The notes under the pieces were generated by a model, which saw only the letters and a program-made list of their open reading frames with translations, searched no databases and was not told the DNA's origin. This document shows, in pieces, positions 1 to 40,465 of a DNA stretch of 40,465 bases. This DNA is from Pseudomonadota bacterium (lineage in GTDB: Bacteria > Bdellovibrionota_B > Oligoflexia > Oligoflexales > CAIYRB01): contig JANOTL010000174.1 in assembly GCA_031416315.1 (NCBI GenBank), forward strand, positions 1 to 40,465, in the 5' to 3' direction. A program made the position numbers and the translations under genes. Position 1 is the stretch's first letter. Each line of letters starts with the position of its first letter.

Positions 1-1
1 G

Positions 2-136
2 CTGATCCGGGAGCGCATTCTCGTGCGCAACGTCTCCGCTGGACCAGGCCTCGAAGGCTGCCTGCGCATCACGGTCGGCGACGAGCGGGAGAACGAGCGT
101 CTCTTGGTCGCCGCACGCAAGCTCGCCGTCAGATGA
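2..136 (+). CDS. hisC: 3' end of a probable histidinol-phosphate aminotransferase (class I/II PLP aminotransferase), partial
   Basis: Frame 2 reads LIRERILVRNVSAGPGLEGCLRITVGDERENERLLVAARKLAVR*, matching the typical HisC C-terminus (ILVR...LxGCLRITVGxxxEN). Only 44 codons are visible. Confidence 0.6.
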   Translation: MIRERILVRNVSAGPGLEGCLRITVGDERENERLLVAARKLAVR

Positions 137-153
137 CGGCGTAGGGTCGCGCC

Positions 154-681
154 TTAAAGGCAGTCGCCCAGAACGTCCATCAAAGCCTTGCCGTCGAACC
201 GGCCCGGAATCGCGACGTCGCGGAGCCCCTGGTTGCCGTAGCCGGGCTCGCCGGCCGCGCGCAGAAAGGCCGCCAGCTCCGCGCTCGTGCCCTCGAAGCC
301 CAGTTGGCAGACCTGGACGTGGCGCGTCATCGAGACGCGGCCGTTGCGGGGGTTCACGTCCGCGTACGAGCCCGCAAAGGTCCAAACGCACTGCCCGACG
401 CGGTGCGTGGCGGTGTTGACGGAGCAATCGAGGCCGAGCGAGCTCAGGTTCGAGAACTCGCCCTCACAGAAGGTGTCGCCGCAGATCAAGTCGAACTGCG
501 CCTTCAAGGAGTCGAGAGCGTCGTAATATCCGCGCAGGCTGAGCCCGGAAAAGCCCGGCTCGGCGACGAAATAGTCGTTGGCGTCCACGAAGGCGGCAGC
601 GCCGGCCTGGGCCGGTAGGGTGGTCGCCGCTAGGCTCATGGCAACGAGAGCAGGGCTGAATTTTTTCAGAAACCGAAGCAA
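154..681 (-). CDS. Secreted Cys-rich hypothetical protein (~175 aa)
   Basis: TTG start at 681 with GGGAGA RBS at 691-696 on the minus strand. Signal peptide ends near AQA/AAA. Six Cys, including ICGDTFCEGEF...CSV...CVWTFAGS. Confidence 0.75.
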   Translation of the reverse strand: MLRFLKKFSPALVAMSLAATTLPAQAGAAAFVDANDYFVAEPGFSGLSLRGYYDALDSLKAQFDLICGDTFCEGEFSNLSSLGLDCSVNTATHRVGQCVWTFAGSYADVNPRNGRVSMTRHVQVCQLGFEGTSAELAAFLRAAGEPGYGNQGLRDVAIPGRFDGKALMDVLGDCL

Positions 682-773
682 AATTGTCAATCTCCCAAAA
701 CAAATCTTTACACGGATGGTCGTACTCCCATTGCGCCACGGGGGGAAGCGACATCTCGGCATCTTGTTATTCC

Positions 774-799
774 TAAAGCAAATCGCCGTCTGGGCCGAT
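774..799 (+). promoter_or_regulatory. Putative sigma28 (FliA)-type promoter
   Basis: TAAAG-N15-GCCGAT, 25 nt upstream of the ATG at 825. Confidence 0.55.
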
Positions 800-824
800 T
801 CCCTAATGTAGATGGGAGCTTGAG

Positions 825-2090
825 ATGGCCGATGACATTACGAAGAGCCTGGCGGCGAAGTACAAGATCCAGGTTCAGACCCAAATCGACCCCAAGGACG
901 TCATCCTCATCGTCGAGGATCAGACGGACCTCCGCCTCATCGTTTCGCACCAGATCCAAAAGCAGAACATCGGAGTCGTGCGGCAAGCGACCAACGGCTA
1001 CGAGGCGATCGAGGTGATCAAGAACCTCGACGGCCTGAAGATCGCGGCGGTGATCTGCGACATGGACATGCCGGTCATGAACGGCCTCGACTTCCTCGCC
1101 GAGCTGCGCGAGAACCCGGCGCTCGACCGCGGGCCCTTCTGCCTGACGATGGAGAGCGTCAGCAAAGAGAAGATCATGCTCGCGGTCGAGAACGGCTGCG
1201 ACGAGCTCCTCGTAAAGCCGTTCACGCTCGCCGACATCGTCCCGAAGCTGCGCTCCGCGTTCACGAAGTATCACAACGCCGCGAACCCCGAGAAGCTCTA
1301 CGAGCTGGCGAAGCAGCACTTCCGCGCCGAGCGTTTCGACGAGGCGGAGAAGATCTATAAGGAGCTCGGCTCCGGCGTGAAGGGCGCGGCGCGGCCCGTC
1401 GTCGGCCTCGCTCGCATCGAGCTCAAGCGGAAAAGGCCGGCCGAGGCGCTGAAGCTCCTCGAGGAGGCCGAAAGGCGCAATCCGCACTACGTGCACGTGT
1501 TCCACGAGCGCGCCATGATCCTGTCGGCGCAAAACGACTGGTCGAAGGCGACCACCGCCTTTCGCAAGGCGATCGACCTCTCGCCGCTCAACGCGCTCCG
1601 CTACAAGGCCGCGGCCGAAGTCCTCTTCGGCGTCAAGCGCTTCAAGGAAGCGATCGAGGTCCTCGAGATCGCGGTGAAGCACAAGCTCGACTTCCCGGAT
1701 CTGCACCACTACTTGAGCCAGGCGAAGCTCGCGTTGAAAGACTACAAGGGCGCGGCAAAGCACATCCGGTCCGCGCTCTCAGCCGACCCCGAGAACGTCC
1801 CCTACCTCAATCAGCTCGGCATCTGCATGAAAGAGACCGGCGAGCACGAGGAGGCGATGAAGGCGTACAACCAGGCCATCAAGAACGACCCGCAGAACGT
1901 CGACGCGCTCTACAACAAGGCCGTCCTCGTCGCCTCCAAGGGCGACAACGTCGAAGCGGTGAAGCTTCTGGAGCGCGCGCTGCGCAAGAAGCCCGATTTC
2001 AAAGAGGGGAAGGCCAAGCTCGAGGAGTACAGGCAGGTCCTGGCCGTCGCCGCGGAGGCTGCCGCCGCTGCGCCCAAGGCCGCTGGTTAG
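825..2090 (+). CDS. Response regulator receiver domain plus TPR repeats
   Basis: REC motifs ILIVED, ICDMDMPVMNG and LLVKPF, followed by multiple TPR-like helical repeats. Confidence 0.9.
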   Translation: MADDITKSLAAKYKIQVQTQIDPKDVILIVEDQTDLRLIVSHQIQKQNIGVVRQATNGYEAIEVIKNLDGLKIAAVICDMDMPVMNGLDFLAELRENPALDRGPFCLTMESVSKEKIMLAVENGCDELLVKPFTLADIVPKLRSAFTKYHNAANPEKLYELAKQHFRAERFDEAEKIYKELGSGVKGAARPVVGLARIELKRKRPAEALKLLEEAERRNPHYVHVFHERAMILSAQNDWSKATTAFRKAIDLSPLNALRYKAAAEVLFGVKRFKEAIEVLEIAVKHKLDFPDLHHYLSQAKLALKDYKGAAKHIRSALSADPENVPYLNQLGICMKETGEHEEAMKAYNQAIKNDPQNVDALYNKAVLVASKGDNVEAVKLLERALRKKPDFKEGKAKLEEYRQVLAVAAEAAAAAPKAAG

Positions 2091-2132
2091 GCTTTAGACA
2101 TCGGGATCTTGAGATTCCTGGGCGCGCCGCCC

Positions 2133-2161
2133 TCAAGTTCAGGGCGGCCTTCAGCCGATAA
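2133..2161 (+). promoter_or_regulatory. Putative sigma28 (FliA)-type promoter
   Basis: TCAAG-N16-GCCGATAA, with a perfect sigma28 -10 octamer, upstream of the GAGGAA RBS and ATG 2195. Confidence 0.65.
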
Positions 2162-2194
2162 CACTGCATCGCCCCAACGTCACCGAGGAACTCC

Positions 2195-4432
2195 ATGCGC
2201 CTGCATACCAAAATTGCGCGCTTCGCCTTCGCGACCGCGTGCCTCGCGCTCGTCCAACTCGCCGCTTGCAAGCAGGTCGAGACCTCGGCGACGAAGTCGT
2301 TCATCGGCCTCGAAGCCGGCCAAGACGGCGAGATCCGCAAGTCGAACAGCCCGATCTTCCTAGCGCTGTCGGATTGGTTCCAGAAGTTCAAGATGAACTC
2401 GACCGCGAAGGCGGCCCCCGGCATCCGCACCAACGCCGCCGGCCTGCAGACGAGCGTGCCGTCGGAGTTCCGGAAGCTCATCACCAACTATCTCGAAGTG
2501 CAGCTGAAGCGCACCGACGAGCTCGTCGCGGCGCTCGACGGCAAGCAGTTCCCCCGCGTCCGCGCGCTCCTCGACCTCGAGACGAAGGAGATGAAGGACA
2601 TCGCGCTGGTCATGATCATGGACGGCTACACGCCGGTGACCGACGATCTTTTGGCCCGCTTCATGGCCGCTGCCCGGAAGAAGGGCGACTTCGTCGACAC
2701 CTTCGCCGCCACCGGCTTCCTCGACCGCCTCCTCGCGGTGAGCAACGTGCCGACGCTCGTGAACGACATCGAAAAGCAACGCCTCGCCTACCTCGAGGCG
2801 CTCGACACGCGCTACCTCGGCAACGACAAGTCGCTGGCCGATTTCGCCGCCTTCCTGAAGACGACGCGCGGCACGATCGTTACCATGATCGACGCGATGC
2901 AAGGCGGCGCGGGCTTGGCCCTCGCCGAAGGCGCCGAGGTCTCGGGCCCCGCGGCCGTGCTCGCAGCCTTCGCCCAGTCCGGCTCGAAGAAGCTGCGGGA
3001 CGAAGCGACCGCCCGCCGAAAAGTCATTGAGATCCGCCGCCAACAGGCCGCTAAGCGCCGCGGCGCGGGCTTGGGCCTCAACGAAACCGTCTTCGACCCG
3101 ACCGCCGGCGCCGGCGGCGCTCGCGCGGCAACCGGCGCGACCGGCGCGGCTCCCGCGACTCCGCCCGCCGCTGACGGCGCTGCCGTCGCCGCCGCCGTGC
3201 AGAGCACGCCGTCGAAGGCCGACGACGTCCTCGCCTTCCCCAACCTGGTCGCGCCGCAAGGCTCGTCGCCGCTCGACGAGATCACCGACATCCAGGAGCC
3301 GGCCGCGGCGATCACCAAAGAAGAGACCGCCGACGGCAAAGTCTCCGCGTCTGAAGGCACCGTCGCCCCGGGCGGCGGGCCCGCCCCGGGTCCTACCCCA
3401 GGACAGGCCGTCAGCGCCGCTGGCGCCGGCGCCCCGGGCGGGACGACGCAGCCGGCGGATCCTGCGAACTCGCTCGTCGACCTCCTCGCGCTCTTCAAGG
3501 GCGCCGGCCTCACCGACAACGAAGGCAACTCCCGCAAGACGAAGCTGCTCGCGGCGCCCCTCGTCGACTGCAATCAGTACAAGCTCAAGGGCAAGGGCCT
3601 CGTCGAGTGCCACCGTTACGCCGGATTCGCCAATTTGAACCTCAACAACACCGCGCCGCGTCCCACCGGCCCCGGCATGCGCGGCCTCGGCCTCACGCTA
3701 GACATTCCGGAGGCGACCTTGGCCCTCGGCCGGAACGCGCTCGTCGGCGGCGAGGCGTCCGAGAGCGGCGACGGCGCCACCCGCGCCGGACAGATCAAGC
3801 AGCAAGGATCGATCGGCTCCTGCTCGGTGCAAGCCTCGACGCTCGCCGGCGAGATCGCCGGCATCGGCGAAGGCATCAACCTCCGCGCGGGCGGCTCCGG
3901 CTTGGCCGGTGAGAGCTGGCCGTTGACGGGCGACGCCGTCAACAGCGTGTTCAGCTCAATCCAAGGCGAGGAAGCGACGTTGGAAGGCGCGATGCGTACG
4001 CTGCGCCAGCTTACTTCAGACAAGTTCAACATGCCGGACGACGAAGAGTTGCGCATCAACGGCTGGGACGACGCCATCACCTGCCTCGGCAACGGCCACC
4101 CGGTGCTCGTCGGCGTGACCATCGACATGGCCACCTGGACGTCCGGCGGCGGCGGCGCCGAGTTCGGCCTCACCGAGAGTGCCTCGATCGACGACATCGG
4201 CCGCCCGCGCTCGAACGGTCGCGGCTTGGGCCTCGCCGGTGGCGGCGGTCAGCTCACGTGCTCGCAAGCCAACGGTCACGCCGTCGTCGGCGTCGGCTAC
4301 GACTCCGAGAAAAACATCATGATCGCCAACTCCTGGGGCGCCAACTGGAACGGCAAAGGCGTCGGCCGCGTCATGCGCAACTCGTGCGAGAGCGCGCTCT
4401 TCGCGTTCTGCATCAAGCTGACGAAAAAATAA
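2195..4432 (+). CDS. Lipoprotein with C-terminal papain-like (C1) cysteine peptidase domain
   Basis: Lipobox LAAC. QQGSIGSC (Cys codon 3821), GHAVVGVGYD (His 4277) and IANSWGANW (Asn 4328) give the papain triad. Ala/Pro/Gly-rich linker in the middle. Confidence 0.8.
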   Translation: MRLHTKIARFAFATACLALVQLAACKQVETSATKSFIGLEAGQDGEIRKSNSPIFLALSDWFQKFKMNSTAKAAPGIRTNAAGLQTSVPSEFRKLITNYLEVQLKRTDELVAALDGKQFPRVRALLDLETKEMKDIALVMIMDGYTPVTDDLLARFMAAARKKGDFVDTFAATGFLDRLLAVSNVPTLVNDIEKQRLAYLEALDTRYLGNDKSLADFAAFLKTTRGTIVTMIDAMQGGAGLALAEGAEVSGPAAVLAAFAQSGSKKLRDEATARRKVIEIRRQQAAKRRGAGLGLNETVFDPTAGAGGARAATGATGAAPATPPAADGAAVAAAVQSTPSKADDVLAFPNLVAPQGSSPLDEITDIQEPAAAITKEETADGKVSASEGTVAPGGGPAPGPTPGQAVSAAGAGAPGGTTQPADPANSLVDLLALFKGAGLTDNEGNSRKTKLLAAPLVDCNQYKLKGKGLVECHRYAGFANLNLNNTAPRPTGPGMRGLGLTLDIPEATLALGRNALVGGEASESGDGATRAGQIKQQGSIGSCSVQASTLAGEIAGIGEGINLRAGGSGLAGESWPLTGDAVNSVFSSIQGEEATLEGAMRTLRQLTSDKFNMPDDEELRINGWDDAITCLGNGHPVLVGVTIDMATWTSGGGGAEFGLTESASIDDIGRPRSNGRGLGLAGGGGQLTCSQANGHAVVGVGYDSEKNIMIANSWGANWNGKGVGRVMRNSCESALFAFCIKLTKK

Positions 4433-4449
4433 AGCAAGGTAGGCGCTCC

Positions 4450-5538
4450 GTGACGGTGAAGCGGTCCAAGGTCTTCCTCGCGTCACGGCTCCTGGCGCTC
4501 GCGGTAATGATGGCAGGTTGCGGCGGCGAGGAGGGAGCGGGCGGCGCCTTCCCCGCCGGCACCGATGCGCCGAGCCCCGGACCTTTGCCCGCAGGCCCCG
4601 GTGGCGCGACGGGCGCCGGCAACGGCACGGCCGGCGCCTCGGGCCCGAGCGGCACGCCGCCGCCGTCCCCGGCGCCCAGGCCGGCGCCTGGCAGCGGCGA
4701 CGCGCTCCCCGACACCGAGACGTTCCCGAGCGGCGTCTACTACGCGGCCCCCGGCGCGGCCTTGACCCTGGTCGGCGCTGGCACGATCCCGGCGCACCTC
4801 GGCGTCGAAGGCGGCTTCGACGTCGGCGTCGCGACGTACGTCACCGTCGAGACGCCGGCGGCGGGCGACGATCCGCAGCGGCTGGTCCTCGCGTCGCGCG
4901 ACGGCCGCATGCGGCGCACGATCGTTCTGGACGGCGTCTTCGCGGCGGCGCGTCCGGCGCTGTCTCCCGACGAGAGCCTCGTCGTCTTCGAGGCCCGCGC
5001 GGCGGCGAATCGGGGCATGGACGAAGATTTCGACCTGTGGTCGATGGATCTCACGACGGCCGAAGGCACCGGCACGATGCCGAAGCGCCTCACGTCGAGC
5101 CCGAAGAACGAGCGCGGCGCGAGCTGGATGGCGCTCACGCGGCGCATCGCGTATGCGGCGAGCGATGCAGCGGGCGGCGAAATCCACCTCTATGACGTGC
5201 CCTCAGGAAAAGACCTGCTGACCATTCCCGGCGTCGGAAAGATCGCGCGCGTCGCGGTCGCTCCGGACGATACCGAGATCTTCGCACCCGAGGCGTTGCG
5301 CGGCTACGATGCCGTCAGCGGCGCGCTGACCCGCGATCTGACCGGCAAGGTGACGCAGCCGGTGGTCGACGGCGTCTACGGGATGTCTGGAGCGGAGCTC
5401 TTCCTCGAAGCCCGCGTCTCGGGCGTCGCCGGCGATGCCTCCGTCCTCCTCGAGGTCCTCTTGGACGGCAGCAAAGTCACGGCCGTGAGCCCCGCGTTGA
5501 CGCCGGCGCAGGCCTTGTCGCCGAAGCGGCGGCCCTGA
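4450..5538 (+). CDS. Lipoprotein with TolB/PD40-like beta-propeller repeats
   Basis: GTG start at 4450 (or 4456); lipobox MAGC; Pro/Gly linker; PALSPDESLVVF, DLWSMD, RLT and RIAYA repeats. Confidence 0.7.
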   Translation: MTVKRSKVFLASRLLALAVMMAGCGGEEGAGGAFPAGTDAPSPGPLPAGPGGATGAGNGTAGASGPSGTPPPSPAPRPAPGSGDALPDTETFPSGVYYAAPGAALTLVGAGTIPAHLGVEGGFDVGVATYVTVETPAAGDDPQRLVLASRDGRMRRTIVLDGVFAAARPALSPDESLVVFEARAAANRGMDEDFDLWSMDLTTAEGTGTMPKRLTSSPKNERGASWMALTRRIAYAASDAAGGEIHLYDVPSGKDLLTIPGVGKIARVAVAPDDTEIFAPEALRGYDAVSGALTRDLTGKVTQPVVDGVYGMSGAELFLEARVSGVAGDASVLLEVLLDGSKVTAVSPALTPAQALSPKRRP

Positions 5539-5550
5539 GCGAGGCGGACG

Positions 5551-6909
5551 TCAGTCGCCGCGCAAGATAGCCGCAGCCTTCTTCCGGAACGCCAAAGCCC
5601 GCGCCCTCCCATCCCGGTTCGGCGACGCCATCGAGGCCGCGCGCACGGCGGCGCCGATGTCCAGCATGCCGCCGACGCGGACATTCAGCTCGCTCGTGGC
5701 GCGCGTTCGCTGCAGGATCGTGCGCACCTCCCAGGGCGTCAGGTCGCGGTTCGCAGAGAGCATCAAGGCGACGGCCGCGCCGACCTGCGCCGCGGCGCCG
5801 GTGGTGCCGCCGAACGCGTCGATGCGGCCGTCCGGACCGTAAAGGGTGCGGAGATTCTCGCCGAAGGCGGAGACGGTGACGCGCGGGCCAAAGTTCGAGT
5901 AGTTGGCGGCACGGCCGTTCTGGCGCAGGGCGCCGACGATGATCGAGCCGGAGTCGTGGCGCTCTTCGGTGACGAGCTCGACCGAGGCGTTGCCGGCGGC
6001 GGAGACGACGCTGATGCCGGACTCGACGGCGAGCTCGATGGCCTCGCGCGTGCCGGCGAAGGTTTCGGAGGAGCCGGCGGAGGTCTGATTCTGCACGACG
6101 ATGACATCGACGTCGCCCAGGCGGACGGCGTGCAGGATGCAGCGGGCGGTCGCTTCCTCTTTGTCGACGTCGTCGACGTCGCGATCGTAATTGAAGTTTT
6201 GCAGCGGCACGAGCTTCGCTTCGTAAGCGAGGCCGTTCGTCCCCGCGCCGTCGCGCACGCCCGTCATGATCGCGGCGACCGCCGTGCCGTGGAAGACGAA
6301 TGGACCGTGGTCGACGTTCAAGGGATCGCCGAGGTCGGAGAAGTCGTAGCGGCGCTCGATCATCATATTCGGACCGAGGTCGGGCTCCTCGAGGAAAAAG
6401 CCGGTGTCGCAGTCGGCGATGGTGACGCCGCGGCCAGTCCCGTAGCGCCAGGCCTCGGGCGCCTTCAGCGCGGGGACCCACCACTGGTCGGCGAGGACGG
6501 GATCCATCGGCGTTTCCGCCGGCGGCGGGACCGCGGCGTCAGCTTCGGTCACGCCCAAAGTCGTGCCGGTGATCTTGCCGTCACGGCCCAAGGTCGAGAA
6601 AGGCGGTACGGCGGGACCGAGCTTGCCGAGGTAGCCGGTCGAGGCCGCGATCTTCGTGGCATCTTGATGCGGGTCGAGGCGCACACGGTAGAGGTTGAGG
6701 AGGTCGACCCTGCCGCCCGAGAGCTCGCGAAGATTCTGCCGCTGATCGCGCGTGAGGCCGAAGCGGACGAGCTCGCCGTCGTGGCTAGCGACGAGGGCGC
6801 GCGTCTCGGCATCGCCGATGCGAACGACGTGAGTCTCGGCGCGGGGGGCGGCGGCGGGACCGGCGGCAAGGAGGCAAAGTGCGAACGGCACGACGTAAAA
6901 TCGACGCAT
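5551..6909 (-). CDS. Secreted S8 subtilisin-like peptidase homologue (catalytic Ser position is Thr)
   Basis: Signal peptide; GVTIADCDTG (Asp), HGTAVA (His), SAAGN (oxyanion Asn), YSNFG; FGGTTGAA where GTS is expected. Confidence 0.85.
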   Translation of the reverse strand: MRRFYVVPFALCLLAAGPAAAPRAETHVVRIGDAETRALVASHDGELVRFGLTRDQRQNLRELSGGRVDLLNLYRVRLDPHQDATKIAASTGYLGKLGPAVPPFSTLGRDGKITGTTLGVTEADAAVPPPAETPMDPVLADQWWVPALKAPEAWRYGTGRGVTIADCDTGFFLEEPDLGPNMMIERRYDFSDLGDPLNVDHGPFVFHGTAVAAIMTGVRDGAGTNGLAYEAKLVPLQNFNYDRDVDDVDKEEATARCILHAVRLGDVDVIVVQNQTSAGSSETFAGTREAIELAVESGISVVSAAGNASVELVTEERHDSGSIIVGALRQNGRAANYSNFGPRVTVSAFGENLRTLYGPDGRIDAFGGTTGAAAQVGAAVALMLSANRDLTPWEVRTILQRTRATSELNVRVGGMLDIGAAVRAASMASPNRDGRARALAFRKKAAAILRGD

Positions 6910-7006
6910 GGGGGGTGACCTCGGAATTACGGAGAGCGGCGGGGATCTTATAGAAATGATTTGCGGGGCCGCAAGCTTAGATTAAGCTCACGCCCACGAG
7001 GATCAC

Positions 7007-8335
7007 GTGGGCTCTATATTGCTGAAACTACGTTGGATTTTCTTGGGTTGGCTGGCGGTCGCCGCGAGCTCTGCCCAAGCCTCGACGAGCGACGACCCCT
7101 TGCCGCCGATCCTGGCCGGCTTGGCGCTGTTGTTCGGCGCCGCAAAGCTCGGCGCTTGGGCCATGCGCAAGCTGCGCCAGCCGGCCGTGCTCGGCGAGCT
7201 TTTGGTCGGAGTCGCGCTCGGCAACGTCCCCCTGATCGAGGGTCTGCTCGCGGCGCCCGGAACCGCGACCGTGTTCGAGGCGCTCGCCGGGATCGGCGTC
7301 ATCCTCCTTCTTTTCGAGGTCGGGCTCGAGTCCTCGGTCGACGAGCTCTTGCAGGTCGGGGCGAGCGCGACCTTGGTCGCCGTCGTCGGGGTCATCGTCC
7401 CCTTCGGCTTCGGCTTTTGGGTCAGCGGGTGGCTCTTGCCCGCGGCGTCGGTCTACACGCACGCATTCATCGGCGCGACCCTCTGCGCCACGAGCGTCGG
7501 CATCACGGCGCGCGTGCTTAAGGACTTGGGCAAGCTCGAGCGCCCCGAGGCGAAAGTGATCCTCGGCGCAGCCGTGATCGACGACGTGCTCGCCTTGATC
7601 GTCCTCGCGGTCGTGCAGGGTGTGATCATCGCGGCGGACAGCGGCGTCGGCACCGGCTTCGAGCCCAGCGCGGTCTTGTGGATCTCGGCAAAGGCCTTCG
7701 GCTTCCTCGCCGTGGCGCTCGTCTTCGGCCGAAAGGTCGCGCCCTACCTCTTTCGCTTCGGCGCGCGGCTCAAGCTCGAAGGCATGCTGCTGACGCTCGC
7801 CTTGGTCTTCTGCTTCGGCCTCGCCTGGCTTTCGGCCGTGGCCGGCCTGGCGCCGATCGTCGGCGCCTTCGCTGCCGGGCTCGTGATCGACGGCGCCGGG
7901 TTCTCGCGCTACTTCAACGAAGACGGCGAAGAAACCTCGCTCGAAGACCTGCTCTTGCCGGTGTCGCGCTTCTTCGTGCCGCTCTTCTTCGTCCTGATGG
8001 GGACGAAGGTGAAGCTCGCGGCGCTCTACGACCCCGAGGTCCTCGCGCTGGCGGCGGCCCTGACCATCGTTGCCATCCTCGGCAAGCAGGCTTGCGGGCT
8101 GGCGGTCCGCGGCAAGGGCATGAGCCGCCTCGTCGTCGGGCTCGGCATGGTGCCGCGCGGCGAGGTTGGGCTCATTTTCGCGATGATCGGGGCGGGGCTC
8201 ACGCTCGGCGGCGAGCGCATCATCGATGCGAAGACGTACGGGGCGATCGTCATCATGGTGATGGCGACGACGATGATCACGCCGGTGACGTTGCGGTGGG
8301 CGCTCGCGCGGCCGCCGCGCAACCAAGGAAAATGA
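7007..8335 (+). CDS. Cation:proton antiporter (CPA2/NapA-like)
   Basis: About 13 hydrophobic segments; QPAVLGELLVG, LFEVGLE, ATSVGIT, AAVIDD and GMVPRGEVG motifs. Confidence 0.9.
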   Translation: MGSILLKLRWIFLGWLAVAASSAQASTSDDPLPPILAGLALLFGAAKLGAWAMRKLRQPAVLGELLVGVALGNVPLIEGLLAAPGTATVFEALAGIGVILLLFEVGLESSVDELLQVGASATLVAVVGVIVPFGFGFWVSGWLLPAASVYTHAFIGATLCATSVGITARVLKDLGKLERPEAKVILGAAVIDDVLALIVLAVVQGVIIAADSGVGTGFEPSAVLWISAKAFGFLAVALVFGRKVAPYLFRFGARLKLEGMLLTLALVFCFGLAWLSAVAGLAPIVGAFAAGLVIDGAGFSRYFNEDGEETSLEDLLLPVSRFFVPLFFVLMGTKVKLAALYDPEVLALAAALTIVAILGKQACGLAVRGKGMSRLVVGLGMVPRGEVGLIFAMIGAGLTLGGERIIDAKTYGAIVIMVMATTMITPVTLRWALARPPRNQGK

Positions 8336-8338
8336 GCG

Positions 8339-9043
8339 ATGAGCAAGGTTCGCACGATGTTGGTCGCGGGGGCGGAAGGCTTTCTCGGGCTCGGGGTGGC
8401 GCAGGCGTTCGCCGCGCGCGGAGTGAAGATCGTGGCGAGCTCGCGGGACGCGGCCGGCGAGGCGCGGATCAAGGCCGCCGTGCCGGACGCCTTCACCGCC
8501 GTCTGCGATCTAGGTGACGAGTCCCAGGTGCAAGCGCTGCTCGATCGCGCCGAGAAGGCCGTCGGTCCGATCGACGCCCTGGTGAACTGCGCCGGCGGCT
8601 TCCGCTGGACGACGGTCGCCGAGACGAGCGTCGCCGACCTCGATTTCCTGCTGAGCGCGAACGCGCGCTCGTCGTTCATCCTCGCGAAGCACCTGGCGCC
8701 GCGGCTGTTCGCGCGCGGCTTCGGGCGGATGGTGTTCGTCTCGTCGCGCTCGACCCTGGAACCGGCGCCTTTGGGACTTGCGGCCTACGTCGCGAGCAAA
8801 AGCGCGGTGAACGCGCTCGTGGAGAGCCTCGCGGCCGAAGCCAAGGCGAAGACCCCGGGCGTCACGGTGAATGCCGTCCTGCCGACGATGATCGACACGC
8901 CGCCGAACCGCGAGGCGATGCCGAACGAGGACTCGTCGAAGTGGGTGAAGATCCCGCAGCTGGTGGAAGTGATCGCGTTTCTCGTCGGCGCGGACGGAGC
9001 GCCGGTGAATGGCGCCTTGCTGCCGGTCGCCGGGCGGCTGTAA
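8339..9043 (+). CDS. SDR family oxidoreductase
   Basis: GAEGFLG, LVNCAGG, YVASK (YxxxK) and VNAVLPTMIDT. Confidence 0.9.
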   Translation: MSKVRTMLVAGAEGFLGLGVAQAFAARGVKIVASSRDAAGEARIKAAVPDAFTAVCDLGDESQVQALLDRAEKAVGPIDALVNCAGGFRWTTVAETSVADLDFLLSANARSSFILAKHLAPRLFARGFGRMVFVSSRSTLEPAPLGLAAYVASKSAVNALVESLAAEAKAKTPGVTVNAVLPTMIDTPPNREAMPNEDSSKWVKIPQLVEVIAFLVGADGAPVNGALLPVAGRL

Positions 9044-9081
9044 CGGGAAATCGCGGCCCGGGGCGGGCACGGCGATCCGGC

Positions 9082-11415
9082 TCAGCAGGACTTGAGCTTG
9101 GGCCGCCGCACACGTCCCAACACGTGCGCCAGGAAAGACGGGACGCCGGAGCGGCGCCCATTTTTCGCCGTCTGCGGCACGGCCGCGCTTCCAGGATTCG
9201 CCTTGGTCACCGTCACCATCGCCGCCTTGAACGCGGGCGTGCGTGACTGCGGATCGAGGAGGCGCGGCACGAGCACGTTCGCCTCCGGGTAGTACATGAG
9301 CGCGTTGCCGGCGCGCACGGGATACTCGCGTGCGTGCACGAGCATCTCGCCCGTCTCCGCCCTGACGCGGACGAGCTCGTCGTCGTCGACGCCTAGGCGC
9401 CGCAAATCGGCGGCGGCCATCAAGATCACGTCGCGGCGCTCTTGGCCGCGGTAGTAGTCGTGCTCTTCGTAGACGACGGTGTTGAACTGGCCCTCGGAGC
9501 GCACGGTCATCATCGAGAGCGTCGCCTCCGACGCGCGCCTTTGCGGCAAGGGATGGGCAAAGAGCTTGGCCCTGCCGCTCGCCGTCGGGAAGCGCCCGTC
9601 GCGCAGGAGGCGCCCGGCGATGACGAACTCGGCCTTGGTCTCGCCGGCACTGGCGATGGGCGCCATGCCGGGGATGAGCCGAGCGATCCAGCCGCGGATG
9701 GCGTCGGCGCTCCGCAGCGCGCCCCATTGCAGCGGCGCCTTGGCGAAGCTCGGGCAAAGCGGCGCGAGGCGCTCGCCGAGCTCCGCGACGATCTCCACCT
9801 CGCCGCGCGGCCCGACGTGCCGCGCCTTGCCGCCGTCGCTTATGCGGACGAAGTTGAACATCGACTCTTGCGTCGTGACGTACGGCTCTTCGTCGCGTGC
9901 CATGACGGGAAGGATCAGCGTTTCTTTGCCGAGGCCGTGCGCGTGGCCCGTATTGAGCGAGGTGCTCAGATAAACGACGAGGTCGACGTTCGCGAGCGCC
10001 GTCTGCGCGTAGCGCGCGTCGGGATTCGATCCATAGAGATTGCCGCCTAGGCAGACGCCGACGCGCATCTCGCCGCGATGCGCGGCTTCCATGCATTCCA
10101 TCGTGTCGTAGCCGCGATGCGCCGGCACGGCGATGCCTTCGGCCGCGAAACGCTCGAGCACCTGCGCCTTGAGAGCCGGCGTCACCCCCATCGTGCCCAT
10201 CCCCTGGACGTTGCTGTGGCCTCGGATCGGCAGGAGCCCCGCGTGCGGCTTCGCCACCATGCCGCGCAGGAGCGCGAGGTTGACGATCCACTGCACGTTC
10301 TCGACACCGTGCTCGTGGTGCGTGATGCCCATGGTCCAGCCGAAGACGGCTTTTTCGGCCTGGGCATAGACGGCGGCGACGGCCTCGATCTCCTGGCGGC
10401 TGACGCCGGACTCGCGTACGACGTCGGTCCAATCGAGGGCTTCGCATTGCGCCTCGACGGCCGCGGCGTTCTCCGTCGAGCGCTCGAGGAAGCCGCGGTC
10501 GATCTTTTCAGCGTGATGCGCGAACAAAGCCTTGGCGACACCGGCCAGGAAGGCGATGTCGCCGCCGGCGTGCACTTGCAAATAGTGCGAGGCGATCTCG
10601 GTGCCGAAGAAGAGGCTCTTCGGGTCCGAAGGCACGCGAAAGCGCACGAGCCCCGTCTCGACGGCGGGATTGACGACGACCACCTTGCCGCCGCGCCGAC
10701 GGACCTTCATCAGCTGCGTCATGAGCCGCGGATGGTTCGAGGCCGGATTGCCGCCGATGAGGAAGAAGACGTCGCAGTGCTCGACGTCCTCGAGGTCGAG
10801 CGTCGCCGTCCCCGAGCCGATCGACTGCCCGAGGCCGACGCCGCTCGCTTGATGGCAGTAGTAAGAGCAGTTGTTGACGTGGTTCGTGCCGTAGACGCGC
10901 GCCATCAGCTGAAGGAGGAAGCCGGCCTCGTTGGAGGAGCGGCCGCTGAAATAGAAGAAGCTCGCTTGCGGGTCGGTGGCGCCGAGCTTGGTCGCGAGCG
11001 TGGCCATGGCCACGTCCCAGGAAACGGGCTCGAAGTTGCGGGCGCCGGCACGCAAAAGGAGCGGCTCGGTCAGCCGCCCGGAGGTCTCGAGCTCCCGCGG
11101 GGAGAGGGCTTGCAGCTTTTTCACGTCGTAGGTGGAGAAAAAGCGCGGGGCGAGCGCGCCTTGCATGTCGGCGGCCATCGCCTGCAGAGATTTCTTGCAG
11201 ACCTCGGGGAAATGGCCGAGCTCGTTGACCATGCCTCCCTTTTGACCACCCATGCCGAGCGCGCAGGTCTTGCATGCGTTCTTCGAGCGCATGGCCTTCC
11301 AAAGGCTCCAAATGCCGACGCGGCGCGCGGTCGCGACGGTGTAGGCGATGGCGTGGAAGCCGCCGGCGGCGCCGGGACGTTTGGCTGGGCGCGTCCTTGG
11401 GGTAAGATCATGCAT
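9082..11415 (-). CDS. FdhF/YdeP family molybdopterin oxidoreductase
   Basis: CKTC...EVC, FYFSGRSSNEA, NNCSYYCHQAS, GGNPASNHPR, PIRGHSNVQG, TVRSEGQFNT and YYPEAN. Confidence 0.92.
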   Translation of the reverse strand: MHDLTPRTRPAKRPGAAGGFHAIAYTVATARRVGIWSLWKAMRSKNACKTCALGMGGQKGGMVNELGHFPEVCKKSLQAMAADMQGALAPRFFSTYDVKKLQALSPRELETSGRLTEPLLLRAGARNFEPVSWDVAMATLATKLGATDPQASFFYFSGRSSNEAGFLLQLMARVYGTNHVNNCSYYCHQASGVGLGQSIGSGTATLDLEDVEHCDVFFLIGGNPASNHPRLMTQLMKVRRRGGKVVVVNPAVETGLVRFRVPSDPKSLFFGTEIASHYLQVHAGGDIAFLAGVAKALFAHHAEKIDRGFLERSTENAAAVEAQCEALDWTDVVRESGVSRQEIEAVAAVYAQAEKAVFGWTMGITHHEHGVENVQWIVNLALLRGMVAKPHAGLLPIRGHSNVQGMGTMGVTPALKAQVLERFAAEGIAVPAHRGYDTMECMEAAHRGEMRVGVCLGGNLYGSNPDARYAQTALANVDLVVYLSTSLNTGHAHGLGKETLILPVMARDEEPYVTTQESMFNFVRISDGGKARHVGPRGEVEIVAELGERLAPLCPSFAKAPLQWGALRSADAIRGWIARLIPGMAPIASAGETKAEFVIAGRLLRDGRFPTASGRAKLFAHPLPQRRASEATLSMMTVRSEGQFNTVVYEEHDYYRGQERRDVILMAAADLRRLGVDDDELVRVRAETGEMLVHAREYPVRAGNALMYYPEANVLVPRLLDPQSRTPAFKAAMVTVTKANPGSAAVPQTAKNGRRSGVPSFLAHVLGRVRRPKLKSC

Positions 11416-11443
11416 TCGTTTCCCCTATCATATCGAGGTCCCC

Positions 11444-12880
11444 GTGGCAGCAGAGTACAACCTCGTGGTCATCGGCGGCGGCTCGGCCGGGCTCGTCAGC
11501 GCCTACATCGCCGCGGCCGTGAAGGCCAAGGTCGTCCTCATCGAGAAGCACAAGATGGGCGGCGACTGCCTGAACTACGGCTGCGTGCCCTCGAAGGCCC
11601 TCATCAAGACCGCCAAGGTCGTCGCCCAGGTACGAAACCACGCGAAATACGGGATCAAATCGGCGAGCTGCGAGATCGACTTGGCCCAGGTGATGGCGCG
11701 GGTGAGGAAGGTCGTGGCCGAGGTCGAGCCCCACGACAGCGTCGAGCGCTACACCGGCCTCGGCGTCGAGTGTGTGATCGGAGAAGCCGAGGTGGTCGAC
11801 GCGAACACGGTCAAGGTCAACGGCCGCACCATGACGGCCAAGAATTTAGTCCTGGCGCTGGGCGCGTCCCCGATCGTTCCGCCCTTGAAGGGGCTCGAGC
11901 TCTCGGGCTACCGCACCTCCGAAACTCTCTGGGACATGAAGGTCCTGCCGAAACGCCTCGTCGTGCTCGGCGGCGGGCCGATCGGCTGCGAGATCGCGCA
12001 GGCGTTCCAACGCTTGGGATCGGCCGTGACCCAGGTCGAGATGGGGCCGCGCATCCTGCCGCGCGAGGACGAGGACGTGGCGAAGATCATCGCCGAGCGC
12101 TTCGCGGCGGAAGGCGTCCGCATGCTGTGCGGAGCGAAGGCGACGGAGATCGTGGTCGAAGGCGGGGAGAAAGTCCTCCTTTGCGAGACGGCGAAGGGCA
12201 TCGAGCGCGTCCCCTTCGACGAGCTCCTCTTCGCGGTCGGGCGGCGGGCGAACACCAAGCAGAGCTGGGACTGGAAGAAGCTCGGCATTGAGCTGGACCC
12301 GAGCGGGACGATCAAGGTCGACGCGTATCTGCGGGCGAACGGCGCCAACATCTATGCTTGCGGCGACGCCATCGCTCCGTATCAGTTCACGCATACCGCC
12401 TCGCACCAGGCCTGGTATTGCGCGGTGAACGCGCTGTTCTCGCCTTTGAAGAAGTTCAAGGCGGACTACCGCGTGATCCCGTGGGTGACCTTCACCGATC
12501 CCGAGGTGGCCAACGTCGGCCACACGGAGCTCTCGGCGAAAAAGGCCGGGATCCCGTACGAGGTGACGACCTACGGCGTCGACGACCTGGACCGCGCCAT
12601 CGCCGAGTCCGAGGCGCACGGCCAGGTGAAAGTGCTGACCGTGCCCGGGAAAGACACGATCCTCGGCGCCAACATCGTCGGCTACAACGCGGGCGAGATG
12701 ATCGGCGAGTACGTGTCGGCGATGAAGCATGGCTTCGGGCTCAACGCGATCCTCGGGACGATCCATTCATATCCGACGATGATCGAAGCGAACAAGTACG
12801 CGGCGGGGAACTGGAAGAAGGCGCATGCGCCGCAGGGACTCTTGCAGTTCGTGCAGAAGTATCATGCGTTTCGCCGCTAA
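11444..12880 (+). CDS. Pyridine nucleotide-disulfide oxidoreductase (mercuric-reductase-like / DLD family)
   Basis: GTG at 11444 with GAGG RBS; GGGSAG, redox-active GGDCLNYGCVPSK, GGGPIGCE and HSYPT. No C-terminal Cys pair or HMA domain. Confidence 0.9.
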   Translation: MAAEYNLVVIGGGSAGLVSAYIAAAVKAKVVLIEKHKMGGDCLNYGCVPSKALIKTAKVVAQVRNHAKYGIKSASCEIDLAQVMARVRKVVAEVEPHDSVERYTGLGVECVIGEAEVVDANTVKVNGRTMTAKNLVLALGASPIVPPLKGLELSGYRTSETLWDMKVLPKRLVVLGGGPIGCEIAQAFQRLGSAVTQVEMGPRILPREDEDVAKIIAERFAAEGVRMLCGAKATEIVVEGGEKVLLCETAKGIERVPFDELLFAVGRRANTKQSWDWKKLGIELDPSGTIKVDAYLRANGANIYACGDAIAPYQFTHTASHQAWYCAVNALFSPLKKFKADYRVIPWVTFTDPEVANVGHTELSAKKAGIPYEVTTYGVDDLDRAIAESEAHGQVKVLTVPGKDTILGANIVGYNAGEMIGEYVSAMKHGFGLNAILGTIHSYPTMIEANKYAAGNWKKAHAPQGLLQFVQKYHAFRR

Positions 12881-12888
12881 TTTAAAGC

Positions 12889-13006
12889 TCCGGCCGGCTT
12901 TTCTGCGCCTCCGCTCCTCCGCGTCTCAGCGATCATGCGCTTGAACGATTCTCGCATTTTACCGCCGAGGCGCAGAGGGGCGAAGGCGCAGAATCGGCCG
13001 GCCGGA
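12889..13006. repeat. Long imperfect inverted repeat (REP-like; possible bidirectional terminator)
   Basis: 12901-12933 pairs with 12961-12993 (27/33 matches, all mismatches are transitions), plus an outer 10-bp TCCGGCCGGC/GCCGGCCGGA stem. Lies between convergent genes. Confidence 0.8.
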
Positions 13007-13010
13007 AGGA

Positions 13011-14026
13011 TTAAATGCGCGCGGCGCGCGCGGCGCCCTTGAGAGCCAGATCCGGATCCGCGACGGTCCGCACAGGCATCGCGCTCAGCAGCGCCTCGAA
13101 TCGGCCTTTGTGCCGGAACGCGCGCAAGAAGGCGTCGTCCTCGCGCATCCAGCGCATGATGCGCGGCGCGATGCCGCCGCCGACGTAAATGCCGCCGGTC
13201 GAGAGGGTCTTGAGGGCGAGGTTGCCGGCCTCGGCGCCGTAGAGACGGACGAACCAGCGGACGACGGCGACGGCCAGGGGATCATCGGCCTCGGCGGCGG
13301 CACAGATGGGCGCGCCGTAGTCGGTCGCTTCCGTCGCCGCCGCGGCGGCGACCGCTTGCGCCAGCTCTTCCCCGGGGCGCGCGCCGCGACGCTCGGTGAG
13401 GAACTCATAGAGATTGCGAAAGCCGAAGACGCCGGAGACGACGCGCTCCCAGCTGACGTGACCGCCGGGATAACGGCTTTGCAGGAACTGCAAAAGCTCC
13501 ACGTCGTCTTTTTCCTGCGGCGCGAAGCTGCAGTGGCCGCCTTCGGTGGCCGAGACGACGTAGCCGTCGCGCACGGGAACGAGGAAGGCCTCGCCCAAAC
13601 CCGTGCCCGCGGCGATCAACGCGCGATTGCCGCGCGCGACGGGCCGCCCCTCTTGCAGCTCGGTGATGCTTGCCGGATCCGCGTCGGCCAGACCGTAGGC
13701 GTGCGCCTCGAGATCGTTCAACATGGTGACGGGGGAGCCGAAGCGCGCGCCGAGCTGCGCGGCGTCGACCACCCAGGGCAAGTTGGTGAAGCGCGCCACG
13801 CCCTCGTGCACCGGCCCGGCGACGCCGATGCCGATCGCGTCGGGACGCGTGCCGGCGAGGAAGTCTTCGAGGATCTCCTCCAAGCCCGAATGCTTGCGGC
13901 TCTCGTACCGCTGCCGAGCCAAGATCTCGACCTGCGCGCCGACGCGGACGACGCCGCACGAGACTTTCGTCCCGCCGACGTCGACCGCGATCATGTTGCT
14001 GACTTTTTGCCCGACCTTGACGCCGG

Positions 14027-14030
<4 letters not shown>
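13011..14030 (-). CDS. glk: Glucokinase
   Basis: AVDVGGTK, GVAGPV, LNDLEA, AAGTGLGEA, TEGGH, VSWERVVSG, GGIYVGGGIAP and KGRF. The GTG start overlaps the ugd stop (GTGA); alternative ATG at 13994. Confidence 0.92.
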
Positions 14031-15352
<1,322 letters not shown>

Positions 15353-15482
15353 CGAACGCTCCCCCAAGGGTAAAAAGGTTCGGCGGTTATAGCCAACTTC
15401 CCCCGCCCGTGGGAACCCTGCTATAATGTCACCAAGCCACTCTTCGAATTATATCAGCGCTTTAACTGGCAGGCGGGATGCC

Positions 15483-16391
15483 ATGTCCGACGATAAGACG
15501 ATCATTGCCGAGACGCCGAATCTGACGATCCTCCAGGGTCCGAAGCGGAAAAACGCCTGCGTCGTGCAGTACAGCGGCGCGAAGCTCGGCAAGCGGTATC
15601 CACTGGTTGAGCAGCAAAACGTCGTGGGACGGTCGCCGACGGTTCAGATCGTGATCAACGAGGCGAGCGTCTCGCGCCAGCACGCGCGGTTCGTGGCTGT
15701 CGGCGACGACGTGGTGGTCGAGGACATGGGCTCCTCCAACGGCACCTTCGTCAACGACGCCAAGGCGGAAGGCCAGGTGAAGCTGAAGGACGGCGACATC
15801 GTGCGCCTAGGGACCGTGCTCCTCAAGTTCTTCGGGCACGACAACGTCGACAGCATCATGCACGACAAGATCTACCGCATGGCGACGATCGACGTCGGCA
15901 CGCAGATCTTCAACAAGGCATATCTCCTCGACTCGCTGGAAAGCGAGATGAAGTTCGCGAAGAGCTACGACCGGCCGCTTTCGATCATTTATTACGACTT
16001 GGACAAGTTCAAGACGGTCAACGACACCTACGGGCACAACGCCGGGGACTACATCCTCCGGGAAAGCGCCTCGGTCGTGAAGTCGACGATCCGCAAGGAA
16101 GACATTCAGGGTCGGTACGGCGGCGAGGAATTCATCATCGTCCTGCCGAACACCGATCAAAAGACGGCGGCCGAGCTGGCCGAGCGCATCCGCGCGCGGC
16201 ACGAAGCGCATCCTTTCATGATCGACCACGAGAAAGACGGCGTGAAGCAGAAGGTCCAGCACCGGCAGACGGTGTCGAGCGGCGTGCAGCAGCTCACCGC
16301 CGCGCAGCCGACCTTGAAGGACTTCCTCGAGGCCGCGGACAAGAAGCTCTACAACTCGAAGCACACCGGCCGGAACAGAGTGACCGTATGA
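15483..16391 (+). CDS. FHA-GGDEF diguanylate cyclase (DgcB-like architecture)
   Basis: FHA motifs VGR, SVSRQHA and DMGSSNGT; DLDKFKTVNDTYGHNAGD; RKED I-site; RYGGEEF. Short N-terminal tail DDKTII. Confidence 0.9.
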   Translation: MSDDKTIIAETPNLTILQGPKRKNACVVQYSGAKLGKRYPLVEQQNVVGRSPTVQIVINEASVSRQHARFVAVGDDVVVEDMGSSNGTFVNDAKAEGQVKLKDGDIVRLGTVLLKFFGHDNVDSIMHDKIYRMATIDVGTQIFNKAYLLDSLESEMKFAKSYDRPLSIIYYDLDKFKTVNDTYGHNAGDYILRESASVVKSTIRKEDIQGRYGGEEFIIVLPNTDQKTAAELAERIRARHEAHPFMIDHEKDGVKQKVQHRQTVSSGVQQLTAAQPTLKDFLEAADKKLYNSKHTGRNRVTV

Positions 16392-16972
16392 AGCGCCTCT
16401 TCTTCCTAGGCTTTGCGGCTCTCGTCCCGGTCGGCTGCGTCAGCTCGATCGAAGAGGGCGTGAGCATCACGACGTCGCCGGAGGAGGACGACGCCTATTC
16501 CGAGGCCCTCGAGAAGGCGACTCGCAGCCGCAGCGTGTTCAAGGATTTCGAGGCGCGCTACTTCGTGCACGCCACCTACCTGTCGCCCGAGTTCCGCGCC
16601 GCCTTCCAGAAGAGGCTCGAGCGCGTCTACAAGGTCGGCACCGTCACCTTCGAGAAGGCCTCGGGGAAAGCCGGGTTCTTCATCGCCATCAACGCGCCGC
16701 GGTCCGACCGCGTCGACATCGCCAACCCGCAACACTGGACCGTCCTGCTGAACACGCCGGAGGGGCCGCAGAAGCCGGTCCTGATCGAGCGCCTGGACGA
16801 CAAGGAGCGCTGGCGGGCGTTCTTCCCGGAGACGATCACGCATTGGACGACGGACTATCTGGTCGTCTTCGACGTGCCCAGCGTCAATCCGAACTCGCCG
16901 GCCTTGGTCGAGAAAGAGGGCGTGTCATTGATGTTGGCGAATGCGGATGCGCAGGTCTCGCTGACGTGGTGA
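16388..16972 (+). CDS. Hypothetical lipoprotein
   Basis: MKRLFFLGFAALVPVGC lipobox; ATGA overlap with the upstream cyclase; coding-like codon usage. Confidence 0.8.
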   Translation: MKRLFFLGFAALVPVGCVSSIEEGVSITTSPEEDDAYSEALEKATRSRSVFKDFEARYFVHATYLSPEFRAAFQKRLERVYKVGTVTFEKASGKAGFFIAINAPRSDRVDIANPQHWTVLLNTPEGPQKPVLIERLDDKERWRAFFPETITHWTTDYLVVFDVPSVNPNSPALVEKEGVSLMLANADAQVSLTW

Positions 16973-17010
16973 GCTGAAGGCCGGGCGGTTGGCGTCGGCT
17001 GGCGTTTTGA

Positions 17011-17090
17011 CGCGAAGGTCGCGAAGGTGCGGAGGGCGCGCAGGAAACGCAGGTTTTCTTCGCGCCCTCCGCACCTTCGCGACCTTCGCG
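17011..17090. repeat. Perfect 30-bp inverted repeat with internal 9-nt tandem units (REP-like hairpin)
   Basis: CGCGAAGGTCGCGAAGGTGCGGAGGGCGCG (17011-17040) is the exact reverse complement of 17061-17090, with a 20-nt loop. Confidence 0.9.
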
Positions 17091-17216
17091 ATCCCATTCC
17101 CGCCGGCTCACGTCACATTCAGAGAGACGAGGACTGGCCACCCCGCCAATGCACCGTCGTACACCGTCATTTTTCTTTCGGTCGCGAAGCGCGCGCAACC
17201 TTTGGATTAAAACGCG

Positions 17217-17288
17217 AGCCTTCTCCCGAAACTCTAAAAGCCTTCTCCCCCAACGATTTGACAGCCCTCACACTGTTCTTGATAGAAT
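17217..17288 (+). promoter_or_regulatory. Sigma70-like promoter with an upstream direct-repeat operator
   Basis: TTGACA at 17258-17263; extended -10 TG-A-TAGAAT at 17280-17288 (19-bp spacer); AGCCTTCTCCC repeated at 17217 and 17239. Confidence 0.5.
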
Positions 17289-17371
17289 GGTGATACCGAC
17301 CTTCAGAACATGATTTTTTGCGTTTGATCCTCGAACGATGCTGGCACCCCCCAGTAGATCGGGAGACGAGC

Positions 17372-17827
17372 ATGTCAAGACTGCGCCATACGGATATCCT
17401 CGTAGAACTCATCGAGCTCTGCCAGGAGCACATGGTGCAACTGCGTCATCAGCTCGGGTATTACCGCGCCAGCGTCTACAAGGGCGAGGCGAAAACCGAC
17501 ATCGAGACCTCGGTCCTCGAGCTGCGCACGATCGCGCGGCTCTTCGACGACGAAGAAGCGCGCGAGGCGTTCCGCGACTTCGACGCCATGTCGGAGAAGG
17601 GCGCTCTGACCCTCGTTCCGGGCGAGTGTCTCCTGTCGCTCCGCGTCGGCCGCCTCCTGGCGCAGCTCGACGGCTGCGTGGGCCAGCTGCACCGCACAGC
17701 TTACGTGCGCACCGCGGACCAATCCCTCGAGATCGAATTCACCAACACGGTCAAAGAGCATCGCGACGCGCTCTTGGCCATGTGCCGCCAGGGCTCGCGT
17801 CATTGGGCCTTCTTCCAGGCGCTCTGA
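17372..17827 (+). CDS. Hypothetical cytoplasmic helical protein (151 aa)
   Basis: GGGAGA RBS before ATG 17372; strong GC3 bias; no recognised motif. Confidence 0.75.
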   Translation: MSRLRHTDILVELIELCQEHMVQLRHQLGYYRASVYKGEAKTDIETSVLELRTIARLFDDEEAREAFRDFDAMSEKGALTLVPGECLLSLRVGRLLAQLDGCVGQLHRTAYVRTADQSLEIEFTNTVKEHRDALLAMCRQGSRHWAFFQAL

Positions 17828-17852
17828 GACGCCCTTTCCCCGCTGGTACAGC

Positions 17853-20111
17853 ATGCGCCGCCACCTGACGCTCGTCCTCGCGCTCCTAGCCGCCGCCGCC
17901 GTGCCGCTGTCGACCGCCGTCGGCGCGAACCTCGAGTACGAATACGCCCTCGCCGCCGCTTTGGCCTTCCTCGCGCTGGCGCCTCTGGTCGCGGCCGCAG
18001 TCCCTAGGTCCTGGCTCCCGGCCGGGGACGACGGCCGCTTCCAGATCTCGATTCCCTGGCAGGTCCTCTGGGTCTTCGCCGGGGCGCCGGTCCTCGCGGT
18101 CCTGGCGGCGTCTTCGATGTTCGCCTTCGGCCACTGCCCGTGCAGCAAGACCGGCTTTCTCTTCTGGATGGCCGTCCTCTTCTATCCTGCGTCGGTGCTC
18201 GCGCACGCGCTGCACTTCCTCGTCGTGCGCTTGCGCCTTTTCGGGGCGTCCCGGCGCATCGCGGCTTTCTTCGTGGTCGCGGTGCTCGCAGGCGGCGTCC
18301 TCCTGTCCGGCCTGGAGCTCTGGACCCAGCCGCAGAAGCGCATCGTCAGCCTCTTCCTCGGCTTTCTCCACGGGCCGATCTACGACGACTGGATCCCGAT
18401 GGACCGCGGCATAGCCCTGGTCCGCGGCGCGCAGCTTTGCCTCGCCTCGGCGCTCTTCATCCTCGCGCTCTGGCGCGGCCAAAAGACGGCAGCGTTCTTT
18501 ACCGTCCTCTTCGTCTGCGGCTGGATCGGCCTCGGGCAAGTCGCGCAACAGGAAGCGAGCGCGGGCGGCGGCAAGGCGGCGCTCGACGCGCTTCTGGACG
18601 GCAAGCTCGAAGGCGACGGCTTCACCATGCGCTTCAAGGGCGTGAAGACGGGGAAGCCGCCACTCGGCATCCGGCGGCTGTTTCGCGACACGGAGTTCCA
18701 CGTCGCTGAGTTGAAGACGCTCTTCCAGGAGCCCACGCTGCCGCACGTCACCATCTATGTCTACCCGAGCGACGACCAGAAAAAGCTTTGGTTCGGCGGC
18801 GGATCGACCGACGTCACCGACGTCTACACGCCGTCGGTGCACATCTCGAGCGGCAGCTGGCCGCATCCGACCCTGCGCCACGAGCTCGTGCACGCCTTGG
18901 CCTCGGGGATCGCCTACCACGGACTCGGCTTCCACCCGAACATGGCCTTCACCGAAGGGCTGGCGGTGGCCTTGGCGCCGAGCGCCACGACGCTTTCCCT
19001 CGACGACGGCACCGCTTCGCTCCTGGACACCCCAAGGCTTCCGGACGTCGCCGAGCTGTTCTCGCCGATGTTCTGGAAGGTCTCGGGAAGCCGCGCCTAT
19101 ACCGCCGCCGGCTCGCTGATCCGGCATCTCGTGCGGAAGCACGGCATGGCGGGCGTCAAGGCGCTTTATGCCGGCAGCAGTTGGGAGGCGGCGTTCAAGC
19201 AGGACCGCGACACGATCATTAACGAGTGGAAGGACGGGATTCGCAGGGGCTACGACAAAGAGCGCAATGCCTTGTTCTCCGAAGCGCTCTTCCGCTACCC
19301 CGGCGTGTTCGCCGACGAGTGTCCCCACGGCAAGGCGGACCTCCTCCGCGGCCGGGACGACGTCTTCGTGCGCATGCGTCAGCCGCCCGCCTGGGATCCC
19401 GATACGGATTACCTGCCATGGCTTCTGCAGATCGACCCGAAGGACAAGGAGATCGTCGTCCGCGTTTGGCGCCGCGATCTTGCCGTGCTGGCGGGCGACC
19501 GCGTCGCCTCGCCCGGCCGCTTCGCCACCTGGCGGGAGACGCTTGCGCGCGGGCGCAAGAGTCCGCCAGAGGCGCTGGAGGACGTCGAGGTCGCCGTGAT
19601 GGAGAGCGACCTCGCGCGGATCATGGGCGACGTCTCGGGCTCGAAGAAGATCCTCGAAGAGCTCGCGGCCTTCGGCAAGACCAAGTACTTCGGTGAATCC
19701 AGCCGGCGCGAGATCGAGGCGCGCCTCGCGCTCGAGGGCTCGTTCCCCGAAGCCGAGGCTTTGGCTTGGCGCCGTTACCTCGCCACCTGGGGCAAGATCC
19801 CGGCGCGGCGCGAGGGCGAGCCTTGGGTCGCGAGCTATCTGCGCCTGCGCAACGGCCAATTCGACGAGCTCGGCCGCGACGGCCTGGTGAAGCTCGCGGC
19901 ACAGCCCGCGGATCCGGCGATGTCTTCGTCCTTCCACTTCGAGTGGTGGAAATTTCTCGCGACGAAGCTGATGCGCGAGGACGCGTTCGCCGAGGCGGCG
20001 ACGGTGTTCGCGAAGGCGGCCGAGGTGACGCCTACGGCGGCGCGGGAGCTTTACGAGGAGCATGCGCGGCGGGCGCGATTTTATGCGGAAAAGGGCGCGG
20101 TGGCGCGCTGA
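17853..20111 (+). CDS. Membrane-anchored gluzincin-type zinc metallopeptidase
   Basis: About 7 N-terminal TM helices; LRHELVHA followed by FTEGLAV (third-ligand Glu); helical, TPR-like C-terminus. Confidence 0.8.
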   Translation: MRRHLTLVLALLAAAAVPLSTAVGANLEYEYALAAALAFLALAPLVAAAVPRSWLPAGDDGRFQISIPWQVLWVFAGAPVLAVLAASSMFAFGHCPCSKTGFLFWMAVLFYPASVLAHALHFLVVRLRLFGASRRIAAFFVVAVLAGGVLLSGLELWTQPQKRIVSLFLGFLHGPIYDDWIPMDRGIALVRGAQLCLASALFILALWRGQKTAAFFTVLFVCGWIGLGQVAQQEASAGGGKAALDALLDGKLEGDGFTMRFKGVKTGKPPLGIRRLFRDTEFHVAELKTLFQEPTLPHVTIYVYPSDDQKKLWFGGGSTDVTDVYTPSVHISSGSWPHPTLRHELVHALASGIAYHGLGFHPNMAFTEGLAVALAPSATTLSLDDGTASLLDTPRLPDVAELFSPMFWKVSGSRAYTAAGSLIRHLVRKHGMAGVKALYAGSSWEAAFKQDRDTIINEWKDGIRRGYDKERNALFSEALFRYPGVFADECPHGKADLLRGRDDVFVRMRQPPAWDPDTDYLPWLLQIDPKDKEIVVRVWRRDLAVLAGDRVASPGRFATWRETLARGRKSPPEALEDVEVAVMESDLARIMGDVSGSKKILEELAAFGKTKYFGESSRREIEARLALEGSFPEAEALAWRRYLATWGKIPARREGEPWVASYLRLRNGQFDELGRDGLVKLAAQPADPAMSSSFHFEWWKFLATKLMREDAFAEAATVFAKAAEVTPTAARELYEEHARRARFYAEKGAVAR

Positions 20112-20113
20112 TT

Positions 20114-20126
20114 CCCCCCCCCCCCC
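20114..20126 (+). repeat. Poly-C13 homopolymer
   Basis: 13 consecutive C, beginning 3 nt after the stop at 20111 and upstream of creD. Confidence 0.9.
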
Positions 20127-20137
20127 AGTTACCTCGT

Positions 20138-20197
20138 TGCACGCCTTTGCCACGCCCTTTCCACGACATTGCTCCCGCCCGCCCACGCCCTCGCCAC
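20138..20197 (+). promoter_or_regulatory. 11-bp-phased direct repeat array (cre-tag-like OmpR/PhoB-family operator)
   Basis: CAC cores at 20140, 20151, 20162, 20184 and 20195 (exact 11-bp period; the 20173 unit is degenerate). Confidence 0.6.
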
Positions 20198-20240
20198 GCC
20201 CGCACCCGATCCTAGGGGTGCATTCGCGAGGAGACCCCCA

Positions 20241-21569
20241 ATGACGATGCTTGCGCCCGACGAGAACCGCATTTCGCCGATCTATCTGAAGCTGGGAGGG
20301 ATCGCCCTCATCACCATCGCCCTCCTGATTCCGCAGGCGATGATCGAGAGCATGGTGCAGGAGCGCGAGCAGCGCCACGCCGGCACCGTCCGCTCGGTCC
20401 TCGAGGAATGGGGCGACGAGCTCGAGGTGCGCGGGCCAGCGCTCGCCGTGACCTGCGACGGCGTCACGCGGTACGCGGTCGCCAAGAAGCTCGAGGTTGG
20501 CGGCGCGCTCGAGGCGGGAACGCGCGCCCGCGGCATCTATCGCGTCAACGTCTACCAAGGCACGATGACCTTGGCGGGAGTGATCGACGTCAAGGGCGCC
20601 GGCACTGCGCTCGTCCCGCCCAACGCGGCGACGCCGTGCGCTTCGAAGCTCATCGTCTTCTTGTCGCGCTTCAAGGCGCTCACCGGCGCCGCAAGCTTGG
20701 AGACCTCGTCCTCCGGCTTCCGGCCGATGACGGCGGCGATCGAGCTCGAGGGGAAGGCCTTGCCGCACATCGCCGCGGAGCTTCCGCTCAGCGCAGTCGA
20801 CGAAGGCGGCAGCCTCAAATTCAACGTGAAGCTGCCCCTGCGCGGCGCGCGCCGGCTCACGGTTGCGCCGCTCGCCGAGCTGACGCACGCTCGGCTCGCC
20901 GCAGACTGGGCCTCGCCGAGCTTCACGGGCGCCTGGCTGCCGGTGAAGCACGAGCGCTCGGAAGGCGGCGGCTTCATCGCCGAATGGAGCGGCGCCTCGC
21001 CCTTCGGCAGCCTTGCGTCCGCGAACAACGACGCCTTGGCGTCCCTGCTCGCCGCCTCCGGCTTCGGCGTCGAGCTGCTCGATCAAGTGAGCCACTACCT
21101 CCAGGTCACGCGGGCGATCAAGTATGCGATCCTCTTCGTCGCCCTCACCTTCCTCACCTTCTTCCTGTTCGAGGTGCTCGGCGGGCTCAAGCTGCACCCG
21201 GTGCAATATCTCTCGGTCGGCTCGGCGCTCTGCCTCTTCTACATGCTGCTGCTTTCGCTCAGCGAAGAGATCGCGTTCTGGGGTGCCTACCTGATCGCCG
21301 CCAGCGCGACGGTCGCCCTCGTGACCGGCTACGCCCGCGCCATCCTGAAAGCGCGCGGCCGCGCCTTCGCCGTCGGCGGCGGCCTCGCGGCGCTCTATGG
21401 TTACCTCTTCTTCCTGCTCTCGGCGGAGCGCTTCTCGCTGATCTCGGGAGCCTTCGGCCTCTTCGCACTGCTCGCCGCGTTCATGTACCTGACGCGGAAC
21501 ATCGACTGGTACCGCGTCGGCAAGGGCGGCGCCGAGGTGGCTAACCCTGCGACACAGCTGTCGCCGTAA
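20241..21569 (+). CDS. creD: Inner membrane / cell envelope integrity protein CreD
   Basis: LLIP...ER...WG...GP, RGIYRVNVY, DWASPSFTGAWLP, RAIKYAILF, LHPVQY, FYMLLLSLSE and MYLTRNIDWY; GAGGAG RBS. Confidence 0.92.
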   Translation: MTMLAPDENRISPIYLKLGGIALITIALLIPQAMIESMVQEREQRHAGTVRSVLEEWGDELEVRGPALAVTCDGVTRYAVAKKLEVGGALEAGTRARGIYRVNVYQGTMTLAGVIDVKGAGTALVPPNAATPCASKLIVFLSRFKALTGAASLETSSSGFRPMTAAIELEGKALPHIAAELPLSAVDEGGSLKFNVKLPLRGARRLTVAPLAELTHARLAADWASPSFTGAWLPVKHERSEGGGFIAEWSGASPFGSLASANNDALASLLAASGFGVELLDQVSHYLQVTRAIKYAILFVALTFLTFFLFEVLGGLKLHPVQYLSVGSALCLFYMLLLSLSEEIAFWGAYLIAASATVALVTGYARAILKARGRAFAVGGGLAALYGYLFFLLSAERFSLISGAFGLFALLAAFMYLTRNIDWYRVGKGGAEVANPATQLSP

Positions 21570-21647
21570 TACGCCGTAATTACAGAGATCAACCGCGGTA
21601 CAGGGCTTGCAAAACCAGGGCTACGGACTACCACCGGAGCCCTGGCA

Positions 21648-22214
21648 ATGCCTTCCAAGCTGCTGCTGATCCTCCTCCTCGCCGTCACCTCGGCCGCCTG
21701 CCGCTCGCGTAAGGACGCGGGAATGCCGGAGCGCGAGACCGATCCGGAGCTCAAAGGCTTCGTCACCGAGTTCCTCGCTGCGGCGAAGAAGTACGACCAT
21801 CCGATCCCTTCGTCCGCGATCGACCGCCTCCGGGTCGTCGTCTTCGTCGACGACCTGGCCGACGCGCATGCGGCGTACGGCGACGCGGGCGCCGCCTCGT
21901 CGAGCCCCGGAAGCGAAGTTGCGGGGACCTGCACCGACGCCGTCGTCGACGACACCATGGGCGCCGGCGCCATGAAGTGGAAGACGGGCGAGAAGTCGTG
22001 GAGCGAAGTCTGGATCGGCAGCGACATGCGTCCAGACACCGCCGAGCAAAAGCTTCAGCTGAGAGAGCTGATGTTTCACGAGCTCGGCCACTGCCTCCTC
22101 GGGAAGGATCACGTCGAAGACGCGCCGCACCACATCATGTCCCCGGCGCTGAGCAACGACTTTCCTTGGTTGGAGCAGAACTGGGACCGCCTCCTGGCGG
22201 AGCTCTTCAAGTAA
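21648..22214 (+). CDS. Lipoprotein, small metzincin-like metallopeptidase
   Basis: Lipobox SAAC; FHELGHCLLGKDH; Met-turn HIMSP. Confidence 0.8.
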   Translation: MPSKLLLILLLAVTSAACRSRKDAGMPERETDPELKGFVTEFLAAAKKYDHPIPSSAIDRLRVVVFVDDLADAHAAYGDAGAASSSPGSEVAGTCTDAVVDDTMGAGAMKWKTGEKSWSEVWIGSDMRPDTAEQKLQLRELMFHELGHCLLGKDHVEDAPHHIMSPALSNDFPWLEQNWDRLLAELFK

Positions 22215-22267
22215 CTGCTTGTTTTAAATGAATATACCTGCCGGTCTGCCGGTGGGCGTAAAATCGC

Positions 22268-22293
22268 TCAAGCCGGGGCTGGAAGCTGCCGAT
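22268..22293 (+). promoter_or_regulatory. Putative sigma28 (FliA)-type promoter
   Basis: TCAAG-N15-GCCGAT upstream of the GGAGG RBS and ATG 22322. Confidence 0.55.
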
Positions 22294-22321
22294 CCTTCGT
22301 GAGAAGCGGAGGCGTTTCCAG

Positions 22322-24169
22322 ATGTTCCCAAAGTCCCAAGACCCGCAATCCGGCGCGGCCCTGCTGCTCGTCATGGTCATGGTCGGCGCCGTCTTTTCGG
22401 TGGTCGTGATGGCGACATCGCGCGAGACGCGCAACAAGGCCGTCGAAAGCCAACGCTACCTCGCCGCCAACGCGCTGAAGCAAAACGGCACGTCCGCGAT
22501 TCGGATGTACGACCAGTACTTGCGCTCGGGCTTCATGCGCGCCGACTGCACCAACGGCAACCGGCTGAAGCCGGCGAAATACGCGCCGCCCGAGGTCTCC
22601 GGCAACTTCACGAGCGGCAAAGGCCTCAAGGTCCGCAACTGTGACGCGTCGACGATCCGCAAGGACGCCGGGCTGGCGAAGTCGATCTTTCGCAGCAAGG
22701 GCAAAGTCCCCGCCGCCGACAGCGAAGGCTGCGGCCAGGTCGACTCCTACGTCTCCGTCGAGGACGTCGACGTCTCCACCCGCACGATCGAGCTCAGGGC
22801 CCGCACGGCGGCGCCGAAGAAGACGAGCGCCGTTTACGGCAAGATGGACCCGCCGACCGTCTCCGCGCGCCTGAAGTTGCCGCCACCGCCGGTCCCGAGC
22901 TTCGGACTCCTCGTGAACGACTTGCACTGCGGCATGTGCCACGTGAAGGTGATCGGCGACGTCGCGTCGACGAAGAAGGTGACCGAGTTCCACTACGATC
23001 CGTCCAACCCTTGGAAGGGTTTCGTCGACGGCGCGTGGTACGCGAACAAGACTTGGCATCCGCAGCCGAACGACTCGGCCTATACCAGCGCCATCGACAT
23101 CACGGTCACCGATGGGGTCTTTCAGAACTACAACGGACCGAAGCTTCCTGGGATCGCCAAGGTGGCCGGCGGCGTCACGACGATCGAGCCGAAGTTCCCG
23201 GTGATCAATTTCGCCAACATCGGCACCTACAAGAATCCGGACCCCTACACGTGCGACCCGCGGCCGATCACCGACATCACCGGAAGTGTCCCCGCCGCGA
23301 CCGGTAAGGCCGCGATCAAGGTCCAAAGCAGCGGTGGCAAACGGCATGTGGTCTGGGTGGGGACGGACGCGAATCCGATCAAGATCGAGAGCGACTATTT
23401 CATCGACGGCGACCTGGTGATCAAAGGAAAATACTCAGGCGTCGGGTCGATCTACGTCACCGGCAACATCTACGTTCCGTTCGACCTGATCGCGAAGCGC
23501 AGCATCTGGCCCTACGCGAGCGACAAGGCGACGGCCGAGGCGCAGGCGCGCGCTTCGATGCAAGGCAGTCTTCACGACGGCCTGGGTCTCGCCACGAAGC
23601 GCAACATCATCATCGGCGAATTCGAGGTCGACTTAGCTCGGGTCGACCTGATGCCGCCGCGCGCGGCTGCCGACAGCCGAGGCAACAGTTCCGTCTGGTA
23701 CCACGGTGCCACGCCGGCAGACAAGCGCGGCGACTCGCCGTCGATCAACGTCCGGAGCGTCTACTCGTGGATGCCAGGCGGCCGCGCTGGGTACGAGGCG
23801 CTCTTCGAGCAGGCAATGGACTGCACGACCCTCGCGCCGGCCAGGAAGTACTCGCACCCGGCGCCGCCTACGACCCCAGTCGATTTGGGACCGCTGGTCG
23901 GATCCTTCAACCGCATCGACGCTTATCTCTATGCCGAGAACACGATTGGCGGCTTGGCGCGCCAAAACAGTTACTCGATCAACGGTGGGATCATCTCCGA
24001 CAACTTCCACATCGTCTCGGGGTCGCAGAGCTGCAAAACTTCGACGTCGATCCACCCGGTCCACGGGCGCGGAGTCAATTGGAGCTACGTCGCCTACGAC
24101 TACCGGATGAAGTTCGGCTTGCCGTTGCTCGACCGGTTCTCGGAGTACTTCATCACGAATCCGGAGTGA
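22322..24169 (+). CDS. PilX-like prepilin-type protein with a CxxCH motif and large beta-rich C-terminal domain
   Basis: QSG|AALLLVMVMVGAVFSVVV class III signal lacking Glu5; CGMCH at 22928-22942; IDGDLVIKG...GSIYVTGNIYV; INGGIISD...YDYR, similar to PilX/DUF4900-type tails. Confidence 0.7.
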   Translation: MFPKSQDPQSGAALLLVMVMVGAVFSVVVMATSRETRNKAVESQRYLAANALKQNGTSAIRMYDQYLRSGFMRADCTNGNRLKPAKYAPPEVSGNFTSGKGLKVRNCDASTIRKDAGLAKSIFRSKGKVPAADSEGCGQVDSYVSVEDVDVSTRTIELRARTAAPKKTSAVYGKMDPPTVSARLKLPPPPVPSFGLLVNDLHCGMCHVKVIGDVASTKKVTEFHYDPSNPWKGFVDGAWYANKTWHPQPNDSAYTSAIDITVTDGVFQNYNGPKLPGIAKVAGGVTTIEPKFPVINFANIGTYKNPDPYTCDPRPITDITGSVPAATGKAAIKVQSSGGKRHVVWVGTDANPIKIESDYFIDGDLVIKGKYSGVGSIYVTGNIYVPFDLIAKRSIWPYASDKATAEAQARASMQGSLHDGLGLATKRNIIIGEFEVDLARVDLMPPRAAADSRGNSSVWYHGATPADKRGDSPSINVRSVYSWMPGGRAGYEALFEQAMDCTTLAPARKYSHPAPPTTPVDLGPLVGSFNRIDAYLYAENTIGGLARQNSYSINGGIISDNFHIVSGSQSCKTSTSIHPVHGRGVNWSYVAYDYRMKFGLPLLDRFSEYFITNPE

Positions 24170-24179
24170 TCGGTCCCCA

Positions 24180-24857
24180 TCACTTCACGTCGAGGCTGAA
24201 CGGCGTGAACGCCGTATCCCGGTCGAAGTAGTCTTCGTTCTCCGCCTTTTTCAGGAACGAGACGACGCGGTACGTGACCGGCGTCGCCAAGACCTCCCAC
24301 AGGACCTTCATCACGTAGTTCGAGAGCATCACGGCCAAGAGCAGATCGGTCGGCCATGAGCCGTAAAAGGCGAGCGGGTAGAAGATCGCCGTGTCGAGCG
24401 CCTCGCCGACGACGGTCGAGCCGATGGTGCGGGCCCAGAGGTGGCGGCCCGCCGTCTTCACCTTCAACTTCGCCAAGACGAAGCTATTGGAGAATTCGCC
24501 CAGGAAATAGGCGAAAATCGAGGCAAGGACGACGCGCCAGGTCGAGCCGAAAACGGTCTCCATGGCGCCTTGATGGGCGTAGCCCTCGGCCGGCGGCAAG
24601 GCGATGACCGTGAAGGCCATCAGGCTCGCGAAGATCTGCGCCGCCATGCCGGCCCAGACGACGCGCCGGGTGCGCGCGTACCCGTAGACCTCGGTCAGGA
24701 CGTCACCGAAGACGTAAGCCAAGGGGAAGAAGAGGACGCCGGCGCCGAAGGTCCAGCCGTAAATGGTGGTGATCTTGCCGACTCCGATGAGGTTGGCGCA
24801 GAGGAGCGAGGTGACGAACCCCGCCATGACGAGGTCGTAATACTTGTAAGAGCGCAT
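24180..24857 (-). CDS. yhhQ: Queuosine precursor transporter (YhhQ/VUT, DUF165)
   Basis: ANLIGVGK, GVLFFPLAYVFGDVLTEVYGY, ASIFAYFLGEFSNS and RTIGSTVVGEALDT. Confidence 0.9.
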   Translation of the reverse strand: MRSYKYYDLVMAGFVTSLLCANLIGVGKITTIYGWTFGAGVLFFPLAYVFGDVLTEVYGYARTRRVVWAGMAAQIFASLMAFTVIALPPAEGYAHQGAMETVFGSTWRVVLASIFAYFLGEFSNSFVLAKLKVKTAGRHLWARTIGSTVVGEALDTAIFYPLAFYGSWPTDLLLAVMLSNYVMKVLWEVLATPVTYRVVSFLKKAENEDYFDRDTAFTPFSLDVK

Positions 24858-24917
24858 GCCGGGAGGTTAATCCGGCGTGCTAAACTCGCGCAAGGACGAT
24901 CATCGTATGGCAACTGG

Positions 24918-26030
24918 ATGTTGATTCGCGCGTTTGTGCTCTTGGAAAAGGCTCGCGCCGAGCTGCGCCGCCGGCTCGGAAGACGCGCGTATCTGCTGCC
25001 GTGGCTGTCTTTCGCCTACGGCATCGTCTCCGGCGTGACGATCACGCGGGACTTCGCGCACTCGAGCTCGCTCGTGCGCTGGTTCGTCACGCTGATCGTG
25101 GTCTCGATCGCCTTGCGCGCCTTCACTTACGTGCAGCGGGAAGAGCTCGGCGCGAAGCTCGGCGAGCGCTTCGGGGTCGTGCGGCACCTCCTCGACCGGC
25201 CGGCCTTGATCCAGGGTCTGGGCTCGGGGCTGACCCAATACTCGGTGCAGTACATCGGGATGTTCTGTCTGCCCCTCCTCTTCTTCGCGCAGGCCTGGTG
25301 GACCTTCGGGCTCACCCTTCTGGTGGTGGGGACGACCCTTTGGGACTCTTGGTGGGACCGGCTCGCCCCGCGCTTCTGGTACCTGGCCCTGATCCGGGCG
25401 GTGTCGGCCGTCCTGGCCGCCTCGTTCACCTTCGCGGTCCTCCTGCCGCGACAGCTCGCCTGGTTCCATCCCTTGTGCGCGGCCGCGGCGGCGGCGGCGG
25501 TCCTGCCCTGGCACCGGCTATCGTCTCGGACCCGGCCTGAGCGCCGAGAGCTCCTCCCCTTTCTCGTGGTCTCCGCCTTGGCCGTCTACCAGGCCTCGAC
25601 CGACGCCTGGCTCCGCGTGCCGCTCCTCTCGGTGTGGCTGAAGGCGCCGCAGATGGGCGTCGGGATCGACCACCGGAAGCTCCGAGAGCCTTGGCACGCC
25701 GAGGTTTCACGGGAGCGCTTGAGCCTCGCGCTCAGCCTCGGCCAGGACGTCTGCTGCATCACGCCGGTGGTCTCGCCCTCCGGGGTCCTGGCCAAGGTGA
25801 TCCACGAATGGCGGGCCGACGGACGGATCATCGACCGCATCAGCCTGCCCGAGATCCGCGGCGGCGGCGGCCCGGACGGGCTCGCGCCTTTTCGCACGTT
25901 TTCTTGCAAGAAGCACCTGCCGCCGCCGTCGCGCACCGGCCTCCTCGAGTGCCTCGTCTATCTCGAGCCGGCGATCTATCTCGGTCGCGTCCGCCTTGTT
26001 CTCGCGGGAAATGCTGGTGTAAAACCGTAG
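24918..26030 (+). CDS. Membrane protein with DUF2914-like C-terminal domain (DUF5924/DUF2914-type)
   Basis: Multi-TM N-terminus; C-terminal TPVVSPSG...IHEW..DG...DRI.L..IRGG...FRTFSCK. Confidence 0.65.
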   Translation: MLIRAFVLLEKARAELRRRLGRRAYLLPWLSFAYGIVSGVTITRDFAHSSSLVRWFVTLIVVSIALRAFTYVQREELGAKLGERFGVVRHLLDRPALIQGLGSGLTQYSVQYIGMFCLPLLFFAQAWWTFGLTLLVVGTTLWDSWWDRLAPRFWYLALIRAVSAVLAASFTFAVLLPRQLAWFHPLCAAAAAAAVLPWHRLSSRTRPERRELLPFLVVSALAVYQASTDAWLRVPLLSVWLKAPQMGVGIDHRKLREPWHAEVSRERLSLALSLGQDVCCITPVVSPSGVLAKVIHEWRADGRIIDRISLPEIRGGGGPDGLAPFRTFSCKKHLPPPSRTGLLECLVYLEPAIYLGRVRLVLAGNAGVKP

Positions 26031-26067
26031 GGCCGCAATGCGGACCGAAGCACTACAGGAGCGCCCC

Positions 26068-27285
26068 ATGGCAAAGTCGACGAAGGCGAAAGCCAAACCG
26101 AAAGCGAAAGCGAAAGCGAAGGCGAAGGCGAAGGCCAAGGTCGCTCCGAAGCGGAAGGCTCCGGCGAAGAAGACGAAGGCGAAAGTGACGGCGAAGGCCG
26201 CGCCGAAGGCGAAGGCGAAAGCGAAAACCAAAGCGGCGCCGGCGAAGGTCGCCCCGAAGGCGAAAGCCAAGACGAAGGCCGTTGCGACGAAGGTGAAGCC
26301 GAAAACGCCGGCCGCGCCGATGCCGGTCGCGACGAAGGCGAAAGTCGCGCCGGCGAAAGTCACGACGAAGACGGCCGCCATGGCGCCCGCACCCGCCCAG
26401 CCGAAGAAAGCCGCGCCGAAGCCGGTCCCTCTGCCGACGAAGCCGGAGAAGACGCTCAAGCTCGCGCCCGCGGAAAAGCCGGCGGCGGAGGCCATGCCCG
26501 AGAAGGCCGCGGCGCCCGCCAGCACCGTCAAGCCGCCCGCGATCGGCGCCGCCGCCCCGCTCTTCAGCTTGGCCTCGCACCAGGGCGGCATCGTCGATCT
26601 CGCCAGCTTCCGCGGCCTGAAGAACGTCGTCCTCTTCTTCTATCCGAAGGACGACACGCCGGGCTGCACCAAGGAAAGCTGTGATTTCCGCGACAATCTC
26701 GCGCGCGTCGCCTCCGAGCAAGCCGTCGTCCTGGGCGTGAGCCCCGACGACGTCAAATCGCACGGCAAGTTCGCCGCGAAGTTCAAACTAAACTTCGGAC
26801 TGCTAGCCGACACCGACAGCGAAGTTTCGCGCCGCTACGGCGTGTGGGTCGAGAAGAGCCTCTACGGCCGCACCTCGATCGGCATCCAGCGCGCGACCTT
26901 CCTGATCGACAAAGCCGGTCGCATCGCCGGCGTGTGGCCGAAGGTCTCGGTCGACGGTCACGTCGACGAGGTGCTCACCGCGCTCGGCTCCTTGAACAGC
27001 GGCGCGCGCGCCACCGCCGGCAGCAAGGCCGGTAGCCCGAAGGCGAATAAAGCCGCCAAGGCGAACGCGAAGAGCCAGGCACGCGCGCGCGAGGACGAGG
27101 AGGACGACCTCCCGGTCCGTGGCGCGCAGGAAGAGGACGACGACGACGCGCGCGGCTCCGCGCCCGCCGGCAAAGGTCGCGGCAACGGCACGTTCCGTCG
27201 CGAGGAGGAAGACGACGACGATGGCGACGAGCAGGACGAAGGTCCCGTCGGCCCGGGCGGCTTCGGCGGCGACGACGACGACTGA
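26068..27285 (+). CDS. bcp: Bcp/PrxQ peroxiredoxin with Lys/Ala-rich N-terminal arm and acidic C-terminal tail
   Basis: AGGAG RBS; FFYPKDDTPGCTKESC, GVSPD, YGVWVEK, RATFLID and VSVDGH. About 155 aa K/A/P-rich N-terminus; D/E-rich C-terminus. Confidence 0.9.
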   Translation: MAKSTKAKAKPKAKAKAKAKAKAKVAPKRKAPAKKTKAKVTAKAAPKAKAKAKTKAAPAKVAPKAKAKTKAVATKVKPKTPAAPMPVATKAKVAPAKVTTKTAAMAPAPAQPKKAAPKPVPLPTKPEKTLKLAPAEKPAAEAMPEKAAAPASTVKPPAIGAAAPLFSLASHQGGIVDLASFRGLKNVVLFFYPKDDTPGCTKESCDFRDNLARVASEQAVVLGVSPDDVKSHGKFAAKFKLNFGLLADTDSEVSRRYGVWVEKSLYGRTSIGIQRATFLIDKAGRIAGVWPKVSVDGHVDEVLTALGSLNSGARATAGSKAGSPKANKAAKANAKSQARAREDEEDDLPVRGAQEEDDDDARGSAPAGKGRGNGTFRREEEDDDDGDEQDEGPVGPGGFGGDDDD

Positions 27286-27386
27286 ACGCGCGGCGCGCGC
27301 GGACCGGCCCCGGGTCGGACCGCGCGGCGCCATTCGATCCAAGTCTCCGGAAATGCTCTGAAACCACCCCTGCATTCGCCACGTTC

Positions 27387-27412
27387 TCAAGCCGTCGGAA
27401 AGCCTTACCGAC
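27387..27412 (+). promoter_or_regulatory. Putative sigma28 (FliA)-type promoter
   Basis: TCAAG-N15-ACCGAC upstream of the GGAGG RBS and GTG 27446. Confidence 0.45.
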
Positions 27413-27445
27413 ACTGAGTTCAGGCCCGGATTGCGGAGGTCCCTC

Positions 27446-28249
27446 GTGTCGCGGCTCGTCTGGCTCCTCGTCACCCCCCTCCTCGGCGGCGGCCTCTCCG
27501 GCTGCTGGGTGAAGAAGACGATGTGCCGGGGGCTGCACAACGCGATGCCGGATACCTGCAGCGAGTTCACCGATCGCGAAGACGACGGCGGTGGCAAGGC
27601 CGCGACCATCGGCGTCGCGTCTGGTGGCCAGCCGATCCTCGTCCTGCCGAAGGCAACGGTCGAGGAGCTGAGCCTCGCGCCGGGCCATGCGCTGGCGCGC
27701 ATCACGCCGGAGCAGCTCGGCAAGGACCTGCGGGCGACGGTGAACTTCGGGCAGGAGTTCGAGTTCGACGTGCCGGAGATCGGCCAGCGCCTCGACTACC
27801 TGATCCTCGGCTTCGGCGTGCCGCTCGGAGGCATCGACTTCCGCACCGCAGCGCGGCGCGACCGGCAGACGAAAGCGCAGACCCTCCTGGTCGCGCGGGT
27901 CATCGCGTGGCAGCTCGCCGGCGCAGCGCTGTGGAAAGAGCACGATACCGAGGTGAGCGCGCGGCAAGTCTTCACCAAATGCACGCTGGAGACGGACCGC
28001 CCGTATCAGGAGAGCGACGCGACGCTGCCGCTTGGCCGGCAGGTCGCGATTCGCGAGGGCGAGACGCGGTGGGCGGCGCAGGTCGACGAGTTCTTCTTCC
28101 GCTTTTACGCGCGGCCGCCCACACCTGCGGAGCTCGAGGCGGTGAAGTCGACCTTCCTCGCTGGCTACAACAACGAAGGCTATGCGCCCGCGGGCTGGAT
28201 CCCGGTCTTGTACGCGATGCTGGCGTCGCAGGAGTTTTGGCACCTATGA
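27446..28249 (+). CDS. Hypothetical lipoprotein, first gene of the DUF1501 operon
   Basis: Lipobox LSGC; C-terminal FYARPPTPAEL...AMLASQEF resembles the helical PSD/DUF1553-DUF1595-type segments found beside DUF1501 genes. Confidence 0.7.
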   Translation: MSRLVWLLVTPLLGGGLSGCWVKKTMCRGLHNAMPDTCSEFTDREDDGGGKAATIGVASGGQPILVLPKATVEELSLAPGHALARITPEQLGKDLRATVNFGQEFEFDVPEIGQRLDYLILGFGVPLGGIDFRTAARRDRQTKAQTLLVARVIAWQLAGAALWKEHDTEVSARQVFTKCTLETDRPYQESDATLPLGRQVAIREGETRWAAQVDEFFFRFYARPPTPAELEAVKSTFLAGYNNEGYAPAGWIPVLYAMLASQEFWHL

Positions 28250-29592
28250 GCCCGCAACGCCCGATCTCGCGCCGCGAGGCGCTGAAGCTCCTGGCCGCTG
28301 CCGGCCTCGTCTCGCCGTTCGCAGGAGGCATGCTGCCCTTGCCCGCGTTCCTGTCACCGCGTGCCCTGGCGCAAGCGACGAGCGACAGCAAGCTCTTGCA
28401 GGTCTTTCTCCTCGGCGGCTGGGACGCGCATCTCGCGACCGATCCCGTTCTGCCCGGCTCGGCGCAAGCGCTGAGCGGCGCGTTCGAGCCGGCCTATTAC
28501 ACGCCGCTCAACGCCAGCTACCCCGGGGCGGCCGCCTTCGTCTCCGGCAAGAGCAACGTCCGCCTCGGCCCCGGCTTGGCGGCGGCGCGCACGGCCCTTG
28601 GACAAGCCAGCGTCGCCGTGGTGAACGGCCTCTTCGTCGAGGTGACGGCGCACGAGCTGGCGGTCAATTACCTCTATTCCGGAAAATTGAGCCTATCGCG
28701 CTCGCGCGAGTATCCGGCGGCGATCGCGACCCTGGCCGACAAGATCGGCGGTTTTCCGGCGCACGTGGTGCTGGGCGCCGGCATTCCTTTGGGCGAGACG
28801 GTGAACTCGAATCCGCCGCTGGTCTCTAGCGACGCCGAGACGCTCGCGAAGGCCCTCGCCGGGCCATACAAAAGTGACTTCGAGGTGAAGCGTGAGACGA
28901 TCGACGCGGGGCACGAACTGCTCGCGATCCTGAACACGCATTTTCAGGCGCGGCTCGCGGCCAACGAGCGCGGCAGTTTGGGCGGTTGGAACGCCTCGGA
29001 GGCCGGGCTCACGACCTTGTACGCCAAGCGCTTCGATCAAAAGCTCGGGCTTTCTTCGGCCTTGCGCCTGGCCTTCGGCGCGGCCGCGAACGACGACGTC
29101 GGGGCGCGGCTGGCGACGGCGGCGCAGTGCTTGAAAGAGGGCGTGACGCGCTTCGCGACCGTGACCTGCGACGGCTTCGACACGCACCAAACGCATTTCG
29201 TGCGGCATCTGCCGCCGATGCAGCAAGTGGCGGCGGCGCTCGCCGGGCTCGTGAACTACCTGGCGACCGAGGCGGACCCGGATTCGCCGTCGAAAAAGCT
29301 CCTGGAGACGACGACGGTCCTTGTGACCTCGGAGTTCAACCGCACTCCGGCCCTGAACGCGGCCGGCGGGACGGACCACTGGCAGACGGGCGCGGCGCTC
29401 CTTTTCGGGCGCGGCGTGCGCGACGACCGCGTGATCGGGGGCACGGACGCGCAAGGGAACGGGGCGGACTACGCGCCCATCGGCGGCAAGCTCCTGCCGG
29501 ATCATCTCGCGGCCTCGCTCCTTCGCATGATGGGACTCACCGCGGAAGCGGACCAGATCTCGGAGGTGCACCTCGGTGATCTGTTCACGTAA
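28246..29592 (+). CDS. Tat-exported DUF1501 family protein
   Basis: SRREALK twin-Arg signal; VFLLGGWD, GFDTH, VTSEFNRTP, GGTDHW and VIGGTD; ATGA overlap with the upstream gene. Confidence 0.88.
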   Translation: MSPQRPISRREALKLLAAAGLVSPFAGGMLPLPAFLSPRALAQATSDSKLLQVFLLGGWDAHLATDPVLPGSAQALSGAFEPAYYTPLNASYPGAAAFVSGKSNVRLGPGLAAARTALGQASVAVVNGLFVEVTAHELAVNYLYSGKLSLSRSREYPAAIATLADKIGGFPAHVVLGAGIPLGETVNSNPPLVSSDAETLAKALAGPYKSDFEVKRETIDAGHELLAILNTHFQARLAANERGSLGGWNASEAGLTTLYAKRFDQKLGLSSALRLAFGAAANDDVGARLATAAQCLKEGVTRFATVTCDGFDTHQTHFVRHLPPMQQVAAALAGLVNYLATEADPDSPSKKLLETTTVLVTSEFNRTPALNAAGGTDHWQTGAALLFGRGVRDDRVIGGTDAQGNGADYAPIGGKLLPDHLAASLLRMMGLTAEADQISEVHLGDLFT

Positions 29593-31174
29593 CGCGACGC
29601 TCGTCCTTCTGGCGGTTCTCCTGGCGCTGCCGGCTGCGGCCCAAGAGGGCGTGGCGCAATTTCGACAGCTCTCGCGCGCGGCGCGAGATCGACTGCCGTC
29701 GAGCGACGAGGCGCGGGCTTTTCATGCCGCGGGCGACAAGACGGCGGCGCTCGAGGCGAGCCTTGCCGCGTGGCTTGTGAGCTCCGAGCACGAGGATCGC
29801 GTCCGCCGCCATTTTCACGACCTGTTCGGAATCGAGCCCTGGGTCTTCATCGCCGAGGGGAGCCTCGACCTGATCCCTTACGCCGGGGGCGGCGCCGAGG
29901 CGCCAAGCGATCTGACGACCACGGGCGTGTGGCATCTGCCGGCCTCGGTGAAACCGACCTGTGGCGCCCCCGTGACGCGGACGGCGTGGTGGTCGGACAC
30001 GCCGATCCAGATCTGCTCGACGGCCGTGTCGTCGGCGATCGTTTTTCCCGGCAATCCCTTCGTCTACTGCCCGGATCCCTTCGGCGCGAACGGGATTCGT
30101 CACGCTGCCTGCGGCTGCGGCGCGGAGCAAGTCTTGTGCATTCCGCGACCGTTCAAGGGCAAGATCGTCGCCGGGGTCGTGCAGGAGTTCGCCGAGCGCG
30201 CGCTCTACGCGTATGCGAACGGCAAAACTTGGACCGAGCTGCTCGGCGGTGATCTCTTTTACGGGGATCGCTGGCTATACCATCACTATCTCTATCAGGA
30301 GCGCATTTTGCCGCGCGGGGAGGCGCCGAACGCGGCCGAGATGGCGCTTCTCCGGGCTTTGCCGATCGACGGCACGAAGGCCGAGATGAGCTTTCCGATC
30401 GCGAGCGTCGAGCGCGCCGGCGTCGCCACGGCGCCGGCCTTTCTGCGCCGCTTCAACAACTTCCGATCGCGGATCCGGGCCCTCTCCGAGCGCCTCTTGT
30501 GCAAGGACGTCGACGGCTCGCTCAACACCTCGGGCATCACGACCTTCGTCAACCCGGATCTCAGCGCGTTCGACCGCGAGCACGGGACGAAGGAAGACTG
30601 CGCGAGCTGCCACTACGGCATGGACAACCTCGGCTCGACCTTGCTCGGCTGGGGGCCGGAGGGCTTCTATCAGACCTACCCGACGACGTTCTCGCAGCTG
30701 GGGCACGTGTTCGGCGTCGACGGCACGGGGCCGCGGCTCTTGATGAACGGGTTCCTCGAGCAACCGGGATTCAACGAATGCATGGCGAAGACTGCCTGGG
30801 AGGACTTCTCCGGGATCGCTTGGACGGCGCTGGCGGAGGACGAGCGGGTCGCGCTGACGAGCGCGGCGGCGAGCGGGCCGCGAGGGGCGATTCGGGGCGT
30901 GTTGGAGTCAGTGGCTTTGCGGGATGCGCGGAAGCAGACGCACGCATTGGTGACGACGGCGGCGCCGGCGATCACGTTCGAGCAGGTTCGGCCGCTGCTA
31001 GAGCGGAGTTGTAACGGCGCCGAGTGTCACGGAACGACCTACGTCGGGAATGAAGCGGCACTGAAGGCAGCGCCGGCGTCGAGGGTGGAGAGTGGGTCGA
31101 TGCCGCCTTCGGGGTCGGGGCGGTCGCTGACGGCGGAAGAGCGAGGGTTGATCGTTCGGTTCATGACGCCGTGA
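29576..31174 (+). CDS. Secreted Cys-rich c-type cytochrome-like protein (DUF1585/DUF1588-like)
   Basis: Signal peptide; CASCH at 30599-30613 in H....CASCH..MD.LG context; C-terminal CNGAECH...SMPP small cytochrome-like domain. Confidence 0.75.
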   Translation: MICSRNATLVLLAVLLALPAAAQEGVAQFRQLSRAARDRLPSSDEARAFHAAGDKTAALEASLAAWLVSSEHEDRVRRHFHDLFGIEPWVFIAEGSLDLIPYAGGGAEAPSDLTTTGVWHLPASVKPTCGAPVTRTAWWSDTPIQICSTAVSSAIVFPGNPFVYCPDPFGANGIRHAACGCGAEQVLCIPRPFKGKIVAGVVQEFAERALYAYANGKTWTELLGGDLFYGDRWLYHHYLYQERILPRGEAPNAAEMALLRALPIDGTKAEMSFPIASVERAGVATAPAFLRRFNNFRSRIRALSERLLCKDVDGSLNTSGITTFVNPDLSAFDREHGTKEDCASCHYGMDNLGSTLLGWGPEGFYQTYPTTFSQLGHVFGVDGTGPRLLMNGFLEQPGFNECMAKTAWEDFSGIAWTALAEDERVALTSAAASGPRGAIRGVLESVALRDARKQTHALVTTAAPAITFEQVRPLLERSCNGAECHGTTYVGNEAALKAAPASRVESGSMPPSGSGRSLTAEERGLIVRFMTP

Positions 31175-31195
31175 CCGGCCGCCCGGCCGTCGCCA

Positions 31196-31436
31196 TCAAA
31201 GTCCCATCGCCTGCGCAAATCCAGCCATGAACGTGTCGATCGACGTCTTCGTCGTGCTTGCCGCAGCGCGGGCCTTCGACGGCACCAAAACGCCGTCGTT
31301 GTATGCCCGGTACATCTCCGCCATCCGCGCCGCCGTATCCGCGCTCAGGCCTGATCCCATCATCGCCGCCTGCGCATCCGCATACGGAAACTGGACGTAG
31401 CCCGTCGCGACGCCGGTGAGCTGGTTTATCGCTCAT
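31196..31436 (-). pseudogene. Remnant of an NmrA/NAD(P)-binding family gene (C-terminus only)
   Basis: Minus frame reads ...LTGVATGYVQFPYADAQAAMMGSGLSADTAARMAEMYRAYNDG...TTKTSIDTFMAGFAQAMGL*, a typical NmrA-like C-terminus. The upstream ATG at 31436 is out of frame and the Rossmann core is missing. Confidence 0.65.
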
Positions 31437-31445
31437 CGCATCTCA

Positions 31446-31889
31446 TTACTGAAATAGATGATGGTGATGCTTTTCATTGATTTCGTGAATGGCAGAGAGG
31501 ATGATCGGATGGTAGCCGAAGACCGCGGCGACCTCTGCGAGCGGCAGCCAATCGACGCCGCAGTGGTAGGCGGTGTCCTCGACCGGTCCGGGAGGCGTCC
31601 AAGGCTCGCGCAGCACACCGCGAAAGAAACTCGTATGACAATCGACCAGCTTCCCGTCCCACAGGAAATCGTAGCGACGCACGACGAGGCTCTCGGGATC
31701 GACCTCGACCCGATATCCGGCCTCTTCCCAGGTCTCGCGCGCGCCGGCCTCGGCGGCCGACTCGCCCGGCTCGATGCCGCCGCCGGGAACGTAAGTGCGG
31801 ACCTCCCTCGACGTCGGATCCTGCAAGCGCACGACGAGCATTTTCCCCGCGTGCACGACGACGACCGAGGCGCGAAAGCGCGTTTTCAT
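31446..31889 (-). CDS. NUDIX hydrolase
   Basis: Nudix box PGGGIEPGESAAEAGARETWEEAG; GGGAGG RBS. Confidence 0.9.
   Translation of the reverse strand: MKTRFRASVVVVHAGKMLVVRLQDPTSREVRTYVPGGGIEPGESAAEAGARETWEEAGYRVEVDPESLVVRRYDFLWDGKLVDCHTSFFRGVLREPWTPPGPVEDTAYHCGVDWLPLAEVAAVFGYHPIILSAIHEINEKHHHHLFQ
31454..31490. promoter_or_regulatory. Putative LysR (T-N11-A) operator pair overlapping the NUDIX 3' end
   Basis: ATA-N9-GAT (31454-31468) and ATT-N9-AAT (31476-31490), 22 bp apart, in an AT-rich island. Confidence 0.55.
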
Positions 31890-31921
31890 GCGAGGTCCCT
31901 CCCCTACCGCATGGTAACCGG

Positions 31922-32824
31922 ATGAACCTCTATGCCGTCGACCTGAATCTCCTGGTCGTCCTCGAGGCTCTGCTCGCTGAAGCGCACGTCACCCGCGCGG
32001 CGAAGCTCGTCGGCCTGAGCCAGCCGGCGATGAGCAACGCTTTGTCGCGCCTGCGCGAGCTTTTCAACGATCCTCTGCTCGTGCGCACGACCGGCGGCAT
32101 GCAGCCGACGCCGCGGGCGGAAGAGCTGCGCGGCCCCTTGGTGGAGGCCCTGCGCGTCGTACGGGAGAACGTCCTGAGCCCGAAGGGTTTCGATCCGGCG
32201 CGCTCGGTGATGAGCTTCCGGCTCGCGGCCGCGGACTACGAGCAGCTCGTGCTCTTGCCCCAGCTCATGCGCCGCTTGGCCGCCGAGGCGCCCGGCGTGA
32301 GCCTCGAGCTCACGATTCCGTCGAGTCGCCTGCCGGTCGAAGACCTCGCGCACGGGCGGATCGACGCGATGATCGGCGTGCACGAGGAGATGCACGGCGG
32401 TCTCTATAAGACGCCGGTCCTCGAAGATCGCTTCGTCTGCGCGCTCCGCTCGGGGCATCCGCTGGAAAGGCAGCGGCTCACCCTAGCCCGCTACGTCGCG
32501 ATGGAGCATTTGCTCATCTCGCCTTTCGGCGGCATGACCGGCTCGGTCGACCAGGCGCTGGCGGCGCAGGGCTTGCGGCGCGTGGTCAAAGTCGCCGTGC
32601 CGCATTTCGCGCTCGCGCCATGGGTCTTGATCCGCTCGGATTACGTCCTGACCTTGCCCGAGCGGGCCGGCGTGGCCTACGCCGAGCACTTACCGCTCAA
32701 GCTGGTGAAACCGCCGCTCACGATTCCCGGCTTCAAAGAGCACCTGTACTGGCATGAAAGAACGCATAGAGATCCAGCGCATCGCTGGTTTCGCCAGCTT
32801 CTGAAGGAAGTCGCGTCCGTCTAG
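31922..32824 (+). CDS. LysR family transcriptional regulator (NodD/MexT-like)
   Basis: DLNLLVVLEALLAEAHVTRAA...LSQPAMSNALSRLR...DPLLVR; C-terminal WHERTHRDPAHRWFR. Confidence 0.95.
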   Translation: MNLYAVDLNLLVVLEALLAEAHVTRAAKLVGLSQPAMSNALSRLRELFNDPLLVRTTGGMQPTPRAEELRGPLVEALRVVRENVLSPKGFDPARSVMSFRLAAADYEQLVLLPQLMRRLAAEAPGVSLELTIPSSRLPVEDLAHGRIDAMIGVHEEMHGGLYKTPVLEDRFVCALRSGHPLERQRLTLARYVAMEHLLISPFGGMTGSVDQALAAQGLRRVVKVAVPHFALAPWVLIRSDYVLTLPERAGVAYAEHLPLKLVKPPLTIPGFKEHLYWHERTHRDPAHRWFRQLLKEVASV

Positions 32825-32864
32825 GTATGATAGACTCTGAAGGTTTTCTACAAGGGGTCCTCGC

Positions 32865-34253
32865 ATGAAAGACGTCCTGACCAAGCTCGCCAAGGCGCAG
32901 ACCGGCTTCGTCGAGCTGCGTTATCACCGCCGCACTTCTAACTCCTTCGTCGCGACCAAAGGTCGGGTCGACGTGGCCAATAGCTCGATCACCGAGGGCG
33001 TCGGCGTCCGCGCGCTCGTCGACGGCGCCTGGGGCTTCGCCGCCACCGCCGACACCACCGACGCCGCGATCACGCGCGCCATCGCCGACGCGCAGAGCAT
33101 GGCGAAAGCCCTCGCGAAAGCTCGCGGCAAACGCGACGTGAAGATGGCCCGCGGACGGCTCGCCACCATGGATCTGACGCTCGACGGCTACCAGGAGCTG
33201 CGGGACATGCCGATCGAGGGCAAGCTCGGCCACGTCGTCGACCTCGAGCGCCGTCTCGCGGCGAGCTCGGGCAAGGTGCACACCGCCCGCTGCCGCTACA
33301 ACGAGCTCATCGAGGAAAAAGCCATCGCCACCAGCGACGGCGCCTCCGCCGCGGTGCGCTTCGCGCAGCCCGAGATCTCGCTTTCCGCCATCGCCGAGAG
33401 CGGCGGCGAGCGCGCCTCGGGGAGCAAGGGCGCCGGCGTCAACGGCGGTTGGGCCTGCCTCTTCCGCCATCCGGCGCTCGAAGGCATGGTCGACGAGACC
33501 GCGAAGATCGCCGTCGACCTCCTCGACGCGAAGTACCCCGAAGGCGGCCAGAAGACGGTGATCCTCGCACCCTCCGTCGTCGGCCTCCTCTGCCACGAGG
33601 CGGTCGGCCACACGGTCGAGGCCGACTTCGTGAAGTCCGGCTCCGTGGCGCAAGGCATGATCGGCCAACGCGTGGCCTCCGACCTCGTCACCATGTGCGA
33701 TTCCGGGAAAGAGACGATCGCGGGCTACGCCGTCGGCAACCTTCCCTTCGACGACGAAGGCGTGGAGACGGAAAACACCGTCATCATCAACAACGGCATG
33801 CTCGCCTCGTACCTGCACAACCGCGAGTCGGCCGCCGAGTTCGGCGTGGAGCCGACCGGCAACGCGCGCGCCTGGCTCTTCAACGACGAGCCCCTCATCC
33901 GGATGCGCAACACCTACCTCATGCCCGGCACGTCCAACCTGGCCGACATGATCATGGGCGTCGAAGACGGCTACCTCGTCGACGGCGCCGGCGGCGGCCA
34001 GGCCGACTCGAACGGCGAGTTCATGTTCGGCACGGGCTACGTCTACCGCATCAAGAACGGCAAGAAGATGGAGCTCCTGCGCGAAGCGACGCTCTCCGGC
34101 ATCGCCTTCGACGTCTTGAAGACGGTCGACGCGGTCAGCAAGGAATTCCGCTGGGACCTCGGCACCGGCTACTGCGGCAAAGGCCAGGCGGCGAAAGTCG
34201 ACGCGGGCGGCCCCTACGTCCGCTGCCGCATCTCGGTCGGAGGCCGTCAATGA
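32865..34253 (+). CDS. tldD: TldD metalloprotease subunit
   Basis: GVGVRALVDGAWGFA, HEAVGHTVEAD, FDDEG, TGNAR, RMRNTY and GYCGK. Confidence 0.92.
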   Translation: MKDVLTKLAKAQTGFVELRYHRRTSNSFVATKGRVDVANSSITEGVGVRALVDGAWGFAATADTTDAAITRAIADAQSMAKALAKARGKRDVKMARGRLATMDLTLDGYQELRDMPIEGKLGHVVDLERRLAASSGKVHTARCRYNELIEEKAIATSDGASAAVRFAQPEISLSAIAESGGERASGSKGAGVNGGWACLFRHPALEGMVDETAKIAVDLLDAKYPEGGQKTVILAPSVVGLLCHEAVGHTVEADFVKSGSVAQGMIGQRVASDLVTMCDSGKETIAGYAVGNLPFDDEGVETENTVIINNGMLASYLHNRESAAEFGVEPTGNARAWLFNDEPLIRMRNTYLMPGTSNLADMIMGVEDGYLVDGAGGGQADSNGEFMFGTGYVYRIKNGKKMELLREATLSGIAFDVLKTVDAVSKEFRWDLGTGYCGKGQAAKVDAGGPYVRCRISVGGRQ

Positions 34254-35605
34254 GCGCCAATCTCGACAAGATGTCCGAAGGCCTCGATCAGCTCGCGGAG
34301 CGCGCGCTCGGGATGGCGAAAGAGCTCGGCGCCGACGCCGCCAAGGTCGGCACCTCCCTCTCCTTCCAGCGCCGCCTCGTCGTGGAGAACAAGCAGTTCA
34401 CGCTGGCGAACAGCCTCGAGTCGCGCTCGATCGGCATCTTGGTGCACAAAGACAAGAAGAAGGGTTCGGCGTCCCTCAACTCGATCGACGAAAAGGCCGT
34501 GCGCCAGGCCGTCCAGGACGCCTTGGCTCTGGCGCGCTACTCGGTCCCCGATCCGGACCTGACGCTGGCGACGAAGGACGTCGCGACGCCGGCGAAGCAG
34601 CTCGCGTTCCAGTATGACGAGCCGCTCGCCGCGATGGGGCTGGAAGAGCTGCAAGGCATCATGGCGGAGACCTTGGTCCGCCTCACTGCCGACAAGCGCG
34701 TGGCGCTCGATCGTTACGAAGCGAGCGTCGACGTGTCCTGGCACGGCATGCGCAACTCGCTCGGCGTGAAACAGGCGGAGCGCCAGTCGATCACGTCCTG
34801 GAGCTTTTTCGGCATGGCCCGCGACGGGGACGAAGTCACGGGCTTCGACTACGACGGCAACTTCAGCTTCGGCAAGACCGGCCTCGCCGCGAAGGCGATG
34901 CACGACGCCGACGTCTTCACGAAAAAGATCCTGGGCGCCCTGAAGCCGCGCAAAGCGCCGAGCTACAAGGGCCCGATCCTGATGACGCCGCGCGCCGTGC
35001 AGGAATTGCTGTTCGGCATGGTGCTCTACCATGCGGGCGGCCGTCAGGTGATGGACGCGAAAAGCCGCTGGAACGACGCCGTGGGCAAAGAGGTCGTCTC
35101 GAAGCTCCTGACGCTGAAAGATAACCCGCACGATCCGCGGCTCTCCGGCGCGACGGCCTTCGACGGCGACGGCGTGCCGACGCGGCCGACGACGATCCTC
35201 GACAAAGGCGTTCTGGCGCTGCATCTGCACGACTGCTACAGCGCGAAGCGCTGCAAGACGAAGACGACCGGGCACTCCGGCGGGCCTTTTGCCTTGGAGC
35301 TCGCGGCCGGCACCTCGACCCTGACCGATCTGGCGAAGAGCCGGACGGAGCTCCTCGTCGTCGACCGCTTCTCGGGCAACTCCGATCCCGTTAAAGGCGA
35401 CTTCAGCGGCGTGGCGAAGTCGAGCCGCCTCTACGTCGACGGCAAGGACGCCGGCGCGGTGACAGAGACGATGATCGCGGGCAACTTCTTCGAGCTGGCA
35501 CAGGCGGTCCTCGGCGTCTCGAAGGAGCAGGAGAACGTCTCCGGCAGCTGCCTTGCGCCTTGGATTCTGGTCGACGGCATCTCGGTCACCGGCAACGCCG
35601 ACTGA
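34250..35605 (+). CDS. pmbA: TldE/PmbA subunit
   Basis: ATGA overlap with tldD; FDGDGVPT, GDFSG and ETMIAGN; lacks HExxH. Confidence 0.88.
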   Translation: MSANLDKMSEGLDQLAERALGMAKELGADAAKVGTSLSFQRRLVVENKQFTLANSLESRSIGILVHKDKKKGSASLNSIDEKAVRQAVQDALALARYSVPDPDLTLATKDVATPAKQLAFQYDEPLAAMGLEELQGIMAETLVRLTADKRVALDRYEASVDVSWHGMRNSLGVKQAERQSITSWSFFGMARDGDEVTGFDYDGNFSFGKTGLAAKAMHDADVFTKKILGALKPRKAPSYKGPILMTPRAVQELLFGMVLYHAGGRQVMDAKSRWNDAVGKEVVSKLLTLKDNPHDPRLSGATAFDGDGVPTRPTTILDKGVLALHLHDCYSAKRCKTKTTGHSGGPFALELAAGTSTLTDLAKSRTELLVVDRFSGNSDPVKGDFSGVAKSSRLYVDGKDAGAVTETMIAGNFFELAQAVLGVSKEQENVSGSCLAPWILVDGISVTGNAD

Positions 35606-35880
35606 AGGCGGCGCGGGGGACCTGGTGCCTTCGGCTCCCGCGTCCCCGCCCGCAAGATGGGCACGTACCGAACTTGCGCGCTCGTCGCGGTATGTTTTCA
35701 GACGCTGACGGCGACGTAAATGAGCGGGAGCGTGCAGGTGCATCCAGCGCCGCGGACGATGAAGCAGACGTGAGGGTAAACGGGCTAGCCACAGGGTGGG
35801 GCGCAGGCGCACGCACAAGCGATAAGCACATGCGTATGGCGAGGAAAACGTCGACGGTGCGCCGCACGGCCCGTCCGGCA

Positions 35881-36129
35881 TTACCGGACACACCCTAGCG
35901 GCGTCGATCCGTCGGGCTTGCGCATGGATTTGATGCCGCTGAGGGTTTCGAAGATTTCGCTGACTGAATCTCCGGACGGCCTCGGGTGGCTTTCGAGCAC
36001 GAAGAAGGTGTCCACCTCTTGCCATTCACGTCGATCCGCTTCGGAAGCTTCGTTGAAGGCGAAGACATGGTCGCCGAGCGAGATGCGGAAGCCGGTTCTG
36101 GATCTATGGATGAAGGAACGGTGGGACAT
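35881..36129 (-). CDS. Small hypothetical protein (82 aa)
   Basis: Strong GGAGGT RBS 5 nt before ATG 36129; plausible composition; no motif. Confidence 0.55.
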   Translation of the reverse strand: MSHRSFIHRSRTGFRISLGDHVFAFNEASEADRREWQEVDTFFVLESHPRPSGDSVSEIFETLSGIKSMRKPDGSTPLGCVR

Positions 36130-36339
36130 CAACGACCTCCGGCGCTTCTCAGCCGCGCATCGCCTAGATTAGCGCTCGGCCCGCCGGTCTTTCATCCCGG
36201 AAATTCGTACTGGGGTGTCCGGCATCGAGCTGGTTATGGGAGTCGTAAAGCGCGAGAACGCCAAACAATTCTCGATGAGCGCTGAAACTTGGGCCCGTTC
36301 CGGTCGATAGGCTTTGGGAATACACGGAAAGGGGTGCCC

Positions 36340-39027
36340 ATGCGTTCGTCGTCGATCCTCGTCCTCGCGGTCACGCTCAGCTTCGCCGCATGCAAATCCG
36401 AGGATGACGACCGTCCTTCGTCGTCGCCAAAGCCCGCTGTGACCACGACGCCACCGCCCGGAGGCGCGTCCTCGACTGAGACTTCACCCGTCGCGACCAT
36501 CGGGACGCTTTCGTTCAGCATCGAAGGGCAGGTTACCCCGATGGAAGGGCTCGGGCCGCAGTCCGCGGCCAATGCCGCCATCGCCGTCGCAGGCCATCCC
36601 GAGCTCGCGACGACGACCGATGCCCAAGGTCGATTCGGGATCACCGCGCAACCTGGCGTCGTCGACATCTACGTGACCGCCGCGGACGGCGCGGCGCTTA
36701 CGGAAAGTCCGGCCGCGTACGGGCTCAAGTTCGGTAAGGTCGTCGTCAAAGCCGGGGAAAAAACCGACCTCGGCGTCAACGCGTTGAAGGCGACGGGCGC
36801 CGTCACGGGCGACGTCCGCTTTCTCGATCCGAGCCAATCGGCCCCGCTCGTCGGCACGGATGTCTACGTCCCGGGCACGCAGCTCATCGCCAAAACTGAC
36901 GACGCCGGCAACTTCGCGCTCGCCGGCATGCCCGTCGGCGAATACGAGCTACAGATAGAGCGCACGGGCTTCGCCCCGGTCCGGTTGAAGGGCGTAGCCG
37001 TGGCGGAAGGGGCGACGACGCCGCTCCCGGCGGTGCTGCTCTCGGTGTCGGGCGGGCCCGAAGGCGCCCTCGCAGTGACCGCGACGAGCACGCCGACGAT
37101 CGGCGGCAAGGCCGTCAAGGTCTCGAATGCTCACAAGGTGCAGCTCGCGCTCGCCTACAACAGCGAGGCGGCGTTGATGAAAATCGCCGACGAGCCGAGC
37201 TTCCTCGACAAGAAGTGGGAGAGCGTGGCGCCTGCTTACGAATGGACTTTCGATTCGGACGGTCGCAAGACGCTCTACGTCAAGTTCTCCGATTTGAACG
37301 GTCTCGAGAGCTCGCCGTACGCCGACGTCGTCGTCGTCGACACCGAAGCGCCGGCCTTGGGCGAAGTGAAAATCTTGAACGGCTGGGCGGTTGCTGCGAA
37401 GCCCGAGGTGTTTGTCGACGCGCTCGCAACGGACGCAGGAACAGGCATCGCCGAGGTCGCCTATGCCTTTGCCGAGGGCGACCTTGCGGCGGCGAGCTGG
37501 AGCGCTTTCGCGCCGCGGCTCTTTCTAAGCTTGCCGGCCGCCGCGGGCCCGAAACGTCTTTACGTCAAAGTTCGCGACCACGTTGGTCGCGAGTCGAACG
37601 TCGCCGCCGACTCGATCAACCTCGGGACGATGACCGAGATCTTGCCCACCACTTATCCAGGCGATCTCAAGCTCACGGCCGCGCAAAGCCCGTACAACCT
37701 ACGAGGTGCCGCGGTCGTGATGGGCGACCTCACGATCGAACCCGGCGTAACCTTCTACTTCCATAGCACCGCGTCGACTGACGGCGTCGACGTGCGCGGC
37801 AAAATTATGGCGATCGGCGAAGCCACTGCGGGTAAGAGTATCACCTTTGACCTCAACGCCGCCGTCTCTTGCTCGATCTCGCCTGGTAGGATTCTCAACA
37901 TCAACGCGGCGCCCGGCACCAGCGAAGGCACCCGGATCGAGCACGCGAGCTTCCGGCGCATGAGCTTGTCGCTGAACGGAGGCCGGGTCGCGCGCTCCAG
38001 TTTCGACGGCGACTTCGACGGCTGTCCTGGCGTGCCGGGCGGCATCATCGAAAAGCACGGGTTCGACGACCTGACGGTCACGGAGAACACCTTTACGCAC
38101 TGGGGCAACGCGCTTTACGTCAGGTCCGGCGTCGGCAACACGCGTTTCGTCGGCAACTCCGGAACCGTCGCCGCGGCGCTCGCGCAGGACCGTGACGCGA
38201 CCGGGACCACATATACCGGCAACACGCTCACGAACGATTTCTACGCGGGCCTCGGCGGCGGGATGATCAGCGTCACAAGTGGCGCGATGGACTTCGCGAG
38301 CAACACATTTTCGACCTTGGGGACCGCAGTCTACGGAAACTCCGCCGAGGACGTGACCGTCTCCGGCGTTCACTTCAAGAGCTGCGCGAACGTCGTGGTG
38401 AATGAGAGCTATGAGCCGGTCGGCAAGCTCACGATCACGAACTCACGGTTTGACGCGTGCGCTAAGGGGATCACCGCAGCACTCTCCCCGTACCAAGGCG
38501 CGGTCGAGATCGACCGCTCCGACGTCAACGTCAGCACGGCCTTGGCGTCCGCGATCACGACCCAGCCGTCGTCGAGCTGGACCTTCCGCAACAGCGAGTT
38601 GAAGTGTGGCTTCCCCCTGCAAGCGAGCTATTGCGACCTCCTACTTCGTGATGCCAGCGGCGGCGCTCCTTCGATTCTCGAGAACAACAGCAGCACTCCG
38701 TACATCGACGTCTATCAGCTCATCGGCAACAACATTGACTGTCCGGTCGGCGTGTGCCGCGGCGTCACGCTCCTTAATGGCGCAGCACGGGTATTCTATG
38801 CCCAGGTTACGGGCCCGTTCACAAACAACTACTGGTACGGCCGCTCAGCCGTTTTCGGTTCCAGCTTTACAAGCGACATTCGTATGGCAAATTCGGCCCT
38901 TGGACAGGCCCAGGGGGCAATCCGGGCATTCACCTTCAGCGGCACGGCCATCCCGGATCTCAACGCGACGTTTTCTATCTCGAGCACCTCGGCAGGCGAG
39001 CCAAATGTTGGCGCGGGAGCGCCGTGA
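36340..39027 (+). CDS. Large surface lipoprotein: carboxypeptidase-regulatory-like/Ig-like domains plus right-handed beta-helix
   Basis: AAGGGG RBS; lipobox FAAC; TTTDAQGRF, KTDDAGNFALAGMPVGEY and DTEAP; SPY....GDLTIEPGVT followed by Asn-rich beta-helix repeats. Confidence 0.8.
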   Translation: MRSSSILVLAVTLSFAACKSEDDDRPSSSPKPAVTTTPPPGGASSTETSPVATIGTLSFSIEGQVTPMEGLGPQSAANAAIAVAGHPELATTTDAQGRFGITAQPGVVDIYVTAADGAALTESPAAYGLKFGKVVVKAGEKTDLGVNALKATGAVTGDVRFLDPSQSAPLVGTDVYVPGTQLIAKTDDAGNFALAGMPVGEYELQIERTGFAPVRLKGVAVAEGATTPLPAVLLSVSGGPEGALAVTATSTPTIGGKAVKVSNAHKVQLALAYNSEAALMKIADEPSFLDKKWESVAPAYEWTFDSDGRKTLYVKFSDLNGLESSPYADVVVVDTEAPALGEVKILNGWAVAAKPEVFVDALATDAGTGIAEVAYAFAEGDLAAASWSAFAPRLFLSLPAAAGPKRLYVKVRDHVGRESNVAADSINLGTMTEILPTTYPGDLKLTAAQSPYNLRGAAVVMGDLTIEPGVTFYFHSTASTDGVDVRGKIMAIGEATAGKSITFDLNAAVSCSISPGRILNINAAPGTSEGTRIEHASFRRMSLSLNGGRVARSSFDGDFDGCPGVPGGIIEKHGFDDLTVTENTFTHWGNALYVRSGVGNTRFVGNSGTVAAALAQDRDATGTTYTGNTLTNDFYAGLGGGMISVTSGAMDFASNTFSTLGTAVYGNSAEDVTVSGVHFKSCANVVVNESYEPVGKLTITNSRFDACAKGITAALSPYQGAVEIDRSDVNVSTALASAITTQPSSSWTFRNSELKCGFPLQASYCDLLLRDASGGAPSILENNSSTPYIDVYQLIGNNIDCPVGVCRGVTLLNGAARVFYAQVTGPFTNNYWYGRSAVFGSSFTSDIRMANSALGQAQGAIRAFTFSGTAIPDLNATFSISSTSAGEPNVGAGAP

Positions 39028-39121
39028 GCCGAGCGAGGGTGCTGTCGCGCTCTTGGCGTATCGGGCGCAAAGGCACTGCGCCTTTAGGCCGCCGGCACTG
39101 TGACCCGAAAGCCGGATCAAC

Positions 39122-40465
39122 CTACCCCAAAAGCGGCGCAATCACCGGCGCCCTCCCCCCATTCCTTTCCACCGCCCAATGCCGCTCCTCCCCAATCCCG
39201 AACCGGGCATAAAGCGTATTCGCGATTGACGCAAAGCTCAGATATTCCCCAGCCCGATAAACCTCCGGCTTCGCCTCGCTCGCCCGCATCGTCGCGAAGT
39301 CGAAGGGCTTCCCCATCGCCTTCAAATGCTGCGGATCCAGCGCCAAGTGCGCGCCCGAAAGCACCTCGCCGCTCGCGCGCGTATCGCCTTCACCCAACAC
39401 CAATCCCCCCTTGATTCCGGCACCGCCAATCAAGATCGAGTTCGTCAACGGATTGTGGTCGGTCCCAGTATCGTCGATTGGCCGCTCCATCTGCCGCAAG
39501 GTGCGCCCGAACTCTGAGCCGACCACGAATACGGTCCGATCGAAAAGGCTCGACTTCGCATCGAAGGGCGTCGTCTTCAAGCGCTCGATCACCTGCGCGA
39601 GCCGCTTGGCGATGCTGCCGATCATCTCGCCCGATTTGCGCGCGTCTTCCGGGCCGTGCGTATCCAAGAAGTCATTGTTCTCTGGGCGCAAGGTCAGGAT
39701 CGCGCTCCGGGTCGCGCCCGTCTTGAAGAACTCGCCGACGATCATCAGCTCGTCCGCGAATGGGTCGATGGTCTCGCCCGGCTGCGGATCGGGCAAGCTC
39801 AGCTTTTTCAGGATCTCAGCCAGGCGCGGCGCCTCGCCCAAAGCGTCGCGGAACAAGGCGGAGGCGGCCGAAAACCGGCCTTTGCCCTGCGCGTTCGCCG
39901 CATACCGCGACGCCAGGTGACGCGTTACCGGATCGCTCGGATCGAGCGGCGTCGACGAGTTCAGCTTTTTCACCAGGGAGCGCGCCGCGTACGGCGACAG
40001 CGGCATCGACGCGCCGTTGTTGGCCACGTCGGCGAAGAGAAAACCGGTCTGCACGTAATCGAGCGGCGTGCGCGCGCCCGACATCTCGTTCAGATGCGGG
40101 ATGAACGAGTCGCCGCCGAACGGGTTCCCCGTCAGCATGAAGTTGGTGTTCTGGTCGTGGCCGTCGAAGCTCGCCGCCATGACGACGCCGTTCAGCACGC
40201 TGAAGTCCTGACGATAAGGCGCTAGCGGCGCGGTCAACGACGTCGCCAAAGCGACGCCGCCGTTGGTGCCGACCCACGGCGTGGGCTCCTCGTTGAGATA
40301 ATTCGCCTTGATCCCCGCCGCCGTCAAAGACAAGGAGCGCGCGTCGAAGAGGTAGCTCGAGTCCATGCCGTCGGGTATGGCGACGAAGAGGAAGAAGAGC
40401 GGGCCGCCGTCCGCGGCGCGGGCGGTGCCAGCCCCGAGCGAGCCGAGGCCGAAGGTCGCGGCGGT
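39122..40465 (-). CDS. Second DUF1501 family protein (5' end beyond the window)
   Basis: Frame open to the window edge (…GTARAADGGPLFFLFVAIPDGMD); LDTH, VVGSEFGRT, GTDHN and GAGIKGGLVLG. Confidence 0.85.
   Translation of the reverse strand, partial: TAATFGLGSLGAGTARAADGGPLFFLFVAIPDGMDSSYLFDARSLSLTAAGIKANYLNEEPTPWVGTNGGVALATSLTAPLAPYRQDFSVLNGVVMAASFDGHDQNTNFMLTGNPFGGDSFIPHLNEMSGARTPLDYVQTGFLFADVANNGASMPLSPYAARSLVKKLNSSTPLDPSDPVTRHLASRYAANAQGKGRFSAASALFRDALGEAPRLAEILKKLSLPDPQPGETIDPFADELMIVGEFFKTGATRSAILTLRPENNDFLDTHGPEDARKSGEMIGSIAKRLAQVIERLKTTPFDAKSSLFDRTVFVVGSEFGRTLRQMERPIDDTGTDHNPLTNSILIGGAGIKGGLVLGEGDTRASGEVLSGAHLALDPQHLKAMGKPFDFATMRASEAKPEVYRAGEYLSFASIANTLYARFGIGEERHWAVERNGGRAPVIAPLLG

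Follow-up and report, generated by a model that had tools for sequence, protein, structure and literature searches.

A short leucine-centred motif recurs in the lipoproteins of the genome under study (G000), where it is real and specific to this protein class; as judged from alignments, it is also positionally conserved across the bacterial class. This class is presumably Oligoflexia (Bdellovibrionota), since class and phylum coincide at 131 genomes and TIGR02147 genes are present. With a probability of about 0.55, we read it as a class-wide, Leu-directed lipoprotein processing code, at which a trans-acting envelope protease would cut. The motif is apparently undescribed so far, as no description of it was found in the open-access literature.

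The motif was noticed in a papain-like lipoprotein encoded in the window, i.e. the whole stretch of 40,465 nucleotides that was analysed (contig C174 of G000), and the preliminary description had listed seven similar hexamers in this protein and an eighth, GAALTE, in an unrelated lipoprotein. Re-reading of the sequence located all of them (Table 1), three of the seven lying inside the C1 domain between Cys543 and His695 as described. The C-terminal third of the protein matches Pfam PF00112 (C1A peptidase) above cut-off, the profile of its family matches xylellain (3ois) with an E-value of 4.7e-22, and the top Foldseek matches of its model were C1A enzymes with the papain fold; no C80 domain match was obtained for the protein. 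The catalytic set stands in papain order and is invariant in 32/32 family members, and the predicted lipidated Cys25 is conserved in at least 90% of the 32 aligned sequences. Searches of Pfam, NCBIfam and Atlas gave no match for the helical module. A lipoprotein-like gene lies directly 3' of the ORF (4450-5538, + strand; no match in Pfam and NCBIfam), and nearby a secreted S8 subtilase is encoded (5551-6909, - strand) with an apparent Thr at the catalytic-Ser position (GGTTGAAA), which, judged against the canonical motif, may be inactive or unusual.

Table 1. Features of the papain-like lipoprotein and of the related motif elsewhere in the window (aa, residue numbers; homologue counts refer to the aligned family)
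Feature	Positions	Strand	Remarks
Lipoprotein ORF, 745 aa	2195..4432	+	helical module at the N-terminus, then a low-complexity linker and a papain-like (C1A) zymogen
Lipoprotein signal peptide, predicted lipidated Cys25	2195..2269	+	lipobox by regex
Helical module, aa ~36-290	2300..3064	+	no named family
Motif 1 GLALAE, aa 240-245	2912..2929	+	coil between helices, pLDDT about 67; kept in 15/31 homologues
Motif 2 GLGLNE, aa 292-297	3068..3085	+	start of disordered linker; 0/31 homologues, private to this protein
Ala/Gly/Pro-rich disordered linker, aa 293-425	3071..3469	+	AlphaFold model
Motif 3 GAGLTD, aa 436-441	3500..3517	+	precedes pro-segment; kept in 12/31 homologues
Short conserved pro-segment with C459, C472, R474	3527..3682	+	putative propeptide; alignment, AlphaFold model
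Motif 4 GLGLTL, aa 497-502	3683..3700	+	probable pro/mature boundary; kept in 14/31 homologues
C1A catalytic domain	3695..4429	+	Q537 (3803), C543 (3821), H695 (4277), N712 (4328)
Motif 5 GSGLAG, aa 567-572	3893..3910	+	weak, in inserted loop; 1/31 homologues
Motif 6 EFGLTE, aa 656-661	4160..4177	+	disordered 652-684; sub-group only, 3/31 homologues
Motif 7 GLGLAG, aa 677-682	4223..4240	+	6/31 homologues, level of top control windows
GAALTE in unrelated carboxypeptidase-regulatory-like lipoprotein	36688..36705	+	ORF ends 39027

A pattern fitted post hoc to the seven hexamers gave eight matches in the protein, compared with 0.1 on average and two at most in 5000 shuffles. The regular expression proposed in the preliminary description fits just two of the seven, although even this is above chance (P=0.0008). 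The seven differ in conservation: sites 240, 436 and 497 are conserved, sites 292 and 567 are private and sites 656 and 677 are partially kept. In the AlphaFold model (mean pLDDT 68.6; segments with pLDDT<50 making up 227/745 residues) all seven are predicted to lie in coil or at the end of a helix, with six of them overlapping segments with pLDDT<50, in line with the expectation that they sit in disordered loops. Regarding the flanks, said to be Gly-rich or basic upstream and acidic downstream, the sole clear enrichment genome-wide was that of Gly two residues ahead of the hexamer (3.4-fold); the basic (0.124 upstream against a background of 0.095) and acidic (0.131 downstream against 0.123) preferences are weak.

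We were interested whether the motif is enriched in the proteome of G000 (6.36 Mb, 93% complete; 5,444 genes called). The regular expression fixed beforehand in the preliminary description, which had suggested a comparison of exported and cytoplasmic proteins, gave 22 matches in lipoproteins versus 6.2 after shuffling; for the other classes the ratios were 0.9-1.3, all classes (lipoprotein, SP1, TM, cytoplasmic) being assigned by our own heuristics. With G-[LFA]-x-L-[ASTNQ]-[DEG], a form widened after matches had been seen, 59 sites were detected in 50/725 predicted lipoproteins against 17.9±4.6 in 20-residue local shuffles, so that about one third of these matches is expected by chance; the same expression gave 61 vs 52.3 in cytoplasmic, 18 vs 13.2 in SP1 and 25 vs 18.9 in TM proteins. 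The enrichment in G000 is confined to lipoproteins, the other classes being without clear excess. The 50 motif-bearing lipoproteins span 44 BLAST-unrelated families and include metallopeptidase, hydrolase, lectin and PA14 proteins as well as many without a family. When the window contig was left out, G[LFA][GASRK]L[ASTN][DE] gave 26 matches and ranked joint first among 720 column orders (mean 7.6). When a matrix was trained on one half of the contigs and applied at >14 bits to what had been held out, each of the two lipoprotein sets contained 10 matches (1.0 and 0.2 after shuffling), and the two cytoplasmic sets contained 2 (1.4 after shuffling) and 3 (2.4). When 4/5-mers were tested for enrichment without bias, linker composition prevailed and the top 80 did not include the motif.

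We regard it as extremely improbable that the motif is a site for a prepilin peptidase or signal peptidase, or that it goes back to the in-frame insertion of a DNA repeat. Its register does fit the G↓F-x-L-x-E of the true prepilins of G000, and the genome holds two A24 and two S26 matches (counted together with three C25 and five rhomboid matches); however, a hydrophobic stretch precedes or follows the motif at 0/59 sites, none is N-terminal with a hydrophobic helix next to it, and the sites are internal in exported domains, so that a prepilin or second signal peptide was rejected. The DNA repeat was likewise rejected because synonymous codons vary over 74 motif sites, so that the motif is a signal at the protein level.

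The suggested scan of relatives did not reveal significant enrichment, but was underpowered: in five random samples of 280-400 kb (G065, G084, G023, G125 and G013) with 19-31 lipoproteins each, the strict motif occurred 2, 1, 0, 1 and 0 times (expected 0.6, 0.4, 0, 0.2 and 0.5). As these samples hold few lipoproteins, genome-wide enrichment is shown for G000 alone. A degenerate DNA-pattern scan of 61 genomes yielded mostly off-frame matches or other conserved motifs (30, 20 and 20 loci checked); in G001, 3/11 matches fell into real genes, all three with lipoprotein-like N-termini. GLGLSD of one family (L023) was discarded as a false positive, being a conserved core structural element. The absence of enrichment in these small samples, the degeneracy of the motif and its low-complexity flanks would all suit a compositional or structural by-product of Gly/Ala-rich linkers that has no reader. 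We consider such a by-product very improbable, as the excess was 3- to 10-fold or greater whether measured by local-composition shuffles, by column permutations or in held-out tests, and as in three families Leu recurs at equivalent positions of loops that align poorly in all other respects.

The first of these is the papain-like family itself. A HMMER search led to 63 proteins, and 32 of the 34 with 550-800 aa were aligned; left out were first P0063, a peptidase-only match, and also P0042 and P0046 with their different C-terminal domains. At 20-40% identity, the 32 members contain 26 copies of the strict motif versus 2.0±1.4 in shuffled sequences, and these cluster at sites 240, 436 and 497, while 62 control windows gave a conservation of 1.2 on average and 7 at most among the 31 homologues. 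Several homologues (e.g. P0030, P0039, L009 and L179) are without clear motifs, and the few homologue loci inspected did not show conservation of the neighbouring genes. In 18/32 members a motif lies 12-60 residues ahead of the catalytic Cys, and in 9 of these 18 a hypothetical cut after the motif Leu would place this Cys at residue 25-27, compared with residue 25 in mature cathepsin K (PDB match); in the protein from the window the same cut would place it at 41-43.

Additional information came from G065 (family f17), where zymogen and helical module are encoded by adjacent separate genes, three times and with lipoprotein-type N-termini. In each pair the C1 zymogen gene is followed by the helical-module gene (C4:36135-38098, C12:20589-22412 and C13:44986-46755). 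Since both halves are encoded separately there, the protein from the window is a fusion of two modules, with the point of separation lying between its motifs 1 and 3. The equivalent sites in G065 read ASLVAG, ANLVAG or VSLVSN, and ANLTST or ASLVAS. Elsewhere the helical module is fused to other C-terminal domains, which by their motifs we take to be M28 and C39 peptidases; its occurrence alone or fused to varied domains suggests that it may be a general peptidase partner.

In a second family, DUF4382/MbnP-like lipoproteins found in 30/131 genomes (weak DUF4382 matches in 5/29 members), Phi-x-L follows beta1 in 22/29 members. The AlphaFold model places the motif in the beta1-beta2 loop, predicted as the sole low-confidence loop of the folded domain, and canonical DUF4382 proteins are without this motif-bearing loop. 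The best fold match of the model was MbnP (Z 10.4, rmsd 3.9, 196 aligned), and its similarity to Bacteroides pilins is middling (best Z 6.4, rmsd 3.4, 105 aligned). Genes of this family repeatedly flank TIGR02147 genes class-wide (L137, L140-L145 and L153), in G000 at C153:73114-76622 and C23:12119-14611. In a third family, the Leu motif follows the first strand-like segment in 12/12 homologues with a visible N-terminus (7 Phi-x-L and 5 A-x-L), 4/16 rows having been left out (one without N-terminus and three weak non-homologous matches). This family is represented in f1, f12, f17 and f19 and by a further member in f15, and those from f17 read A-[SK]-L-V. In G065, the sites of two unrelated families have both changed to A-[SN]-L-[VT]; such a parallel change within one lineage, in proteins that are not related, suggests that a common reader acts on them in trans.

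In the mechanism we propose, lipoproteins would be exported first, and the consensus small-[LFM/A]-x-Leu-small-[DEG] in flexible loops would serve as a common cleavage signal for an envelope protease. The cut would likely occur after the second, constant Leu, a position assigned because this Leu is invariant and because of the Cys-25 spacing; P3 would be hydrophobic or Ala, P1' small and P2' acidic or small. In the papain-like lipoprotein, cleavage at sites 240/436 would part the lipid-anchored helical module from the zymogen, and cleavage at site 497 would remove the propeptide and activate the enzyme. In beta-sandwich lipoproteins, opening of the beta1-beta2 loop would free the domain from its lipid-bearing strand. 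Cuts at all seven motifs would leave Cys543 on a piece of 70 residues and His695/Asn712 on another of 65; as cuts within the C1 domain would thus part the catalytic residues, the pieces would have to stay together, and motifs in the catalytic domain would mark nicks in a chain that remains folded instead of released products. The earlier idea that several polypeptides are released from one lipoprotein is thereby reduced to, at best, a two-module split and a propeptide, sites 292 and 567 being unconserved in addition.

The copies inside the catalytic domain, where cutting seems useless, may also be taken as pointing to a non-proteolytic tag, i.e. a short L-x-L beta-strand for docking, be it on a chaperone, a surface translocon or a scaffold, or else a stretch that is covalently modified. 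Alternating hydrophobic residues, multiple copies, restriction to lipoproteins and a resemblance to the L-x-L-A-D with which beta1 ends in canonical DUF4382 proteins would agree with such a tag. We nevertheless consider it unlikely, although worth keeping in view, as the papain pro/mature boundary and the natural fission region are the very positions predicted for a cut site, and as Leu alone is invariant and no invariant residue suits common modifications. The function as a cleavage code is well motivated, and the suggestion of a recurring processing signal gains from the lipoprotein-specific enrichment, the positional conservation, the loop location, the pro/mature position and the natural gene split; autocatalysis as the general explanation is disfavoured.

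Autocatalysis would make the papain-like enzyme a maturase that cuts its own motifs and those of other lipoproteins. Papain-type enzymes prefer a hydrophobic P2, the Q/C/H/N set is intact in all 32 members, and this lipoprotein holds the most motif copies of any protein in the genome. Yet such a maturase is improbable, because the family is patchy: full-length members occur mainly in f13, f1-g1, f14 and f3, the family is split in f17, it is represented by the C1 part only in 1/22 genomes of f15, and none were found in f7, f10 and f19, absences in these surveys being limited by incomplete genomes. As motif-bearing families occur in these lineages, in genomes where no full-length papain-like member was found, the family was rejected as general reader, although this one lipoprotein may still process itself. 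No motif-reading enzyme was found among the papain-like family, C14 lipoproteins, a clan-CD-like lipoprotein and C80 (PF11713), the last without a match in the 93%-complete G000. The C14 lipoproteins (32/131 genomes) and the clan-CD-like lipoprotein without Pfam match (9/131 genomes) were rejected as too patchy. The C14 metacaspase-like lipoprotein family (L217-L246) is expanded, with up to 12 matches in one genome, and in several members the linker that follows the catalytic Cys contains motif-like sequences. The clan-CD-like lipoprotein (G000:C10:28761-30239, - strand; L214/L347; orthologues L348-L352) contains a tandem short-repeat array between the putative catalytic His and Cys, the unit of which varies by genome (AGESRG, AGDRSG, G[FY]LN[VA]DD, GLNVENP, GLNADI[PV] or SLGGPN); this array is putatively a removable linker or a fused peptide precursor.

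A bolder version, put forward tentatively and at slightly less than even odds, is that the whole class relies on an undescribed Leu-centred code and a dedicated envelope protease that co-evolve, and that in each genome dozens of unrelated lipoproteins are matured, shed or split in this way, which would include the activation of zymogens and the cutting of fused polyproteins into modules encoded separately elsewhere. If true, this would be a general lipoprotein maturation pathway for a barely studied bacterial class and, with its Leu specificity, would parallel the gingipain system; for many hypothetical proteins the mature ends would become predictable, and a new protease with a specificity drifting by lineage would be indicated.

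In the PEXEL system of Plasmodium, a dedicated protease recognizes a motif of x-x-L↓x-acidic geometry with Arg two residues ahead of Leu. The geometry proposed here is the same, but P3 is L/F/M/A and not Arg, and the sites are bacterial, multi-copy and internal. With the C1A papain family (xylellain 3ois, cathepsin K) the window's enzyme shares the Q/C/H/N residues, the fold and the zymogen layout, and differs from other C1A enzymes in being a lipoprotein with an unnamed helical module, a short pro-segment, motif-bearing loops and Ser/Thr/Ala instead of Trp after the catalytic Cys. The C80 domain (CPD) of MARTX and clostridial toxins cuts after Leu with small neighbours in unstructured polyprotein segments (PMC2900308). 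The proposed Leu-directed site likewise has small neighbours and lies in flexible segments, whereas CPD acts in cis in the toxin. In Mycoplasma hyopneumoniae adhesins, the motifs S/T-X-F↓X-D/E and L-X-V↓X-V/A are cleaved (PMC5593965), and these are similarly short motifs with hydrophobic P1 punctuating surface proteins; here the lineage is an unrelated diderm one, 44 unrelated families are concerned and cleavage is putative. Type V pilins are lipoprotein precursors that Rgp cuts at an Arg of the beta1-beta2 loop, behind the anchor strand that bears the lipid (PMC13655056). The DUF4382-like family, in contrast to the protein from the window, resembles this system of Bacteroidetes in the predicted position of its motif in the beta1-beta2 loop, a likeness founded on loop position and a middling fold match, with MbnP as best match instead; the constant residue is Leu, not Arg, and the motif also occurs in helical, peptidase and linker contexts. 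For each of the pilin, prepilin and PEXEL systems, the motif lacks one defining feature.
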